Assembly (NCBI GenBank): GCA_964291405.2
Contig: OZ219926.1
Coordinates: forward strand, 3,680,001-3,744,000
DNA length: 64,000 nt
Origin: Thermodesulfobacteriota bacterium
Lineage (GTDB): Bacteria > Desulfobacterota > Binatia > Bin18
Reading direction: 5' to 3'
Shown here: positions 1 through 64,000 of the stretch, piece by piece
How positions within the stretch are numbered: the stretch's first letter is position 1
Layout of the letters: every line of letters begins with the position of its first letter
Program-made: the position numbers and the translations under genes
Notes under the pieces: model-generated
Database searches by the model: none
What the model was told of the DNA's origin: nothing
Seen by the model: the letters and a program-made list of their open reading frames with translations, nothing else

Positions 1-739
1 GAGCGAGTTCTTCCGCATCAGCCAGACTCTCTGTGGTCACCAGACCGAAACTCACTTTGTGGCCGTAGCCGAGGAACTGACCGCGCGTTCGTTTCCGGAT
101 TGCCGTGAGGCTCGCATCCGAGCCGGAGGCAACAACAATGTCCGCTCGTCCATACGCCAGGTCTTCAAGCTCCATGTTTCCCCCAGGCCAGGAAACGACA
201 CTGAGACATGCGCCCAGGTTTGGGTCAATGTCCTGAATCGAACGGGCGAACAGGACGGGCAGGACGGGCTCCGCGGACGAGGTTTTGACCAGGGCGGCGG
301 ATTTCACCAGCAGGGAGAAGATGACGCTGTCGAGCCCTGCTCCGGGTACATTGCCGGCCAGGACGTGCGTAATCAGCGGCGGCCCAGAGGCTCGCTTTTG
401 TCCAGAGACAGATGGGATAAAGCGGTCGAGGACTTCAAGACGGCCCAACTCGTCAATGCAGAGCGCCTCTATCTCGTCCGCTCGATATTCCCGAAAAATA
501 AGGGGCAGCACGTGTTGGATCATGGCTGCAGAGAGGCCGGTCGTTTCCGGGAGCCGGGCTTCGGCTTCCTGCCGTTCTGGGGAGTCGGGATCAAGCCAGC
601 GTTGAACGGCCTGGCCTACGCAATTCAAGATATCTCGGGCTGTTCTGGGGACGAGGTGTTGGACGCGGTTGGCGAGCAGGGCATCCAGCCTGGCGCTCAG
701 GTCGGTCGGGGAGGGTGACGGCATGCCTATACCCGTCAC
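1..739 (-). CDS. LuxC-family acyl-CoA/acyl-protein reductase (partial, runs off the window start)
   Basis: Not in the ORF track. Manual translation of the minus strand gives ...GPPLITHVLAGNVPGAGLDSVIFSLLVKSAALVKTSS...SWPGG...DIVVASGSD...GYGHKVSFG, which are LuxC-type motifs. The GTGA start overlaps the luxE stop; an alternative ATG is at 724. Confidence 0.8.
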   Translation of the reverse strand, partial: MTGIGMPSPSPTDLSARLDALLANRVQHLVPRTARDILNCVGQAVQRWLDPDSPERQEAEARLPETTGLSAAMIQHVLPLIFREYRADEIEALCIDELGRLEVLDRFIPSVSGQKRASGPPLITHVLAGNVPGAGLDSVIFSLLVKSAALVKTSSAEPVLPVLFARSIQDIDPNLGACLSVVSWPGGNMELEDLAYGRADIVVASGSDASLTAIRKRTRGQFLGYGHKVSFGLVTTESLADAEELA

Positions 740-1848
740 TGGGCGGATAAAAACTCGTCCAGGACCAGCGCGCAGCCGCGTGCTTCCGAGCCTGGGGTGC
801 GGCCGATAATCTCAAACCCGTCGCCCGTCAGATAGCCTACGTCATCGGTCTGAATCGCCATGACCGAGCCGCAGTTGGCCAGGTCAAAGTGACGCAGGAT
901 GCCGTGCTCGCCCGGTGGCACTTCTTCCAAGGTTTCAGGATGGACGACCAGCGTGCGTGTCCAGGCCGGGCCGATTTTATACCGCCGCTCGTTGCTCTTC
1001 CGAAAACGGTTGTACAAGACGTGATCGTAAAACTGCGAGGCCATCTCGGTCATGCCGTATTCGTTCACGCAGTAATAGCCGGCGACCTTGAGGTATTTCC
1101 AGCACGACTGCAAATAGCCGTTGCGCGAGAGCGGACGGCCTTTGCCCTTATTGCCGCCCGTATCCATAATGCGGCTACTGGAAGGCAGCGCAAAGGTTTT
1201 CCGATTGGCGGCGCACCAGTCGAAAAAGGCGACCAGGGCCGAGGTAATCGCCAGAACGCAGACCGGCTCGCTCGTCTCCTGGGCATGGGTGACGGCCGCG
1301 GCAAAGGCTTCCAGATGCATGCCGTCCACATCAATAAAATACCGGCTGTCAGAGGTTCCCAGGTCACGCATCACCCATTCGGCCATCTGGGTCAGCGATG
1401 AGTGCGGTTGGGTCTCGGGATCGGGAATCAGACTCAAGACCCGCAGCGGACGCTTTTCAGGCAGTACGCACTGCGAGAAGTGAGCCAGCGCCGAAGCGTG
1501 GTATAACTGCAAATCGGGGACAAGGTGTCGGCCACGCTTTTCCTGTCCCCGCGTGGTGCCACTGGTCAAAAAAATTTTCTCTGGCGGACCGCAGGTCAGA
1601 TCAAGCTCTTTGAAGGCGACAGTGGGGACGGCTGGAATAGCTTTCCAGGTTCGGACGGTCTCTGGGGTCTTGTCTCTGGCCAGGCAGAACCGCTGATATG
1701 AAAGATTATGCTCAAATTGATGGGCGAAGACATCCAGGGCCAAGGCGTTAAAGTCTTTCCCCTCAGGCGTGGCGATGAAATCCAGGACGCGGGCGTCTAT
1801 GTGGTTTCGCGGGGCATTCACGGAAAAAAGAGCATAGGAAGCCGTCAA
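736..1848 (-). CDS. LuxE-family acyl-protein synthetase (long-chain fatty acid ligase)
   Basis: FLTSGTT, MDTGGNKG, NEYGMTEMASQ, DLANCGS...QTDDVG and C-terminal GR..GSEARGC motifs. Confidence 0.85.
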   Translation of the reverse strand: MTASYALFSVNAPRNHIDARVLDFIATPEGKDFNALALDVFAHQFEHNLSYQRFCLARDKTPETVRTWKAIPAVPTVAFKELDLTCGPPEKIFLTSGTTRGQEKRGRHLVPDLQLYHASALAHFSQCVLPEKRPLRVLSLIPDPETQPHSSLTQMAEWVMRDLGTSDSRYFIDVDGMHLEAFAAAVTHAQETSEPVCVLAITSALVAFFDWCAANRKTFALPSSSRIMDTGGNKGKGRPLSRNGYLQSCWKYLKVAGYYCVNEYGMTEMASQFYDHVLYNRFRKSNERRYKIGPAWTRTLVVHPETLEEVPPGEHGILRHFDLANCGSVMAIQTDDVGYLTGDGFEIIGRTPGSEARGCALVLDEFLSAQ

Positions 1849-1928
1849 ACCCCTGTCAACGAGAGGCTGACGTGGGGTTGGAGCTGTTTCTGAAATCCGC
1901 TAGGCTGTCCGCACCAAGGAGAACGGCT

Positions 1929-2273
1929 ATGCCATCCATCGAAGCACTGTACGATGAAGCCTACGATTTCCTGTGTGACGGTGAGACCGATCAAGCCATT
2001 ACCGCCTATAAGGCGATTCTGGAGATCGACCCGAACTATGTCGAAGCCGTGCATGACTTGGCCCACGCCTATGCCGATAACGAACAGCTCGATGAAGCCA
2101 TTGAAATGGCAAAAAAGTTGACCGAGCTGAGCCCCGACGACGAGATGAGCTATACGGTCTTATCCCGCCTGTACCAGCAGAAAGGTATGGTCCCGGAGGC
2201 CGAGGCCGTGGCGGCCAAGGCACGCATGCTCGACTGGAAACGCCAATTGCAGGAGCAGAAAGAGAACAGCTAG
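1929..2273 (+). CDS. Small TPR-repeat protein
   Basis: TPR pattern (YKAILEIDPNYVEA..LAHAY); AAGGAG RBS before the ATG at 1929. Confidence 0.75.
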   Translation: MPSIEALYDEAYDFLCDGETDQAITAYKAILEIDPNYVEAVHDLAHAYADNEQLDEAIEMAKKLTELSPDDEMSYTVLSRLYQQKGMVPEAEAVAAKARMLDWKRQLQEQKENS

Positions 2274-2306
2274 CGCGATGAGAACGAGCGAGGATTGCGA
2301 GTTACC

Positions 2307-2579
2307 ATGCCAGAGCGCAGCGATGAAGAAATGGTCTTGCGGCTGATCAAGCAGACCAAACTGCTGATCGCCACCAACGATGAAATTCCGATTGAAACCA
2401 AGCTGCAATCGCAAGGCATGCTGAAAGAATTTGAGAAGCTTTTCACCGTCCCTCAAGACGAACAAGACCCCGATGCAGTCCGCGGCCAGTATAACGATCT
2501 GTATATCGAACTGAGTGAATATGCCGACCTTGAAGCCCTCCTGCTCGCCATGCGGAATTTCAGTCCGTACATCGATTAA
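2307..2579 (+). CDS. Hypothetical protein
   Basis: Protein-like acidic helical ORF co-oriented with its neighbours. Confidence 0.6.
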   Translation: MPERSDEEMVLRLIKQTKLLIATNDEIPIETKLQSQGMLKEFEKLFTVPQDEQDPDAVRGQYNDLYIELSEYADLEALLLAMRNFSPYID

Positions 2580-2681
2580 CCCCAACTTCGGACAGTTCGT
2601 TGAGACATCGGTCAGGGCAACCCCCCGCGGTTGCCCTTTTGTGTGCTGCACAACCAAAACGTAGACAAGGAGAAATCATTT

Positions 2682-3494
2682 ATGCCGCATATCGAATCAA
2701 ACGGTATTGAGTTGTACTACGAAGAACAGGGACAGGGTGAACCCCTGCTCCTCATTATGGGCTTCACCGTCAGCTCAATCGGCTGGCACTGGAATGTGGA
2801 CGGCTTTGCCCGGACCTTCAGGACGATTGCCTTTGACAACCGAGGGGTGGGGCAAAGCGAGAAGCCGGATGCACCCTATTCGATGACGATGTTTGCCGAT
2901 GATACCGCCGGCCTGCTGGACCATCTGGGGATCGAGCAGGCCAACGTGTTCGGCATCTCAATGGGCGGTATGATTGCCCAGGAATTTGCCTTGCGTCATC
3001 CGCAGCGGGTCAAAAGCCTGATCCTGGGCTGCACCAACTGTGGCGGAGAAAAAACGCTGTTGTCGCAAGACCCTGAAGTGCTGGACATGCTGAACAATAT
3101 TGCCGACTTCGACGTGGAACAGGCGGCCCTGGCCATGACCAAGGTCGCCGTCACTCCATGGTTTATGCAAAAGCATATGAACACCCTGCTCGAACTCAAC
3201 CAGCTTTCCGGCCGGCATCCGACCCCCAAGCACGGCATGATCAACCAGATGGCCGCGATTCAGGGGCATGATACGTACGAACGCCTGCCGAATATCAGCG
3301 TGCCAACGCTGGTGGTGACCGGTAAAGAGGACGGCCTGGTTCCGCCGCAGAACTCCGTTACCCTGGCCCAGCGGATTCCCAACGCCGACCTGACCATTCT
3401 GTCCAATGCCAGCCATTTGTTTAATATCGAGTTGGCCCAGACCACGGTTGATGTGGTGACGGAATTTATTCGGCGTCAGCACGCCTGGCAGTAG
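2682..3494 (+). CDS. Alpha/beta hydrolase
   Basis: DNRGVG, GISMGG nucleophile elbow, D and H triad residues; AGGAG RBS. Confidence 0.9.
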   Translation: MPHIESNGIELYYEEQGQGEPLLLIMGFTVSSIGWHWNVDGFARTFRTIAFDNRGVGQSEKPDAPYSMTMFADDTAGLLDHLGIEQANVFGISMGGMIAQEFALRHPQRVKSLILGCTNCGGEKTLLSQDPEVLDMLNNIADFDVEQAALAMTKVAVTPWFMQKHMNTLLELNQLSGRHPTPKHGMINQMAAIQGHDTYERLPNISVPTLVVTGKEDGLVPPQNSVTLAQRIPNADLTILSNASHLFNIELAQTTVDVVTEFIRRQHAWQ

Positions 3495-3599
3495 TCGGTC
3501 TTGCTCAAAGTTGCTTCCTGATAGAGAAAAGGGGCGCCCGGTCAGACGCCCCTCCTATGACGAAGGGATAAGTGGCTTAAAAAACGCCCGGCAAGCGTA

Positions 3600-3956
3600 T
3601 CAGTTCGCCGCCGCCGGCGCACTTGCCTTGAGCGTCTTCAACTCGGCGTTAATCTCTCTGTTCTCGGCCTGGCAATAATCCAGCGCTTCGGCGGTGGCCC
3701 GCTCGCGGCCAATCAGGCCGTCCAGGCGTTGTTTGGCGTCTTTCAACTCGCGTACCTGTTCGTTGAGCGCAGCGTTGTCGGCCCGCAGGGTGTTGACGGC
3801 ACCCGGCAGGAGGCCGGTGAGAAAGCCGCTGGTCAGATCCAGGCGCTCAAGCGCCATGCCCGATATGATCAGCGCGAGCCATAACACGCCCACGGCAATA
3901 TAACTCCAGGTTGCTTTTTTTAATTCCTCTTCGGCGGATAGTTGTTCCTCTGCCAT
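3600..3956 (-). CDS. Hypothetical membrane-anchored coiled-coil protein
   Basis: N-terminal TM segment followed by heptad-rich region; GGAGG RBS. Confidence 0.65.
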   Translation of the reverse strand: MAEEQLSAEEELKKATWSYIAVGVLWLALIISGMALERLDLTSGFLTGLLPGAVNTLRADNAALNEQVRELKDAKQRLDGLIGRERATAEALDYCQAENREINAELKTLKASAPAAAN

Positions 3957-4023
3957 TCATGTCCTCCTGAAAAATTTGCGACACCCTAACAGAAAAGCCC
4001 CGGTAAAAAAAGTTGGGCTGGCG

Positions 4024-4584
4024 TCAAGCCGGGAGCGGCTTCTCGACACGTGCGAGATACTCGGTCAGCGCGTCCGCCGTGCTGGGAAACGCCAGCTCCG
4101 ACCAGGGGATATCGGTCGGGGCAAAGAGCTGGACGGCCAGCGTCTCGTCCAGGGCCTGGGGCTCGCCGGCGAGCACGGTCGCCGGATACACCAGCACAAC
4201 GACCGGATAGCCGGGGTAGGAGTAAGCATTGAGCAGACGCCCCACCTCCACTGTGAGGCCGGTTTCTTCCAAGGTCTCGCGAATGGCCGCGTCTTCGACG
4301 CGCTCGCCGCGGTCCAGGAAGCCGCCGGGAAAGACCCATTTGCCATAGCCGGGCTCGATCCCGCGCTGCAACAGGAGAATTTTGCCCTGTATGACCGGAA
4401 TGGTACAGGCCGCGACTTTGGGATCGTCATAGAAAATAAACGAACAGCTTTCGCAGACCAGCCGTTTGGGTTCGTTGGGCTTGAGCGCCTGGCGGCTTAA
4501 CGCGCCGCCACACTTCGGGCAGAATCGAAAATGTGGACCGTGGTGATCGTGATGATGATGGTGCTGAGGGTGACTCTCGGCCAT
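4024..4584 (-). CDS. NUDIX hydrolase with N-terminal zinc ribbon and His-rich tail
   Basis: CPKCG..CESC; Nudix box GGFLDRGERVEDAAIRETLEETG; AGGAGG RBS before the ATG at 4584. Confidence 0.9.
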   Translation of the reverse strand: MAESHPQHHHHHDHHGPHFRFCPKCGGALSRQALKPNEPKRLVCESCSFIFYDDPKVAACTIPVIQGKILLLQRGIEPGYGKWVFPGGFLDRGERVEDAAIRETLEETGLTVEVGRLLNAYSYPGYPVVVLVYPATVLAGEPQALDETLAVQLFAPTDIPWSELAFPSTADALTEYLARVEKPLPA

Positions 4585-4801
4585 ACAGCGACCTCCTTTT
4601 CTGACGTATGATGCCAAAAGGAATCCACCCCCGCCTTTCGACAAGCTCAGGGCCACCCTTCCGAGGAGGGGAGCAGAATCCATCCCCTCTTGGGAGGGAA
4701 AGAGGAAACGTGTCCTCCATAATCAGACAAAGCTGGGGACGTTTGCTCTTTTCTATCATGCTGCCTCCAGTGAAAAAACCGCGCGAGAGCATAGTGGCGA
4801 A

Positions 4802-5428
4802 ATGACGACCTGGCAGACCTTTCTCTTTGCTATCAGCCTCGGACTCGGAGCCGGCATCACGCCCGGCCCGCTGTCCAGTCTGGTCATTCAGGAGAGCCTA
4901 CGTAGCGGCTGGAAGAGCGGGGCGTGTGTGGCCCTGGCTCCGCCGGTTGCGGACGTGCTGGTTGTCGGTCTCGTGCTCATGGTGCTGAGTCAACTCCCGC
5001 CCGCGAGCTTTTCGGTCCTCAGCCTCATCGGTGGGTGCTATGTGTGTTTCCTTGGGGGGGAGACTCTACGGACACTGGCACCTATGGGATCGGAGGCGGG
5101 AGGCGCGAGGAGCGTTTTTCTGAGTTTCCGTAAAGGGCTGCTGGTCAACCTGCTGAATCCCCATCCGTATATCTTTTGGCTGACGGTTGGAGGGCCGCTC
5201 GTCACGGACAATGCGCGTCACGATATGTGGTTGCCTATTATGGCTTTTCTGCTCGGTTTCTACGGCTGTCTGGTCGGATCGAAAGTCTTGATTGCCGTGC
5301 TTGTCCACGGCGGACGGGCGCGTCTACAAGGGCGTGGCTATCGGATAGCCCTCCGGTTGAGCGGAGTCTCCCTGCTCCTGTTTGGTCTGCTGTTGATCTG
5401 GGACGGCGTGTCCGCGCTGGTCAGCTGA
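4802..5428 (+). CDS. LysE/RhtB family exporter
   Basis: ITPGP and VNLLNPH motifs, multiple TM helices. Confidence 0.85.
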   Translation: MTTWQTFLFAISLGLGAGITPGPLSSLVIQESLRSGWKSGACVALAPPVADVLVVGLVLMVLSQLPPASFSVLSLIGGCYVCFLGGETLRTLAPMGSEAGGARSVFLSFRKGLLVNLLNPHPYIFWLTVGGPLVTDNARHDMWLPIMAFLLGFYGCLVGSKVLIAVLVHGGRARLQGRGYRIALRLSGVSLLLFGLLLIWDGVSALVS

Positions 5429-6479
5429 GCGTGCCTTGCGCTCCCGCGCCGGATCTCGTTTCTACAATCTGCTGCGCCAATTGAACAATAGACAGCGGTG
5501 CGCAGCCCTCGGCTTTATTGTTCACGATCACGTAGCTTGGCTGGCGTCGCACGCTGCTGTCGAGACATAGCTCGGCAATGGCCCGGCGCGACGTAGGGTC
5601 TGCATCGACAATTTGATTAAACGGGGCGTATTTCTGTTTTGCCGCCTGGTAGCTCAGATGGCGCGCCTGCATCCAGCGGATGATAACCGCCCGGCTCCGT
5701 TCCGGTTGAACCAGGCCGGCCTGCTCGCGAACCGGCGGCATGCTGGGATGACCATTCAGGCAATGACACGCGCCGACCGCGGATAAGGCGTCGACATACT
5801 CGGGGGTAAAGAGTGCGGAGTTCCGAAGCTCGACCGCGTAGACCGGGCCGCGTGGCAGCCGGTCCAGAAACTGATACAACCGCTCGACAAAAGAGCCCGA
5901 ACCGGCGAGGCCGGTATGGTCTTGGGGGGAGAATTGGAAGAGCAGGGGACCGGCTCTGTCCTTAAGCCCGTCCGTGAACGGCCCAATCACTTCCTGGGTC
6001 GCGTAGTGTGGGTCGAGAAACAGGTGGTTGGGCTGCCCGCGCCGCGTGCCATACCGGGGATGATCGCCAAAGCCGGCCAGCGTGCAGTATTCATGCGCCT
6101 TGACCAGAAAGCGGAAGGTCTCCGGCACCTGTGCGGCGTAGTCGGCGAATTGGGCCGCGGTCATTGGCCGATAATACGTCCGGTCAACCCCGACGGTCCG
6201 CAAGAGCGGATGCTGGGAGTACAGCGGTAACCCTTCGCGCGACAGTGTTGCCTGTGGGGCCGGGCGGTCATAAATCAAACCCTCCCACCCAGGGAAAGAC
6301 CAGGAAGAGGTCCCGAGTCGAATCGTCTCCGGCAGGGAGGCGGCCAGCGCCCCCACGTCCGGCAGAAGGGGTGCGGGATTAACCTGCTGTGTTCGCCCGG
6401 CTGGTGCTTCGGAAGAAGAGGGCGGGATGAATAAATGCAGTTGCTCATCCTCGGTTGGTCGTTTCTCTGCTCTGGCCAT
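5421..6479 (-). CDS. DUF72 (YecE/YunF-like) protein
   Basis: RLGTSSWSFPGW, DRTYY, FLVKA, LFQF, VELR, VNNKAEG motifs. Confidence 0.85.
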   Translation of the reverse strand: MARAEKRPTEDEQLHLFIPPSSSEAPAGRTQQVNPAPLLPDVGALAASLPETIRLGTSSWSFPGWEGLIYDRPAPQATLSREGLPLYSQHPLLRTVGVDRTYYRPMTAAQFADYAAQVPETFRFLVKAHEYCTLAGFGDHPRYGTRRGQPNHLFLDPHYATQEVIGPFTDGLKDRAGPLLFQFSPQDHTGLAGSGSFVERLYQFLDRLPRGPVYAVELRNSALFTPEYVDALSAVGACHCLNGHPSMPPVREQAGLVQPERSRAVIIRWMQARHLSYQAAKQKYAPFNQIVDADPTSRRAIAELCLDSSVRRQPSYVIVNNKAEGCAPLSIVQLAQQIVETRSGAGAQGTLS

Positions 6480-6583
6480 GAGGAAATATCGTAGCAGGTG
6501 ATGCGTGAAAGGTAACGAACGTCTCCTTGTTTTATTTAGCCAGTATTGCCAGTTCTTATGTATCCTGGGATATTACCGGATAT

Positions 6584-6877
6584 ATGACGAGCCAAACGAC
6601 ACGCAAGAAAGCCGTGCAAGCCTATCGGCAACGCCTGAAAGAACGCGGCTGGGTCCGCCTTGAAGTGCAAACGTCAAAAGAGGATGCGCCCCTGATTCGC
6701 CACCTCACCCAGGCCCTGCGGGGTGATCCAGTTCGCGCGGCCCGGCTTCGCCGGCATCTGCACCGCCTTGTCGATCCGGCCCCACACGCTGACCTGAAGA
6801 CCCTCCTCGCTTCCGCTCCACTCGCCGGTATTGGCCTGTCCCGCCGCCACGATAGGGGCCGTGAGGTCGACCTCTGA
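6584..6877 (+). CDS. Putative antitoxin (orphan; cognate PIN toxin truncated)
   Basis: YRQRLKERGWVRLEVQ...LKTLLASAPL...R..DRGREVDL, typical of small proteins preceding VapC; followed by a VapC N-terminal remnant. Confidence 0.65.
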   Translation: MTSQTTRKKAVQAYRQRLKERGWVRLEVQTSKEDAPLIRHLTQALRGDPVRAARLRRHLHRLVDPAPHADLKTLLASAPLAGIGLSRRHDRGREVDL

Positions 6878-6909
6878 ACTCCCTGCTCGACACCGACATT
6901 ATCTCTGAC
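6874..6909 (+). pseudogene. N-terminal remnant of a VapC/PIN toxin
   Basis: Overlaps the antitoxin stop (CTGA) and reads (L)NSLLDTDIISD, resembling the VapC start MxxLLDTNIISE; then runs directly into the SDR gene end. Confidence 0.55.
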
Positions 6910-6919
6910 AACGCAGGAT

Positions 6920-7690
6920 TTACGTCCGGGCCGTCATGCCGCCATCAACCATATACACGCCACCGCTACAGTAGGAGCTTTCGTCACTGGCCAGAAAGAG
7001 CATGATCCGCGCGACCTCGACGGGGTCGGCGTAGCGTTGCAGCGGCACCATGGCGGATATCGTCTCCTTGGCCCGCCCCGGATCGTCGGGCTCAAAGCCC
7101 TCTTCCAGGGAGCGCATCATCCGGGTATCTACCGGAGCCGGATTGACCGTATTGACCCGAATCTTCTTGTCCGCCATTTCCAGGGCCGCGGTGCGCATCA
7201 GCCCGATCACGGCATGTTTGCTGGCAATATAGGCCGACACCCCGGCCGCGCCGCGCACGCCGGCAACCGAAGAGGTGATCACAATACTGCCGCCGCTCCG
7301 TTTGGCAATCTCCGGCGCGGCGTACTTGAGCCCTAACCACACACCGCGCACATTGACGGCCATGACCTGGTCAAACGTGTCGATCGCATAGTCGGTAATC
7401 GGTTTGACCTCACCTTCAATCCCGGCGTTGGCCAGCAGGATATCGACCCCGCCGAACTGCTCGACCGCGGCCTGAATATACTGCTGTGTCTGGTCGGGCT
7501 GGGTAACATCTGCGGCGCAATAGCGCACCGCATCGCTCCCAATGGTCTGGACCGCTTCTTTGAGCGCGTTCTCGTGCAAATCAACCAACAGGACTTTCGC
7601 GCCCTCCTGGGCAAACAGCCTGCCGGCCTGGAGACCGATTCCGCCCGCGCCTCCGGTGATGATGGCAACTTTATTGTCTAAACGTCCCAT
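6920..7690 (-). CDS. SDR family oxidoreductase
   Basis: TGGAGGIG, NAG, YIASK catalytic motif. Confidence 0.95.
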   Translation of the reverse strand: MGRLDNKVAIITGGAGGIGLQAGRLFAQEGAKVLLVDLHENALKEAVQTIGSDAVRYCAADVTQPDQTQQYIQAAVEQFGGVDILLANAGIEGEVKPITDYAIDTFDQVMAVNVRGVWLGLKYAAPEIAKRSGGSIVITSSVAGVRGAAGVSAYIASKHAVIGLMRTAALEMADKKIRVNTVNPAPVDTRMMRSLEEGFEPDDPGRAKETISAMVPLQRYADPVEVARIMLFLASDESSYCSGGVYMVDGGMTART

Positions 7691-7798
7691 GTGATTCCTC
7701 CTGGTATCTCTCTTTTAGTGGGCCTCGTCTTATGGGGTTTCGCGCGCCTTGGCAAGGGAACGGCAGGTGCGCTATCTCTCGAATCAAAAGGAGGACGT

Positions 7799-9334
7799 AT
7801 GCCATTACAACCACCAACACTGGAAGAGGTCGTCGATATTGCCGAGGGCTATGGTCTGAGCTTGACGGATGCGGATGCGGAGTCGTTTCAAGGCTTGATG
7901 GGCGGGATAATGAAATCCTACGCGCGTCTGGACGCCCTGACCGAGCCTACCCTGCCAGTCAAATATCCCCGCACCCCCGGTTTCCGGCCGCAACCGGAGG
8001 ACAACCCGTACAATGCCTGGTACTGGAAGACCGAGATTGCCGGTGCGCCGTCCGGGCCGTTGGCGGGGAAGACCCTGGCCATCAAGGACAATGTCTGTGT
8101 GGCCGGTGTGCCCATGATGAACGGCAGTAGCGTGCTGGAGGGCTACACCCCGGAAATCGATGCCACCATCATCACCCGGATTCTGGATGCCGGTGGCACG
8201 ATTCTCGGAAAAGCGGTGTGTGAGCATTTCTGTTGGTCAGGGGGAAGCCACACCAGTGATACAGGGCCAGTGCAAAATCCACACGACCCGAGTCGGATGG
8301 CCGGTGGCTCCTCAAGCGGTAGTGCAGCGCTTGTTGCGGCGAGCGAAGTCGATATGGCGATTGGCGGCGATCAGGGCGGCTCGATTCGGATGCCGAGTTG
8401 CTGGTCTGGGATTTATGGCCTGAAGCCCACCTATGGATTGGTTCCCTACACCGGAATTGCTCCCATCGAACTCACCATAGACCATGCCGGACCCATGGCA
8501 CTGACAGTGGCTGATGTGGCCCTGTTGCTGGAGGTGATCGCCGGGCCGGACGGTCTCGACCCGCGTCAGCAGGCCGCTCTGCAAGGCAAAGCGTATACGC
8601 AAGCCCTGTCCGGAAAAATCGATGGGCTGCGCCTCGGGATTGTCCCGGAGGGTTTTGGCTGGGAGGACGTGTCTGAGGCGGAGGTGGATGAGAGTGTAGA
8701 ACAATCCGCCCATGCGTTTGAGAAACTCGGCGCGCGTGTCGAAACCGTTTCCATACCATGGCACCGTCACGGCCGAGACATCCTCTTTGCCATATTTCAA
8801 GAGGGCGCAACCGTGCTGATGGTGCATGGCAACGGCCTGGGCACGAACTGGAAAGGCCACTACACGACAAGTTTGCTTGATGCCATGGCCCGCGGTCTCC
8901 TGACTAAACCAGACGATTTATCAGAGAACGTCAAGCTGACCATGTTGGCCGGCCAGTATATGCAGGAGCGCTACCACGGACGCTATTATGCCAAAGCCCA
9001 AAATTTGGCCCGTTCTTTATCTGCGGCCTACGATGCCGCTTTAGAGAAGTGCGATCTCTTAGTCATGCCTACGCTACCGTTCATGGCACCCAAGATTCCA
9101 CCCGCGGATGTGAGTCGGGAAGAGTATGTGCAGCTGGCGTTCGATCACTTGGTTAACACCTCCCCGTTTGACGCCAGCGGTCACCCGGCCATGAATGTGC
9201 CCTGCGGCATGTCGAATGGTCTGCCGATCGGAATGATGCTGATCGGACGCAGGGGCGACGATGCGACGGTGTTACGTGCGGCAGATGCGTTCCAGCGCGA
9301 GATATTCGATGCCCCGCGACCGCCCGCTGTGTAA
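7799..9334 (+). CDS. Amidase signature family enzyme
   Basis: IKDN, GGSSSGS, GGDQGGSIRMP; GAGGA RBS before the ATG at 7799. Confidence 0.95.
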   Translation: MPLQPPTLEEVVDIAEGYGLSLTDADAESFQGLMGGIMKSYARLDALTEPTLPVKYPRTPGFRPQPEDNPYNAWYWKTEIAGAPSGPLAGKTLAIKDNVCVAGVPMMNGSSVLEGYTPEIDATIITRILDAGGTILGKAVCEHFCWSGGSHTSDTGPVQNPHDPSRMAGGSSSGSAALVAASEVDMAIGGDQGGSIRMPSCWSGIYGLKPTYGLVPYTGIAPIELTIDHAGPMALTVADVALLLEVIAGPDGLDPRQQAALQGKAYTQALSGKIDGLRLGIVPEGFGWEDVSEAEVDESVEQSAHAFEKLGARVETVSIPWHRHGRDILFAIFQEGATVLMVHGNGLGTNWKGHYTTSLLDAMARGLLTKPDDLSENVKLTMLAGQYMQERYHGRYYAKAQNLARSLSAAYDAALEKCDLLVMPTLPFMAPKIPPADVSREEYVQLAFDHLVNTSPFDASGHPAMNVPCGMSNGLPIGMMLIGRRGDDATVLRAADAFQREIFDAPRPPAV

Positions 9335-9445
9335 GGAGGGGTAGGGTAGAAACGAATGGGCGGGCGGCGAGTGTTTCCGTCGCCGCCCTGGAGCAAGATT
9401 TCCTTTCCTTTAAACCCGCGATCGCTCGGGATTCAGGTTATCACC

Positions 9446-10069
9446 CTACCAACGGGAGGGTTTCCGAATGTTTGTGCCGGGAATTAGGTTTGGCAACTGC
9501 GAGCGCTGTAGAGCATTCGGCCGTATATGTCTTGAGAAGTCCGCATGCACCATGAGCTGGCGCGACGGCCTTCCGGTTCCCGGGGTCACTAAGCCGACGC
9601 GCTTGCCGCAGTGCAATTTCACCAGACGCATCGCTTCGGCGATGTCGCTATCGTTCGTCACCACCACCGCGCAGTCATAGGCATCCAGCCAGCCATCATT
9701 GAGCAGATGCACAGCGAGATTGACATCCGAGCCCTTCTCCTCGGTTCGGATCACCTCCGCCGTGCGCCGGTTTCCCTCTGGCTGCGCGAGCGGCACACGG
9801 ACGGGATGGCTCAGGAAGTGTCCGAAATACACCTCAAACTGGGGCCGGTAGCGCCGCAGCGCGCGGAGATATACGTCCTGTCGCTGGGGCTTCGACGGGT
9901 TTCGGGCCGTACCCGAAACCCGTGCCGTGAAGTACTTGACCGCGAGTATCTGGTGGTGCGGCTGGAGTACCTTCTCGAACAGCGTGACCAGATCCAGCCA
10001 CTTCCATGGCGAGCCCTTGAGGGCTCCGTAGTAGAGATTGAATCCGTCTACATAGACGAATGTACGCAT
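9446..10069 (-). CDS. NYN/LabA-DUF88 (PIN-like) nuclease
   Basis: VYVDGFNLYYG, EEKGSDVNLA, VVTNDSD acidic active-site motifs. Confidence 0.9.
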   Translation of the reverse strand: MRTFVYVDGFNLYYGALKGSPWKWLDLVTLFEKVLQPHHQILAVKYFTARVSGTARNPSKPQRQDVYLRALRRYRPQFEVYFGHFLSHPVRVPLAQPEGNRRTAEVIRTEEKGSDVNLAVHLLNDGWLDAYDCAVVVTNDSDIAEAMRLVKLHCGKRVGLVTPGTGRPSRQLMVHADFSRHIRPNALQRSQLPNLIPGTNIRKPSRW

Positions 10070-10079
10070 TGATGCCCGT

Positions 10080-10144
10080 CGAATAATAAAGCAAGGGCCT
10101 CCGAAGAGGCCCCGCGCCCCGCGGTCGAAACCGCAAGGGGTATT
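10080..10144 (-). ncRNA. Candidate structured leader/small RNA upstream of NYN gene 1
   Basis: Two UUCG-tetraloop hairpins on the minus strand (10117-10140 and 10095-10112); the second is followed by TTGCTTTATTATT. Confidence 0.45.
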
Positions 10145-10150
10145 GCTAGC

Positions 10151-10179
10151 AGTCTAGTCACATCGACGACTAGGATCAA
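10151..10179 (-). promoter_or_regulatory. Sigma70-like promoter for the NYN leader
   Basis: TTGATC (10179-10174), 17 bp spacer, TAGACT (10156-10151). Confidence 0.55.
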
Positions 10180-10208
10180 GTCGGCCTTATTCGACATGAA
10201 GGATGATA

Positions 10209-10348
10209 TTCCCCTCTCCCTGGCCAGGAAGAGGGTGAGGGTCGCTCAGATGAATTCCCCCTCATTAATCCTCTCCCCTAAGGGGCGAGGAGAGAAGCCT
10301 TACCCGACATGTCCGTTTGTCGGATTACGCTCCGCTAATCCGACAAAC
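10209..10348. repeat. REP-like palindromic elements
   Basis: CCCCTCTCCC...GAGGG-type palindromes plus a perfect 13-bp inverted repeat GTTTGTCGGATTA/TAATCCGACAAAC (10315-10348). Confidence 0.5.
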
Positions 10349-10445
10349 TTACTAAAGATCAAGATAACTCGGTGGGAATGGCACCGGGTAGCGCTGATTT
10401 CATCTAAAAACCTGATCGCCATTCCCGCTCGGGTTCATCGCTTGG

Positions 10446-11474
10446 TTATCTGTTTTCCTTGACCACCCCTTGCTCGTTCATAAGGGAATGCAGTTCGGCG
10501 TTTTTTTCGCGCAAACTTGCTACAATTGTGCTGTAAGCTGCGTAGCGCGCGATCTCTTTTTTCGAGAGTTCGAATGCTCTTTTCATCAGTGTGATCCCAT
10601 TCGCTTCATCGTTTTGTTTGAAAGCCAGAAGAGAACGATTGAATGCAACAATCGCCTGCTCATGTGAGTTTACGTCTGCCCAAAACTCAGCTGCATCAAG
10701 CAACTTCTGAGATTGGGTTGTATCTCCATATAGTCCAAGTGCTAGCCCGTAGTTTGCCAACATGTGCGGCTCTGCACCGGAGTCGTAGATACCCTTAGAG
10801 AGCAGCTCGACTGCTTGCTCCGTAAGACCATTATGCAGAAAGACAAATGCAGTGTTGTTGATGTCACGACCAGTCGGGATAATTCGCCGGAGAGATCGAC
10901 GAACCCCGTGTCGAATGAAGAATAGAAGAATAAATTGAGCAATCAGCGCAATTGGAATGAGTGCGGCAATTACCGCATTTCGCGTTGGGGAGATTCTGAC
11001 AACAGAATTCAATGGAGCACGTTTGCCGGTTGACACGTCGCTCTTTATGCCGACAATCGGGTCTTTCCCGTCGGCAGTGTCGGTGAGGAGGGCAACTGTT
11101 GCAGTTTCATCGGGTGTAAAGACTGCAATCCGGACATCTAGTTTGTTGTCACCGATAGGCTGAATATCAATCTTGCCGGCAGGTCCTGACGACAGTGTTG
11201 CTCGTTTGTCATTGATTTTAACCTTGTTATCAAACTCGACGCCAATAATGACATTTGTCGCCGGTTTCTCACCAGTGTTTTTGACGCGAACATTAACGAA
11301 GGACATCGTGGTTTGGTCAGAGTCAAAGGTAACAGGCTTATCGATGTCGTAGATAAGTTTTTCGGCAAGAGGGGGTGGAGGCGACTCACGAGTCAGATAG
11401 TAGACTATTACACTTGCCACTACCGTGACGATGAGTGTCGCAATCGAGCCAAGGAATACGTCCCGCCATTTCAC
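10446..11474 (-). CDS. Hypothetical membrane protein (TM, beta-rich domain, TM, TPR-like C-terminus); lower GC than host
   Basis: 342-aa ORF, two hydrophobic segments, helical-repeat C-terminus, AT-richer DNA. Confidence 0.7.
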   Translation of the reverse strand: MKWRDVFLGSIATLIVTVVASVIVYYLTRESPPPPLAEKLIYDIDKPVTFDSDQTTMSFVNVRVKNTGEKPATNVIIGVEFDNKVKINDKRATLSSGPAGKIDIQPIGDNKLDVRIAVFTPDETATVALLTDTADGKDPIVGIKSDVSTGKRAPLNSVVRISPTRNAVIAALIPIALIAQFILLFFIRHGVRRSLRRIIPTGRDINNTAFVFLHNGLTEQAVELLSKGIYDSGAEPHMLANYGLALGLYGDTTQSQKLLDAAEFWADVNSHEQAIVAFNRSLLAFKQNDEANGITLMKRAFELSKKEIARYAAYSTIVASLREKNAELHSLMNEQGVVKENR

Positions 11475-11624
11475 CGTAGTCCCCCTATGTCACTCTGATC
11501 CGTTTACCCTTTGTAATCCTATTTATTATAGAAACCTAGCTGCCGATAGACTATGATACGGTGGGAAATACGAGACGTTGCATGTTTATTCAAGTTGTGA
11601 CGAAGCGGCAAGGACTTACTACCC

Positions 11625-12815
11625 CTACATTGAGGACATTTCCTCAGAGCGCAGCGAAGAAATCATCAACCAGCACAAAGCGGTGAAAGCGGCACTGATG
11701 AAGACCAGGGGGACGAAGCCGGTCTGATCGTACAGCCAGCCGCCCAGCACTTGAGACCCGCTTCGACCCAGGTTCAGGGCGGACATCAGGAGCGCGAAGA
11801 CCGTTCCTTCGACGCGGGCCGGGCAGGAGCGGGCCGCAAGATCGAGCACGGCCAGATGCGTAATCTGTGAAATCAGGCCGTAGCTGAGAAAAATGATGAC
11901 CGCGGACCGAGGCCCGGTTAAGCCCAGGAAACCGAGTGTTGACAACACGCCGAGCGTCACCGCGATAAAGAGAAGTCGGCGGAGGGAAATATTCCGAAAA
12001 AAGAAAAAAAAGATGACCGCCCCAAGCATGCCGGCCGCGTTGGTCAGCGCGCCGAGGGTGCCGATGTAGATTTTTGAAAATTGGAGAATATCTCGCTCGT
12101 AGTATAAGAGCGGCGTGCCGAACAGTGGGCTGAAATTCCACACAAACAGAAAGCCGGCCACAATCCAGACCGCACGCGACCGGGCGGCTGTTCTGAGCGC
12201 GTGCGCCGTCTCTCGCAACTGCGCCTGTCCCAATGGCCGCGGCGCTTCCCGCACAAAGCAGAGGGTTGCCAGCAAGGTGGCGAGCGGAAAGAATCCACAC
12301 ACGAAAAAAGCGGTGTGCGGAGTCGCGTATTCCGAGAGATAACCGCCACCGAGATGGGCGAGGGTTAAGGCCAGACCCATTGCCGCCCATTGAATCGACT
12401 GAAAACTCCCGGTGAGACCGAGGGGCCGTCCGGTCTCGACCATGAGCGCATCGGCCATGACGTCGGCAAAGGCCAGGGTAAACGAACACGCCATGAGCAG
12501 CACGAGGACGGTGGCGTACGCCGCCGGCGCAACGGACAGGGCCAGCCAGCTTCCCAGACCCAAGGCGCTCATCAACACGAGATAGCCCTTGCGCCGCGAG
12601 CCGCCCAAGGGCAGGAAGTCGGACACCAGGCCGTAGACGGGCTTGATGGTCCAGCCCAAGCCCACCATGGCCCAGACAAAGCCGGCCTGAGCGGCACTCA
12701 GGCTGAGGTCTTCTTTGAGGAGATATTGAATGGGTTGATAGGGCAGCCCGGTTGAGAGATCGATTGTACCCTGAACAAAATAGAGCGCCGCGAAGAACAG
12801 CGCAGACCGCCGCAC
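11625..12815 (-). CDS. MFS transporter, BT1 folate/biopterin-like
   Basis: WTIKPVYGLVSD..P..GSRRKGY, DVMADALMVE, CP..VEGT.FALLMS. Confidence 0.85.
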   Translation of the reverse strand: MRRSALFFAALYFVQGTIDLSTGLPYQPIQYLLKEDLSLSAAQAGFVWAMVGLGWTIKPVYGLVSDFLPLGGSRRKGYLVLMSALGLGSWLALSVAPAAYATVLVLLMACSFTLAFADVMADALMVETGRPLGLTGSFQSIQWAAMGLALTLAHLGGGYLSEYATPHTAFFVCGFFPLATLLATLCFVREAPRPLGQAQLRETAHALRTAARSRAVWIVAGFLFVWNFSPLFGTPLLYYERDILQFSKIYIGTLGALTNAAGMLGAVIFFFFFRNISLRRLLFIAVTLGVLSTLGFLGLTGPRSAVIIFLSYGLISQITHLAVLDLAARSCPARVEGTVFALLMSALNLGRSGSQVLGGWLYDQTGFVPLVFISAAFTALCWLMISSLRSEEMSSM

Positions 12816-12834
12816 CCCCTCACGACGGAAAGGG

Positions 12835-13045
12835 TGGACTGCGTTCCGGAATGACTGGGAGAGAGAGGCGATGTGCTGGTGTCTCCTTTAGGGATCAGGT
12901 TCCCCTCTCCCTGGGAGAGCGGCCATCTTGGCCGCTTGCGGGCTGGAAGCCCGCACTCCTGGACCCCTGTCGCAGACCGGCACGGCGCAGGGGAGCGAGG
13001 GGCCGCCGAGTCCTGTCATGTGCATCACCCCTCCCGAGAGGGGAC
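12835..13045. repeat. Cluster of degenerate REP-like elements
   Basis: TTCCGGAATGAC, TCCCCTCTCCCTGGGAGAG, GCGGGCTGGAAGCCCGC and CCCCTCCCGAGAGGGG palindromes in one intergenic gap. Confidence 0.45.
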
Positions 13046-13059
13046 AGGATGAAAAGTCC

Positions 13060-13638
13060 TCACGCCGACGTACTCGGCCGCGCCTTCATGGCATCGTACC
13101 AGCGGACGAGATTATTCCAGGCCGGGTCGAGCTGAAACGTCCCGCGATGATGCGCGGTCTCCAAGCCGATAAACAGCATGATGTCGGCAATTGAGAAATC
13201 CCCGGCCAGCCAGTCTTTGCCCTCCAGGCCGTCGTTGACCAGCGGCAGGCGATGCATCAGGACTCGGCGGGCCTGGTCGGACACGTCGCCCTTGGACAGC
13301 ACCATGCGCGAGGCCGTCAGATACACCCCGATTTCACAGCGCCGTTCCCAGGAACGCACAAGCGCCCGGCTGACGGGGTCGGTGCCGATCAGGGGCGGGT
13401 CGGGATAGAGTTCCTCCAGATATTCCATGATCGGCAGCGTTTCGATCAGGACCGTGCCGTCATCAAGCTCTAAGATGGGAACACCGGCAAACGGATTCTT
13501 GGCCAGAAATTCCGGTGTCTTCTGCTCGCCGGCGTAGAGGTCGATTTCCTTGACCGGAATATCCAGGTTTTTTTCGGCCAGATAGATGCGTACCTTGCGC
13601 GGGTTGGGCGCGCGTTTGGTGTCGAGATAGAGCAGCAT
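13060..13638 (-). CDS. Glutathione S-transferase
   Basis: APNPRKVRIYLAEK, NPFAGVP, SIADI; AGGAGG RBS before the ATG at 13638. Confidence 0.9.
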   Translation of the reverse strand: MLLYLDTKRAPNPRKVRIYLAEKNLDIPVKEIDLYAGEQKTPEFLAKNPFAGVPILELDDGTVLIETLPIMEYLEELYPDPPLIGTDPVSRALVRSWERRCEIGVYLTASRMVLSKGDVSDQARRVLMHRLPLVNDGLEGKDWLAGDFSIADIMLFIGLETAHHRGTFQLDPAWNNLVRWYDAMKARPSTSA

Positions 13639-13648
13639 GGAGTCCTCC

Positions 13649-14134
13649 TTAAAACTGGGTCGATTCTTCTTTCCGAGTGTGAGTGATCCGCACCGTGGGC
13701 GTCCAGGTCCGCTGGCGTCGGGCAAGACGGCTCTCCGGTGTCTCCCCGCCAAAATTGGTTACGCGGGTGGTGAAATTGGCCGGGTCGATATGCTCAAACG
13801 TATGGACATTGACCACGGCACTTTTTCGCTGGGGAAGTTTCCCCCGAGCCCCCTCACCGCGCCCGGCGATCCGGCTCACCGCAAAGGTGAGCACCTCACA
13901 ACAGGCACAGACGTAGAAGTCGGCTGTCTCATGGCCAAAGCGATAGGTGGGAACGTGCGTGGTATCTGTGATCGTTGCGTTGAGTTCCGCTTGGGGATGC
14001 GAGGTGTAGGTGCCCCGATGCTTCAGGCAGAAGCTGCAACTGCACGCCCGAACCGAAATCTCCGCGGCATCGAGCGGCCACAGGAATTCGTACCGGATCG
14101 TCCCGCAGTGGCATCCGCCCTCGATTCTTTGCAT
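13649..14134 (-). CDS. GFA/CENP-V family zinc protein
   Basis: GGCHCG, CSCSFC, CACC; AAGGAG RBS before the ATG at 14134. Confidence 0.8.
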   Translation of the reverse strand: MQRIEGGCHCGTIRYEFLWPLDAAEISVRACSCSFCLKHRGTYTSHPQAELNATITDTTHVPTYRFGHETADFYVCACCEVLTFAVSRIAGRGEGARGKLPQRKSAVVNVHTFEHIDPANFTTRVTNFGGETPESRLARRQRTWTPTVRITHTRKEESTQF

Positions 14135-14213
14135 GCTGACTCCTTGTCCGTCCCCGGAACGCTTGCTATGCTCGCCGCCTTGAGCAATACCGCAATAATA
14201 GAGGAGAAGATGT

Positions 14214-14666
14214 ATGGCAGCCACACCCTCCGACCGCCGTTTTGATGATCGCAATATCCGGTGGCAAGCGTTGGGAGATTTTGAACACCTTGAGGTCACC
14301 CTGCTCGATGTCGATGAAGAAAATAATATCGTGGACCTGATGGTCAAATTCGCGCCAAACGAGAAGATCTTTCTGCACCGTCATCTGGCGTTGACCAACA
14401 CCCTGGTCGTGGATGGCGAGCATATTATCTACGAAGCCGATGGAAGCGCGGTGAAAGATGTCCGCCCGGTTGGAAAATATACCTCCAGTCCCGCTGGAGA
14501 CGCACATCTCGAAGGGGGCGGCGCCGACGGGGCGATCGTGCACTACAGCGTGCGCGGCGACAGCGACGCCCTGTTCGATGTCCTGAACGACGATATGAGC
14601 GTGGCTGCGACGCTGCGCACCGCCGACTTTAAGGCCGTGCTTGAGGACCAAAAGCAGGCTGCCTGA
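14214..14666 (+). CDS. ChrR-like cupin protein
   Basis: HRH...GEH...H.EG cupin metal motif; GAGGAG RBS. Confidence 0.7.
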   Translation: MAATPSDRRFDDRNIRWQALGDFEHLEVTLLDVDEENNIVDLMVKFAPNEKIFLHRHLALTNTLVVDGEHIIYEADGSAVKDVRPVGKYTSSPAGDAHLEGGGADGAIVHYSVRGDSDALFDVLNDDMSVAATLRTADFKAVLEDQKQAA

Positions 14667-14726
14667 TGTCGCCATGACACCGCCTGTCAGTACATGTGCG
14701 GATGATCCGGTGGAAAAAGAAGGGGA

Positions 14727-15935
14727 GTGGTGGACTTCCTGATTCCATGCCCGTCGCAACGGGACCGTAACGCCCTGGCCGGCATGTCTGAGCATAGATT
14801 TCATCTGCTCGACGCGCCGCTCAATCCACGTACCCCCTCCCCGGAGCTGGACCTGCTGGCGTACACCGACCAGTGCCGCGACTATATCAAGGCCCACTCC
14901 ATTGATGCCGTTTTCTATTCCCGGGATGTGGCTGATATCGTGGCTGCGGTCTTGTGTGAGGAGTTCGGGTTTCCGGGACCCAGCGTGGAGTCCGTCTTTC
15001 TCTGCCTCCACAAGTACTACGGTCGTCAGTATGAACCCCATCCGGTCCGCTGTGAGCCCATCGATCTGGCGGACGAGCAGCCGGCGATTACGCGCTACCC
15101 GTGTTATCTCAAACCGCCCTGGCTGAACCTCGGGATTCTGGGTTTTAAGCTCGACTCGGACGACGACCTCCAGCGGGCGCTGGCGATTGCCCGACGCGAA
15201 TATCCGGCCTGGTCGCCGCTCTATCTGCCGTTTTTCGAGCGCTATATCGACTGCGAGAAGTTCCCGCTGGCCAACCGGGAAATCATGCTGGTCGAAGACT
15301 TTGTTGACGGACCGCAGGTGACGGTCGAGGGCTGGGTCGCCAATGCGCAGCCGGCGCTCTGGGCGATTACGGATACCAATACCTATCCGGGCACCCGGAT
15401 TATTGATAATTTTTCGCTACCGTCCCGGCACCCGGCCCACATCCAGGAACTACTGGCTCAGCAGGCTCTGGAAGCGATCAGCAATATCGGACTGGACAAC
15501 GGCTTCTTCAACATCGAGTTCTGGTGCCATGACAATGCGGTCACCCTGACGGAGGTCAACGGACGGGCGGCCACCTGTTTCTATAATCTGTATCGTCGCT
15601 GTCTCGGAGCGTGTATATACGAAGCCGGACTGAGGCTGGCCGGCGGGCAGTCACCTCTGCCCCCGCCGCGGCCAACCGATGTCGTGGGCGGACAGTTCAA
15701 TTTGATCACTTTTGGTGAGGACCTGGCCGAGAATCTGTTTGATTTCAGGCGCGCCCAGGAAGTGGGTGAGCTGACGATCTATGTCGAGCCGGGACAGGAA
15801 ATCCGTCCGGTGAGCGAGTTTGGGGTGGTGCTGGCCCAAATCGATCTGTTCGGCCCCAGCTATGCGGCGATTCACGCGGAAGCCGAGGCGTTACGCCGCC
15901 GGCTGTTGAAACAGCCGGCCCACTCGCCGTGGTAA
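14727..15935 (+). CDS. ATP-grasp ligase
   Basis: YPCYLKP, LVEDFVDG, GFFNIEF, TEVNGR. Confidence 0.85.
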   Translation: MVDFLIPCPSQRDRNALAGMSEHRFHLLDAPLNPRTPSPELDLLAYTDQCRDYIKAHSIDAVFYSRDVADIVAAVLCEEFGFPGPSVESVFLCLHKYYGRQYEPHPVRCEPIDLADEQPAITRYPCYLKPPWLNLGILGFKLDSDDDLQRALAIARREYPAWSPLYLPFFERYIDCEKFPLANREIMLVEDFVDGPQVTVEGWVANAQPALWAITDTNTYPGTRIIDNFSLPSRHPAHIQELLAQQALEAISNIGLDNGFFNIEFWCHDNAVTLTEVNGRAATCFYNLYRRCLGACIYEAGLRLAGGQSPLPPPRPTDVVGGQFNLITFGEDLAENLFDFRRAQEVGELTIYVEPGQEIRPVSEFGVVLAQIDLFGPSYAAIHAEAEALRRRLLKQPAHSPW

Positions 15936-15966
15936 GCGCGTCAACCCAAGGGTCTGGACCAAGGGT

Positions 15967-16782
15967 ATGTGTCGTTTTGTTGTGTATCGCGGAAAGCCGG
16001 TCCCGCTCGCCGAGGTTATCAGTGCGCCTGCGCACTCCCTGATAGAGCAGAGTTACCAGCCTAAAGAGATGACCGCCGGAACGGTCAATGTGGATGGGTT
16101 TGGGGTCGGCTGGTATAACCGCGCGCTTGACCCCACGCCGTGTATCTACACCAATATCGTCCCGATCTGGAATGATCGCAATCTGCCCGGCTTGAGCCGT
16201 CATATTGTTTCGGATTGCATTGTCGCCAACGTCCGTAGCGCCACACCGGGTTTCGGACTCGATCAGAGCAACTGCCAGCCGTTTGCCTACGATCGTCTGT
16301 CGTTCATGCATAATGGCTTTATTGAAAAGTCCCGTGATGGCCTGCTGCGCAAAATACGCGAGGCCCTCCACGATGAGTACTATCGCCTTATTCGAGGCTC
16401 GACCGATTCTGAGCACATCTTTGCTCTTCTTCTGAACTTTTTGCACGGTCAGGAACTGACGCCACAGGCATATGTGACCGCTATTCGGCACACGGTTGCC
16501 CAGTTGCTGGACTGGACACGCGGTCAGGCGATTCATATGGCGCTGAATCTGGTGCTGTCCGACGGGGTGCATGTGGTCGCCCTCCGCTTTGCGAATACCT
16601 CGCCGGCGCCGTCGCTGTATTATTTGTGCAACGGTACGGATTTCCCCGACGCGGTGGTCATTGCGTCGGAAAGACTCTCTGCCGATCCGGCCTGGCAGGC
16701 TGTCCCGGAGAGTCATATTGTGACCTGCCGGAACGCCACGGATGTTGATCTTGTCGTCCTTGGCGGCCAGGAGACGGTATGA
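15967..16782 (+). CDS. egtC: Ntn amidohydrolase EgtC (ergothioneine biosynthesis)
   Basis: N-terminal MCR, SLIEQSY.PKEM..G.VNVDGFGVGWY, VRSAT, HNG, TDSE. Confidence 0.9.
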   Translation: MCRFVVYRGKPVPLAEVISAPAHSLIEQSYQPKEMTAGTVNVDGFGVGWYNRALDPTPCIYTNIVPIWNDRNLPGLSRHIVSDCIVANVRSATPGFGLDQSNCQPFAYDRLSFMHNGFIEKSRDGLLRKIREALHDEYYRLIRGSTDSEHIFALLLNFLHGQELTPQAYVTAIRHTVAQLLDWTRGQAIHMALNLVLSDGVHVVALRFANTSPAPSLYYLCNGTDFPDAVVIASERLSADPAWQAVPESHIVTCRNATDVDLVVLGGQETV

Positions 16783-18017
16783 TCGATATTGCGGACTTCC
16801 GGCAGCGGATGATCGAGGCGCGCGCGTACACGCAGTCGCTGTTCGCGGCGATCGAGCCGGAAGACTTCTGTCGACAAGTGCACGCCGAGTTCAGTCCGGT
16901 CGGCTGGCACCTTGGCCATATTGGGGTGACCGAGGGATTCTGGATTCTGCAACAGTGTCAGCACGCGGCATCGCTGTCGCCTGAGTACGATATGGTTTTC
17001 TCTCCGCTTGACAATCCGAAAGAGAATCGGGTCAATCTCCCCACAGCGCCTGAGATTTTTGCCTATCTGGATGAAGTTCGTGCGCGCGTGTTTGCCTTTC
17101 TGGAGCGGGGCGACTGGTCGGACACCCATCCCCTGCTGGGCGAAGGCCGCCTCCTGAACATGCTCTTCCAACACGAAGAACAACACACCGAGACCATCCT
17201 CCTGATTCTCAATCTGCTTGCAGCCCGGCGATTCGATGTAGGAGATGGGGGCTCGTTCTCTGCCTCCGCCGCGTCGCGCCGGAGCCCTCCTCAGCGTTCC
17301 GACCCAACGACCATGGTCCGGATTCCCACCGGAGCCTACAGCATGGGCAGCGATGACAGCGCGCGTACGCTGGACAATGAACGGCCTGCTCAGCAGGTCT
17401 GGCTTGAGGAATTCTGGATTGATCCCACACCAATCACAAACGCCGATTTCCTGGAGTTCATGGATGCTGGCGGATATCGGAACCCTGCCTGGTGGAGTCA
17501 GCAGGGATGGCGCTGGTGCGAGGAGCATCGTATTGCCCACCCCTTGTACTGGCGTCCTGGGAGTACTCAGGGGCACTGGCTGGAGATTGACCCGTTCGGG
17601 GTAGCGCCGTTGGATCCGGCCCAACCGGTGCGGTGCGTGAGTTGGTACGAGGCCGAGGCCTACGCCCGCTCGGTCGGGAAACGGCTGCCGACCGAGGCCG
17701 AATGGGAAAAGGCGGCTTGGTGGGAGGCTGAACAACAGACCGCGGCAGCACAATCAGACCCTCCGGAGTCCGGTCTCGGGCTGCTCGGCGGTGTCTGGGA
17801 GTGGACCCACACTTGGTTCCACCCTTATCCGGGTTTTCAGGCTTTTCCGTACGACGGCTATTCCGTTCCGTATTTTGATCAACACCACCGAGTCTTACGC
17901 GGTGGGTCGTGGGCAACGCGACGACATGTCCTTCGGCCAACGTTTCGGAACTGGTATCATCCCGGAATGCGGGCCGTCTTTGCCGGCTTGCGGTGTGCAA
18001 AGGACGCCGCGCCCTAG
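16779..18017 (+). CDS. egtB: Sulfoxide synthase EgtB (DinB + FGE-sulfatase domains)
   Basis: SPVGWHLGH, QHEEQH iron ligands, RLPTEAEWEKAA, VWEWT, YPGF..FPY.GYS, RGGSWAT. Confidence 0.85.
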   Translation: MIDIADFRQRMIEARAYTQSLFAAIEPEDFCRQVHAEFSPVGWHLGHIGVTEGFWILQQCQHAASLSPEYDMVFSPLDNPKENRVNLPTAPEIFAYLDEVRARVFAFLERGDWSDTHPLLGEGRLLNMLFQHEEQHTETILLILNLLAARRFDVGDGGSFSASAASRRSPPQRSDPTTMVRIPTGAYSMGSDDSARTLDNERPAQQVWLEEFWIDPTPITNADFLEFMDAGGYRNPAWWSQQGWRWCEEHRIAHPLYWRPGSTQGHWLEIDPFGVAPLDPAQPVRCVSWYEAEAYARSVGKRLPTEAEWEKAAWWEAEQQTAAAQSDPPESGLGLLGGVWEWTHTWFHPYPGFQAFPYDGYSVPYFDQHHRVLRGGSWATRRHVLRPTFRNWYHPGMRAVFAGLRCAKDAAP

Positions 18018-18063
18018 CGCGGCGAGAGGCGGTGGATTGACCGAGTAAGGTAGGTTGTTTTGT

Positions 18064-19050
18064 ATGTCAACACGATTTCGAGAGACTGACCGTTTGCAAA
18101 TTTCTACGGTAGGCAAGGTACGTTCGCAATTGCGGACCGACGTTGCCTTTGGCTTGCAGCAAGACCAGAAAACCTTGCCGCCCAAGTATTTTTATGATGC
18201 CTACGGATCGCAACTGTTTGAGGATATCTGTCAGCAGCCGGAATACTACCTCACCCGGACCGAAGCGCAGATTCTACGGACGCACGCCGCGGATATCGTG
18301 CGACAGACGGCCGGCGCCTCACTGGTCGAGTTGGGAAGCGGCAGTTCGGTGAAAACCCGCCTTCTGTTCGATGAATATCAACGCCGGGATCACCTCCTGC
18401 ACTATGTGCCGATCGATATCAGCGCGTCGATGCTCGAAGAGACCGCGCACGGCCTGCTGGCTGACTACCCCACCATGTCGATTGAGGCCCTGGCGACCGA
18501 CTATCTGGCCGGACTCACCGCCCTGCCCAATACCCGGCCCCGTCTCGTCCTCTTTTTGGGCAGCAATCTGGGTAATTTCAGTCCGACGGAGCAGGCCGAA
18601 CTGTTTCAGCACCTGGCGGCCTACCTCCATCCCGGCGACCAGTTCTTATTGGGGCTCGACCTGCGGAAGTCTGTTGAGATTATAGAAGCCGCATATAATG
18701 ACGTGGCTGGAGTCACGGCCGACTTCAATCTCAATATCCTGCGTCATATCAACCGAGAGCTCCAGGCGGATTTTAATCTCGCGCAGTTCTCTCATCTGGC
18801 CTTTTATAATCGGGAACTGCATCAAATCGAAATGCACCTGAAGAGCGAGGTCGCCCAGGAAGTGACTATCACTGCCCTAGACCTGACCGTCTCGTTTCGA
18901 GTGGGTGAGACCATCCACACGGAGATATCCAGAAAATTCGATGTGCAAGAAGTCAAAGAACAATTGACTGGTCACGGCTTTCAATTCCAATCCCAATGGA
19001 CTGACCCCGACAACCTCTTTCTCCTGAGTCTCTTTCGCTATACGGGCTAA
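18064..19050 (+). CDS. egtD: Histidine N-alpha-methyltransferase EgtD
   Basis: LPPKYFYD..GS.LFE.I...PEYY.TRTE, ELGSGS, AAYND..GVT, HTEISRKF. Confidence 0.95.
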   Translation: MSTRFRETDRLQISTVGKVRSQLRTDVAFGLQQDQKTLPPKYFYDAYGSQLFEDICQQPEYYLTRTEAQILRTHAADIVRQTAGASLVELGSGSSVKTRLLFDEYQRRDHLLHYVPIDISASMLEETAHGLLADYPTMSIEALATDYLAGLTALPNTRPRLVLFLGSNLGNFSPTEQAELFQHLAAYLHPGDQFLLGLDLRKSVEIIEAAYNDVAGVTADFNLNILRHINRELQADFNLAQFSHLAFYNRELHQIEMHLKSEVAQEVTITALDLTVSFRVGETIHTEISRKFDVQEVKEQLTGHGFQFQSQWTDPDNLFLLSLFRYTG

Positions 19051-19065
19051 GCGGACGGCACGCGC

Positions 19066-20055
19066 ATGCCGCATGCAGGCAACCGGAGAGAGCTGCTCCT
19101 CATTGCAACCGGCGGGACAATCAGCCAGGGCCGCGCCGAGCCGGGCGGGAAGAGTCGTCCCGTGTTGTCGGCCGCCGATTTATTGGCCCGGACTACAATC
19201 GAGACCGGACATCTGCACTGCCTGGACCTGCCGTATCCTGACGGCGTGATCTCCTCGGGTGCCGAGGTGCTCACACTTGCGCGGACGATTGAGCGGGCGG
19301 CCAAGGAGGGCATGGACGGTATCGTGGTGACGCATGGAACCGATGCCCTGGAAGAGGTGGCGTACGGGATCGATGAAGTGCTCTCCGGGACCGTGCCTAT
19401 TGTCTTTACCGGAGCGATGCGGCCGAGTTGGGCCGCCGACTATGACGGAGTACAAAACCTGGAGAACGCCGTGCGGGTCGCCTCGTGCTTGTTGCCTGAA
19501 TACGGAACGGTGGTCACGCTGCACGGTGACATCTTTGAGGCCTGGAGTGTGTATAAAAGTGATACCGTCGCCCTGGACGCCTTTACGGCTCGTCGCGGAG
19601 CTCCGTCCGGACGCGTCAACGGGCAGCGGGTTGAACTCGGCTGGCAGCCCACGCGCTGGAATCGTCTGGGGTGTCTGCCCCAAGTCATGTCCTACTCAAT
19701 TCCCATCCTCACGCTCGGGGTTGGCGATGACGCTGCCCTTCTCAGGTTGGTAGGCGAACGGGCCGAGCGATCCATAGACGGCCTGGTGGTCGCGAGCATG
19801 GGGGCCGGGAGTATCCCACCAGCAGCACTCGGACAGTTCCGCCGTCTCGCAGATATGGGGCTGCCCGTGGTGTGCTGCTCCGGCGCTCAAAGCGGACCCA
19901 CTGCGGCACCGCAGTATTACCCCGGTATGTATACTGAACTGGTTGAGGCCGGCCTGATTATCGAGAACTTTCTCTCCCCGCGCAAAGCCCGCATACGCCT
20001 GATGCTGAGTCTCGGGCTGAATGTGCCGTATCGTCCGTTTGAGAGTGAGGCGTGA
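19066..20055 (+). CDS. Asparaginase/glutaminase family protein
   Basis: ATGGTI and HGTDALEE motifs, TGAMRP. Confidence 0.85.
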   Translation: MPHAGNRRELLLIATGGTISQGRAEPGGKSRPVLSAADLLARTTIETGHLHCLDLPYPDGVISSGAEVLTLARTIERAAKEGMDGIVVTHGTDALEEVAYGIDEVLSGTVPIVFTGAMRPSWAADYDGVQNLENAVRVASCLLPEYGTVVTLHGDIFEAWSVYKSDTVALDAFTARRGAPSGRVNGQRVELGWQPTRWNRLGCLPQVMSYSIPILTLGVGDDAALLRLVGERAERSIDGLVVASMGAGSIPPAALGQFRRLADMGLPVVCCSGAQSGPTAAPQYYPGMYTELVEAGLIIENFLSPRKARIRLMLSLGLNVPYRPFESEA

Positions 20056-20061
20056 CTCCCG

Positions 20062-21108
20062 CTACGACACTCTGGGCAAGACCTCTTTTCCGAACCGATC
20101 CAGCGAGCCCATGATTTTGTCGTGGGCCAACCCGCCGAAATTTGCCAGCAGACTCACGTTGGTGATGCCCATGGCCTGGATTTCCTTGATGCGCTCGACG
20201 CACTGGTCCGGATCACCAAATATGACTTTATGCGGGTACAGATAGCCCTCATAGTCAAAAGTCTTGAAGGCGTCCTTGAGGCCCTGGTACGGCCGATACT
20301 GATCGGAGTAGGCGGCTTCCTGGTTGGAGGCGGCCACTGCGTTTATATAGCGCATCATGGCCTCGCGGGGCTCTTCCTTCGCCTTTTCCGCGGTCTCGCC
20401 GCAATAAAAATGGTACACCCCGAGGATTTCCGGAGCGTCCGCGTAGCCATGTGCCTGCCGGGTCTGGGTGAAGAGTTGGAGGCGGCCCACCAGGACTTCC
20501 GGATTGGGTTGGGCATAGGGGACGACCATTAAATGATAGCCCATCTTGCCGGCCCATTCGAACGATTCCGGCGTAAAAATACAGGCAACATAGACGGGTG
20601 GTGGTTTCTGAACGGGTTGCGGAATGACCTGGAGATTGCGAACCTTGCGGAATTTGCCGTCGTGAGAGACCCGTCTTTCCGCCCAGGCTTGCATGATGAT
20701 GGCGTGCGCTTCTTCAAACAGCGCCCGACTGTCACCCATATTGCGCTCAAAGGCGTCGTACTCGCCCTTTTGAAATCCCCGTCCAATCCCGAACTCCAAT
20801 CGCCCGCCCGATAAGCAGTCGAGCATGGCATACTCCTCTGCCAGCCGAATCGGGTCCTGGAGCGGCAGGAGGGCAATCCCGGAGCCAATGCGGATGTTCT
20901 TCGTACGTTGGGCAACCGCAGCCCCAATCACCGGAACGGAGGGCAGATGGCCGCCGTAATTATAAAAATGGTGTTCCGCAAACCAGACGGAGTGAAAGCC
21001 GAGAGCCTCAGCCTGGTCGGTCTCCGTGAGCATGTCCAGGTAGAATTGCTCATCGCTGGTATGAAATTCCGGGAAAAAGCTGGGTAAATGAAAGAGTGAG
21101 ATTCGCAT
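20062..21108 (-). CDS. Luciferase-like flavin monooxygenase (LLM)
   Basis: WFAEHH, P.RLAEE.A.LD.LSGGRLEFGIGRG; AGGAGG RBS before the ATG at 21108. Confidence 0.9.
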   Translation of the reverse strand: MRISLFHLPSFFPEFHTSDEQFYLDMLTETDQAEALGFHSVWFAEHHFYNYGGHLPSVPVIGAAVAQRTKNIRIGSGIALLPLQDPIRLAEEYAMLDCLSGGRLEFGIGRGFQKGEYDAFERNMGDSRALFEEAHAIIMQAWAERRVSHDGKFRKVRNLQVIPQPVQKPPPVYVACIFTPESFEWAGKMGYHLMVVPYAQPNPEVLVGRLQLFTQTRQAHGYADAPEILGVYHFYCGETAEKAKEEPREAMMRYINAVAASNQEAAYSDQYRPYQGLKDAFKTFDYEGYLYPHKVIFGDPDQCVERIKEIQAMGITNVSLLANFGGLAHDKIMGSLDRFGKEVLPRVS

Positions 21109-21781
21109 ACCGCCTCCTATGGTTCCTCTGTGCGACATGAAGTCGCTTAGAAAGATGGTTCAGATTATTTCTGTGTGAAAGAAAGGACACACAGACAGAG
21201 CCCTGTGAGTGTACACACAGGCATCATATCCCACATGCGTGCTGAGTAATTAGCAGGTGTGAAGCTGGGATAAAAGCCTAATGGGAAGGTAAATCATATA
21301 CCAACCCTGGGCCAGATGCAGACTGGTACGGTGAACGAAAGTGAACCCTTATTTGAAGCGTCGTGACGTAGGACTTCCGAAAGATGATTGATACGGAAGA
21401 ATGAGGCAAATGAACCCCTGCTGTTGATATAGGGGTGAGAGGTCGTAGTAGAGGATTATGGCCCGCGTACACCACAGCCTCCGGCGTAAAGAGGGCACCT
21501 ACCCCAGTCGTCTAACTTTCTATGCGGAACATGGTAAACCCGATGGGGTCTCAGACGAGCATGAGTAAGCCGACCGTAAGGAAGGCCGAATCCCTCAGCG
21601 GGAATGAGAGGTCTCAAGAAGCGAATGCCAGCAGCCGAAAGGTAACGGGAAAAGACCATCACACCCCAAGTGCACCACCCATTACTGCCACAATATGTGG
21701 AAAGCGGGAGGGCACATCATTGAATGGGGTGATCCGGGAAAAAAAAGGTTTTGAGTCCAAGAAAAGGGGTTCAAGGCAGGA

Positions 21782-21970
21782 CTATCCCAGGGACGATAAC
21801 ACAACCTGAATGACAACGGCACAAGAGACTGCAATCTCAGCACCAGTTGTCATCCAAGAAGCTACACGGGAATTCCGTGACTTGAAAAACTTAGCACCTT
21901 GTTTGCACACTGCCTCAGCAGCTTTGCAAAAACGATGGGCGCTTCGTAAAAACTTCTTGAACTTCTTCAT
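21782..21970 (-). CDS. Intron-borne antisense small protein A (62 aa; basic amphipathic N-terminus, hydrophobic C-terminus)
   Basis: GGAGA RBS then ATG; MKKFKKFLRSAHRFCK...AEIAVSCAVVIQVVLSSLG; lies within the DIIIa loop. Confidence 0.5.
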   Translation of the reverse strand: MKKFKKFLRSAHRFCKAAEAVCKQGAKFFKSRNSRVASWMTTGAEIAVSCAVVIQVVLSSLG

Positions 21971-22160
21971 AACATTCTCCATTTGGTTATGAGGTGAACA
22001 ACACAGGGCGTGAAGTCATCCGGGATAAGAAATCCCAAAGCCTCCTTTCTGTCTCCCTTGTCGCGATCAAGAGAAGACGGGATAAAGACCAAAACTTCCC
22101 AATGGCCTAATAACCGGCTGGATAAAGAGGGAAGGCATCCCCGCCGAAACGGGAAACAGT

Positions 22161-22346
22161 TTAACGTCGTGGACTAGATTCATAGGAACCTGGTAGCACG
22201 TAATTCATGGCATCCTCCGATGGAGGGTAGCTGCTCTGTAGATCATCATCCATAGATGAACTTCCCGGAGAGTCCTTCTCCGAAGCAGCGATAGCCAGAA
22301 GAACGACGGCACCAACACCAAGCCAAAACCAATCTTTGGCCCTCAT
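22161..22346 (-). CDS. Intron-borne antisense small protein B (61 aa; N-terminal TM, acidic Ser-rich tail)
   Basis: GGAGGT RBS then ATG; MRAKDWFWLGVGAVVLLAIAASEKDS...; lies within the DIIIb loop. Confidence 0.55.
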   Translation of the reverse strand: MRAKDWFWLGVGAVVLLAIAASEKDSPGSSSMDDDLQSSYPPSEDAMNYVLPGSYESSPRR

Positions 22347-22633
22347 ACGAATAACCTCCAATTCTCAGTTGTGTGAAAAGTATGAGAAACAAGGAAATTA
22401 AGGGGATAGAATACTGGAAGGACTGGTAGTGACAGTCCCAAAAACCTCCTTTCTCCTGGTAAGGCAAGGAAGAAGTGACCAAAGCACAGGAAAGATTGGC
22501 TGGCCCACCCAGCCATGACACCAAAAGAATCAAAACCATGACGGAAAAACAACCTTCCAATCTCTCAGGGTGAAAACCCGCTGACGTGAGACTGGTAGTC
22601 TGTCCAAAAATCTTTGAAGAAAGGACGCACATC

Positions 22634-24310
22634 ATGGCTGACGTGATGATCCAGGCAACTGGAAACGAGGTCGTGACGCGACAATGGCAAGACATCGATT
22701 GGTGTCACAACGCCAAAATCGTGCGCGACCTTCGACACCGTATTTTTCGGGCTTCGCGGCTAGGGGACCGGAGGAAACTTCGGAACCTGCAACGCCTCAT
22801 GCTGAAATGCCGAGCCAATCATGAGATGAGTATCAGACAGGTTACGCAAGTAAGCACAGGGCGCAATACGCCAGGTATTGACAAGGTGATAGTCAAAACG
22901 CCGGCAGCGCGAACCGAGCTAATGGAAGCAATCGCAACCTACAAGCCGGAAAGAGCGCAGCCGGTCAAACGGGTCTTTATTCCCAAACGCAACGGTAAAC
23001 AGCGACCCCTCGGTATCCCGACCATCATGGATAGGGTGATGCAGGCAATTGTCAAGAACGCCTTAGAACCCGAATGGGAAGCCAGGTTTGAATCAAGCGT
23101 CTACGGCTTTCGCCCAGGGCGCAGTTGCCATGATGCCATTCAACGCATCTATGCAAATGTCAAACCGAACTTGAAGAAACATTGGGTCGTTGACGCCGAT
23201 ATCGTTGGAGCCTTCGACAACATCCCCCACGAAACCGTGCTGAACGCAATCCAGGGATTCCCAGGAAAAGCACTCATTCACGCATGGTTACAATCCGGCA
23301 TCCTGGAAGGCACAACACAGAAGCCAACACTCCTGGGAACTCCCCAAGGCGGTGTAATCTCGCCATTACTGCTCAACATTGTCCTGCATGGACTCGAACA
23401 GGCTCTTGATATCCGATACCAGAAAAGTGGAAACCGATACCGGAACATCAGCAACCGAACCCTGGTTAGATATGCAGACGATTTTGTCATCCTCACGGAG
23501 ACAAAAGAAGACGCCGACGCAGCGCAAAAACGAGCAGCAGAATGGCTACAAGAGCGCGGGCTGGAACTCTCACCAGAGAAGACCAGTATCCGACACCTGA
23601 CAGAAGGATTCGACTTTCTCGGATTCCATGTCAGACACTATCCTGACACAAACGTGAAAACAGGATGGAAGCTCTTAATAAAACCCAGCAAGGAAACGGT
23701 CAAAGCTTTCCGATACCGACTCAAACAAGAATGGACGGCTTTAGTCGGACATAACGCAGAGTCAGTCGTAAGAAGGCTGAACCCAATTCTGAGAGGATGG
23801 GGGTATTACTTCCATACGCAAGTATCAAAGGCCATCTTTCAGGACATCGACAACTGGATGTTTCAGAGGGTGTACCGATGGTGTAAGCGGACCCATCCAC
23901 AGAAAAGCTGGGAGTGGATCAAAAACACCTACTTCGGAAAGGCAAAAACCAACAGTCAGGCAAAATGGTACTTCGGAGGAACAGAAGGGCGTCTGCTGAA
24001 ACTCTCAGAGATTCCCATCCAACGACATATCCTAGTCTGGCATACCGCATCACCGGATGATCCACGGCTTGCAACATATTGGGAAGAACGTCGAAAGAAG
24101 GCTTGGAAGAACCTCCCTTCACCACGTCAACGGGATTTGGCCAGAAGGCAAAAGGGGCTCTGCTCGCACTGTCGAGTGAGTCTGTATACTGGTGAGGAAT
24201 TACACACCCACCACCATATCCCAAGGAAAAAGGGCGGAACTGACAAGCGCGAAAATCTGAGACTCGTACACCTCTATTGTCACCAGCAGATACATGGTAA
24301 ACGATGTTGA
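22634..24310 (+). CDS. ltrA: Group II intron reverse transcriptase/maturase with HNH endonuclease
   Basis: RT0 NTPGID, RPLGIPT..DR, YGFRPGRSCHDA, GTPQGGVISPLL, YADD, maturase X domain, CSHC...HH..P...GG...NL..VH..CHQQIH; AGAAAGGA RBS before the ATG at 22634. Confidence 0.97.
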   Translation: MADVMIQATGNEVVTRQWQDIDWCHNAKIVRDLRHRIFRASRLGDRRKLRNLQRLMLKCRANHEMSIRQVTQVSTGRNTPGIDKVIVKTPAARTELMEAIATYKPERAQPVKRVFIPKRNGKQRPLGIPTIMDRVMQAIVKNALEPEWEARFESSVYGFRPGRSCHDAIQRIYANVKPNLKKHWVVDADIVGAFDNIPHETVLNAIQGFPGKALIHAWLQSGILEGTTQKPTLLGTPQGGVISPLLLNIVLHGLEQALDIRYQKSGNRYRNISNRTLVRYADDFVILTETKEDADAAQKRAAEWLQERGLELSPEKTSIRHLTEGFDFLGFHVRHYPDTNVKTGWKLLIKPSKETVKAFRYRLKQEWTALVGHNAESVVRRLNPILRGWGYYFHTQVSKAIFQDIDNWMFQRVYRWCKRTHPQKSWEWIKNTYFGKAKTNSQAKWYFGGTEGRLLKLSEIPIQRHILVWHTASPDDPRLATYWEERRKKAWKNLPSPRQRDLARRQKGLCSHCRVSLYTGEELHTHHHIPRKKGGTDKRENLRLVHLYCHQQIHGKRC

Positions 24311-24402
24311 GAAAGGTGTTGAAAAGGGGCGCAAAAGGATAATCCAAAGAAAAGAATACAGGGTCCGGTGTGAGCCTTGGCCCACACCGGAGGTCCTGCA
24401 TC

Positions 24403-24480
24403 CTAGCTTGCCAGCTCTAGGATAATCCACACGGCTACCAAGAAACGGTAGTCAATACGGAGATGCATGGTAAAATCCAT
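24403..24480 (-). CDS. Intron-borne antisense micro-ORF C (25 aa, hydrophobic)
   Basis: AGGTG RBS then MDFTMHLRIDYRFLVAVWIILELAS*, followed by hairpin 24364-24391 and a T-rich tract on the minus strand. Confidence 0.35.
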   Translation of the reverse strand: MDFTMHLRIDYRFLVAVWIILELAS

Positions 24481-24957
24481 ACAAACACCTATTTTTGTGG
24501 CTCAAAGGCCGAAGCTGAGTCAGCCGTAAAGGTAGGACGGTAGGATTGAAAATCCCTACCAACTGTGTAGGATTTACCAGCACACCGTCAGCGCTGATAA
24601 GCCACCAACTGTTTGCAGCAGTTGGTGGCGGCTTCAAAGCCCGTCCCTTGCGGACGGGCTTCCCTTATTTTCCAGCACAAACAACACAAGCCGTAAAGTA
24701 CGACAGACTGCTTGAGCCGTGTGCGGTGAAAGTCGCACGCACGGTTCTTAGGGGGGAAGGGCCTTGTGAGGGGCCTGACCTACCCGATTCATAGCCGACT
24801 TTCCCCCTGGAAAGAAGGCGGGAGAGGCGGAGTCTGCCTCTGGGGGTACGTTGAACTGGATGCGTGGGTTTGCTAGTTGGAGAGCTTATTTACTATTATA
24901 GAGAAAGCGCAGATAGACGGTCTGCATAAGAGTTGGTCGGTGTTATAGCAGGAGAGG

Positions 24958-26721
24958 GTGGTGATGCAGGCAAAATGTCCGGGATGGCGTGCGGCGCTCT
25001 TGTTCGTCGTTTTGTTCGTCGGAGTGTGGTCCGGCTCTGCGTTTGGAAACGTTGATAAGCACGCGTCTCCCGCGTTTTCTCCGCTCCCCTATCCACAAGC
25101 CCTCCGACCCCAGGTCGAGTTCTGGACCAAGATTTTCGCCACCTACTCGGAATACCAGGTCGTCGTTCACGACGCGGTCTATTTGGACAAGGTGTACGCC
25201 GTCCTCGATTTTCGACCGCTCTTAAAGAAGCATAGCGAAGCCAAGGCCCGGAAGCTGAAAGCCAAGCGGACCAAGCAGGAACTCAGAAAAATTCGGGCCA
25301 CCCTGCGGAAACTCCATAAACACGGTGCAAAAGGGCGAACGCTGAGTACGCGTGAGAAAAAAATTCGGGCGCTCTTCAGAGATGTCAAGGAACGCCACAA
25401 GTTCCGTAAGGCCGCGGCCAAAGGGCGACTGCGGGCACAGTCCGGGATACGGGAGCGCTTTCACCAGAGCCTGCGCCTTTCCGGTCGGTATCTGCCCAGG
25501 ATGGAAAAGATATTCCGTCAAAAAGGACTCCCGGTTGTCCTGACTCGCCTCCCACTGATCGAATCGTCTTTCAATATTGAGGCCTATTCAAAAGTTGGTG
25601 CGGCCGGCATTTGGCAATTCATGCCCGCGACCGGGCGCTTGTTTCTGACGATTAACCATGTGGTTGACGAGCGCCTTGACCCCATCATTGCCACCCGGGC
25701 TGCCGCCGACTTGCTCAAGTCAAATTATGACAGGTTGCAAACCTGGCCGCTTGCAGTCACGGCCTATAACCATGGCCCGTCCGGCATGGCGCGCGCCGTT
25801 CGGAAAGTCGGCACGCGCGATATTGTTCCCATTATCCGCCGCTACAAAAGCCGGACGTTCGGGTTTGCTTCGCGGAATTTCTATGCCGAGTTGCTGGCGG
25901 CCATTGAGGTTGAGAAAAACAGCGCCAAATATTTCGGCCCCATCAAACGCGACCCTCTCCTCCGGTATGATGAAGTTGATCTTCAGCATTTTGTTTCCCT
26001 CGAAAATCTGGCCAGAGCTGCCAACACCAGTACCGAGCGGTTAGTGGCGCTCAACCCGGCCTTTGGGTCACTGGTTCGGAACGGGAAACTCCACGTCCCA
26101 CGCGGCCACCGTTTACGTATCCCGGCCGGTGCTCGGAAAGACTTCGACCGGCGTTACGCCGCGCTCAGCCCTCGGGCCAAGGCCGACCAACAGGCCGCTG
26201 CCTTTGCTTTTCATAAGGTCCGGCGTGGGCAGACGCTGGGTGGTATTGCGCAGCGCTACGGGACGAGCGCTCGAACTCTGCAACGCCTGAACGGACTCAG
26301 AAGCGCGCATTTCATCCGCATCGGACAACGTCTGCGCGTCCCTCTGAGAGGGAAGGGCAGACGGTCGACGACCCGATCCGTCCAGGTGGCACGGGCAGCT
26401 TCGCAGGACGGGACGCATACCGTACGTCGGGGAGAATCGCTCGGAAAGATCGCCCAGCGCTACAACACAACCGTGGCGGCGCTCCAACGGCTCAACGACA
26501 TTAAAAACGCCGCGCTGATACCGGTCGGGAAAAAACTGCGCCTCTCGGCTGACTCTCCTGGTAAAGCACGGTATGTCAAACACCGGGTCCGGCGTGGCCA
26601 AACGCTCGGTAGCATTGCCCGCCGCTACGGCACAAAGGTGTCCATTCTGAAGCGTCTGAATGGTGTGAAGAACGTCAGACGCCTGCAAATCGGCCAGGTG
26701 TTGCGTATTCCAACGGGCTGA
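24958..26721 (+). CDS. MltD-like lytic transglycosylase with three LysM domains
   Basis: IESSF, GAAGIWQFMP.TG, AYNHG; three HxVRRG.TL..IA.RY LysM repeats. Confidence 0.9.
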   Translation: MVMQAKCPGWRAALLFVVLFVGVWSGSAFGNVDKHASPAFSPLPYPQALRPQVEFWTKIFATYSEYQVVVHDAVYLDKVYAVLDFRPLLKKHSEAKARKLKAKRTKQELRKIRATLRKLHKHGAKGRTLSTREKKIRALFRDVKERHKFRKAAAKGRLRAQSGIRERFHQSLRLSGRYLPRMEKIFRQKGLPVVLTRLPLIESSFNIEAYSKVGAAGIWQFMPATGRLFLTINHVVDERLDPIIATRAAADLLKSNYDRLQTWPLAVTAYNHGPSGMARAVRKVGTRDIVPIIRRYKSRTFGFASRNFYAELLAAIEVEKNSAKYFGPIKRDPLLRYDEVDLQHFVSLENLARAANTSTERLVALNPAFGSLVRNGKLHVPRGHRLRIPAGARKDFDRRYAALSPRAKADQQAAAFAFHKVRRGQTLGGIAQRYGTSARTLQRLNGLRSAHFIRIGQRLRVPLRGKGRRSTTRSVQVARAASQDGTHTVRRGESLGKIAQRYNTTVAALQRLNDIKNAALIPVGKKLRLSADSPGKARYVKHRVRRGQTLGSIARRYGTKVSILKRLNGVKNVRRLQIGQVLRIPTG

Positions 26722-26749
26722 AGAGCAGCATTACTGTATCCTGCCCTCT

Positions 26750-27151
26750 CTACACGCTCCTCACCAGATGCGTCCAAACGAGTCCCGCTACGAACCGAAA
26801 GTGCTGATCGTAAGATAATAAATCCGTGCCGGTTTCCATGGCGTGGGCAGCAATCCATACATCATTCGTTGGAATGGGTGTTCCTGCTTGTCGCAGTGCT
26901 GCTGCAAGTCGGCCAAAGCGGTCTGCCGTTGTGAGGGTAACGGGCAGGAGGCTCACGTAGGAGTTTGCCAGAAAATCGTCTAATTCCTGCTGATTCCTCT
27001 CGTAATGTGAACCATTGCGGAAGCCAAACAAGAGCTCTCCCACGACTATGGTCGAGAGGAAAATGTGTTGTGCGGGCCGGATTCGTTCCGCGACTTCAGA
27101 CCTGCCCCGCAGCAGAGCAGAATAGGCGTTTGTATCAAGGGCGACCTTCAT
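26750..27151 (-). CDS. vapC: VapC PIN-domain toxin
   Basis: LDTNAY, GEL, PTNDVWIAAHA, SYDQHF. Confidence 0.92.
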   Translation of the reverse strand: MKVALDTNAYSALLRGRSEVAERIRPAQHIFLSTIVVGELLFGFRNGSHYERNQQELDDFLANSYVSLLPVTLTTADRFGRLAAALRQAGTPIPTNDVWIAAHAMETGTDLLSYDQHFRFVAGLVWTHLVRSV

Positions 27152-27420
27152 GACCAGAAAGTTTTGTCAATCTGCTCAAGTGGAGCGAGCGTGTGTAGAA
27201 ACGCTTCTTCCTCTTCTTGAGACCAGGTCCCAATGAGATGGTCTAAAGTGTCCCCCACCGTGTTTGCACTCTGCTTTGGAGAATCAAGCCCCGCTCCACG
27301 TCTGAGCAGCAGCAGCGCTGCCTTATTAAGGGAGAGGCCTTCCTCTTGGGCCAGCTTGTGTAAATGTCGCTGGAGGGCGGAGTCGAATCCACGAATCGTT
27401 AATTGTTTCATTGTGTACAC
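27148..27420 (-). CDS. RHH (FitA-like) antitoxin
   Basis: KQLTIRGFD...SLNK; ATGA overlap with vapC. Confidence 0.8.
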   Translation of the reverse strand: MYTMKQLTIRGFDSALQRHLHKLAQEEGLSLNKAALLLLRRGAGLDSPKQSANTVGDTLDHLIGTWSQEEEEAFLHTLAPLEQIDKTFWS

Positions 27421-27440
27421 TCTTTACTTTCTTGCTTCAA

Positions 27441-27488
27441 AGATGACTCATTCCGAGTCACATTATGAGTCATCTGCGCCTTCGTCAA
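27441..27488 (-). promoter_or_regulatory. TA promoter with palindromic operator
   Basis: TTGACG, 17 bp, TAATGT on the minus strand, overlapped by the inverted repeat AGATGACTCA...TGAGTCATCT (27441-27475). Confidence 0.6.
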
Positions 27489-27566
27489 GTTCGTAGACGG
27501 TGCTCCGATTCCCCCACCTCTCACCGGTATGCTACGATTTGAATCGGGTACGAGAGGGAGGGCCGT

Positions 27567-28229
27567 GTGGGCTATTACCCTGTTTTTCTCGATTTGGACA
27601 AGGCTCGCTGTCTGGTCATTGGCGGGGGGACGATTGCCGAGCGCAAGGTGGAGGCGTTGCTTGCGGCCGGCGGGGAGGTGACGCTTATCAGTCCTGAGCT
27701 GACAGCCGCTCTGCGCGTCCTTGAAGCCGCCGGTCGGCTGACAGTTCAGCAACGCCCTTATCAACGGGGGGATCTTAAAGCCGTTTCGCTGGTGATTGCA
27801 GCTACGGATGACCCTGCCTTACAGCGGCAGATTGCCGTGGATGCCAAACAGGCCAATATCTTGTGCAATATCGTCGATCAGCCTGCATTATGCTCGTTTA
27901 TCGTGCCGGCAGTGGTACAGCAGGGCGACCTGACGATTGCGGTTTCAACCAATGGGGCAAGTCCCGCCCTGGCAAAAAAGATTCGACAAGACCTGGCTGA
28001 ACAATTCGGGCCGGAATATGCGGTGGCGCTCCGATTGTTGCGCCGGATTCGTGAACGCCTGATGCACGAACAACGCAGCGCGGAAGACCGCCAGCGCCTA
28101 TTGACCGGACTGGCCGAATCATCCTTGCTGGACTATCTTCGAGACCGCCAAACCGATAAATTAGATGCACTCCTACAGCGGACGCTGGGGGAGGCGTATA
28201 CCCTGGAGCGTCTCGCCTTTTCGTGGTGA
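27567..28229 (+). CDS. sirC: Precorrin-2 dehydrogenase/sirohydrochlorin ferrochelatase (SirC/Met8)
   Basis: VIGGG.IAERK, NIVDQP..CSFIVP, STNGASP. Confidence 0.9.
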   Translation: MGYYPVFLDLDKARCLVIGGGTIAERKVEALLAAGGEVTLISPELTAALRVLEAAGRLTVQQRPYQRGDLKAVSLVIAATDDPALQRQIAVDAKQANILCNIVDQPALCSFIVPAVVQQGDLTIAVSTNGASPALAKKIRQDLAEQFGPEYAVALRLLRRIRERLMHEQRSAEDRQRLLTGLAESSLLDYLRDRQTDKLDALLQRTLGEAYTLERLAFSW

Positions 28230-28237
28230 GTAACGGT

Positions 28238-29053
28238 ATGGAAGTCTGGCTGCTGACACTGACCCTGTTATTGTACCTGCTCAGCACGGCAAGCTTTATT
28301 GTCGGGCTGCTTTCCGCCCGGCCCGTCGTGCGGACGGTAGCGCCGAGTTGCCTGCTGGCCGCCTGTGTGTGCCATGCCGGCGCTATTGCGGTTCGGTCTC
28401 TCACAGTTGGCTATTTTGCGGTCACAGATCTGTATGAAGCCCTCTCCTTTTTTGCCTGTCTCACTGCGGCAATGGGGCTGCTGGTACAATGGCGGCTGCC
28501 AGTTTCCATTTTGGGCGCTATTGTGAGTCCCATCGGGTTTATCCTGACCCTGGGTGTGTATGTCTTTTACACCCAGGCGGGGGCGCTGCCGCCGACGCTG
28601 CAAAGTGCCTGGCTGCCCATTCATGTGACTGCCGCCTTTCTTGGGTATGCCGTCTTTGTCGTCGCGTTCAGTGCCAGCCTGATCTACCTGGTCCAAGAAA
28701 AGCAGCTCAAACAGAAAAAAGCCTCTTCGTTTCTCCGCCGTCTGCCCTCACTGGAAACTCTCGATCATTTGAATTATCGGTCCCTAGCCTGGGGCTTTTT
28801 ACTCTTGACTCTCGGCTTGTTGAGCGGCGCGGTCTGGGCCGGGTATGCCTGGGAACACTTCTGGATATGGGAGCCCCGGCTTATCTTGTCCGTGCTGACC
28901 TGGATTTTCTACGCGCTGCTGCTTCACTACCGGAGCGCCGGCTGGCGTGGCCGACGGGCGGCAACGCTGACGATTGTATGCTTTGCCGTGCTGGTAGTGT
29001 CCTTTGTAGGGGTCCAGTTTTTCCCCGGACGACACGGAGGTCAGTTTGGCTAG
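28238..29053 (+). CDS. Cytochrome c assembly protein, CcsA/HemX family
   Basis: LQSAWL.IHV, LPSLETLD, GAVWA..AW..FW.WEP. Confidence 0.85.
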   Translation: MEVWLLTLTLLLYLLSTASFIVGLLSARPVVRTVAPSCLLAACVCHAGAIAVRSLTVGYFAVTDLYEALSFFACLTAAMGLLVQWRLPVSILGAIVSPIGFILTLGVYVFYTQAGALPPTLQSAWLPIHVTAAFLGYAVFVVAFSASLIYLVQEKQLKQKKASSFLRRLPSLETLDHLNYRSLAWGFLLLTLGLLSGAVWAGYAWEHFWIWEPRLILSVLTWIFYALLLHYRSAGWRGRRAATLTIVCFAVLVVSFVGVQFFPGRHGGQFG

Positions 29054-30368
29054 TCTTGTCCAGTCGGCCTCCTCGCTCATGGTGGTAGGCCTCAACCACC
29101 ATACCACGCCGGTCGAACTTCGGGAGCAGTTAGCGTTCAATGACGGGGCATTGGATGCGTCTTTACCACGGCTCGTGGATGCGGAGACCATCCGAGAAGG
29201 GGCCATTCTCTCCACCTGTAATCGCGTTGAGGTGGTTGCCCATACACCGAATCTGGATGCGGCGAATGAGAAGATTTGCGCGTTTTTAGCCGAAGAGCAG
29301 CGCGTGGCGCTGCCCCGCTTTGCGCCCTACCTCTACACCCATATCAATCAGGAGGCGATCAGCCATTTGTTTCGCGTTGCCTCAAGTCTCGATTCTCTGG
29401 TGGTCGGTGAGCCTCAGATTTTGGGCCAGGTGAAAGACGCCTATAACACTTCTTCCGCACTCGGTACCCTGGGAACGGTGTTGCACCGCTGTTTTCACAA
29501 GTCGTTCTCGGTGGCGAAGCGGGTGCGAACCGAGACCAGCATCGCGGCCAAAGCCGTGTCGGTAAGCTCTGCGGCCATTGATCTGGCCTGTACGATTTTT
29601 GACCGCCTGGAAGACAAGACCGCCATGGTCATTGGTGTGGGTGAGATGGGCGAACAAGCCGTTCGGCATCTACGCGGACGCGGGGTCGGCACCATTATGG
29701 TGACCAATCGTACCTTTCGTCGCGCGGTTGAACTCGCCCGAACCTGCAATGGAACCGTCGTACCGTTTGATCAACTGGACAAACACCTCCACCTCACCGA
29801 TGTGGTGATAGGCTCTGCCAGTAGCCCGCACTATATCCTGCATTCCGGCATGATCGAAGAGGCGCTTGAGGAACGTAAACGCAGTCCCATGTTTCTGATC
29901 GACCTGGGGGTGCCGCGCAACTTTGACCCGCGTCTGAACAATCTGGATAATGTCTTTTTGTACGACATCGATGATCTGGAGCAGGTGGTTGAAGATAATA
30001 GAGGAGAGCGACAAGTTGAGGCGGTCAAGGCCGAAGCCATCGTGGCCGAGGAAGTGGAAAAATTCTGGCGCTGGTTTGTCAACCAGGAGGTGACCCCCAC
30101 GATTGTGGCGCTCCGAGAACAGGCCGAGACGATCCGCACGCGCGAAGTGGAAAAAACCCTGGCCGGACTTGCCGATCTCTCACCGCAGGCAAAGGAATCG
30201 ATCGAAGCCCTCACCCGCTCCCTGACGAACAAGCTCCTCCATCCACCTCTGGCGTATCTCAAACAGCGTCACCACAACAGTGTCAAGCGTGAAGCTGAAT
30301 ACGCTAAAGAAATCGCTTCTCCTCACGTCATTCGTCAAATATTCGGTCTTGATGCCCACGAAGAATAG
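29046..30368 (+). CDS. hemA: Glutamyl-tRNA reductase
   Basis: GLNHHTTPVELRE, STCNRVE, GEPQILGQVK. Confidence 0.97.
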   Translation: MASLVQSASSLMVVGLNHHTTPVELREQLAFNDGALDASLPRLVDAETIREGAILSTCNRVEVVAHTPNLDAANEKICAFLAEEQRVALPRFAPYLYTHINQEAISHLFRVASSLDSLVVGEPQILGQVKDAYNTSSALGTLGTVLHRCFHKSFSVAKRVRTETSIAAKAVSVSSAAIDLACTIFDRLEDKTAMVIGVGEMGEQAVRHLRGRGVGTIMVTNRTFRRAVELARTCNGTVVPFDQLDKHLHLTDVVIGSASSPHYILHSGMIEEALEERKRSPMFLIDLGVPRNFDPRLNNLDNVFLYDIDDLEQVVEDNRGERQVEAVKAEAIVAEEVEKFWRWFVNQEVTPTIVALREQAETIRTREVEKTLAGLADLSPQAKESIEALTRSLTNKLLHPPLAYLKQRHHNSVKREAEYAKEIASPHVIRQIFGLDAHEE

Positions 30369-30388
30369 GCAATAGCCGCTCGCAGGTT

Positions 30389-31315
30389 ATGCGCACCATC
30401 ATCCGGATCGGAACGAGAAGCAGCCCCCTTGCGCTGTGGCAGGCGCAGTGGGTGAAAGATCGGTTGGAGCAGCAGTGGCCGGCCCTCAGGGTTGAGTTGG
30501 TTCCAGTCAAAACCTCCGGTGACCGGTTCCAAAATATCTCGTTGTCCCGTATTGGCGGCAAAGGGCTGTTTGTCAAGGAAATTGAAGAGGCGCTTCAGGC
30601 GGGCCGGGTTGATCTGGCGGTCCATTCGGTCAAAGACGTACCGGCCATCTTGCCTGCCGGACTCACCTTGAGTGTGATCCCGCAACGGGAAGATCCGCGG
30701 GACGTCCTGATCGCGTCCAATGGGGAAAGCCTGGATGAGCTGCCTGCGGGCACCCGAGTCGGGACGAGTAGCCTGCGCCGTCAGGCTTTACTGCTCCATC
30801 TCCGGCCCGATCTCCACATCGAAATGCTGCGCGGTAATGTCGAGACCCGCTTGCGTAAACAGCGTGACGGAGAGGTCGATGCGACGATTCTGGCCGCGGC
30901 CGGCCTCAAGCGACTCGGTCTCATGCCCGCACAGAGCCATATTCTGGATGAGCAGACCTTTGTCCCGGCCGTCGGACAGGGGGCACTCGGTATTGAAACG
31001 CGCGCCGAAGCCGAGATTGAAACACTTCTCCGACCGCTGCACCATGTTGAAACCGCGCTGGCCGTCGCGGCTGAGCGAGCGTTCTTAGGCCGGATGGGCG
31101 GTAGTTGTCGCACGCCGCTTGCAGCCCTGGCCACCGCCCGGACTGAAAGCATCAGGCTTGTAGCCCTGATCGCCAGCCCGGACGGACAAATCGTGCTACG
31201 CGGGCATGAGCACGGCCCCGCCGAAATCGCCGAGCAACTGGGTATCAGGCTTGCTGAGCGCCTGTTGGCCCAGGGCGGAAACGAGATCCTCGCTCGGTTG
31301 GAACAGGAAGGTTGA
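30389..31315 (+). CDS. hemC: Porphobilinogen deaminase
   Basis: GTRSSPLALWQ, GGKGLFVKEIE, GTSSLRR, GGSC. Confidence 0.97.
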   Translation: MRTIIRIGTRSSPLALWQAQWVKDRLEQQWPALRVELVPVKTSGDRFQNISLSRIGGKGLFVKEIEEALQAGRVDLAVHSVKDVPAILPAGLTLSVIPQREDPRDVLIASNGESLDELPAGTRVGTSSLRRQALLLHLRPDLHIEMLRGNVETRLRKQRDGEVDATILAAAGLKRLGLMPAQSHILDEQTFVPAVGQGALGIETRAEAEIETLLRPLHHVETALAVAAERAFLGRMGGSCRTPLAALATARTESIRLVALIASPDGQIVLRGHEHGPAEIAEQLGIRLAERLLAQGGNEILARLEQEG

Positions 31316-31326
31316 GGGGAGCGGGT

Positions 31327-32859
31327 ATGCCGACTGGGAAGGTATACTTGGTCGGAGCGGGGCCGGGCGACCCCGGGCTGCTGACCCTCAAAGGCAAACG
31401 CTGCCTCGAAGAGGCTGATGTTATCATCTACGACTATCTGGTCGATATCCGCCTGCTGGATTATGTCCGGCCCGAAGCCGCCCTGCTCTACGCCGGAAAA
31501 CGGGGAGGGGGTCGAGCCGTTCCGCAGCAGACTATTAATGAACTGATGCGTGAGCATGCTGTAAACGGCAAAGTCGTTGTCCGGCTCAAGGGTGGTGACC
31601 CGCTACTGTTCGGCAGAGGCGGTGAAGAGGCGGAGGAACTGGTCGCGGCCAATATCTCGTTTGAAGTTGTTCCCGGTGTCTCCTCGGCCACTGCCGTGCC
31701 CGCCTATGCCGGCATTCCCTTGACCCACCGCGATCATGCCTCTGCGGTTGCGATCGTCTCCGGGCATAAAGAGGTGTGGGAAACCGCACCCCATCTGAAT
31801 TGGGCTACTCTGGCTGGAGTGGGTGGAACCCTGGTTTTCCTGATGGGGACACGGCAACTGCAAAACAATATGAGACGCCTGATGGAGTTCGGCCTGCCGG
31901 CCGAGACCCCGATTGCGCTGATCCGATGGGGAACAAAGGCTGAGCAGGAAGTACTCACCGGAACGGTGGGGCGCATTGCCGGGCAGGCAGCCGCACAGGG
32001 CTTTGAACCCCCCGCCGTGATTGTTGTTGGCGACGTGGTTCGACTCCGCGAGCAGTTGCAATGGTTTGAATCAAAACCCCTTTTTGGGAAACGCATTGTG
32101 ATTACCCGCCCTCGGATTCAGGCGAGCGGTTTTGCCGACCTGCTCGAACAGTATGGAGCAGAGGTCTTCCGTTTTCCGCTGATCGAAACGGTGCCGCCGG
32201 ACTCCTCTGCCGCCCTGGACACGGCCCTGGATGCCTTGGCAGGTTATGACTGGCTCGTCTTTACGAGTGTGAATGGTGTGCGCTATTTTTTTGAGCGTTT
32301 GCAAGCCCGGCAGCGAGACATCCGCAGCCTGGGAGATATCCGTATTGCTGCGATTGGACCGGAAACCGCGCGTTCGATACAGGCTCGCCACCTGCGGGTT
32401 GATGCCATGCCACACGAATATCAGGCAGAGGCGCTTATACAGGTGCTCAAGGCAGAAAAGGCGCAACGCATCCTGTTGCCCCGCGCTGCCGAAGCACGAG
32501 CCGTTTTACCCCAGGAGCTGCGCGCGTCCGGCGCACAGGTTGACGAGATCGCAATCTATCGCACCATCCGGCCCCAGGGTCGAGACGAAACCCTACGTGC
32601 TATGCTGCGCGCCGGGCAGGTTGATCTGCTGACGTTTACCAGCTCCAGCACGGTCCGAAACTTTATGGAGTGCCTGTCCGGAGAAGACAGTGCAGTCTTA
32701 CTGGGTCATGCTCAGATCGGCTGTATTGGGCCGATCACCGCCGCGACCGCCCGGGAATACGGGTTGACTGTGGCGGTCCAGCCGTCAGCCTATACGATTT
32801 CCGCTTTTGTCGAGGCCATCGTTGCATATTTCCATACAGAGCATAATACAATAGGGTGA
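31327..32859 (+). CDS. cobA: Fused uroporphyrinogen-III methyltransferase/synthase (CobA-HemD)
   Basis: LVGAGPGDPGLLT, RLKGGDP; C-terminal HemD motifs FTSVNGV and FTSSSTV. Confidence 0.95.
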   Translation: MPTGKVYLVGAGPGDPGLLTLKGKRCLEEADVIIYDYLVDIRLLDYVRPEAALLYAGKRGGGRAVPQQTINELMREHAVNGKVVVRLKGGDPLLFGRGGEEAEELVAANISFEVVPGVSSATAVPAYAGIPLTHRDHASAVAIVSGHKEVWETAPHLNWATLAGVGGTLVFLMGTRQLQNNMRRLMEFGLPAETPIALIRWGTKAEQEVLTGTVGRIAGQAAAQGFEPPAVIVVGDVVRLREQLQWFESKPLFGKRIVITRPRIQASGFADLLEQYGAEVFRFPLIETVPPDSSAALDTALDALAGYDWLVFTSVNGVRYFFERLQARQRDIRSLGDIRIAAIGPETARSIQARHLRVDAMPHEYQAEALIQVLKAEKAQRILLPRAAEARAVLPQELRASGAQVDEIAIYRTIRPQGRDETLRAMLRAGQVDLLTFTSSSTVRNFMECLSGEDSAVLLGHAQIGCIGPITAATAREYGLTVAVQPSAYTISAFVEAIVAYFHTEHNTIG

Positions 32860-32874
32860 TTGGAGTCTCACGTT

Positions 32875-33861
32875 ATGTCTTTTCCCATCCACCGGCCACG
32901 CCGCCTGCGACGCAACGAGAATCTGCGTCGGATGACGAGAGAAACACATCTGCGGGTTGATGACCTGATTATGCCGCTATTCATCGTGCCCGGGACGCGG
33001 GTGGAAAACCCGATTGGATCAATGCCCGGTATTGCCCAACTCTCGGTTGATCGGGCCGTAGAAGAGTGTAAGCAGATTCGAGACCTCGGGATTCCCGGGG
33101 TGATCTTATTCGGCATCCCGGATGAAAAGGATGCGGTCGGCTCTGACGCCTATGACGATAACGGTATTATCCAACGCGCCTTACGCGCGCTCAAGGAAGA
33201 AGTGCCCGGACTCACGCTGATTACCGATGTCTGCTTGTGTGAGTACACCGACCACGGGCATTGTGGCCTGATCAAAGGCCACGACGTCGAGAATGACGCC
33301 ACGCTTGAGCTCCTGGTGAAAGAGTCGCTCTCGCATGTTCGAGCCGGGGCGGACATGGTGGCGCCGTCTGACATGATGGACGGCCGGGTTAGGGCCATTC
33401 GTCAGGCGCTCGACCGGGAGGGCTTTCCTCATATTCCGATTATGGCCTATGCAGCCAAATTTGCCTCCGGCTTTTACGGCCCTTTTCGCGAGGCAGCGGA
33501 ATCGACGCCTCAGTTTGGGGATCGGCGCTCCTACCAGATGGATCCGGCCAATGGAGACGAAGCGCTCCGAGAGGTTGCCCTTGATATTGAAGAAGGGGCG
33601 GATATCGTGATGGTTAAACCCGCCTTGCCGTATTTGGACATTATCCGCCGCGCTAAGGAGAAATTCAGCTACCCGCTCGCCGCCTATAATGTGAGTGGGG
33701 AATACGCCATGCTCAAAGCTGCGGCACTGAACGGCTGGCTGGATGAGGAGCGCGTCATGCTCGAAGCCCTGACGAGTATCAAGCGCGCCGGTGCCGATCT
33801 CATTCTGACGTATTTTGCCAAGGATGCGGCGCGGATACTGGAGAAGAGCCGGGCGACGTAA
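32875..33861 (+). CDS. hemB: Porphobilinogen synthase
   Basis: [27 protein letters not shown]. Confidence 0.97.
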
Positions 33862-33882
33862 CGGTATTAGAGAGTGTCCGTC

Positions 33883-34056
33883 ATGCCCCACAAGAAAAAG
33901 AAACCGGCGGTCGTGTCTACGCTCGACGCGCTCCGCCGGGTACGGAAAGAACTCCCGCCACCGGCCCGTCTGCAAGAGGATGAAAAAAAATATCATCGTC
34001 CGGTTGCCCGGCGGGAGACCAGAAAAGAGATTGAGCGCTCCAGGCAAGAAGAGTAG
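33883..34056 (+). CDS. Small basic hypothetical protein
   Basis: RRVRKELPPPAR....KKY.R; protein-like, co-oriented. Confidence 0.5.
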   Translation: MPHKKKKPAVVSTLDALRRVRKELPPPARLQEDEKKYHRPVARRETRKEIERSRQEE

Positions 34057-34102
34057 AGTACAGGGAGTGAAGACGGATATGCGCAAGAGGAGGCAGTCTC
34101 TC

Positions 34103-34393
34103 ATGACATGGAAGAAACAAGCGGTCGTGACGGCGGCAGCCGTGCTGTTCTTGGCTCCGGCGGCGGTCGCCGGTGACAATTATGATGATTTTGAGGATAC
34201 CCATCCGCTTCGGATTGTCTCCTACCCGGTCCACGCGGTCGGTTATTTGCTTGAGCGGCTGATCGCGCGGCCCCTGCATGCGATCGTATCGCAGCCGAAG
34301 ATTGAGCCGATAGTCGGTCATGATAAGCACCCGTTTGATTTTGATGAACAGATTCGGGAAGCGCCGGCCCCGACCGAGTATAACCCCGGCTGA
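34103..34393 (+). CDS. Hypothetical secreted protein
   Basis: GAGGAGG RBS, signal peptide, HPLRIVSY.VH.VG motif. Confidence 0.6.
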   Translation: MTWKKQAVVTAAAVLFLAPAAVAGDNYDDFEDTHPLRIVSYPVHAVGYLLERLIARPLHAIVSQPKIEPIVGHDKHPFDFDEQIREAPAPTEYNPG

Positions 34394-34471
34394 TGCCGCC
34401 GTCCTGCGTTGGCCGGATCGAACGCAGCGCACATCAGACAGACGGCTCAAACCCGGAAGGAGGGTCTTGGT

Positions 34472-34918
34472 ATGAAACAGAAAATCGAAGGCGAATACGT
34501 CCATGTTGACTCAGTCGGCTGGCAGCCGTTTCCCGGAGAATTTTCGGCTGGGGGCATTCGGTGGAAGCTGTTGCACGTCTCTCCGGAGATGGGCGCCTGG
34601 ACGGCGATTTTTGATTGTCCGAAGGGGTCCTCGTTCGCCCGGCATATTCATGTCGGGCCGGGTGAGTATTTCCTGACCAAAGGCAAAATGGAAGTCCGCG
34701 GTGGCGCGGGCGATGGCGGGGCGACGGCAGTGGCCGTCGGCTATGGCTACGAAGCCTGTAACGCTCGGCACGACCAGACCAATTTTGTTGAAGACAGTGA
34801 ATTCTATATGACCTTCCTCGGCCCGCTCCAATTTATTGACGAGGATGGCAATACGCTGGCCGTCGTGGGCTGGGAACAGGCCGACGGCCTGTGGGCACAG
34901 CAGACCGGACAAGCGTAG
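34472..34918 (+). CDS. Cupin dioxygenase (DAD/acetylacetone-cleaving-like)
   Basis: WKLLHVSPE.G.WT, HIH, YGYE..NARH. Confidence 0.75.
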   Translation: MKQKIEGEYVHVDSVGWQPFPGEFSAGGIRWKLLHVSPEMGAWTAIFDCPKGSSFARHIHVGPGEYFLTKGKMEVRGGAGDGGATAVAVGYGYEACNARHDQTNFVEDSEFYMTFLGPLQFIDEDGNTLAVVGWEQADGLWAQQTGQA

Positions 34919-34925
34919 TCCCGCC

Positions 34926-35393
34926 TTATTCCCTTGTCCCGCCTTGTCTTGGGGCGCGCCACGCCGGGCGCTTGCCAGGGTGACTTATCGTTCCTTCGGG
35001 AAAACGCGATAAGTCATCTTTTGTGTCAAAATACGAGGCCCTGGAACTGTACCAAATGTGGACGGTTGGTCGAACGGCTTCAGAATCGTCAAGAATACAA
35101 GGGTTGAAGGAGACGAAATCCTGTTGGTCCGTTGGAGAAACGCGATAACGACCGAACAGACCGCAACCGCAGGTTGAACAGAAATAGCGCTCCCAGTTCT
35201 CGGACGAACGAAACATCGACGGTGAGCCATGAGTGAGACGAAAGGAGTGGGTGGGGGCGCTCGCCCAAACGATAGCCGGCGCTCCGCTGAGTCGGCGACA
35301 CACCGAGCAATGACAATACCCCGCATCAAAAATATCTGAGACTTCAAACCGGATATCGCCACAGTAACAGCCACCCTGAAATGTATCGTTCAC
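34926..35393 (-). CDS. GFA family protein
   Basis: GGCYCG, CHCSVCRR, FCSTCG. Confidence 0.85.
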   Translation of the reverse strand: MNDTFQGGCYCGDIRFEVSDIFDAGYCHCSVCRRLSGAPAIVWASAPTHSFRLTHGSPSMFRSSENWERYFCSTCGCGLFGRYRVSPTDQQDFVSFNPCILDDSEAVRPTVHIWYSSRASYFDTKDDLSRFPEGTISHPGKRPAWRAPRQGGTRE

Positions 35394-35484
35394 ATTCTCT
35401 CTCCTTTGACATCTATTACGAGCCTCAAGCCTTGTGACTTGCTTTTCAGCAGATTGATATGGATACGGGTGTCAGCCGAGGGCA

Positions 35485-36513
35485 TCAGTCCCACGTGCCA
35501 TACCGCAGTGCTCCCGTACACACGACCTCACCGTGGCCTGGAACGATCTCCCCAATAGGATAGGCATACTCGCCGCAACCCTGGATATGCGCTACGACCT
35601 CGGAGACGTGGGATTGCTGACACACGACGGCGATCCCTACTCCCAGGTTGAACGTCCGAAGCATATGTTCATCAGAGATTGATCCGCGCTGTTTGATTAC
35701 ACCGAATACTGGATTGACTTGATAGGTAGAGAGATCAATTACGGCGTTACAGTTGGACGGCAGGATACGATTAAGATTCTCTTGTATTCCTCCTCCAGTG
35801 ATATGAGCCATGCCGGTAATAAAATCCGTCTGGAAGAGGTTTTTGAGGGATTGGTAGTAACAGCGGTGCGGTTCCAAGACGAGATCCAGAAATGGACGAT
35901 TGTCTATCTGTTGAGTCAGGAGTTCAGGATTTTGGGCTATCAGGTCCCGGATTAGGGTATAGCCATTGGTATGTGGACCGGATGATTGAACGGCAACAAC
36001 GATGTCACCAACAGTCATGTGAGAGCCGTCAATAATCTGATCCCGTTCGACAATACCAACAATATTCGATCCGAGAATATACTTTTCTGCGTCCAGCATT
36101 CCCGGTTGTTCCGAGGTTTCTCCGCCTGTCAGTATGCAACCCTGCGCTTCGCAGGCAGCAGCACAGGCGGCAACAATACGCTTGACCGTAGAACCGTCGA
36201 GTTTGCCACACACGATCAGGTCTTGAACGGCGAGCGGCTCCGCGCCCATAACAATGCAGTCATTGATGAGATGATTAATCATGTCATGGCAGACAGACTC
36301 TACGCGATCATGCGCAAATGCGAGGATCTGTTTGCTACCGGGCTCCTCTGTTTTCAGCACCAGGACAGGATTGGTGTAGGTGCTAATGTCCAGTAAAAAC
36401 AAAGAGGAAAAAGCGCCAACTGTATTGAGCAGACGCGCATCTTTCCCATCAATGAACTTAGAGAACCCCGCTTTTGTCTGGTTCGCCAAGTCAACGTTGA
36501 CACGATATTTCAC
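35485..36513 (-). CDS. purM: Divergent phosphoribosylformylglycinamidine cyclo-ligase (AIR synthetase)
   Basis: ND..V.GAEPL, GGETSE.PG, SSGPHTNGY, HITGGG..EN..R, RTFNLG.G; lower GC than host. Confidence 0.8.
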   Translation of the reverse strand: MKYRVNVDLANQTKAGFSKFIDGKDARLLNTVGAFSSLFLLDISTYTNPVLVLKTEEPGSKQILAFAHDRVESVCHDMINHLINDCIVMGAEPLAVQDLIVCGKLDGSTVKRIVAACAAACEAQGCILTGGETSEQPGMLDAEKYILGSNIVGIVERDQIIDGSHMTVGDIVVAVQSSGPHTNGYTLIRDLIAQNPELLTQQIDNRPFLDLVLEPHRCYYQSLKNLFQTDFITGMAHITGGGIQENLNRILPSNCNAVIDLSTYQVNPVFGVIKQRGSISDEHMLRTFNLGVGIAVVCQQSHVSEVVAHIQGCGEYAYPIGEIVPGHGEVVCTGALRYGTWD

Positions 36514-36594
36514 ATTTCATCCTGTGTAAGAAGTCATTCTTTCCCTGGGCAACTCCTCATATATCATAAGTGCGTTATGATGGAGCCAGATAAG

Positions 36595-37083
36595 TTAATT
36601 CCTGGTAGATCGTAGTGATGAAAAGCTAAGCGACCCATTTCTTTGAAATATCCTGCGTGCATACTCACAGAACTGCTTGACGGCGGCCCGATTGGGCGTC
36701 TCACCTGTCTGAAGCGTTGCTGCCTGGAGATACGGCCCTGGTTTGTCGGAAATATTCTTAAGGTTCTCCCAACTCGGCTGTACAACGAAATGCAAGTGTT
36801 GCGGCTGCCACCCAGCGTGAGACCACAAGTAAACGTATACTTGGCTTGGTTGGAGAAGTTCAGAAACGACCTGCGACACCTCGCGGAGCAGCGGCCCCAT
36901 CTCTGCTGTCTCCTGGCTGGTGAGTTCCCATAAATGCAGGCAGTGCTGCAAGGGTTTGACGATAAGCGTCCCAACGCCGAGTGGTCCAGTACAGTGTTCG
37001 ACAACCCAGTGCTGCGTACGGTGAACGCGTCCGCCTGGAAGGTCTTTTCGGCCCTGAGTCAGTTGACACGCGTAGCAGTCCAT
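36595..37083 (-). CDS. HIT-family protein
   Basis: CYAC N-terminus, HLHF motif. Confidence 0.7.
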   Translation of the reverse strand: MDCYACQLTQGRKDLPGGRVHRTQHWVVEHCTGPLGVGTLIVKPLQHCLHLWELTSQETAEMGPLLREVSQVVSELLQPSQVYVYLWSHAGWQPQHLHFVVQPSWENLKNISDKPGPYLQAATLQTGETPNRAAVKQFCEYARRIFQRNGSLSFSSLRSTRN

Positions 37084-37176
37084 ACAAAGCTCTCCTTCTG
37101 TATCAAGTGTATCTGTAGTTGATCCTACGGCTAACTGACCTTATCTGAATCTGACTGAGGATAAACGGGAGACTGT

Positions 37177-38019
37177 ATGAATCGCGCCGAACGTCGACGG
37201 CAAGCCAAGGCCACAAGGAAGAAACCGACTGAAGAAGAGAAAGCACCCGCTCCACGGTTGGATATTGCCCAGATTAAAGACCAACTCCAACAGGCGGCTT
37301 CGCCTCAGGAAGTACAAGAGTTTATCGGACAGCTCCGTGAACGCGGGCTACCCCAGGCCGGTGGCGAAGAGTTGATTGCCTACGCTGCGCAGTACCATGA
37401 GGCGCTTGCTGCCCTGAACAGCGATGACAAGGCAGCGTCCGTAGCTCTCCTGGTGAACTCCGCGCACGCCTGGGCGGACGACCGGATCGACCAATCGCCC
37501 GATCGTGAGCGGCGTGCGTGCAAAGCGGGCTGTGCCTTTTGTTGTTATTTGCCCGTTGTGTTGGCCAGTGCCGCTGAGGTGGTCTATCTGGCAGACTGGC
37601 TGAGGGCCAACTGTACGCCTGAAGAGTTGTCAGCCGTGCGGAGCAGGCTGGAAGCTCGGTGCGAGCAGAGCGCGACCAACTCGCCAGACCAGAAGCGCCT
37701 CCCCTGTGCTCTACTCCAGGACGATACATGTATGGCCTATGAAGCCCGCCCGTTCAAATGTCGCGGCTGGAACTCCGTTCGCCTTGAGGCGTGCGAACGG
37801 GCCTACGGGCAAAGCCAGACCACAACGAAAGTGCCGGTTGATACCTTCGCTTTTGTCATGGGGAATGCGGTGCTGAACGGTCTGAGTGACGCCACGCAGA
37901 ACGCTGAGCTTGACGGCGGAGCGTATGAACTCAACGCGGCCTTACTCCGCGCGCTCGACCTGCCGGACGCAACCCTCCGTTGGCGAAGCGGTGAGCGGCT
38001 TTTTGATGGGGGACGTTGA
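37177..38019 (+). CDS. YkgJ-family cysteine-cluster (CxxxCxxCC) protein
   Basis: CKAGCAFCC, CALL...C.AYEARP.KCR. Confidence 0.8.
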   Translation: MNRAERRRQAKATRKKPTEEEKAPAPRLDIAQIKDQLQQAASPQEVQEFIGQLRERGLPQAGGEELIAYAAQYHEALAALNSDDKAASVALLVNSAHAWADDRIDQSPDRERRACKAGCAFCCYLPVVLASAAEVVYLADWLRANCTPEELSAVRSRLEARCEQSATNSPDQKRLPCALLQDDTCMAYEARPFKCRGWNSVRLEACERAYGQSQTTTKVPVDTFAFVMGNAVLNGLSDATQNAELDGGAYELNAALLRALDLPDATLRWRSGERLFDGGR

Positions 38020-38022
38020 GGG

Positions 38023-39753
38023 CTACTCCCGAACCGCGAACACCCATAGCACTCCGCCCTGCGGGACGTGCGTCTTGGTGCCGTAGAAGGTATTCAGCAT
38101 CTCCTGTTTCCGCTCTGCATCCACGCCCCAGCCTGACAGCACGGCAACATACTGGACCCCATCGACTTGATACGTTGTAGGAACGCCCGTTACCCCGGAA
38201 TTTGTACGTTGCTGCCATAAGACTTGGCCGGTCTTGGCGTCAAAGGCACGAAAGTAGCGGTCATTGGTCCCACCCATAAAAACAAGACCGCCGCCGGTTG
38301 TGAGCACCGGCCCCCAATTGTGACTCTTAAAGGTAGAGGTCCAGACTTTCTTGCCCGCGTTCAAATCCCAAGCCTGGAGCTCGCCAATATGGTCTTTGGC
38401 GTCCGGATGGGGCAGCAATTCGAAATCGTCGGGAAACGCGACGCCCATATAGAGCTGACCGGGTCGATAGGTTTCTTCTCGACCAGTCAGCGCGCCGCAC
38501 AGGTTCTCGTTGGCCGGGACGTAGAGCAGGCCGGTATTGGGATTATACGCCGCCGGTGGCCAGTCCTTGCCCCCCCACGAGGAAGGGCAGTACTCGGCAC
38601 GTCGTCCGATACCGGGAATTTTCGTGGTATCGTATTCAGGTCGGCCCGTTTCAGGGTCAATACTTTTGAAGACATTCTGGCGAACAAAGGGCTGGGCTTC
38701 CACAAAATTGATCTGGTCCGCGCTCCGCTCCAGCGTCCACAGATAGCCGTTACGCGCGGGATGCACCAAGCCTTTAAAGGCCCGGTCGCCCTTTTTGACA
38801 TCGATCAACAGCGGAGCGGACACCTCATCCCAGTCCCATGAACCGTTCCAGTGGTATTGATGGTGCGCCTTCAGCTCACCGCTGTCCGCGTCCAAGGCGA
38901 TGACCGAAGTCGAATACAGATTATTCCCCGGTCGAGCCTCGCCCATGAACGGGCCGGCATTTCCGGTTCCCCAGAAGGTGAGGTTGAGGTCCGGGTCATA
39001 GCTGCCGGTCACCCAAATCGACACTCCGCCGGTCTTCCAGCTCTCGTCCGCCCAACTCTCGTGGCCGGGCTCTCCCGGTCCGGGAACAGTATGGGTTTTC
39101 CAGATGGATTTTCCGGTCTCAGCATCAAGGGCCTGGATAAAGCCACGGATACCAAACTCTCCACCAGACATACCGACAATGATTTTACCGTTCACCGCCA
39201 AGGGAGCGAGGGTCATGTAATAACCGGACAAATAGTCTTCGAGCTCTTCCTCCCAGACCACTTCGCCCGTTTTGGCGTCCAGGGCGACCACACAGGTATC
39301 GACCGTCCCGAAGTAGACTTTATCGCCATACAGGGCGACACCACGATTGGTCGGATGCAACTGGAACAGGTCTTCGGGTAAATCGCGCTCATAACGCCAC
39401 AAGAGGTCGCCCGTCTTGGCATTAAAGGCAAAGACCTGATTTTCGGGGGACGTGACGAACATGACACCATTGTTCACGATCGGCGGGGCTTGATGACCCT
39501 CCGTCACGCCGGTCGAAAAGGTCCAGACCGGAACGAGCTTGCCCACATTGGCGGGCGTAATCTGATCCAAGGGACTATAGCCCCAGCTATTATACGTCCC
39601 GCGATACATGAGCCAATTTTCAGGCTCGGGCTGCAACAGCCGTTGTGTGGTCACGGGCGTATAGTCCTGCTGCTGGGCGCTTACCAGAACGGGCGCAAAC
39701 CCGAAGAGACTGACGAGGAGACTTGTGAGGAGGCTAAACGTGCTGTATCGCAT
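38023..39753 (-). CDS. Periplasmic PQQ-dependent dehydrogenase (methanol/ethanol family)
   Basis: Signal peptide, YSPLDQIT..NV..L...WTF, NRGVA, GTGN, WDWDE, tryptophan docking repeats. Confidence 0.92.
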   Translation of the reverse strand: MRYSTFSLLTSLLVSLFGFAPVLVSAQQQDYTPVTTQRLLQPEPENWLMYRGTYNSWGYSPLDQITPANVGKLVPVWTFSTGVTEGHQAPPIVNNGVMFVTSPENQVFAFNAKTGDLLWRYERDLPEDLFQLHPTNRGVALYGDKVYFGTVDTCVVALDAKTGEVVWEEELEDYLSGYYMTLAPLAVNGKIIVGMSGGEFGIRGFIQALDAETGKSIWKTHTVPGPGEPGHESWADESWKTGGVSIWVTGSYDPDLNLTFWGTGNAGPFMGEARPGNNLYSTSVIALDADSGELKAHHQYHWNGSWDWDEVSAPLLIDVKKGDRAFKGLVHPARNGYLWTLERSADQINFVEAQPFVRQNVFKSIDPETGRPEYDTTKIPGIGRRAEYCPSSWGGKDWPPAAYNPNTGLLYVPANENLCGALTGREETYRPGQLYMGVAFPDDFELLPHPDAKDHIGELQAWDLNAGKKVWTSTFKSHNWGPVLTTGGGLVFMGGTNDRYFRAFDAKTGQVLWQQRTNSGVTGVPTTYQVDGVQYVAVLSGWGVDAERKQEMLNTFYGTKTHVPQGGVLWVFAVRE

Positions 39754-39764
39754 CTGACGTATCC

Positions 39765-40394
39765 TTACTTCTTTTTCTTAAAACCGACTTTACCTATAAA
39801 GGGCCCTTTGACCGTCAGGAGCCCGTCTCTCACCTCTAATGGAAGGGTCGCCAATGGCTTAGGTGCCGGACCACCGACCACGCGGCCATGGTTTTTCGGG
39901 TCAAAGAACGACGCATGACACGGACAGACAAGCTGCTGCGTCGGTCCGATCCATTCGGACACATCACAACCCGTATGAGTGCACACGGCCGAATAGCATA
40001 CGAGTCCGTCCAATGAGCGTACACGCGTCTTTTCGCTCAGCTCTTCTGGATTCAACCGGATCAAGAGAACCTGATTGAGCCGAAACCGGCTGCGCACAGT
40101 GTCGGTCGCCGGGTCCTTGGGATAGGCGAACTCCGGGCGCTCGCCGAATGAGATGTCTTGTGGGGTGATGGCCTGCCCGGCCCGGTCTCCAAAGGCGAAC
40201 ACCAGTTGATCGCCGGGCGTAAGACGCGAACGGCGCGGGTCTTTTTTTCTCGCCGCGTTCGCCACCCGGTCAAAGACCGGCAAGCCCAGACCCAGCCCAA
40301 ACAGGCAGGTCAGCAGGGCGCGACGAGTGAGACACCGGAAGTCCGTTTTGTGTACAGCCAAGTGTAACGAATGTAGACAACCGCCGCGTGTCAT
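39765..40394 (-). CDS. Tat-exported Rieske 2Fe-2S protein
   Basis: TRRALL twin-arginine, CTHTGC and CPCH motifs, GGPAPKPL; start uncertain. Confidence 0.85.
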   Translation of the reverse strand: MTRGGCLHSLHLAVHKTDFRCLTRRALLTCLFGLGLGLPVFDRVANAARKKDPRRSRLTPGDQLVFAFGDRAGQAITPQDISFGERPEFAYPKDPATDTVRSRFRLNQVLLIRLNPEELSEKTRVRSLDGLVCYSAVCTHTGCDVSEWIGPTQQLVCPCHASFFDPKNHGRVVGGPAPKPLATLPLEVRDGLLTVKGPFIGKVGFKKKK

Positions 40395-40510
40395 CACTGT
40401 TCCTCGCCGCAACCTTCTACTGGCGTGGAACAGTGCAGTCAACGGGATGGAAGAGTGGATGGGGTAGAGGGTCTCCTACCCCTCCGCTCTCAAGAGGGGA
40501 AAGACGCTAC

Positions 40511-41713
40511 CTACTGAATCTTATCCGTAAAATTCGGCAACACTTTTTCGGTCAGCAGCTCGAAGCTGTGCATGACGTTCTTGTGCGGCACGAGCTCATT
40601 ATAGGTGTAGAGCCAGAAGTACTCGGCCGGCAACTTTTTGAAGATCGCCTCAAACTTGCGGCTCACAGTATCCGGGCTGCCGCAAATGGTGAGGCCGCGC
40701 TCGACCATGGACTCGAACGTATTCGGAATCGTCCGGTAATCCTCATCAACCCGCATCAGGGCGGCGTTAAAGCCGAACGGCTCAAAGAACTTGGTCCAGA
40801 TAAAACAGCCGCTCTCTCTGCCCAGGGCCATAGCTTCTTCGTCCGTGTCGGCCACGATCACCTCGCGCACCAGGCCGACACCTTGACCGAAGTCCAGGCT
40901 CTTACCGACTTCAGCCGCGCCTTCCTGGCAGGCGCGGAACTGGCCAGAGCAGATATCCGGGTCACAGACAACGGTCAGCGGGACCACATTGTTCTGGGCG
41001 GCCCAGCGGACCGAGGACTCCGAAAAGCTAAACGGCTGGAAGAGGGGCGGGTGAGGCTTCTGATACGGTTCGGGCACCGTGCCTATCTCGGTCAGGATAC
41101 CCTTGTCATCTACGCCCTGGCCAAACTCGCGGGTGACATTATGCGCCGGCCAGAAAACGTCCTTGGGCGGAATCTGCCAGTGCTTGCCCGAATGACTGAA
41201 GGTCGGGCTGGTCCAGGCCTTCATGATAATTTGAAAATGTTCCTGGTAGAGTTCTCTCTTGAGCTCTTCGTACCGTTCCGGGTCGGTGTTGTTGTCGGCC
41301 AGTATATCATAGTGCTGCCCCAGGGTGTTGACCCAGCGCGGCTGATAGCCCCGGGCAAAGCCAACAAAGGCCCGGCCTTTTGTGACTTGATCGAGAATGG
41401 CGGTGTCTTCAGCCACGCGAATGGGATTCTGGCAGGGGAGGACCAGGCCGAGTTGTCCCAGCCGGATATTCTCGGTCTGCATGCCGAGATACAGGTCGAG
41501 CATGAGGGGGTTGGTCGAAACCTCTTCGCCTTCGATATGGAAATGGTGTTCGGTGAAGCCGATACCATAATAGCCGTGCGCGTCGAGATATTGAGCCTGT
41601 TCAGACAGATTGCGCAGCATGCGCTGGTAGAGGTCTGTCCGCCGACCGGCCATACCTGCTTGCAGCTCACTCTTGTTGCCAATCGCGGGAAGATAGAAAA
41701 CACCGAATTCCAT
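40511..41713 (-). CDS. Luciferase-like flavin monooxygenase (LLM)
   Basis: FTEHH, NPIRVAED.A.LD..TKGR..VGFARGYQ. Confidence 0.9.
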   Translation of the reverse strand: MEFGVFYLPAIGNKSELQAGMAGRRTDLYQRMLRNLSEQAQYLDAHGYYGIGFTEHHFHIEGEEVSTNPLMLDLYLGMQTENIRLGQLGLVLPCQNPIRVAEDTAILDQVTKGRAFVGFARGYQPRWVNTLGQHYDILADNNTDPERYEELKRELYQEHFQIIMKAWTSPTFSHSGKHWQIPPKDVFWPAHNVTREFGQGVDDKGILTEIGTVPEPYQKPHPPLFQPFSFSESSVRWAAQNNVVPLTVVCDPDICSGQFRACQEGAAEVGKSLDFGQGVGLVREVIVADTDEEAMALGRESGCFIWTKFFEPFGFNAALMRVDEDYRTIPNTFESMVERGLTICGSPDTVSRKFEAIFKKLPAEYFWLYTYNELVPHKNVMHSFELLTEKVLPNFTDKIQ

Positions 41714-41823
41714 AGGTCACTCCTTGTTGCGAAATGGTTTGCCGTCTCTGTCCGTGGGGAAGTTTGAGAAGCGGAGGTGAAAAAAGCGAGGAGGCCAAAA
41801 GGCCCCCTACCGTGTTCGTTAAT

Positions 41824-42657
41824 CTACGCCTCAGGTGGAAAGAAAACCAGCGTCCGCGTCTCAATGCTCTCCCGAGCCGGTGCGTCCGATGGAGACATCG
41901 GGTCTTCAAACGCCGAATGCGCGGTGAAACGCGCCCGCCCATCAGTGGCCGAGTCATAGCACTTGAGCAGCATGGCCTCATTGCGCTCCATCTGCGGGAA
42001 ATAAAACCAGCGGTGGTTGGGGTTATGGGAGACCGAATAGACCTCACCGGTCCGGTCTTCGTATTTCAGGTCGGTTTCGTTAAAGTCGTCCTGCGTCATG
42101 CTGGCGGCATCGCATACGGCCAGCGGAGCGTCCTGCACCGGGCCGCGGATCGGTCTCCAGACATTGATGACGGCAAAGCGATGTTGCAACCGCTCTTCGG
42201 CTTCTTCGGCCGGTAGCAGGTCGCGTACTCGCTGCGGACCGGACTGAAGAGTATAATCGTTGTGGGCAAACTTGACTGGCTCGCGGGCGCCATTCTCGCC
42301 ACGAGCGCACATCGGAGCGCAGCGCACGTTATGATCGAAGACGTGGACCTTCTCGGCACCGGTCATTTTTTTGATCAGCTCGACAACCTCAGGATAATAG
42401 ACTGCTTTGACTTCTTCGGCGTCATAAAAGTTTTCGACCGCGGTTTCATGCTGCGTAAAGGTGATGCCCTGCTTATCGAGCGAGATTTCGTCGAGGTGCT
42501 CGCGGGCATTCTGAATCGCCATCGTGTGTTTAACCTGGGTGGTATTCCGCTGGGGGACACCGGTGGGCGGGGTACACAGGTAATAGGTCGGTTTCTCTTG
42601 CCGGTCTTCAACCTTGAGATAACTCATTGGAGCGTTGACGTGCGATGCTGCTTTCAT
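41824..42657 (-). CDS. CmcJ/NvfI/AsaB-family oxidoreductase
   Basis: FDHNVR, HNDYT, INVWRPI, PLA.CDA, TAHSAF, RESIE.R; GGAGG RBS. Confidence 0.85.
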   Translation of the reverse strand: MKAASHVNAPMSYLKVEDRQEKPTYYLCTPPTGVPQRNTTQVKHTMAIQNAREHLDEISLDKQGITFTQHETAVENFYDAEEVKAVYYPEVVELIKKMTGAEKVHVFDHNVRCAPMCARGENGAREPVKFAHNDYTLQSGPQRVRDLLPAEEAEERLQHRFAVINVWRPIRGPVQDAPLAVCDAASMTQDDFNETDLKYEDRTGEVYSVSHNPNHRWFYFPQMERNEAMLLKCYDSATDGRARFTAHSAFEDPMSPSDAPARESIETRTLVFFPPEA

Positions 42658-42763
42658 AGAGGCTCCTCCCTCACTTGTGCTCCTCAGTAGCGTAGCGACA
42701 CGATTATAGCGGTCTCGCTGCGCTTGTACAGTCGGCTTTCCCCAGAAAAACGAAGGAGGCCGT

Positions 42764-43336
42764 TTATCGAGGCAGTCCGTACGCCTCGCCACGGGCCAGG
42801 AATTCAGTCACATCATTGGCCATGAGGAGAATATCGTGCGTCTTGCCGGCCCGGTCTTTGACTTCGTCGCGTAAAATCGCTTCCGCCCGAAAGCCAAGCT
42901 CTTCGAACACGGTGCGGGCGCCGGTTTGATCCAGCGTCATACGCGCGGCGACTTTTTGGATCCCTAACGAGAGGGCGACGTTGAACGCCTCGCGGGTCAA
43001 CAAGCGGCCCAGGCCCATCTTGCGTGCGTCTGGGGCAATCAGCACCCGGATTTCAGCCACATGGCGCGACCAGTCAAAGTCATTCCGATACAGGGTGGCG
43101 TAGCCCAGGAGTTGGGTCTCGCTCTCCGCAAGCAGGGTATACATCTTTTCACTGGAGATATCGTGTAGCCAGCGGTCTATAGATGATTGTTTGGTAATAT
43201 CCCGGCGCAAAAACATCAGGTCGTGATAGGGGAGCTGTTGGGCAAAATCCAGCATTAACGGCCCATCGTCCGCACCCATCATCCGCAGGCTCAGGGCTGT
43301 ACCTTTGACTTCAACGGTTTTGGGAAAGCCTTCCAC
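42764..43336 (-). CDS. GNAT acetyltransferase
   Basis: ARKMGLGRLL acetyl-CoA motif, FEELGF; GAGGAG RBS before the GTG. Confidence 0.8.
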   Translation of the reverse strand: MEGFPKTVEVKGTALSLRMMGADDGPLMLDFAQQLPYHDLMFLRRDITKQSSIDRWLHDISSEKMYTLLAESETQLLGYATLYRNDFDWSRHVAEIRVLIAPDARKMGLGRLLTREAFNVALSLGIQKVAARMTLDQTGARTVFEELGFRAEAILRDEVKDRAGKTHDILLMANDVTEFLARGEAYGLPR

Positions 43337-43367
43337 GCTATTCTCCTCTTTCTGTGTGATCGCTCTC

Positions 43368-44450
43368 TCAGACCGAACGCCGTGACAGCCATGTATCCAA
43401 CTTTGGCCACAGGCGATAGATGGCGTTCCCCCCAGCGACCAGGCTGACATGGCCGCCCTTGAGAACAATTTCAGACTTGTCTGGACTGCCTACCAGCTTT
43501 ACCAGGTCCTGCGAGGCGGCCGAAGGAACGATATGGTCGTGCTGGGCCGCAACGTGCAGAAAGGGAACAATGATGTTCCCCAGGTCGACCCTGCGACCGT
43601 CCAACTCAAACGTCTTCCGCACGAGCTTATTCTCGCGCATAAAGTCGTTGACCAACTGGCGGGCGGTTTCCCCCGGAAAGGGAATATGATCCGCGGCCCA
43701 GCGGTCAAAACGCAGGTGGGCGGTGACAAAGGATTCGTTTTGGGCGTTGTCGAGCAGCTTCATCTGGCCGGCGCTTTTCTGAAACGGTCGCAGCATCTGG
43801 ATCGAGGCGTCCATCAGCTCCGAGGGGATATTGCCCAGACTATCGATCAGCCGGTCGAGATCAAAATGCGCCGGGTCGGTCCAGGTGCGGTAGAGCGACA
43901 TGCCGTCCGAGTTCACCGGCGTAGTAAAACACACCAGATTTTTGAGCGGACCGTCGGGATACAGGGCCGCGTACAGCGCCGCCAGAACTCCACCCAGGCA
44001 ATAGCCGATCATAGACACGTCGGGCTCTCCCGAATCTTCGCCCACCATCGCTACGCACTCGGGGATGAAATCGGTCACATAGTCGTCCAGTTTGAGATGT
44101 TTATGTTCACGTCGCGGCACCCCCCAGTCGATCAGATACACGTCAAAACCCTGGAGTAGCAGATATTCGATAAGACTCTGACCTTTGGCCAGGTCGAGAA
44201 TATAGGGCCGGCTGACCAGGGACATGACGAGCAAGACCGGAACCCGATACACCTCGGGGCTGAGGGGACGATAGTGGTAGAGCTTCATCGTGCCGCGTGA
44301 GTGTATGACATCTTTCGGGGTCGGCCCAACCTCAAGGTCTAGTTCGAGTGGGGCCGGCAGGTCCGGGACGTTGCGCTGAATGGCACGGTCAACTGTTTCC
44401 CGCGCCTTTGTTGCAACGTCTTCGTGTGACAGTTGTTGGGTCTGTTGCAT
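43368..44450 (-). CDS. phaC: Class III-type PHA synthase subunit PhaC
   Basis: SLVSRPYILDL, DVYLIDWG, GYCLGG, DHIV, GGH. Confidence 0.85.
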   Translation of the reverse strand: MQQTQQLSHEDVATKARETVDRAIQRNVPDLPAPLELDLEVGPTPKDVIHSRGTMKLYHYRPLSPEVYRVPVLLVMSLVSRPYILDLAKGQSLIEYLLLQGFDVYLIDWGVPRREHKHLKLDDYVTDFIPECVAMVGEDSGEPDVSMIGYCLGGVLAALYAALYPDGPLKNLVCFTTPVNSDGMSLYRTWTDPAHFDLDRLIDSLGNIPSELMDASIQMLRPFQKSAGQMKLLDNAQNESFVTAHLRFDRWAADHIPFPGETARQLVNDFMRENKLVRKTFELDGRRVDLGNIIVPFLHVAAQHDHIVPSAASQDLVKLVGSPDKSEIVLKGGHVSLVAGGNAIYRLWPKLDTWLSRRSV

Positions 44451-44455
44451 GGGCT

Positions 44456-44860
44456 CTAATCCCTTTCTTCAGCGGACTCCTTGGGCTGTTTAGTGCGTTT
44501 CGGACGGATGGGCGCGTCGTCCGCAGCCCCGCCCTCATATTCCGCCAGCAAGCGGCGCAGATGCCGGACCTCCACCTGGAGTCCGGCCACGTTATCTTCG
44601 AGTTCGCCGACCCGGTCGCTCAGTGCGATAATATCCGTGCGGGACGGGAGGTTGAGGGCGGCCAAGTATTGGGCCATGGATTCGGTAAACATGCGGTGCA
44701 GATGCATCGCTTCTTGGACATACTTGCCCGTGGATTGGGCAAACTGATCATTGCCCAGGATGCCCGACAGCGCGTCGCTCCATTGCTTCTCTGACTTTTG
44801 GTACCATTCGCGCCAAGTCCGGAGCGGATCGAAATTTTGCGTGTCTTCAGTTTTGTCCAT
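44456..44860 (-). CDS. PhaE/PhaR-like synthase accessory subunit
   Basis: DP...WREWY...EKQW, LNLPSRTDI..L..R...LE; AGGAG RBS before the ATG at 44860. Confidence 0.7.
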   Translation of the reverse strand: MDKTEDTQNFDPLRTWREWYQKSEKQWSDALSGILGNDQFAQSTGKYVQEAMHLHRMFTESMAQYLAALNLPSRTDIIALSDRVGELEDNVAGLQVEVRHLRRLLAEYEGGAADDAPIRPKRTKQPKESAEERD

Positions 44861-45154
44861 GCGAACGCTCTCCTTTACGGGCTGATTGGAGGGAGGAGGG
44901 AAAGAGAAGTGGAGGTCAATACTGATTTCAGCGGCCACGATAGGAGGCGTGGCAAGGATGCACAAGGCGATGGGTGTCACATAGGTGACGGAAAGCGCCA
45001 TTTCTCCCAATAATTCGATGTTTTTGTTACGTGCGTGACAAACCGTGCTGGACTCGACGCGCGGGAAGTCCAACGGCGGTGACGTGCGGACGACGAGCGC
45101 GGGAACATGTGGTAGAGTCGAAAGCCTGCTTCGAGAGCGAGCCTGGCAGACGCA

Positions 45155-47740
45155 ATGGCCAAAAAGAATACATCTCACTCTTCCCCATCTGCCGTACGAA
45201 CGGCAACCGACATGATGGAGCAGTACTGGCAGGTCAAGGAACAGTACAAAGAGGAACTGCTGTTCTACCGTTTCGGCGATTTCTACGAGATGTTTTTTGA
45301 CGATGCGGCAGTCGCGGCACGTGAATTGGACATCGTGCTGACTGCTCGCGCGCACGGAAAAGGCAGCGAAAAGGTCCCCATGTGCGGGGTGCCGCATTAC
45401 CGCCTGGAGCCGTATCTCACCCGGCTGGTCGAGAAGGGCTATAAGGTGGCGGTGTGTGAACAGCTTGAGGAATCCCACAAGGGAAAAGGGATTATTCCGC
45501 GCGATGTTGTTCGCATAGTCACACCGGGGACGTTGTTTGAATCCGAGAGTCGGGAACGAACGCTGGTTGCCGTGTTGTCCGAGAAAGATGCGGTCGGCGT
45601 CGCCAGTCTGGACCTGGCGACGGCCGAATTTCTGGTTGCCGAAACAAACGTCTCTGATTTGCCCAGCCTGCTGGAGAACCTCCAACCACAAGAATTGGTC
45701 TGTGGGGCGGGCGAGTCTTGCGACGCGGGTTGGGGTCGTCAGATCTGCCGCACCGAACGCCCGGCCGAGGCGTTTCGCTTTGAGCGGGTACGTACAGTCC
45801 TCAGCAAGCAGTTTGGTCGCAAGCGCATTGACGCTCTCGTTTTCTCCCATCGGCGTGCTCTGTGCGCAGCCGGGGCGTTATTCGCCTATGCGCGGGAAAC
45901 GCAGCGTGCGTTTCTACCCCATATCCGTGCGCCTGAGCCGTATCGGCACGATGCCTTTGTCGTGCTCGACCCGCAGACACAGCGCAACCTTGAACTGGTA
46001 GAAAATGTATTTGAGGGCTCGGCCGAGGGAACCGTGCTGGCCGTGCTGGACCACACCACCACCCGGATGGGTAAGCGGCGCTTGCGACACTGGGTGCTGC
46101 ACCCTCTGCGCGCGGTCGATGATATTCACACCCGACAGGAAGCGGTTGGCGAACTGAGCTGCCGACATGATGTGCGGACAGAGTTGCGGCGTGTCCTCTC
46201 CGGCCTGCCGGACCTCGAACGTCTGACTTCACGCATTACGTCCGCGATTGCCAACCCGCGGGACTTGGCCGCTCTGAGATCTGCCTTGGTTCGTCTGCCT
46301 GACCTCCACGCCACCCTGACCAGGGTCGGAAGCCGTCTGCTCACAACGTATTGTGAAGCAATCGATCTGCTCGACGATGTGACCGCCGAGATTGCGCGCA
46401 CCCTTCTCGACGAGCCGAAACCCACGGCCAAAGAGGGTGGGCTGATTCGGGCCGGCGTCTCTGCCGACCTGGACGAACTGCGGGCGATTCAGACCAATGG
46501 AACGGGCTGGCTGGCCGAGTATGAACAGCAAGAGCGGGAACGCGCTCAGATTCCCAACCTCAAGGTCGGTTTCAACAAGGTCTTCGGGTATTACGTGGAA
46601 GTCACCAAGTCTGCACTGAGCCGTGTTCCCAAGAACTACATTCGCCGTCAAACTCTGGTCAACGCCGAACGCTTTGTCACGGATGAACTGCGCGCCTTTG
46701 AATCCACGGTTTTGTCCGCGACAGACCGGGGCAATCAATTAGAGTATGCCCTCTTTACCCGACTCAGACAGCAGGTCGCCGCCCAGGCCGAGCGGCTGCG
46801 ACGCACTGCGACCACCCTCGGTATCCTCGACGCGCTGATTTCACTGGCGGAGTTAGCCGCGAAGAAGGGATGGATTCGTCCCGACGTCACCGACGAGTAC
46901 GAGCTGCTCATAGAAGAGGGCCGGCATCCGGTCCTTGATACGCGTAACGCGCAGTTCGTGCCGAACGACCTGCGCTTGGATGCCAGCCGGCACGTCCTGA
47001 TCATCACTGGTCCCAATGCCGCTGGAAAAAGCACCTATGCGCGTCAGGCGGCTCTACTCGTCCTGCTGGCCCAAATGGGGAGTTTCATTCCTGCCCAGTC
47101 TGCCACCATTGGGGCTGTAGACCGTATTTTTACGCGGGTCGGCGCGGCGGATTTTCTGGCGCAAGGGTTATCGACCTTTATGGTCGAAATGATGGAGACG
47201 GCGAACATCCTGAAGCATGCAACCGAGCGGAGTCTGGTCATTCTCGACGAAGTCGGCCGGGGAACCGGTACGACGGATGGCCGTGCCCTGGCTCAGGCGG
47301 TTGCCGAAAAGCTCGCTACCCAGGTTCGGGCCAAGACCCTGTTTACTACTCATTATCACGAACTGGCGCCGATCGCAGACGCTTTGCCCGGAGTGGCCAA
47401 CGCCCGGCTTGAGGTTCGCGAGAACCGGGACGAAGTAAGTTTTCTCTATAAGGTTGTGCCGGGGGCGGCCCAAAAGAGTTACGGCCTGTATGTCGCCAAA
47501 CTTGCCGGACTGCCCCCCGATGTGGTCGAGCGGGCCGAGACGTTATTAGCCGAATTTGAAGCGGGACAGCCACCCTCCGATAGTCGGCGGCAAAGCGTGG
47601 AACGGCCCCAAGCACCCGGCGAGCAGGCCGTTGTATCCCGTCTCGCCCAGATTGACCCCCTGCGGACCACGCCGATTGAGGCGCTGCTGTTGATTGCCGA
47701 ATTGAAGCAAATGGCTGAGGGGAGAGAGGGTAAGGCGTAG
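45155..47740 (+). CDS. mutS: DNA mismatch repair protein MutS
   Basis: GDFYEMF, GPNAAGKS, STFMVEM, DEVGRGT, THYHEL. Confidence 0.97.
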   Translation: MAKKNTSHSSPSAVRTATDMMEQYWQVKEQYKEELLFYRFGDFYEMFFDDAAVAARELDIVLTARAHGKGSEKVPMCGVPHYRLEPYLTRLVEKGYKVAVCEQLEESHKGKGIIPRDVVRIVTPGTLFESESRERTLVAVLSEKDAVGVASLDLATAEFLVAETNVSDLPSLLENLQPQELVCGAGESCDAGWGRQICRTERPAEAFRFERVRTVLSKQFGRKRIDALVFSHRRALCAAGALFAYARETQRAFLPHIRAPEPYRHDAFVVLDPQTQRNLELVENVFEGSAEGTVLAVLDHTTTRMGKRRLRHWVLHPLRAVDDIHTRQEAVGELSCRHDVRTELRRVLSGLPDLERLTSRITSAIANPRDLAALRSALVRLPDLHATLTRVGSRLLTTYCEAIDLLDDVTAEIARTLLDEPKPTAKEGGLIRAGVSADLDELRAIQTNGTGWLAEYEQQERERAQIPNLKVGFNKVFGYYVEVTKSALSRVPKNYIRRQTLVNAERFVTDELRAFESTVLSATDRGNQLEYALFTRLRQQVAAQAERLRRTATTLGILDALISLAELAAKKGWIRPDVTDEYELLIEEGRHPVLDTRNAQFVPNDLRLDASRHVLIITGPNAAGKSTYARQAALLVLLAQMGSFIPAQSATIGAVDRIFTRVGAADFLAQGLSTFMVEMMETANILKHATERSLVILDEVGRGTGTTDGRALAQAVAEKLATQVRAKTLFTTHYHELAPIADALPGVANARLEVRENRDEVSFLYKVVPGAAQKSYGLYVAKLAGLPPDVVERAETLLAEFEAGQPPSDSRRQSVERPQAPGEQAVVSRLAQIDPLRTTPIEALLLIAELKQMAEGREGKA

Positions 47741-47805
47741 GGGTCGTACACCGAGACTCTCGACAAGTGAAGCCTCGCCTTGCTGCCATACGGACATCCC
47801 TAGCC

Positions 47806-49392
47806 ATGCCCATTCGTATCCTTCCTCCTGACGTCCAGCAAAAGATCGCCGCCGGTGAGGTGGTGGAACGCCCGGCCAGCGTTGTCAAAGAACTCATGGA
47901 GAACGCCCTGGATGCTGGAGCGCAGACTATCAGGGTGGAGGTCGAGGAGGCTGGACGACGGCTGATTCGTGTCACCGACGATGGTGCAGGCTTGGCCGCG
48001 GACGAAGTCGCGCTCGCGTGTGAACGCTTTGCTACCAGCAAGATTCAGCACGACCATGACCTGACCCGCGTCCAGACCTTTGGCTTTCGCGGAGAGGCCT
48101 TACCCAGCATTGCCGCGATCTCACGGCTGCGGATTCTGAGTCGTCCCACAAGCACGTCATTGGGAGTGGAAGTCAAAAGTGAGGGCGGCAAACTGAGTCC
48201 CGTTCAGGAGGCCGGAGCGCCGGCTGGAACCTGTGTTGAGGTCTCTGACCTGTTTTACAATACGCCGGCTCGCTTGCAGTTTATGCGTAGTTTGCGGACT
48301 GAGTACGGCCACATCATGGGCGTGTTCACACGCTTTGCCCTAGCCTTCCCGGAGAAAACCCTCTCACTGTCGTTTGATGGACGCGAGGTCTACAACTTTC
48401 CGTCCGTTCCGTTCCAGGAGCGGGTTGCTGCCTGCTTTGGCGTTGAGACCGCCTCCCGCCTGGAGGAGTTTGAGAATACGGGTCTGAACGGCCGTGTCTG
48501 GGGATTTCTGGTGACACAGGAGGAAGCCTGGCGCCGCCGCTACTACTTTTTTGTGAATAGGCGGGCCGTGCGTAACGCCACCCTGTATCGGGTCGTGCGT
48601 GACACCCTCGGCAACGACGGCGGCATGGTGTGCCTGTTCGTCGAACTGCACCCCTCCCAACTGAACGTAAATATCCATCCCGCCAAGACCGAGGTGCGCT
48701 TTCGAGATGACCCAAGTGTGTATGATCTGGTTCGAGGTGGTCTCCAACGCCGTTCCGCACCAAGCTGGCTTTCGGCTTCGCAGGTTGCTGAAGACGGGGC
48801 GCCGTATGGGGAAGAACAGAGCACTGGCTTCTCTCCGGTCGGCCAGGTAGAAACCACCTTCCTGCTGACTTTATCCGAAGGACATTTGTATCTGCTGGAT
48901 CAACACGCTGCCGAAGAACGCGTGCTGTACGAACGGCTTCAAAATGGTGAGGTTCAGAGCCGGCCCCTCATCTCGCCTCAAGTCGTCCAACTTTCAGCCG
49001 AAGAACATGCTTTCTTTGATGAGCAGGCTGAAGCATTTGCCGCGTGTGGTTTCAGCGCCGAACTCTTTGGCCCGCATGTGCTGGCTCTCCGTGCGATTCC
49101 TGAATTTCTTGACCCGAGAACGTCGGGGCTGACCTTCTCCCGTCTGGTCACGCGTGTGCGCACTCAAAAAGAAGAGCTGCATCAAGCCCTCTCCTGTCTC
49201 GGCGCGATCAAAGCCGGCCAGGTACTCGACCGTGAAGCGCAAGGCCGACTCCTCGACGCTTGGACCCAAACGGCCAACCCCCACGCCTGCGCCCATAACC
49301 GCCCGGTGTATTTCCGTCTATCACTCGACGAAGTAAGGCGAAAAGTTGGCCGAACAGGCTTGGGTTGTGGGTTTGAGAAGGAAAGCGACTAA
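47806..49392 (+). CDS. mutL: DNA mismatch repair protein MutL (compact)
   Basis: IAAGEVVERPASVVKEL.ENALDAGA, GFRGEAL, DQHAAEER endonuclease motif. Confidence 0.92.
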   Translation: MPIRILPPDVQQKIAAGEVVERPASVVKELMENALDAGAQTIRVEVEEAGRRLIRVTDDGAGLAADEVALACERFATSKIQHDHDLTRVQTFGFRGEALPSIAAISRLRILSRPTSTSLGVEVKSEGGKLSPVQEAGAPAGTCVEVSDLFYNTPARLQFMRSLRTEYGHIMGVFTRFALAFPEKTLSLSFDGREVYNFPSVPFQERVAACFGVETASRLEEFENTGLNGRVWGFLVTQEEAWRRRYYFFVNRRAVRNATLYRVVRDTLGNDGGMVCLFVELHPSQLNVNIHPAKTEVRFRDDPSVYDLVRGGLQRRSAPSWLSASQVAEDGAPYGEEQSTGFSPVGQVETTFLLTLSEGHLYLLDQHAAEERVLYERLQNGEVQSRPLISPQVVQLSAEEHAFFDEQAEAFAACGFSAELFGPHVLALRAIPEFLDPRTSGLTFSRLVTRVRTQKEELHQALSCLGAIKAGQVLDREAQGRLLDAWTQTANPHACAHNRPVYFRLSLDEVRRKVGRTGLGCGFEKESD

Positions 49393-49459
49393 TTTTAAGG
49401 CTGTCGTAGCAGGGCTGAGCGAGTGGGCGTTTAAGGAAGTGGGACAAATGAGACCCGCC

Positions 49460-49897
49460 TCAAGGGAGATGTTCAAGGTCGTCTAGGTCCTTAAACTCTC
49501 CAATTGCTCGCTTATTCTTTTTCAAGTGTTGCAGGCTAATGAGAGCGACTTCTACCCCATCTAATGTGTCGATAATGCGCTCTGAGTAACACTCTTCAAA
49601 ATCCATCCCTGATATGGAAGTCAGGATCTCGATACGCATCGAGGGTTTCACGATCTTTTTTTCCTGTAAAAGAAATTCTTCTGAAAGACGTGGAGGCGCA
49701 AATCCGAACTCTTGTAAGGCCGTCACAATTTTGGTGGCGTTTTCTGGAGTACGCGCAATCCAGATATCGAGGTCATCGGTCGGTCGTGAATATCCATGAT
49801 ATACGACTGCATAACCGCCAATGAGCAGATACTCACAATTGTGAGAGTTGAACAATTTCAAGAACTCTTTGAACTCGGGCGGTAGTGCAATCTCCAT
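49460..49897 (-). CDS. Nucleotidyltransferase-like protein (DUF6036-like)
   Basis: YLLIGGYAV..HG..R.T.DLD, NK...G..KDL.D. Confidence 0.8.
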   Translation of the reverse strand: MEIALPPEFKEFLKLFNSHNCEYLLIGGYAVVYHGYSRPTDDLDIWIARTPENATKIVTALQEFGFAPPRLSEEFLLQEKKIVKPSMRIEILTSISGMDFEECYSERIIDTLDGVEVALISLQHLKKNKRAIGEFKDLDDLEHLP

Positions 49898-49980
49898 AAT
49901 TAATCTGGCGGAACGCTTCTGACATGCTGTAGTCGCTCATGAGGAGAGTGGGAGTTCTCCTCTAACGAGAAAGCTACCTC
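49893..49980 (-). pseudogene. Frameshifted remnant of the small upstream partner gene
   Basis: SPHERLQHV, +1 frameshift, EAFRQINYG, resembling the small proteins found upstream of this nucleotidyltransferase family. Confidence 0.4.
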
Positions 49981-50074
49981 TAGCTCTTTGACTGATCGGC
50001 ACCGGCTGAAGGCAATGCGGCTCGCTTTACGCCAGCTCAGCAATTCGGCATATGCCGAACCTGAATCAACACCC

Positions 50075-51082
50075 TCACCCCATCCGCTTGGGATCGGGCT
50101 GCATATGGCCCAGAATCGGGTGCGGCCGGTAGGGCTCTTCCAGGGTGGCCACTTCTTCCGGACTGAGCTTGATATCGACCGTCTCAAAGATTTCCTTGAG
50201 ATGATGCGTCTTGGTCGCACCAATGATGGGGGAGACCACTCCGGGTGCCTGGAGAACCCAGGCGCAGGCAATCTGAGTCGGTGACACGCCGCGTTCTTGG
50301 GCGACTTTCCCTACGGCGGTGGCCACTTCCTCGTCGCTGTCGTTGAAATACATCCGGCGTGTCATCGGATCGGTTTGCGCCCGCTTGGTCGGACCTTCTC
50401 CCTCTACTTTCGTGCGGTTGCCGGCAAAATAGCCGCGCGCGAGCGGACTCCACGGAATCAGCGCGACACCCTGGTCTATGCACAACGGGTTCATTTCGCG
50501 CTCTTCTTCGCGGTAGATCAGGTTATAGTGGTTCTGCATGGCGACAAACCGATGCCAGCCGTGCTCTTTGGCCGCGTAGAGCGCCTTGGAGAACTGCCAG
50601 GCGGCCATGCTGCTGGCTCCGAGGTAGCGCACCTTGCCGGCGCGGACGAGGCTATCAAGCGCTTCGAGCGTTTCTTCAATCGGCGTGGAAAAGTCCCAGC
50701 GGTGAATCTGGTACAGGTCGATATAGTCCATTTTAAGGCGGCGTAGAGAATGTTCACAGGCTTCGATGATGTGTTTACGGCTCAACCCCCGTCGGTTCGG
50801 GCCATCGCCCATGGGCCCGTTGACCTTGGTCGCCAGGACGATATCGTCGCGTGAAGCCATCTCACCCAGCCATTTGCCGGTGATCTCCTCGCTCACGCCA
50901 ATCGAGTAGACATCTGCGGTATCAAAAAAGGTAATGCCCGATTCAAGGGCGAGCGCGAAGTGTTCTCGCGCCGCGTCTTCCCCGATGGTCCACTTGCGCC
51001 ATTTGCCGTCCCCGTAGCTCATACACCCCATGCAGATGCGCGAAACCGTCATGCCCGTATTCCCAAGCTTTGCATACTCCAT
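50075..51082 (-). CDS. Aldo/keto reductase
   Basis: FDTADVYS.G.SEE, LATK, DYIDLYQIHR, PWSPLARG. Confidence 0.95.
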   Translation of the reverse strand: MEYAKLGNTGMTVSRICMGCMSYGDGKWRKWTIGEDAAREHFALALESGITFFDTADVYSIGVSEEITGKWLGEMASRDDIVLATKVNGPMGDGPNRRGLSRKHIIEACEHSLRRLKMDYIDLYQIHRWDFSTPIEETLEALDSLVRAGKVRYLGASSMAAWQFSKALYAAKEHGWHRFVAMQNHYNLIYREEEREMNPLCIDQGVALIPWSPLARGYFAGNRTKVEGEGPTKRAQTDPMTRRMYFNDSDEEVATAVGKVAQERGVSPTQIACAWVLQAPGVVSPIIGATKTHHLKEIFETVDIKLSPEEVATLEEPYRPHPILGHMQPDPKRMG

Positions 51083-51210
51083 GCTTTCTCCAATCTGGTT
51101 TTGACTCCTGTTACACTTGTCCACGGTGCGTCTTCTGTCAAGCGGACGAAAGAGCCAGGGGGTAGTCAGGATTTGCAGGAAGCCAATATCCTGTTAGGAA
51201 AATTATCGAG

Positions 51211-51534
51211 ATGGCCGTTGAGATGAAAAGTATAGAGGAGCTGGCTGCTCGAATTGTGCGAGAATTCCGGCCAGAGCGAGTGATCTTATTTGGATCGCAC
51301 GCGTACGGAACACCTACGGCTCAGTCAGATGTGGACCTGCTCGTCGTCCTCCGCCATGAGGGGAAAGGAACTCGCAAGGCCGTGGAGATACTCAATGCGA
51401 TCAATCCTACGATTCCCGTCGACTTACTCGTCCACACTCCGGAGCGGCTTACTCGACGTCTGGCTCAGCATGACTTTTTTCTCCAGGAGGTGATGGAGAA
51501 AGGGCGCGTTCTGTATGAAGCCTCTCACCCGTGA
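51211..51534 (+). CDS. Minimal nucleotidyltransferase (MNT antitoxin)
   Basis: LFGSHAYG....SDVDLLV. Confidence 0.9.
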   Translation: MAVEMKSIEELAARIVREFRPERVILFGSHAYGTPTAQSDVDLLVVLRHEGKGTRKAVEILNAINPTIPVDLLVHTPERLTRRLAQHDFFLQEVMEKGRVLYEASHP

Positions 51535-51784
51535 ATGGGTGGAGAAAGCAGAAGGAGATTTTGCGACAGCTTCCCGTGAGCTGCGCGCGCGGAAGTCTCC
51601 AAACTACGATGCCGCGTGCTTCCATGCTCAACAATGTATAGAGAAATATCTCAAGGCCCGTCTTCAAGAGGCAGATATCGCCTTTGGGAGAACCCACAAT
51701 CTCAAAGAAGATGCCCGCGAGGCGTTGACTCTGTGCCGGACGGTACGCCGTCGGATTCGGTATGATTTGGGGATTGATCCATAG
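51515..51784 (+). pseudogene. HEPN protein with probable internal in-frame deletion
   Basis: EW..KAE.D, ACFHAQQCIEKYLKA, RTHNL joined directly to EDAREAL; the usual YAV..RYP segment is missing; only 89 aa. Confidence 0.65.
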
Positions 51785-51866
51785 GCGTCGTGATTGTATT
51801 CCGATCAATCCATGTTCCACTATCTTTTCAACCGTGGGATTCATCGACACATGAAGGAGAGCAGAC

Positions 51867-52892
51867 ATGACCATCACCGAACATACCGTCAAAACCGACA
51901 GGCATACGACTTTTTATCTGGCTGCTGGTCCTGAGGACGGGCCGCTTGTCATCTTCGCCCACGGCTGGCCCGAGCTCTCGATAAGCTGGCGGCACCAACT
52001 GCCCGCTTTAGCTGCGCTGGGGTTTCGGACCGTAGCGCCGGACATGCGCGGCTATGGCCGGTCGTCTGTGTATGGGCAACACAGCGATTACGCCCAAGAG
52101 CAGATCGTCCGCGACATGCTGGAGTTGATAGACGCACTGGGGCAGGAAAAAGCCGTCTGGGTCGGCCATGATTGGGGCAGTCCGGTGGTGTGGAATATGG
52201 CAAGTCACCATCCGGACCGGTGTCATGCGGTCGCCAATCTGTGTGTCCCCTACTACACCCTTGAGCGCGGGCTTGAGCACACGCTGACCCTGGTGGACCG
52301 AGACCTCTATCCTGAAGATGAGTATCCTGCCGGGCAGTGGGATTATATGCGCTACTACGAGGAGAGTTTTACCGAGTCCATCGCCCCGATGGATGCTCAG
52401 GCCTACCGATTCGTCAAACTGCTGTTTCGGAAAGGGAACCCCGAAGGCGAGGGTAAGCCGGCCATCACCTCAACCGCACGACGCGATCGTAGTATGCTCG
52501 GTATGGCTGAGATCCCTGATTTGCCACGTGATGTCGATGTGGTCACCGAAGAGGACTTGCGCATCTATGCCTCTGCGCTCGAACGTAACGGGTTCTTCGG
52601 CCCCTCTTCGTGGTATATGAATCATCCGGTCAACACGGCCTACGCCGAGACTGCACACAACGACGGCTATCTCGATATGCCGGTGTTGTTTCTGACCGCC
52701 CAATACGACTTTGTGTGTGAATGCGTTCACTCACGCCTGGCCGAGCCGATGCGTACCTACTGCCGAGACCTGTCCGAAGAGACGATCCGCTCCGGCCATT
52801 GGATGGCCCAGGAAAAGCCGGCGGAAGTTAATGCCGCTTTAGTGAAATGGCTTGCGACCACGGTCCCGACAATCTGGCCGCGACCGCGGTGA
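51867..52892 (+). CDS. Epoxide hydrolase-like alpha/beta hydrolase
   Basis: HGWPE, PDMRGYG, GHDWG, GHW..QE.P. Confidence 0.9.
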   Translation: MTITEHTVKTDRHTTFYLAAGPEDGPLVIFAHGWPELSISWRHQLPALAALGFRTVAPDMRGYGRSSVYGQHSDYAQEQIVRDMLELIDALGQEKAVWVGHDWGSPVVWNMASHHPDRCHAVANLCVPYYTLERGLEHTLTLVDRDLYPEDEYPAGQWDYMRYYEESFTESIAPMDAQAYRFVKLLFRKGNPEGEGKPAITSTARRDRSMLGMAEIPDLPRDVDVVTEEDLRIYASALERNGFFGPSSWYMNHPVNTAYAETAHNDGYLDMPVLFLTAQYDFVCECVHSRLAEPMRTYCRDLSEETIRSGHWMAQEKPAEVNAALVKWLATTVPTIWPRPR

Positions 52893-52899
52893 GGCCGGA

Positions 52900-53226
52900 C
52901 TATTCCTGCTGTTCAAAAACCTCGTTGGCGATGCCGGCGGCCGTCATGGCTGCCGGCCAGCCGGAGTAAAACGCCAGGTGTGTAATCAGCTCTCCGATCT
53001 CTTCCTGGGTGACGCCGTTATCTAAGGCGCGCTGGAGATGCGGACGGAGCTGTTGGGGGCGGTAGGTGGACATGAGGGTCGCCACGGTGATGAGGCTGCG
53101 GTCACGCTTGGATAAACCTGGACGCTCCCAAACATCACCAAATAGAACTTTCTCGGTCAGGTCAATCAGCTTGGGCGCCACTTTCCGGGCTTTTTCCCGC
53201 ATGGTTGCGGCAGGTGCATTTGCCAT
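52900..53226 (-). CDS. Carboxymuconolactone decarboxylase family protein
   Basis: LFGDVWERPGLSKRDRSLIT, HLAFYSGWP. Confidence 0.9.
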   Translation of the reverse strand: MANAPAATMREKARKVAPKLIDLTEKVLFGDVWERPGLSKRDRSLITVATLMSTYRPQQLRPHLQRALDNGVTQEEIGELITHLAFYSGWPAAMTAAGIANEVFEQQE

Positions 53227-53431
53227 AACGTCCTCCTCGGCTGAGTAGAGTGTTGGTCAGGAGTAGCATCTCACCACTCTGCCGGCCAGACTGGGCCGTC
53301 AGCACTGCTGAGCTTTTCCGTACTTTGAGTAAAGGAGTGCCAGATCGGCAGGACTGGAAAACGTCCCAGAACGCTGGAGTGCAAGAGAAACCGGCTGGAG
53401 TCAATTCCGCTCTGTCTTACGTGACGACCCG

Positions 53432-54001
53432 TTACCTGCTCCTCGCGACCCGAGTCATAAAATCCCGGTCTAATTCCAACCTTTCATCCGCTACGAGCCA
53501 AAGTTCGTGCGCGGGTGTTCGGCCGTGAAAAAGCCATACTGAGATTCCCTCTTGTTTCGCTACCTCGACAGCGGGCAGGAAATCACTATCCCCTGCGACT
53601 AAGACTGCATGTGTTATCGTACGCTTACTGCTGAGAAGGGCAAAATCAAGACCGAGTAACAAATCGGTACGCTTTTGTTGGAAGATAGGCTTATCGTTAT
53701 TATCAAACCCTCGATGTGCCAATCTGCCTTCTCTCACTTGGAAGCGCTCAATACGGCCTAAGCGGTCGAAGAATTTACGTTTGTTTGCAAATCGCTCCCT
53801 TTCATAGTCAGTGGGAGGATTACTCTGGTAGGGAAGGCAGTCATAGTAGTAAGTCCGCAATAAGTCTATGGCGTTTGGGGTCTTACTCGAAACGGTAGAG
53901 ACTATTTCCTTCACAAACTTAACGTAGTCGACCCAAGTGCTAAATTCTCTTGCTATTTTGTCGATATACCCACCGTCTATGAAAGTCGCTAGTCGGGACA
54001 T
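53432..54001 (-). CDS. NYN/LabA-DUF88 (PIN-like) nuclease; lower GC than host
   Basis: FIDGGY, YYYD, QKRTDLL, VAGDSDFLP. Confidence 0.9.
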   Translation of the reverse strand: MSRLATFIDGGYIDKIAREFSTWVDYVKFVKEIVSTVSSKTPNAIDLLRTYYYDCLPYQSNPPTDYERERFANKRKFFDRLGRIERFQVREGRLAHRGFDNNDKPIFQQKRTDLLLGLDFALLSSKRTITHAVLVAGDSDFLPAVEVAKQEGISVWLFHGRTPAHELWLVADERLELDRDFMTRVARSR

Positions 54002-54019
54002 AAGCTGTTAGTGAGAAAA

Positions 54020-54191
54020 GGACGTATAAAAGCAATAAGCCGAAGAGACAAGTTTCTTCGGCTTATTAACTCAGAGTTTTGATAGGCTGACCTGACATGC
54101 CGTCTGAGGACAGTGCCCATTGCCTTCCTTACCCATATCGGGTCAATGGTGGATAATGGTTCTGCTGCCAGAAGGGACGCCAGGGGGTATT
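54020..54191 (-). ncRNA. Candidate structured leader/small RNA upstream of NYN gene 2
   Basis: Stems CCATTG/CAATGG enclosing ACCC/GGGT, CTCAGA/TCTGAG, and a perfect 13-bp hairpin 54034-54067 followed by GCTTTT. Confidence 0.45.
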
Positions 54192-54264
54192 CTTGAAAAT
54201 ATAAGTAACTCGGTTTGATCCGCCCGTCAACAGGGATCTGTCTCCTGAAGAATACGCACGGGGT

Positions 54265-55449
54265 TTACGCGACCTCAAACAGTCCGGCTGCGCCCATGCC
54301 GCCACCCACACACATGGTGATGACGACGTTCTTCGCGCCGCGCCGTTTGCCTTCGATCAGCGCGTGGCCGACCATGCGTGAGCCACTCATCCCGTAGGGA
54401 TGACCGATCGAGATGGACCCGCCGTTCACGTTCAGCCGTTCGTCCGGAATGCCGAGCCTGTCCCGGCAGTAGATGACTTGACAGGCGAAGGCTTCGTTCA
54501 GTTCCCACAGGTCGATATCGTCCATAGTCAGGCCGTTGCGTTCGAGCAGCTTGGGAACGGCAAAGACCGGACCAATCCCCATTTCGTCCGGCTCGCAGCC
54601 GGCAACAGCCATGCCACGATACACCCCCAAGGGCTGGAGCCCTCGTTGTTCGGCCTGCTTACGCTCCATCAGCACGCAGACCGAGACCCCGTCCGACAAC
54701 TGGCTGGCATTCCCGGCGGTAATAAAGCCACCCTCTCCCATGACCGGCCGCAGTGCGGCTAAACCGGCCGCGTTCGTACTCGGACGGTTACATTCGTCCC
54801 GCTCAAGGGTCATTTCCTGGCGCGTGGTCTCGCCCGTCTCTTTGTCGGTGAACAGCTTGGTGACGGTGCACGGAATGATCTCGTCATCGAATCGTCCGGC
54901 CTGTTGACCGGCAGCGGTACGCTGCTGGCTCTGGAGGGCATATTCATCCTGTGCTTCCCGCGAGATATTGTAGCGTTTCGAGACGACCTCCGCGGTGTCG
55001 ATCATGGCCATATACAGGTCCGGGGCTTTCTCTAGGGCCACGGCGTCTTCATTGCGATATTCGTTCTGATGGTCGTTCTGGACGAGGCTGATCGACTCCA
55101 AACCACCGGCCACCACGGTCTGCATGCCATCGGCCACAATCTGTTTGGCCGCCATGGAAACGCTCATCAGCCCCGAGGAACACTGACGATCAATGGTCTG
55201 GCCGGAGACAGAGACCGGCAACCCTGCGGCGATGCCGCACTGCCGAGCCACATTATAGCCCTGGGTGCCTTCCTGGAGCGCGGCGCCCATGATCAGATCG
55301 TCGATTTCGCCAGTCTCCACTTTGGCCCGACGGATGGCTTCCTGAATAATCGGTGCAGCCATGGTCGGGGTCGTGGTGTCATTAAACGCGCCACGATATG
55401 CCTTGCCAATCGGCGTTCGGGCAGTCGATACGATGACAGCTTCTCGCAT
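54265..55449 (-). CDS. Acetyl-CoA C-acyltransferase (thiolase)
   Basis: RQCSSG, NEAFA, GHPYG, CVGGGMG. Confidence 0.95.
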
Positions 55450-55567
55450 AGCAATCTCCTCCTCAGTATTTTACGCTATCGGCAAGTCTTAGCAGTTCCC
55501 ACCCCTTCCTCCAACTGGCGCACGATCTTTTCTCCTGCGGGTGGGGTACTCAGGAAGGAGACCCACG

Positions 55568-55999
55568 ATGTCTGATGTCGGGCTGACGCATATCGCGCTT
55601 CCGGTCACCAACATGGAGGTGAGCCTTGCCTTCTATGCGGCCTATGCCCGTATGCGGGTTGTCCATCGCCGGACCGATCCAGATGGGACACAGGTCGCTT
55701 GGCTGAGTGACCGGACACGCCCCTTTGTGATTGTCCTCATCCAGTCGCCTCGGGTGGACGCTCCCTTGCTGCCCCTTGCCCATCTCGGCGTCGGCTGTGC
55801 AACCCGCCAGGAAGTCGATGCTCTGTGTGAACAAGCGCGGCAGGCCGGCTGTTTGCGTCTGGGACCGACCGATTCAGGCTATCCGATCGGCTACTGGGCC
55901 TTCCTGTCCGACCCGGACGGACACACCCTTGAAATTGCCCATGGACAAGAGGTTGCCCTCACCGTCGCCAGAGCCCCAGAGAAAGACAATTCGTCCTGA
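55568..55999 (+). CDS. VOC/glyoxalase family protein
   Basis: THIAL, HLG, DPDGHTLE; AGGAG RBS. Confidence 0.85.
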   Translation: MSDVGLTHIALPVTNMEVSLAFYAAYARMRVVHRRTDPDGTQVAWLSDRTRPFVIVLIQSPRVDAPLLPLAHLGVGCATRQEVDALCEQARQAGCLRLGPTDSGYPIGYWAFLSDPDGHTLEIAHGQEVALTVARAPEKDNSS

Positions 56000-56052
56000 C
56001 ACGCCGTACCGGATCTTTTCCGCGTATGCCAACCGCGCTGGCCTTGGAAGCG

Positions 56053-59000
56053 CTACCCGGTTCCATCCAGCGGCCCAAAGCCGCCCCCGCCCGGCGTTTG
56101 CATGACAAAGACGTCGCCCGGCTGCATCAGGGTTTCATCGCTGCCGGCGAGTTCTTCAATGCTCCCATCTACGCGCTCGACCGTATCACGACCTCGCTCT
56201 CCGGCCTGACCGCCGGCCAGTCCATACGGTTCGGTCAGGCGGTGGCTGCATAAGGTGGTGACGATCATGGATTCCAAAAACCGCAACCGCCGGGTAATCC
56301 CCGCGCCGCCCGGCTGCTGTCCCCCGCCGCCAGAACCGTGGCGGATGGCAAAACTTTCAACGCGCACCGGAAAACGCCACTCCAACACCTCGGGGTCGGT
56401 CATGCGCGTATTGGTCATATGACTATGCACCGCGTCGCAGCCCGGATGGTCAGGACCGGCACCGGTGCCGCCGCATATGGTTTCGTAGTTTTGGTACTGC
56501 TCGTTGCCATACACAAAATTGTTGACCGTGCCCTGCGACGAGGCGAGCACCCCGAGCGCGCCGTACAGGGCGTCTGTGACGCATTGAGAGACTTCCGTAT
56601 TGCCGGCGATAACCGCAGCGGGGTATTTCGGACTGATGATGGAGTGCGGCGGGATAATGATATCGAGCGGTTTCAGACAGCCCTCGTTCAGCGGAATCGC
56701 GTCAGCCACCAGGGTCCGAAAAACGTACAGGACCGCAGCCTTACACACCGCCGCGGGCGCGTTGTAGTTGCCGCTGTGCTGAGAAGAAGTACCACTGAAA
56801 TCGATGCTGGCTCGGCGGGCCGATTTGTCCACTCGAATGCTGACCCGAATCTGACAACCGTTGTCCATGGGATAGGTGAACGTGCCATCTGTGAGGACAT
56901 CGAGCACGCGGCGCACGGACTCTGCGGCATTATCCTGGACATGCTGCATATAGGCGTGCACGACCTCGATACCAAAGTGCTCGACCATTTTCCTGAGTTC
57001 CTGTACGCCGGTTTCGTTGGCCGCGAGCTGGGCGCGCAGGTCTGCCATGTTCTGGTCAGGATTCCGGCAGGGATACGCGCCCGAACCCAGCAGTTGTCGC
57101 ATCTCCTGTTCGCGCAGCCGGCCCTGGCGAACAAAGAGAAAATTGTCGATCAGTACGCCCTCCTGGTGAATAGTGGTGCTGTCCGGTGGGGCCGAGCCTG
57201 GGGTGCGTCCGCCGATATCGGCATGATGCCCGCGTGAGCCCACATAAAACAGAATGCGGTCAGCACGGGTGGTATCAAACACGGGCGTAATGACCGTCAC
57301 ATCCGGGAGATGCGTGCCGCCGTTATAGGGGGCATTCAGGACATAGGCATCACCGGGCCGCATTGTCCCCTGATTGGCCTTGATGACGGTTTTAATCGAC
57401 TCGCCCATGGAACCCAGATGGACCGGAACGTGCGGGGCATTGGCGACCAGACTCCCGTCCGGGGCGAAGATGGCGCACGAGAAATCCAGCCGTTCTTTGA
57501 TATTCACCGAGTAGGCCGTATTGGCCAGCGTCGCGCCCATTTGCTCGGCGACCGACATAAAGAGGTTGTTAAACACCTCCAACATCACCGGGTCGGCCGC
57601 GGTGCCAATCGCCGCTTGGTGTGATTTCGGTTTCGTGCGGGTCAGGAGCAGATGGCCATAGCGGTTCAGCTCGGCCTGCCACTCCGGCTCAACCACCGTG
57701 GTTGCCGTGGGCTCACAAATAATGGCGGGGCCGGGAATGCGTTGGCTCGGTTGAAGATGTTCACGCTGGAATACCGGTGTGTTCTGCCAAGCGCCGTCCA
57801 TATATGCCCGGACCTGCTGAAGCGGTTGTGCCGTGTTGTCCTTATCCGCTGGCAGCTCGGTGTCATCAACCTGCTCCGTTGTGCCGACCGCTTCGACCGA
57901 GACCGCCTCGGCGACCAGTTGTCGTCCCTCGACGATAAAGCCGAAGCGCTGCTTATGGGTGGTCTCAAACACGGTTCGCATATCGTCGAGGTCGGACAAG
58001 TCCACTTGTAAAGCAGTGTCAGTTCCCTGGTAGCGCAGATGAACCCGTTTATGCAGGGTGAGGCGATCGGCAGACACGCCTTGCGCAAGAATTTCGTTGC
58101 TGGCCTCGTCGCCGAGTTCCGCACAAGCCGTTTCCAATACGGGTATGGCTGAGGCTGCAAGCAGCAGCTCGATCTGTCGCTCGCGCAGCGCCCGCACGTC
58201 TGCCAGACCCATCCCGTAGGCCGATAACACTCCGGCAAATGGATGGAGAAAGACCGTTTTCATGCCTAGCGCATCCGCGACCAGACAAGCGTGCTGGCCG
58301 GCGGCTCCACCAAAACAGTTCAGGGTATACTCCGTCACATCGTAGCCGCGCTGAACAGAGATTTTTTTGATGGCGTTCGCCATGTTTTCCACGGCAATGC
58401 GCAGAAAGCCGGCAGCTACGGCCTCAGGCGACTGGACGGCATTGCCCGTGGCGCCGGTGATCTCTTGGGCGAAGGCTCCGAACTTTTCTCGAACGATTTG
58501 CACGTCCAAGGCTTGATCCGCGTTTGGGCCAAATACTGCGGGGAAAAAGGCCGCTTGCAGCTTGCCCAGCATGACGTTGCAGTCGGTCACGGTAAGTGGG
58601 CCGCCGCGCTGATAGCACGCCGGCCCGGGGTCTGCGCCGGCCGAGTCCGGGCCAACCCGAAAACGGGCACCATCAAAGTGCAGGATAGAACCCCCGCCCG
58701 CCGCGACGGTGTGGATATGCATCATTGGGGCGCGCATGCGGACGCCAGCAACCAGAGTCTCAAGCGTCCGCTCATATTCGCCGTCATAATGCGATACATC
58801 GGTCGAGGTGCCGCCCATATCGAAGCCGATAACTTTGCGAAAACCCGCCATCGACGCGGTCCGGACCATGCCGATCACCCCACCGGCCGGTCCGGATAAA
58901 ATACTGTCCTTGCCCTGAAACAGGTGGGCATCGGTCAGGCCGCCGTTCGACTGCATGAACATCAGCTTGGGACCAGACTGGCGCTCCGCCTCGAGTTCTC

Positions 59001-59706
59001 CCGCGACCTGATCGACGTAACGCCGCAGCAGCGGTGAGAGATAGGCATCAACCACCGTGGTATCGCCGCGTGAGACCAGCTTCATCAACGGGCTGACCGC
59101 ATGGGAGACCGAAACCTGCTGAAAGCCGATCTCGGCGGCAATGGCGGCGACCCGAGCCTCATGCGCCGCGTACCGATAGCCATGGACAAAGGCAATCGCC
59201 ACCGCGCGAATACCCGCATCATAAGCAGCCTGAAGGCTCCGTCGCGCGCCGTCTTCATCCAGGGGCGTGACGAGTGTGCCGTGGGCGTCAATCCGCTCAC
59301 TGACCTCGATCACCCGCTCAAACAGCATTTCCGGCAGGACGATATGTCGGGCAAACAGGTCGGGGCGGTTCTGATAACCGATCCGCAGGGTGTCCCCAAA
59401 CCCTTGAGTAGTCACGAACACGGTCCGGTCGCCCTTGCGTTCCAGCAGGGCATTGGTCGCGACCGTGGTCCCCATCTTCACCAGAGCAATCGTATCGGGT
59501 GGGATGGCCGCGTCGCCATCGATCCTGAGCAGATCGCGAATACCCTGGACGGCCGCGTCCTGATAGCGTTCAGGATTGGCCGACAGCAGTTTATGCGTGA
59601 CCAGGGTGCCGTCAGGACGACGCGCCACCAGATCGGTGAAGGTCCCGCCGCGGTCAATCCAAATCTGCCACCCCCGCTCCTGGTGCGCGGTGCTCTGCGC
59701 ATTCAT
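56053..59706 (-). CDS. 5-oxoprolinase/hydantoinase A-B fusion
   Basis: [53 protein letters not shown]. Confidence 0.93.
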
Positions 59707-59730
59707 GATCCGGTTGCCTCCACGCGTCTG

Positions 59731-60675
59731 CTACCCCTTACGTTTGCGGACGCTATAACCAAAGCGGGGAAAATGTACCGTGACAAGCCCGGCGCGCTCG
59801 TTCCGATGCTGAAGCGCCAGGCGCTGGGCGTCGATGGAAATCAGCCTGCCGACACTGGGGTTGGCCCGACCATAGTCGGTTGGCGTAATGGAGACCGTAT
59901 CGCCGAGGGCAGGGTCTCCGTCCAGCGTCTGAGTCGGCAGGGACGGTAAGGGATCGCTGGAAGCCGCAACGTCGAGCGCCTCGTGCGCAGTCATCGCGCT
60001 TGGGCGACCATGTCCGTGCGCGGCTATGCGCTCCATCCATTGGCGGATAACGTCTGGAATAACAGTCGTGCGCTCGCCGGCGAGCTGGTCCATGACCCAC
60101 AGCGGATGGTAGATCACGCAATCGGCCAGAGATGGTGCTTCGCCATAGATATAGGTCCGTCCGTCGTGCAGGATATCGCTGATCCAATGCAACTGTGGAC
60201 GCAACTGGGCGAGGTTCTTGGCTGCTGCGGCCTTCCGGTGGGCGAGCCCCGGTTCAGGCTTACCGAGTAAGGCAGCACGGTCGGCCAGGAATTCCGGCGT
60301 GAACCGATCGGCGTCGGCATGTTCGCAGGAAATATAATTGATGGTATTGCGCGTCAGAGTCGCGTCCGTCCAGCGCTCCAGGCCGGCAATAAACGCCCGT
60401 TGAGCGACCGAATCCGGTCCCGGATAGAGCGTGGGTTCCGGGAAACGGCGCTCAAGCTCCTCGATAATCCGCGCGGTATCACAAAAAACATCGGCGCCGA
60501 TCTGGAGGGCCGGCGCACGGCGGTAGCCGCCGGTGAGGGGGATATAGTCCGGCTTGGGCAGGGTGGGGGGAATATCGACCGAGCGCCAGGCCAGGCCTTT
60601 GAGACCCAGGACGAGACGGACTTTTTCAGAGTAGTTGGAGAAATCGTAGTGATGCAGAATGAGTTCCGAGGGCAT
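59731..60675 (-). CDS. Glutathione S-transferase family protein
   Basis: LHHY..S.YSEKVR, LTGGYRR.P.LQIGAD, VHFPR.G. Confidence 0.88.
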   Translation of the reverse strand: MPSELILHHYDFSNYSEKVRLVLGLKGLAWRSVDIPPTLPKPDYIPLTGGYRRAPALQIGADVFCDTARIIEELERRFPEPTLYPGPDSVAQRAFIAGLERWTDATLTRNTINYISCEHADADRFTPEFLADRAALLGKPEPGLAHRKAAAAKNLAQLRPQLHWISDILHDGRTYIYGEAPSLADCVIYHPLWVMDQLAGERTTVIPDVIRQWMERIAAHGHGRPSAMTAHEALDVAASSDPLPSLPTQTLDGDPALGDTVSITPTDYGRANPSVGRLISIDAQRLALQHRNERAGLVTVHFPRFGYSVRKRKG

Positions 60676-60777
60676 GGGTTTCCTTATTTGCCTTGATCTG
60701 AAACCCATAAAGTGGCAAGGAGGAGGAGGAAATTCAAGGGAGGAAGCCGGAAATCGAGAATCAGGAGGGGAAGTCAT

Positions 60778-61980
60778 ATGCCAGCCGCACATTTTTTTGC
60801 CCAGAATCTTGAAGAGGTCGGTCTCGACCCGGAAAAAGTCCAGGCTCTGTTTGAACGGGCCGAGCGAGAGGTCAAATCCGGCCTGCTGCCGGCCACCCAG
60901 GTTGCGATTGCACGCAATGGAAAGATCGGTGCCATGCAGACCTTTGGCAAGGCGGTCCAAGGCGGGACGGAAAAACCGGCGACGGATGACACCCGATTTG
61001 TCATTATGTCTTCGACCAAGGCGTTCACCTCAGCCTCGGCCTGGATTCTCATACAAGAGGGTCAACTCCGCCCCGAAGACCGTGTGGTCGAGTATATCCC
61101 CGAGTTTGGGACGAACGGCAAAGACGTGGTGACGGTTGAGCAGTTGCTCATTCACACGTCGGCTATCCCCTATGCTCCGCACTGGCAAAAAGAATGGGCC
61201 GATCACGACAAGCGCTTAAATCGCTTTGCCCAGTGGAAGCTGGATCATACGCCGGGCGAGAAGTTCGTCTATCATGTGTCGGCGAATTTCTGGCCGGTCG
61301 CTGCTATTATCGAACACCTCAGCGGTCAGCGCCTGAGCGAGTTTGTGCGGACGCGGATTACCGAGCCGCTGGGGCTGCCTGATTTGCGCTTCGGGCTGCC
61401 TCCCTCCGGGAACGCCGATGTCGCCGATGTGGAGTGGGTGGGCGCCGCCCCGACCGCCGAAGAGTATGAAAAAATGGGAGTCAAAGGCTTTAACGCCACG
61501 ACCAACGCCATCAATGAAGACGGGGTGTTGGAGTTGAACGAAACGGTCACCCGAGAAGCCGGGTCGCCTTCGGCCGGCTGCATTACCACGGCTGGTGATA
61601 TCGCCTTATTCTATCAGGCATTGCTGAACGACGGCCGCGCCCACGAGGGGACGCCGGTCTGGCAGCCCGACATGCTGAAAGAGGCGCGGCGCGTTCGCAC
61701 CGGAGAGCTACGCGATCCCTTTCTCGGCCACCGGGCCAATCGGGCCTTGGGGATTGCTGTTGCCGGCGGAGATGGGAAGGCCAATATGCGCGGCTTCGGG
61801 CGCACCAATTCCGCAGAGTCGTTCGGGCATCCGGGCTTTGGCGGTCAGAGCGGTTGGGCCGACCCGGCAACGGGTATCTCGTTCGGCTTTCTGACCAACG
61901 GGTTCGACCGGCACGACATTCGTGAAGCTCGCCGCCGGGTGGCCCTGTCGAGTCTGGCCGCCTCGTGTGCGGCCGCGTGA
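60778..61980 (+). CDS. Serine hydrolase (beta-lactamase family)
   Basis: SSTK (SxxK), LLIHTS, FVYH, FGHPG. Confidence 0.88.
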   Translation: MPAAHFFAQNLEEVGLDPEKVQALFERAEREVKSGLLPATQVAIARNGKIGAMQTFGKAVQGGTEKPATDDTRFVIMSSTKAFTSASAWILIQEGQLRPEDRVVEYIPEFGTNGKDVVTVEQLLIHTSAIPYAPHWQKEWADHDKRLNRFAQWKLDHTPGEKFVYHVSANFWPVAAIIEHLSGQRLSEFVRTRITEPLGLPDLRFGLPPSGNADVADVEWVGAAPTAEEYEKMGVKGFNATTNAINEDGVLELNETVTREAGSPSAGCITTAGDIALFYQALLNDGRAHEGTPVWQPDMLKEARRVRTGELRDPFLGHRANRALGIAVAGGDGKANMRGFGRTNSAESFGHPGFGGQSGWADPATGISFGFLTNGFDRHDIREARRRVALSSLAASCAAA

Positions 61981-62015
61981 AGATGCAGACCCGATAACGC
62001 TCCGCTATGCTACTC

Positions 62016-62062
62016 CAGCGTCACAGTGTCTTGATGCCGTGACGCTGTGACGCTACCGTCAC
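62016..62062. promoter_or_regulatory. Operator-like inverted and direct repeats upstream of the RHH antitoxin
   Basis: CAGCGTCAC/GTGACGCTG, tandem GTGACGCT, and GTGACG-ctac-CGTCAC. Confidence 0.55.
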
Positions 62063-62080
62063 ACGAGGAGGATATGTGTC

Positions 62081-62314
62081 ATGGGCGAAGCATCCAAACG
62101 TTCTACGATCTACTTTGATCCTCAGCTTCATGCGGCGTTACGGCTCAAGGCGGCCTACTCGCAACGTTCGGTATCCGCCATTGTCAATGAGGCGGTTCGC
62201 GCAGTACTTGCCGAAGATCAAGAAGATCTGGCCGCATTCCGGCAACGCGCAACCGAGTCCACCCTGAGCTATGAAGAACTCCTGAACGACCTGCGGGCGC
62301 ATGGCAAACTATAG
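62081..62314 (+). CDS. CopG/RHH antitoxin (orphan)
   Basis: KRSTIYFDP.LH.ALRLKAA...RSVS.IVNEAVR..LAED.EDL; GAGGAGG RBS. Confidence 0.85.
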   Translation: MGEASKRSTIYFDPQLHAALRLKAAYSQRSVSAIVNEAVRAVLAEDQEDLAAFRQRATESTLSYEELLNDLRAHGKL

Positions 62315-62337
62315 GCTGATCGGAGAGGGTCTACTAA
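62301..62337 (+). pseudogene. Collapsed RelE/ParE toxin remnant
   Basis: MANYRL N-terminus overlapping the antitoxin end, joined to ATCGGAGAGGGTCTACTAA, resembling a (H)RRxVY* C-terminus. Confidence 0.5.
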
Positions 62338-62345
62338 TGATTCGC

Positions 62346-63482
62346 CTAGCCCTCCGCATCCTGTCGCTGGCTGGCGAAGTATTCGTTTATCGACCGAAGC
62401 AATTCGGGGCGGTCGCTTTGGAAGGGACAGCGGCCTAAACGCTCGGCGACATGGGCCGCTACATAGCTGGCAAAGAGATGGTAGATCAGAGGCGAAAACT
62501 CCTCGCGGACCTCGCCCTGGACAGGCAACACCATGTGAGCATGGCGGGTGACCTGGGTATCGTCTCTGTGCGCCGCGACAATGACCCGTCGGCCTAAGCC
62601 GCGCGCCGTTGCTGCCACGCTCTGCGCCCGCCAATGTGAGCGACCTGGCGGGGCGATGACAAAAACCGGCATGTCCACCGGATAGGCAAAGCGTTCAACA
62701 TGCCACCACTCTTCCAAGTCCTGCCCCATGGAAAAAACACCCGCGGCTTCGATCAGCTTTGCCGCGCCGTAGAGGGCCGTACCATAACTCGGCCCACTGC
62801 CCAGCATGAGCACAACGGGGCTTGCGGCAATCATATCCGCTACCTCCCGACAGCCCGCCTGAATCGCGTTCGTGGTGGCGTCCACAGCATCGGCGAGATC
62901 GACCAATTCCCGGCGCAGACGCTCCGCTTCTTCTTGGGCATACCTGCCTTGCAACTCACCTAACTGAATCGCCGCCAACAGCATTCCCACTAGGCTGGCC
63001 TGGTAGGTTCGAATTCCTGGGGAGCGTTCCTTGTGGGGCAGTTCAACCACGACGCTCCGATCCGTCGCCTGCGTAACCGGGCTGTTGGGCGTGCCGGTGA
63101 GGGCCACGGTGAGCGCGCCGTTCTCTTTGGCGCGTTCAATCGCCTGCACGACGCGCTCGGTACCGCCTGAGGCCGAGGTTGCAATCACGAGGGTCTGCGG
63201 CGGCGCAGCGGGGCGCATCCAGGCTGCCCCATAATCCAGAAAACGTTGGGCACTCAGCGGTTCGCAGGCTACGTCGGCAATGACCTGAAAGGCCATCTCA
63301 GAGGCACATGAGGCATGGTAGGAATCTCCGTCTCCGGTGAGATAGACTTTTTTCACCGCCTTCCATTCCGATGGCGTGAGGACCGCCCGCACCTGCTGCT
63401 CAAACGGGCGGGTCAACTGTCGTAAATCCTCTGCTAAGCCTGTGACCTGCCCGAACATCACCTCCGGTTTGAGTGGCTCCAT
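62346..63482 (-). CDS. Double SIS-domain sugar isomerase/deaminase
   Basis: TGDGDSYHA, SASGGT, LGSGP.YG.A..GA.K..E, EEWWH. Confidence 0.85.
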   Translation of the reverse strand: MEPLKPEVMFGQVTGLAEDLRQLTRPFEQQVRAVLTPSEWKAVKKVYLTGDGDSYHASCASEMAFQVIADVACEPLSAQRFLDYGAAWMRPAAPPQTLVIATSASGGTERVVQAIERAKENGALTVALTGTPNSPVTQATDRSVVVELPHKERSPGIRTYQASLVGMLLAAIQLGELQGRYAQEEAERLRRELVDLADAVDATTNAIQAGCREVADMIAASPVVLMLGSGPSYGTALYGAAKLIEAAGVFSMGQDLEEWWHVERFAYPVDMPVFVIAPPGRSHWRAQSVAATARGLGRRVIVAAHRDDTQVTRHAHMVLPVQGEVREEFSPLIYHLFASYVAAHVAERLGRCPFQSDRPELLRSINEYFASQRQDAEG

Positions 63483-63486
63483 CGTT

Positions 63487-64000
63487 CTATCTCTCTCCTT
63501 CCAGTCCTCGCACGATGTCTACATAGGTCCTCACTCGCTCGATATCAATCTGCCCACCCCAGCCGCCGCGTTCAAGACAGGTGCCAACAAACGCTCCGTC
63601 CGCCGCAGCCAGCAACCGTGCCGCGTTATCGTGGTTGGTGTAGCCCGCTAAAATGATGGGCAGGCCCGGCACGGCTTTTCGCACCGAGGCGATCATCTCC
63701 AGCGTTCTGTTTTCGTCGGGAGCGCCCAACGACACCGCGTCCGCCCCCACATATTTCGCGCTTCGGGCGATCTCCGCGGTCGGCTTTGGCTCGCCAAACC
63801 ATTTGAATTGCATGGAGTCGACTTCGGCAATGACCTTGACATCCCAGGCGTTGATCTTTTTGCGATACTCCATTACGTCGAGCGGATTCGCTTCGACTAT
63901 ACCGTGCGCGGTCAGCGTCGTGCCTACCAGCGCACCGGCCCGAATAAAACTGCCCCCCGCCACCTTTGCCACTGCCACCGACGCTTTGAGCGCATTCCGC
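63487..64000 (-). CDS. BtpA/SgcQ family protein (partial, runs off the window end)
   Basis: Continues upstream as ...RNALKASVAVAKVAGGSFIR; ADGAFVGT TIM-barrel C-terminus. Confidence 0.75.
   Translation of the reverse strand, partial: RNALKASVAVAKVAGGSFIRAGALVGTTLTAHGIVEANPLDVMEYRKKINAWDVKVIAEVDSMQFKWFGEPKPTAEIARSAKYVGADAVSLGAPDENRTLEMIASVRKAVPGLPIILAGYTNHDNAARLLAAADGAFVGTCLERGGWGGQIDIERVRTYVDIVRGLEGER

Follow-up and report, generated by a model that had tools for sequence, protein, structure and literature searches.

A group II intron with an expanded domain III that probably carries opposite-strand genes for small membrane proteins in two of its arm loops

The window (the whole 64,000-nt stretch of DNA analysed, from an uncultured soil bacterium) contains an intact and apparently recently mobile group II intron, and two arm loops of its domain III (DIII) have probably taken up self-contained gene modules that read from the opposite strand. 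Bacterial group II introns are minimal retroelements, made up of one ribozyme and one protein gene. Each module has an ATG behind a strong ribosome-binding site and would encode a small membrane protein of the single-pass type. On the plus strand it would fold back into a long outgrowth of a peripheral stem that leaves the catalytic scaffold intact. Lying in loops and in antisense, the modules would therefore be copied passively through the RNA intermediate of the intron, and they could be expressed only from integrated DNA, off the other strand. Sister introns have different small membrane-protein genes in the same loop and, in some cases, a sense ORF in domain II; the intron would thus be a carrier of exchangeable passengers. 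The features are as follows.

21130-24788, plus strand: complete group II intron, 3659 nt, starting with GTGCG and ending in ...CCCGAT
21611-22592, plus strand: DIII, 982 nt between the closing stem strands GTCTCA and TGAGAC
21652-22108, plus strand: insert a in the terminal loop of arm a of DIII, ~457 nt, delimited by alignment to relatives
21782-21970, minus strand: ORF a, 62 aa plus stop, ATG start, with GGAGA at 21980-21976, 5 nt upstream
22041-22050, minus strand: AGAAAGGAGG, 10 nt fully complementary to the 3' tail of 16S rRNA; ORF a starts 71 nt downstream
22109-22135, plus strand: conserved scaffold between the inserts, consisting of AATAACCG, the arm a 3' strand (GCTGG), ATAAAGAG and the arm b 5' strand (GGAAGG)
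22136-22552, plus strand: insert b in the terminal loop of arm b of DIII, ~417 nt
22161-22346, minus strand: ORF b, 61 aa plus stop, ATG start, with GGAGG at 22359-22355, 8 nt upstream
22445-22454, minus strand: the other perfect copy of AGAAAGGAGG; ORF b starts 99 nt downstream
22568-22579, plus strand: DIII arm c, GGGT-GAAA-ACCC, from sequence and fold; the GAAA hairpin is kept in relatives
22634-24310, plus strand: intron-encoded protein, 558 aa, frame intact, with RVT_N, RVT_1, GIIM (maturase) and HNH domains
24311-24711, plus strand: extra ~400 nt separating the intron protein stop codon from domain V, a domain IV extension
24712-24788, plus strand: domains V and VI, Rfam RF00029

The intron and its expanded domain III

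The ends of the intron are fixed by the domain V/VI match (RF00029, 24712-24788, 68.6 bits, E 2.1e-11; Rfam gathering score 40) and by contigs that join 21128/9 straight to 24788/9. The 3' end at 24788 agrees with this empty-site joint, and the 5' end was matched by alignment to those of relatives. Domain I was recognised by RF02012 (21201-21288, 39.8 bits; Rfam gathering score 34). The encoded protein matches RVT_N (E 9e-24), RVT_1 (E 4e-47), GIIM (E 4e-18) and HNH (E 2e-8), and is 60-65% identical to the proteins of cargo-bearing relatives. The element, present as a single copy in its own genome, has the attributes looked for in a mobile group II intron, namely domain V/VI, a 5' GUGYG with domain I, a reverse transcriptase/maturase/endonuclease in domain IV and evidence of mobility. 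The interval between the protein stop and domain V is ~20-60 nt in relatives and ~420 nt in G018. In the window this domain IV extension contains promoter-like and terminator-like sites on the plus strand; it was considered as a further cargo slot and rejected, the small-ORF scan having given no convincing SD-preceded ORF. The divergent LLM gene next to the intron probably starts at 21108, 21 nt from the intron 5' end.

All stems and ORFs lie at the bases named in the initial annotation, as judged from the sequence and the ORF coordinates. The closing stem of DIII is formed by GTCTCA (21611-21616) and TGAGAC (22587-22592). Arm a is built from CCAGC (21628-21632) paired with GCTGG (22117-22121) and GGGAA (21647-21651) paired with TTCCC (22096-22100), and arm b from GGAAGG (22130-22135) paired with CCTTCC (22553-22558). 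Unconstrained RNAfold of 21605-22598 recovers the closing stem as well as all three arms, a to c, with a minimum free energy of -310.5 kcal/mol (z = -6.58 vs 20 shuffles). Covariation is seen in the closing stem, with 5 of 5 pairs formed in 11 of 12 related introns by 10 different sequences, and in the arm a stem, which pairs equally completely in 11 of 12 by 6 different sequences.

The claim of a giant DIII likewise held when the span was compared across introns. Measured between a pair of motifs, it is 963 nt here vs 77-106 nt in 10 canonical relatives (20 loci were scanned, of which 14 fitted the motif pair, 4 of these being expanded relatives, and 6 did not fit). Insert a occupies a position that in canonical relatives holds ~2-3 nt (GGGAA-CA-CATAACC), and in run X1 the contigs of other introns agree with the window through 21651 and then read CACATAACC. 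The scaffold at 22109-22135 aligns to CATAACCTGCCGGATAAGG and like sequences in relatives, in which a hairpin of 11 to ~35 nt forms arm b. Insert b is more structured on its plus strand (z = -5.3 vs -1.9 for the minus strand).

The extra sequence thus lies in DIII, as first proposed, and not in domain IV or in a nested insertion sequence or intron. A nested transposable element or twintron was rejected, since DIII contains no transposase, second intron protein, terminal inverted repeats or second domain V. Compared with its own genome, DIII gave no other match, and the repeats found were short and imperfect only. A LAGLIDADG-type intron with an ORF in DIII was also dismissed: no Pfam family was found in any DIII frame, the ORFs are antisense and the reverse transcriptase is present. 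Nor are inserts a and b duplicates of each other, their common sequence being one 17-nt motif only.

Reading frames on the minus strand of the inserts

Each insert contains one minus-strand ORF with its own SD, in agreement with the initial annotation, and both products are small hydrophobic membrane peptides as had been suggested (62 and 61 aa). The ORF a protein has a Lys-rich N-terminal half and a hydrophobic C-terminal tail (best 17-residue hydropathy, KD17, 2.2). The ORF b protein (KD17 2.06) consists of an N-terminal transmembrane helix, an acidic linker and a C-terminal motif, DDLxSSYPPxEDAMNYxLPGSY. Upstream of both ORFs lies the perfect 10-nt AGAAAGGAGG, matching the 16S tail, which reads ...CACCTCCTTTCT. 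This sequence occurs 11 times on both strands of the 4.95-Mb genome, and 2 of these 11 occurrences fall within inserts a and b. In each case a short frame comes after the 10-nt sequence, and its TGA overlaps the ATG of the main ORF.

ORF b has homologues in G213 (E 7e-13) and G026 (E 6e-7), and its family is rare, with 6 small proteins in a set of 1.84 billion representatives, and has members both within introns and outside them. A homologous copy was expected to be free of stops and frameshifts, and ORF b is indeed intact in a second, related intron, in the same arm as judged from the 5' scaffold (G213 is cut by the contig end and partly masked, and the 3' side of its arm b lies beyond the seen sequence). 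Comparison of the window copy with that of the second intron gives a dN of 0.405 with a dS of 1.28, and for the 28 C-terminal codons alone a dN of 0.195 with a dS of 2.03; in the two alternative frames pS is 0.17 and 0.34 vs pN of 0.33 and 0.30. Judged by this pattern of substitution, ORF b is a real gene under frame-specific purifying selection. The prediction of dN/dS<1 was thereby upheld for ORF b, in its own frame only, and did not extend to ORF a, which is without relatives.

No relatives of ORF a were found in 5.8 billion clusters, in 55 family genomes or in the ESM Atlas (no usable match), and its relation to the glycine-zipper proteins of other introns (see below) as a diverged member was rejected (hhalign probability 0.15%). 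It was called by a gene caller on other assemblies (P0002/P0016). From its sequence, ORF a is best described as an orphan with the same layout as ORF b, and we infer that it is expressed.

A quite different reading is that the inserts are ballast, either a decayed nested element or a runaway loop expansion, with the minus-strand ORFs as by-products of a purine-rich sense strand. At 32-34% T, the composition of the minus strand is enough to favour frames that are open and hydrophobic. In dinucleotide shuffles of the minus strands of five inserts from this and related introns, an SD-preceded ORF of >=40 aa with a hydrophobic 17-mer appeared in 33, 40, 20, 17 and 5 of 300, so that 2-13% of single-insert shuffles yield a similar ORF. 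Other points in the same direction are the orphan status of ORF a, the presence of just one 17-nt motif in common between the inserts, and an imperfect direct repeat on either side of insert a (21651-21669 and 22084-22102, 15 of 19 positions), as a target duplication would leave. Against this, such an ORF, with ATG and SD, is present on the minus strand in all five inserts and on the plus strand in none; multiplying the shuffle fractions gives ~1e-6 on the assumption of independent inserts, which does not strictly hold for related introns. The concentration of 2 of the 11 perfect SD sequences of the genome in these inserts, the missing transposase, second intron protein, terminal inverted repeats and further genomic copy, the frame-specific substitution pattern, and the membership of ORF b and the glycine-zipper cargo in conserved protein families inside and outside introns all speak against ballast as well. 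For ORF b the reading is ruled out by its homologues, its six-member family and its frame-specific selection; ORF a is not covered by this argument. As an account of the inserts we regard it as highly improbable.

Codon usage was scored against the host (ORF a -0.12, ORF b -0.16, intron protein gene -0.001; non-coding null mean -0.21, real genes mean +0.25), and this test carries no information, the gene for the intron protein itself having a score like that of non-coding DNA.

Related introns, their cargo and mobility

Three same-genus introns have inserts of 179-426 nt at the identical arm a loop, each with a different minus-strand ORF preceded by SD, starting with ATG and encoding one hydrophobic helix. 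The intron proteins form a five-member clade with support of 100/99. The antisense cargo pattern recurs in G213 and in a truncated intron, G076, both from another genus of the same family, while the window contributes a single such element, and the cargo products are all 43-101 aa long with one hydrophobic helix. Some relatives also hold a sense ORF in domain II; a Foldseek search with the model of this protein gave no match at E 0.001 or better. The scaffold is kept while the inserts vary among homologous introns, which fits the initial proposal of a retroelement with antisense passengers in insertion-tolerant ribozyme loops.

One of these cargoes, in G018, belongs to a glycine-zipper family known inside and outside introns. 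Compared with the stand-alone gene of G019, it shows pN of 0.20-0.22 and pS of 0.88-0.91, and on these values the glycine-zipper cargo is a real coding gene under purifying selection. At 2 of 2 non-intron loci examined (G019 and G311) the stand-alone gene lies directly downstream of a Cas_NE0113 gene, and the G019 locus also has Cas6 and Cas10. No relatives of ORF b or of the glycine-zipper protein were found in viral contigs. An Rfam search of 15 loci with homologues of the domain II ORF or the glycine-zipper gene, spanning 1.5 kb either side, gave no intron match; domain V would fall outside these loci, and motif scans and blastn were therefore used instead. The 5' UTRs of three intron-borne glycine-zipper cassettes are ~50% identical, with one hairpin motif common to G018 and G076 only. 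A hairpin with a T-rich or partly T-rich tail follows 4 of the 8 cassettes examined across these introns.

Mobility is indicated by two intron copies in G010, each of 3003 nt, which have 0 mismatches between them and different sites and flanks. For the window intron, depth in run X1 is 44.6 at empty-site joints vs 28.9 for the intron itself; X1 may be the genome's own source sample, the one behind the assembly, so it is not independent support. In X2 the empty-site joints have depths of 5.6 plus 2.4 vs 2.6 for the intron. Going by identical copies and empty sites, loaded introns are evidently still mobile, and the window intron has evidently been mobile recently.

Known systems and possible roles of the cargo

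The closest framework is that of mobile introns encoding a reverse transcriptase-maturase-endonuclease (IIB-like; RF00029, RF02012), with which the window intron shares the GTGCG start, six domains, domain V/VI, the protein in domain IV, identical copies and empty sites. Canonical members, including the 10 relatives examined, have a single gene and a DIII of 77-106 nt, whereas the present intron combines its 963-nt DIII with two opposite-strand genes and ~400 nt more in domain IV. Phage 'morons' and the engineered targetron cargo in domain IVb of Ll.LtrB are independent gene units in insertion-tolerant spots. They resemble the present case in that gene units hitch-hike in a mobile element and related elements have different cargo in the same slot, but here the slot is DIII (and domain II), the cargo is antisense and one domain offers two slots.

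Two other kinds of intron come near in part. Fungal introns of the rns-952 and rnl-489 families have a LAGLIDADG ORF in DIII (also in domains IB and IV) with the core conserved, and PMC13190283 infers repeated modular ORF acquisition in LAGLIDADG group II introns. These introns are alike in that DIII holds a foreign ORF with the catalytic core conserved, and differ in that they are organellar rRNA introns whose ORF is a sense-strand homing endonuclease and whose reverse transcriptase has been replaced; the window intron is bacterial, with antisense ORFs for small membrane proteins and an intact reverse transcriptase. In group IIC-attC introns (S.ma.I2 and relatives), bottom-strand promoters directed toward the 5' end are reported, one of them predicted in DIII (PMC3001079). 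The bottom strand of the ribozyme there carries expression signals reading to the 5' end, as it may here; those promoters lie in normal-sized class C domains at integron attC sites and drive host cassettes, whereas the window lineage has modules of 180-457 nt with their own genes in DIII loops of an endonuclease-bearing intron. Nothing similar was found among natural cases in the literature searched.

On the interpretation as acquired gene modules, as many as three passengers would ride in the ribozyme loops of a natural and still-mobile lineage; two of its cargo families at the least are real genes under selection, also known outside introns. Group II introns would then join the vehicles for horizontal movement of small genes. 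The loops that have taken 180-457 nt of foreign sequence are those of domain II, DIII arms a and b and the 3' part of domain IV, and this map of tolerant loops should be directly useful for targetron cargo design. The lineage would also offer a simple system in which to test regulation by a ribozyme RNA of genes on the strand opposite to it, and the cargo family linked to type III CRISPR accessory genes suggests a spreading route for defence-related membrane effectors.

What the cargo does is a separate matter. The products presumably act on the membrane, and the intron RNA, perfectly complementary to the cargo mRNA because of the antisense geometry, may damp their expression. Taken further, the cargo could be a type I toxin-antitoxin or abortive infection system in which toxic peptides are silenced by abundant antisense intron RNA; loss of the intron or of its transcription would release the toxin, and the element would be stabilised or infected cells killed. 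Hok/mok/sok is organised in this manner, with a gene for a small hydrophobic peptide, a fully complementary opposite-strand RNA and, upstream, a short frame that runs into the start of the main ORF. All three elements would have counterparts in the window, and we take the short frames upstream of ORF a and ORF b, each behind a perfect SD and with its TGA on the main ATG, to recall the mok/hok coupling. The antisense RNA of hok/mok/sok is a short sRNA, while the candidate antitoxin here is a 3.7 kb ribozyme. The small size of the cargo products with their one hydrophobic helix, the position of stand-alone glycine-zipper genes directly after Cas_NE0113 at both loci, and the G076 intron fragment, in which the glycine-zipper ORF is intact and the domain II ORF broken, all favour such a role. 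It is harder to reconcile with the cargo proteins having no significant match in PADLOC, PHROGs, Pfam or NCBIfam, with the conserved soluble acidic C-terminal motif of ORF b, unlike a minimal pore peptide, and with the domain II sense ORF of relatives, by which cargo is not confined to antisense peptides. The idea is one of resemblance only, in single-pass peptides, complementarity and the type III CRISPR neighbours of one cargo's relatives, and we hold it to be possible, if doubtful.

A broader version, which we think rather unlikely, would make the intron a platform for swappable, backward-reading membrane-toxin cassettes with the ribozyme RNA as antitoxin, and hence a system of addiction or abortive infection borne by an intron. 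Cargo would have moved among the domain II, arm a and arm b loops in an integron-like fashion, and some cassettes would be related to small membrane proteins associated with type III CRISPR.

The inserts might instead be outward-reading modules, whose bottom-strand signals keep the host gene beyond the intron 5' end expressed and whose small ORFs are leader frames. The intron 5' end is situated upstream of the divergent LLM gene, 21 nt from its likely start (21108), and at 3 of 5 insertion sites of the lineage a divergent gene starts ~21 to 160 nt past the 5' end; the remaining 2 (G010a and G010b) are without such a downstream gene. Group IIC-attC introns provide a precedent, with outward promoters reported in domains I and II and, in one instance, III (PMC3001079). 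Across 21000-24950, however, none of the 3 sigma-70-like promoter sites at threshold is on the minus strand, and a looser rule gave weak candidates only (8 of 12 matches), the host consensus being possibly different in both scans. This result counts against minus-strand transcription of the cargo as well. In G018 and G023 a strong hairpin and T-rich tail come straight after the cassette stop, which would block read-through. We consider this reading decidedly unlikely, also in view of the purifying selection on the ORF b and glycine-zipper proteins, which a leader frame would not require.

Architecture of the intron and its domain III

The window contains one group II intron, the features of which are listed below. 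GTGCG marks its 5′ start, and the alignment to relatives runs from the first base. In contigs of two public sequencing runs, X1 (possibly the source sample of the genome) and X2, position 21128/9 is joined straight to 24788/9. Depth at this joint is 44.6 in X1, where the intron has 28.9; in X2 the joints have 5.6 and 2.4 and the intron 2.6. The window is identical to the intron contigs of both runs. This fixes the intron ends exactly and shows that occupied and empty alleles coexist. In the host genome the intron and its protein are single-copy.

Features of the intron in the window
21130-24788, plus strand: complete group II intron, the only one in the window
21201-21288, plus strand: domain I sub-model (Rfam)
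~21652-22108: insert a, in the loop of domain III arm a
21782-21970, minus strand: ORF a, 62 aa
22041-22050, minus strand: motif AGAAAGGAGG in insert a
~22136-22552: insert b, in the loop of arm b
22161-22346, minus strand: ORF b, 61 aa
22445-22454, minus strand: motif AGAAAGGAGG in insert b
22634-24310, plus strand: intron protein, 558 aa, with RVT_N, RVT_1, maturase and HNH domains
24712-24788, plus strand: domains V and VI (Rfam, 68.6 bits)

A sequence check placed the stems of domain III (DIII) and both antisense ORFs exactly where the initial annotation had them, and an unconstrained fold of 21605-22598 (z = -6.58) returned all three arms, a to c, as well as the closing stem. Among 12 related introns, 11 have full pairing in the closing stem (5 bp) and 11 in the arm-a stem, with 10 and 6 different sequences, respectively; this variation is genuine covariation. 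A scan of 20 loci for DIII-bordering motifs matched 14, in ten of which DIII spans 77-106 nt, the other four being expanded (256, 256, 467 and 503 nt); the span in the window is 963 nt. Of the six loci that did not match the motif pair (L028-L031, L033 and L056), the first five have the canonical spacing of 140-155 nt from the DIII match to the protein gene. The extra DIII sequence of the window consists of two blocks with the conserved scaffold AATAACCGGCTGGATAAAGAGGGAAGG between them; folded as plus strand, insert a has a z-score of -3.0 and insert b one of -5.3.

ORFs in DIII are known only as sense-strand LAGLIDADG genes of two fungal mitochondrial intron families (PMC13190283), whereas those of the window are antisense and would encode small proteins. 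A full-text search of the literature outside subscription journals returned no natural bacterial group II intron with antisense small-protein genes in DIII.

Besides DIII, the window intron has about 400 nt of extra sequence between the intron-protein stop and domain V (24311-24711), in which no convincing ORF was found. Upstream of domain V, its plus strand carries promoter-like sites (24449-24476 and 24546-24573) as well as a hairpin that resembles a terminator and has a T-run (24637-24671). A similar extension (~420 nt) in the intron of G018, a genome of the same genus, has no sequence similarity to it.

Cargo of related introns

Close relatives of the intron protein (60-65% identity) occur in three other genomes among 28 of the same genus, namely G018, G023 and G010 (two copies), and a further one, in three copies, in G223 from another genus of the family. 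Together with the window protein they form one clade (support 100/99), in which G018 is the sister of the window (96/95). The G223 intron, 2328 nt long, has a canonical DIII of 77 nt. In G018, G023 and G010, DIII carries an insert at the exact arm-a loop site, between GGGAA(A) and (C)ATAACC, of 426, 389 and 179 nt, respectively; no nucleotide similarity to the arm-a insert of the window was found. With stems that covary and inserts that differ, the expectation of a retained scaffold with variable inserts was borne out. Each of the three inserts has a single minus-strand ATG ORF with a GGAGG-type Shine-Dalgarno (SD) site upstream and one hydrophobic helix. The two G010 introns, 3003 nt each, are identical and occupy unrelated sites; hence cargo-loaded introns move.

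Cargo genes in relatives
G018, arm a, minus-strand ORF: 81 aa, glycine-zipper protein
G023, arm a, minus-strand ORF: 94 aa
G010, arm a, minus-strand ORF: 43 aa
G018, L062 6727-7146, minus strand: domain II sense ORF
G010, L064 6354-6782, minus strand: domain II sense ORF
G213, L072 297-713, plus strand: domain II sense ORF
G019, L061 3078-7856: stand-alone glycine-zipper locus
G311, L099 2253-3829: stand-alone glycine-zipper locus

Additionally, the G018 and G010 introns have a domain II insert of ~490 nt with a sense-strand ORF of ~140 aa (45% identity between the two, E 8e-42). A search of 55 genomes of the bacterial family gave 17 matches to this protein family, spread over 10 genomes and mostly stand-alone genes; a Pfam search gave no match. 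The AlphaFold model (pLDDT 92.8) has a helix / 7-strand sheet / helix build, and its best structural matches, frataxin-like Nqo15, CyaY and frataxin, are borderline (Z 9.0-7.6).

The glycine-zipper family is present in five of 55 family genomes. Three copies are intron-borne and antisense in the arm-a loop (G018, G213 and G076). The G076 copy lies in a 3′-truncated intron fragment of the lineage (L097, reverse strand, 376 to ~1790), where the antisense ORF is intact, with an SD site and a downstream hairpin, and the domain II ORF is broken, leaving a 68-aa open frame. The two stand-alone copies (72-73 aa), in G019 and G311, both have a Cas_NE0113 gene directly upstream in the non-intron loci examined; in G019 the gene is located between Cas_NE0113 and Cas6 plus Cas10. 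Comparison of G018 with G019 gave pN 0.20-0.22 and pS 0.88-0.91. The glycine-zipper cargo is a real gene, and type III CRISPR systems may have in its product an accessory membrane protein not described before.

Coding status of ORF b and ORF a

A six-frame search of the 55 family genomes identified homologues of ORF b in G213 (intact, 58 aa, 53% identity, E 7e-13) and G026 (E 6e-7). A three-sequence profile, run with full HMMER against 1.84 billion representatives at E <= 0.001, matched eight proteins, six of them small and sharing one architecture, in which an acidic linker connects an N-terminal helix to the C-terminal motif SSYPPxEDAMN(H/Y)xxPGSY. The remaining two, long proteins matched over six short stretches, were discounted. 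The dN/dS<1 predicted for the antisense ORFs was obtained for ORF b (window against G213: dN 0.405, dS 1.28; last 28 codons: dN 0.195, dS 2.03); in the other two frames of the ORF b block, pS/pN was 0.17/0.33 and 0.34/0.30. This conservation pattern marks ORF b as a real gene.

The G213 copy of ORF b is located inside another intron of the lineage, in the order sense domain II ORF, DIII 5′ scaffold, arm-a insert with a minus-strand glycine-zipper ORF, CATAACCGGTCGGATA scaffold and ORF b homologue (minus strand). This is the two-arm layout of the window, in a partly masked locus on a contig that ends before arm b closes. The G026 copy is outside any intron. It comes after the gene of a glycine-rich membrane protein (142 aa), the stop of which overlaps its start codon, and adjoins ankyrin genes and an integrase fragment. 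In G213 (L072), a ~45-nt sequence beginning TAGAGCATTTTCAC is present twice, directly 3′ of the domain II ORF (715-760) and at the expected arm-b closing point near the contig end (1723-1765). A small repeat element may account for this, as may an artefact of assembly; the locus is partly N-masked.

ORF a starts with ATG, 5 nt downstream of GGAGA, encodes a hydrophobic tail and occupies the position of the glycine-zipper gene in G213; none of the searches made found relatives. We scored each insert for an SD site, a minimum ORF length of 40 aa and a hydrophobic 17-mer, and this feature is present on the minus strand in five of five inserts and on the plus strand in none. Of 300 dinucleotide-shuffled versions of each minus strand, 33, 40, 20, 17 and 5 had it. 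The T-rich minus strand accounts for part of the ORF pattern, but not for all five inserts jointly. The cargo interpretation of the initial annotation stands firmly for ORF b, with its homologues and purifying pattern, and moderately for the orphan ORF a.

Expression signals and possible roles

The host 16S rRNA ends in ...CACCTCCTTTCT, and its perfect 10-nt complement, AGAAAGGAGG, has only 11 copies genome-wide, including the two in the inserts. Both of these are followed 2-3 nt on by TTGGGA and a short frame, which ends in a TGA overlapping the main-ORF ATG; the spacing to TTG is too short for ordinary initiation, so translation of the short frames is not claimed. The plus strand of these sites reads CCUCCUUUCU, a mimic of the 16S 3′ tail, and at one of them complements the ribosome site of the intron-protein gene (22618-22628) at 10 of 11 positions, a pairing that could provide cis control of its translation. 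The motif may serve either strand.

A hairpin with a T-rich or partly T-rich tail follows the cargo ORF strongly in G018 and G023 and moderately in window b and G213 b, none was found at window a and G010, and the glycine-zipper cassettes of G213 and G076 have downstream hairpins without a clear T-run. Cassettes with clearer hairpins would fit separate transcription units; no sigma-70-like promoter on the minus strand of 21000-24950 reached the prediction threshold.

Each insert would fold on itself in the intron RNA, lengthening its arm and leaving the core undisturbed. As loaded introns move, the cargo would travel as antisense RNA and be expressed from DNA only. The peptides are probably membrane-active, to go by their form and CRISPR-adjacent relatives, and the intron RNA would be their built-in antisense partner. 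That they form a type I toxin-antitoxin or defence system we regard as rather unlikely; within the same literature scope, no type I toxin link to group II introns was found.

Alternatively, and not exclusively, the bottom-strand cassettes could be expression modules restoring a divergent host gene beyond the intron 5′ end. At three of five insertion sites this end is ~21 to 160 nt upstream of such a gene; in the window the intron, at 21130, is 21 nt upstream of a divergent LLM oxidoreductase gene with a likely start at 21108. Group IIC-attC introns, which have promoters on their bottom strand, provide a demonstrated precedent for this reading (PMC3001079). Terminators and selection on the cargo protein sequences oppose it as the main role, and we retain the passenger genes as the primary reading.

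The window intron is inserted backwards to the LLM oxidoreductase gene and separates it from its upstream region. The G018 (L062) intron is similarly placed ~160 nt, and the G023 (L063) intron ~31 nt, upstream of a divergent gene; by eye from sequence, we take these genes to be Mo-hydroxylase-like and MogA-like, respectively.

In several distant relatives, metagenome loci L034, L035, L037, L039, L042 and L043, the intron-protein match extends over 1.9-2.5 kb rather than 1.6 kb; for L034 and L035, its blastn pieces are separated by ~2.7 kb more than in the window. This suggests that the protein gene is interrupted by another element, perhaps a nested intron. L005, a Tatlockia MAG contig, has two domain V/VI matches on the same strand, 900 nt apart (3964-4040 and 4883-4962), along with a second RT match, and would represent either tandem or nested introns.

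Follow-up and report, generated by a model that had tools for sequence, protein, structure and literature searches.

A mobile group II intron of 3659 nt (GTGCGAC...CCCGAT) lies at 21130..24788 on the plus strand of the window, which is the whole 64,000-nt stretch of DNA that was analysed. It was delimited by Rfam models, empty sites and read contigs. The Rfam model group-II-D1D4-7 (RF02012) matched at 21201-21288 with 39.8 bits (gathering threshold 34), and the domain V/VI model (RF00029) matched at 24712-24788 with 68.6 bits (gathering threshold 40). The intron 5' end is the GTGCGAC from 21130 (5' GUGCG present). Intron-free sites at five loci in sister genomes read ...GGTTCCTTT|TCATAGCC. Contigs skipping 21128-24788 (join 21127/21128 to 24788) were found alongside the intron-bearing form in runs X1 and X2. 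Both intron states were present in the reads of X1-X3, among which no variant missing insert A or insert B (described below) alone was seen. The intron-encoded protein (IEP, 22634..24310, plus strand) contains RVT_N, RVT_1, GIIM and HNH domains, with Pfam E-values of 9e-24 to 5e-47, and 2e-08. Its identity to the IEPs of G018, G023, G010 and G067 is 58-65%. The precise insertion, the ribozyme domains and the RT/maturase identify the element as a mobile bacterial group II intron.

The intron has two inserts in a multi-arm domain on the plus strand (21611..22593), which locates just 5' of the reverse-transcriptase ORF and is closed by the helix 21611-21617 / 22587-22593. The domain was defined by RNAalifold on 25 insert-free homologues, and the window was placed on the consensus through sequence alignment to its relatives. 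The outer helix and each of the three arms show compensatory changes, and the domain appears to be DIII-like. The long-range inverted repeats I5 and I3, considered as a DIV stem, were set aside in favour of this covariation-supported helix. Insert A (21656..22109, minus-strand cassette) sits at site A, the apical loop of the arm ...ACGGGAA|...|ATAACCGG... It is missing from G067 and from the basic forms in metagenomes, and other inserts occupy the same site in G010, G018 and G023. Insert B (22136..22552, minus-strand cassette) sits at site B, the loop of the next hairpin, which reads GGG-CAATA-CCC in relatives; insert B itself is closed by AGAGGGAAGG/CCTTCC-AAT-CTCT. The bounds of both inserts are approximate (~21656-22109 and ~22136-22552). 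A third lineage-specific insert, V3 (24311..24700, plus strand), is rich in hairpins and lies between the IEP stop and domain V; no SD-ORF was found in it on either strand. In this intron lineage, as many as four additional segments occur, at permissive sites that are fixed. Inserts A and B are discrete, lineage-specific segments, each lodged in the apical loop of its own peripheral arm. Such loops would tolerate extra RNA, and the stems and overall rod-like fold would keep each insert self-contained in the sense intron RNA.

Each insert carries one small ORF on the strand opposite to the ribozyme. Cargo ORF A (21782..21970, minus strand) encodes 62 aa with a basic N-terminus and a C-terminal hydrophobic segment; an alternative ATG at 21982 would give 66 aa. 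Its KD19 is 1.88 and its net charge +9, the segment being called by hydropathy scan only. Cargo ORF B (22161..22346, minus strand) encodes 61 aa with an N-terminal hydrophobic segment and an acidic tail (KD19 1.59, net charge -4, again by hydropathy scan only). The two peptides are unrelated to each other. Both ATGs have a proximal SD of their own. That of cargo A is GGAG (21977..21980, minus strand), 6 nt before ATG(21970), which passes the SD-ATG filter of the ORF counts given below, and that of cargo B is GGAGG (22355..22359, minus strand), 8 nt before ATG(22346), a spacing inside the 4-8 nt peak of the genome. These proximal SDs had been overlooked when the locus was first described.

No homologues of cargo A and B were found in the protein database beyond the proteins themselves, which are the 62-aa gene-caller version of cargo A (P0001) and cargo B alone (P0002). 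A HMMER scan of 1.84 billion representatives returned the queries and three short matches (23-27 aa) to long proteins, which were regarded as spurious. An Atlas search with both cargoes gave nothing usable, and the recognition scores were low (1685 and 1861 versus 2300). No known toxin family, Hok/Gef included, reached a meaningful E-value in Pfam, NCBIfam, PADLOC or PHROGs. Codon usage compared with 741 long host ORFs was uninformative, the IEP itself scoring near zero. A sigma-70 model, which may not represent the host's consensus, detected no sigma-70-like promoter on the minus strand over 21100-24850.

The antisense ORFs were compared with those of related introns. At site A, the three sister species G010, G018 and G023 have inserts unrelated to those of the window. 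In 5/5 inserts (A and B of the window, and those of G010, G018 and G023), the antisense strand has exactly one SD-ATG-ORF that reaches 40 aa and contains a membrane-like segment, and in 0/5 does the sense strand have such an ORF. The shuffle probability per insert was 0.002-0.06, and 0-0.022 once a hydrophobic segment was required. A chance origin of these ORFs is therefore unlikely. Homologues of the G018 cargo, 72 and 73 aa long, show 72% and 63% identity to it and no detectable DNA similarity, so the protein is conserved while the DNA has diverged. Judged from these sequences, the G018 cargo is evidently a real gene. A scan of genome contigs for further insert-bearing relatives returned only five distant IEPs (44-57% identity). 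In a pattern scan of metagenomes, 80 loci were fetched and the IEP start could be placed in 47; in 45 of these the distance between the pattern and the IEP start was 139-292 nt, as in the basic layout. These scans revealed no additional antisense cassette.

Both cassettes of the window share a sequence box upstream of the cargo start. Box A (22022..22050, minus strand) consists of AGAAAGGAGG (22050-22041), CT, TT and the hairpin GGGAU-UUCUU-AUCCC (22036-22022). Box B (22420..22454, minus strand) consists of AGAAAGGAGG (22454-22445), TTT, TT and the hairpin GGGACUG-UCACUAC-CAGUCC (22439-22420). The hairpin thus begins at TTGGGA in both cassettes. The cargo ATGs follow the boxes at a distance of ~63 nt (A) and ~90 nt (B), and in MFE folds these distal boxes are partly paired. 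The composite AGAAAGGAGG-(CT|TTT)-TTGGGA had only two matches in the window, and two or more were obtained in 0/100 dinucleotide shuffles. In 301 genomes of the same class there were three matches, namely these two and one in G272 (1 in 300 others), and the latter is an unrelated GGAGGAATTGGG repeat. The common 5' box is thus non-random. AGAAAGGAGG alone occurs 11 times in the 4.95-Mb genome, one occurrence being the complement of the 16S gene 3' end. It is complementary to the host 16S tail over 10/10 nt (...CACCTCCTTTCT; ...CCTCCTTTCT), and at four genomic sites starts follow at 4-6 nt.

The best local alignment between inserts A and B is the 19-nt box itself, with a score reached in 32/1000 shuffles. 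A and B were rejected as detectable duplicates, the box alone being alignable and the peptides unrelated. Capture of a 16S 3' fragment by template switching was also rejected. The 16S identity ends after 10-12 nt, and the boxes are 57 and 98 nt inside the inserts and not at a junction.

The box could be a relic. The cassettes would then derive from one duplicated or recombined 5' segment, or the ORFs would once have started right after the box as in G023, and box, leader frames (see below) and stems would now be functionless. This is quite unlikely. A strong SD directly before the cargo ATG in G023, G018 and G010 makes a box stranded by rearrangement plausible, the box is the only similarity between the inserts, and the cargo ORFs are orphans. 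However, a neutral remnant would not retain 10/10 complementarity to the 16S tail twice amid total divergence of the flanks, and a hairpin follows both boxes.

Downstream of each box, a TTG opens a frame whose stop overlaps the cargo start as ATGA. Frame A (21967..22038, minus strand) has 23 codons (LGFLIPDDFTPCVVHLITKWRML*) and overlaps at 21970-21967. Frame B (22343..22441, minus strand) has 32 codons (LGLSLPVLPVFYPLNFLVSHTFHTTENWRLFV*) and overlaps at 22346-22343. Both are open further upstream, to TTG 22092 (41 aa) and TTG 22552 (69 aa). Each cargo ATG also lies in a 7-bp stem. For cargo A this is TCATAAC/GTTATGA (21967-21973 with 21986-21992; 21967..21992) with the SD in a 12-nt loop, and for cargo B it is CTCATAC/GTATGAG (22342-22348 with 22380-22386; 22342..22386) with the SD in a 31-nt loop. 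A perfect stem of at least 7 bp overlapping the ATG was obtained in 49/2000 (A) and 67/2000 (B) shuffles, and 19/796 control gene starts of the same genome had such a stem. Compared with shuffles, the local folds of the two 5' UTRs show no extra stability (z -0.16 and -0.17).

These features had been read as control of the hok/mok type. In hok/mok, a small hydrophobic peptide is encoded behind an overlapping upstream frame that ends at the toxin start, the start is structured, and a complementary RNA is made. In the present case, the box would be the SD of a TTG leader, and translation of the leader would open the stem and be coupled to the cargo through ATGA. The cargo would act as a type I toxin, with the intron RNA, or a shorter RNA from the sense strand, as its antitoxin. 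The small hydrophobic ORF, the overlapping upstream frame, the structure-closed start and the fully complementary opposite-strand RNA all resemble hok/mok. Both TTG frames are open to ATGA, for which the chance is ~0.115 (A) and ~0.089 (B), jointly ~0.01; this favours a leader ORF and is evidence against the reading preferred below. The rarity of the ATG stems in controls and shuffles, and the single hydrophobic segment of each small peptide, point in the same direction. In its antisense MFE fold, insert A has its 5' end paired with its 3' end, and hok mRNA shows a similar fold-back.

Several observations argue against this reading, which we consider unlikely. The genome favours 4-8 nt between GGAGG and ATG and has no spacing peak for TTG starts, whereas the TTG codons in both boxes are 2-3 nt from GGAGG. 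The TTG GGA is moreover inside the hairpin stem. Some weak initiation at the TTG codons may occur. The cargoes have well-spaced SDs of their own, and coupling is therefore not needed. In the three homologous introns (G010, G018 and G023), an AGGAGG-type SD directly precedes the cargo ATG by 4-9 nt, and there is neither a leader nor an ATGA coupling. Cargo A and B have no sequence or family match to Hok or other toxins, and their toxicity is putative. In contrast to the short sRNA of hok/mok, the complementary RNA here would be a 3.7-kb ribozyme. Also, the features were chosen post hoc.

The boxes, TTG frames, ATGA overlaps and stems with the SD in the loop were all confirmed where the original prediction had placed them, and its caveat on the short gap between SD and TTG proved justified. 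Leader-coupled control itself came out weak, owing to the off spacing, the cargoes' own SDs, the leaderless relatives and the missing toxin homology. The check that had been proposed, conservation of the box motif and the ATGA overlap in homologous introns, found neither in G010, G018 and G023. The view of the inserts as cassette-like units with shared regulation held in part: the discrete inserts, the non-chance antisense ORFs and the shared non-random 5' element stand, and the leader and coupling part is weakened. The earlier interpretation is partly supported.

A second caveat had been that the stems may serve folding of the sense RNA, and the stems do fit a sense-strand fold too, with a G-U extension. 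The cargo A stem has 9 bp including one G-U in the sense RNA and is present in the MFE and centroid structures of both strands, and the cargo B stem is lengthened in the sense RNA by UCUUUG/CAAGGA. The G-U pairs that extend the ATG stems in the sense RNA become C-A mismatches in the antisense RNA. Insert B as a whole folds with z -4.75 in sense versus -1.82 in antisense, and insert A is strongly structured on both strands (z -3.3 and -3.6). The constrained molecule could then be the sense intron RNA, in which CCUCCUUUCU copies the 16S 3' tail and would act as an anti-SD or in a tertiary contact, e.g. with the IEP SD AGAAAGGA (22616-22623); the stems would belong to the fold of the insert, and boxes and stems would not be antisense signals. 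Within the box, TCCTTTCT is complementary over 8 nt to the region of the IEP SD. A ~40-nt hairpin occupies site A in 24/55 distinct insert-free homologues, and this segment contains CUCC in 23 and CCUCC in 17 of the 24 hairpin-bearing homologues. By reading of the sequences, the motif is in the apical loop on the sense strand, where there is no room for an antisense ORF. Since the sense CCUCC is kept at site A in relatives without an antisense ORF, the box could serve the intron RNA.

We nevertheless consider this explanation doubtful. It leaves unexplained the 5/5 antisense SD-ATG-ORFs with a hydrophobic segment against 0 in sense, and also the protein-level conservation of the G018 ORF. The boxes of the window lie outside apical loops, and the CCUCC hairpin is missing from the G067 basic forms, which are the closest relatives. 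The IEP ribosome-binding regions of introns with this hairpin have no clear matching GGAGG.

The explanation that we tentatively prefer, with somewhat less than even confidence, is that the inserts are antisense cassettes with a non-initiating ribosome-binding element in the 5' UTR, carried by an intron that is recently mobile. Each insert would be a cassette that expresses, from its own proximal SD, a peptide of ~61-62 aa that spans the membrane once. The box AGAAAGGAGG and its hairpin would bind 30S subunits without productive initiation. The bound 30S would keep RNase J away from the antisense mRNA at its 5' end, and the host has an RNase J homologue (TIGR00649, 542 bits versus a cut-off of 400). 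Alternatively or additionally, the box would be a standby site feeding the downstream start, which would be partly closed by the 7-bp stem. Because its sequence is the full complement of the predicted cassette mRNAs, the sense intron RNA could act as their repressor. The present analysis shows the intron and its insert sites, an RNase J gene, and that ORFs and box are non-random; minus-strand transcription, the binding of 30S subunits, the stabilising effect and the roles of the peptides are proposed.

The proposed shielding has a precedent. In the cry3A mRNA of Bacillus thuringiensis, an SD-like sequence at -125, called STAB-SD, protects the processed mRNA; it is proposed to act by binding 30S and preventing decay from the 5' end, and is not used for initiation (PMC12970973). 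The box resembles STAB-SD in being an SD-like sequence that complements the 16S 3' end, placed at a long distance before the actual start, in a host that encodes RNase J. In contrast to STAB-SD, the box is inside an intron on the strand opposite to the ribozyme and is followed by a hairpin and TTG. If it acts as proposed, the box is a candidate non-initiating ribosome-binding element outside Firmicutes. For the standby alternative, the mRNA of the type I toxin tisB may be compared, in which the standby site is an unstructured region and not SD-like. In both cases an upstream ribosome-loading site, inferred for the box, would serve the structured, closed start of a small membrane peptide, but the candidate standby element here is SD-like.

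Natural bacterial group II introns are usually described with a single gene, the reverse transcriptase. Our literature search, at the level of titles and abstracts, found no description of natural antisense peptide genes or type I toxins in them. Foreign genes have been placed in such introns by engineering. In targetrons of the Ll.LtrB type, cargo and retrotransposition markers are inserted antisense in domain IV (DIVb), and the cassettes likewise lie in permissive loops of a group II intron, against its direction. Unlike targetrons, they are natural, occupy two arms upstream of DIV, vary between species and encode small putative membrane peptides. Fungal mitochondrial group II introns carry sense-strand ORFs for LAGLIDADG homing endonucleases in domain III. 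These are similar in being a second coding sequence in a peripheral domain other than DIV, whereas the ORFs here are antisense, bacterial and tiny.

All five segments examined at the two sites contain a mini-gene that faces backwards and has strong signals for translation, and this gene varies by species. If the mini-genes are expressed, these introns would be carriers of small membrane peptides, which may be toxins or effectors of defence, and the ribozyme RNA would be a perfect antisense regulator. Retroelement biology would then be linked to type I toxin-antitoxin systems and to small-protein biology. Expression would also reveal the cargo positions that natural selection favours in a ribozyme, which would be useful for targetron design. 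A further proposal, which we regard as improbable at present, goes beyond the individual cassettes. The intron loops would hold exchangeable antisense cassettes for membrane-active peptides, with spliced or unspliced intron RNA as the antitoxin, and together they would form a type I module, for addiction or defence, through which loss of the retroelement becomes difficult. One of the G018-cargo homologues, in G019, lies between the Cas_NE0113 and CRISPR_Cas6 genes, and kin of this cargo in a CRISPR-Cas accessory locus would fit a defence role.

The group II intron lies on the plus strand. Rfam model matches (D1-D4 at 21201-21288, domain V/VI at 24712-24788) were combined with comparison to the empty site, which reads uninterrupted as ...GGTTCCTTT|TCATAGCC... 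in five sister-genome loci; GTGCGAC...CCCGAT stands between these flanks, so the intron spans 21130-24788 (3659 nt). The ORF of its intron-encoded protein (IEP; 22634-24310, plus strand) contains RVT_N, RVT_1, GIIM and HNH domains, and the intron is present as one copy in its own genome. In two sequencing runs from two studies, X1 and X2, intron-free contigs (21127/21128 joined to 24788) were found alongside the intron-bearing contig. The word depths, which are contig depths and not cell fractions, were 44.6 for the intron-skipping join versus 28.9 for the intron-bearing contig in X1, and 5.64 and 2.41 for the joins versus 2.6 in X2. Because both forms coexist in these runs, the insertion is polymorphic and probably recent. 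The intron lies on the upstream side of a minus-strand luciferase-like monooxygenase gene, 21 nt from its ATG (21108); the Shine-Dalgarno (SD) sequence of this gene reads as CCTCC at 21113-21117 on the plus strand. Since the intron (flanks 21106-21130 and 24789-24960) parts this gene from an intergenic region of ~190 nt, the presumed promoter site, the gene is presumably now silenced or reliant on minus-strand transcription leaving the intron.

The window intron is oversized. Relatives of its IEP (58-65% identity) were found in the related genomes G018, G023, G010 (2 copies) and G067 (10 copies), and the sequence 5' of the IEP start is ~1500 nt in the window versus ~565-600 nt in the G067 copies. 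MAFFT alignment assigned the extra sequence to two blocks, insert A (~21656-22109) and insert B (~22136-22552). In the RNAalifold consensus of 25 insert-free homologues, an outer helix (21611-21617/22587-22593) encloses a domain with three arms, all of which carry compensatory changes; this domain may be DIII-like. The first arm branches, and its second branch has site A as its apical loop; the hairpin after that arm, GGG-CAATA-CCC in most relatives, has site B in the same position. Site A is also occupied in G010, G018 and G023, in each case by a different insert (180, 427 and 387 nt, respectively). Metagenomes were scanned with a pattern from a conserved segment and 80 loci were fetched. The IEP start could be placed in 47 of them, and 45 showed the basic layout, with the start 139-292 nt from the pattern. 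The other two were L053, where the offset was negative and the IEP matched as several fragments, and L063, where the distance was 798 nt. The IEP matches in L063 are split (residues 6-55 at 321-470, residues 76-206 at 1143-1529), which suggests a ~670-nt insertion within the IEP ORF.

ORFs starting with ATG, of at least 40 aa and with GGAG, GAGG or AGGA ending 4-10 nt upstream, were searched in the five inserts (window A and B, G010, G018 and G023). The antisense strand contained exactly one such ORF in every insert (that of G018 has two adjacent ATGs), and the sense strand contained none in any of the five. All five antisense ORFs encode a hydrophobic 19-mer (KD ≥ 1.44). In dinucleotide shuffles, the chance of a passing ORF was 0.002-0.06 per insert, and 0-0.022 when the hydrophobic segment was required. 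Two proteins, P0007 (72 aa, 72% identity) and P0008 (73 aa, 63%), are homologous to the Gly/Ala-rich, 81-aa cargo of G018. The P0007 gene in G019 (L163:1498-1716, minus strand) is not in any intron and encodes a Gly-zipper-like small membrane protein; it is flanked by Cas_NE0113 and CRISPR_Cas6 genes, and a role as a small membrane accessory of the CRISPR-Cas locus is possible. Direct comparison detected no DNA similarity between the G018 and G019 genes, indicating that the protein was conserved while the DNA diverged, and so at least the G018 cargo is a real gene. Cargo A (62 aa, ATG 21970, minus strand) and cargo B (61 aa, ATG 22346, minus strand) are orphans in protein database searches and matched no family in Pfam, NCBIfam, PADLOC or PHROGs. 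Their codon usage was uninformative and their Atlas recognition scores were low, and both have public gene calls (P0001, 62 aa from ATG 21970; P0002, 61 aa). The shuffle statistics and the one cargo conserved in a relative thus support the idea of antisense cassettes. In literature listings and the opening parts of abstracts, no bacterial group II intron was found described as naturally carrying antisense peptide cassettes.

The motif predicted 5' of both cargo ORFs was confirmed by pattern matching. The host 16S gene ends in ...GGATCACCTCCTTTCTAAG, so all 10 nt of AGAAAGGAGG are perfectly complementary to the 16S tail; the match extends to 11 nt in box B and to 12 nt in the G023 SD. The genome contains 11 copies of this 10-mer, including one in the rDNA and two in the inserts (same strand, 404 nt apart). 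Across 301 genomes of the class, the composite pattern was matched three times, by the two boxes themselves and by one unrelated repeat. Judged purely as a similarity between inserts A and B, the box is marginal (score reached by 32 of 1000 shuffles); a chance origin nevertheless seems unlikely, because the box is an anti-SD complement placed upstream of both ORFs.

The original prediction took the box as the SD of a TTG-initiated leader ORF coupled to the cargo, as in hok/mok-type control. The frames from TTG 22038 and 22441 do stay open to the ATGA overlap in both inserts (chance ~0.115 and 0.089, joint ~0.01), but TTG is doubtful as a productive start. The GGAGG-to-TTG spacing is 2-3 nt, whereas GGAGG-to-ATG sites in the host genome peak at 4-8 nt (115, 271, 198, 198 and 153 sites) and genomic TTG spacing shows only a period-3 background; AGAAAGGAGG precedes plausible starts by 4-6 nt at four genomic sites. 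TTGGGA opens a hairpin immediately after the box (GGGAU-UUCUU-AUCCC in A, GGGACUG-UCACUAC-CAGUCC in B), which places TTG GGA within the predicted stem. Moreover, both cargo ORFs have their own SD, at 6 and 8 nt, and G023, G018 and G010 have a strong SD immediately before the cargo ATG without a leader. Of the available readings, the hok/mok-type mechanism is the weaker. The STAB-SD of cry3A mRNA, described in an excerpt of PMC12970973, is likewise an SD-like sequence far upstream of the start, bound by 30S without initiation. Given this precedent and the RNase J homologue encoded by the host, we favour a role of the box as an mRNA stabiliser or ribosome standby site, which would bind 30S without initiation.

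Alternatively, the box may be a sense-RNA element, with CCUCC at site A acting in the intron RNA. A ~40-nt site A hairpin is found in 24 of 55 distinct insert-free homologues, 23 of these with CUCC and 17 with CCUCC in the site-A segment, in the apical loop as read from the sequence (metagenome homologues L043-L122). Such a hairpin has no room for an antisense ORF, so the conserved sense CCUCC has some intron-RNA role in part of the family. In addition, TCCTTTCT within the box is the complement of AGAAAGGA (22616-22623) in the region of the IEP SD. However, no obvious GGAGG matching the site A CCUCC was found in IEP ribosome-binding regions, the closest relatives, in G067, are without the CCUCC hairpin, and the antisense ORFs in all five inserts are left unexplained.

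The predicted 7-bp stems over both cargo start codons are present, and their proposed gating of translation in the antisense mRNA is possible. Stems of this kind are uncommon both in shuffles (49 and 67 of 2000 for A and B) and at control starts (19 of 796). An analogous 6-bp stem, TCATAC/GTATGA, is present in G010 (190/2000), a 6-bp match in G023 (219/2000), and an 8-bp pairing over the SD-ATG spacer (TATAAACC/GGTTTATA), seen by eye and outside the stem criterion, in G018. Local folding of the UTRs shows no unusual stability (z about -0.16). The whole inserts are strongly folded (60 shuffles each; z -3.3 sense and -3.6 antisense for A, -4.75 and -1.82 for B), and in the sense RNA G-U pairs lengthen both stems, at positions that are C-A mismatches in the antisense RNA. 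The stems can thus also be explained by keeping the insert self-contained in the ribozyme.

Besides their site A inserts, the G010 and G018 introns have a further ~480-nt insert in an upstream hairpin (equivalent to window ~21556). Its intron-sense-strand ORFs of 140-143 aa (L034:3513-3944 and L024:3803-4225, minus strand of the loci) share 45% identity (E 8e-42), match no family and represent a second intron-encoded protein. The window intron also has a third block, V3, which occupies ~24311-24700, after the IEP stop and before domain V. G010, G023 and G067 lack V3, and G018 has an unrelated insert there. V3 has no SD-preceded ORF on either strand. It contains two sigma-70-like sites on the plus strand (24449-24476 and 24546-24573) and many hairpins. 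One of these, at 24637-24671 and ~50 nt 5' of domain V, is strong and, with its sense-strand T-run, terminator-like. The T-rich tail of this hairpin (24659-24676) is linked to the A/B junction (22117-22134) by an inverted repeat of 18 nt (83% complementary); because both arms come after GC-rich hairpins, the repeat may represent either long-range pairing or a common terminator-like module.
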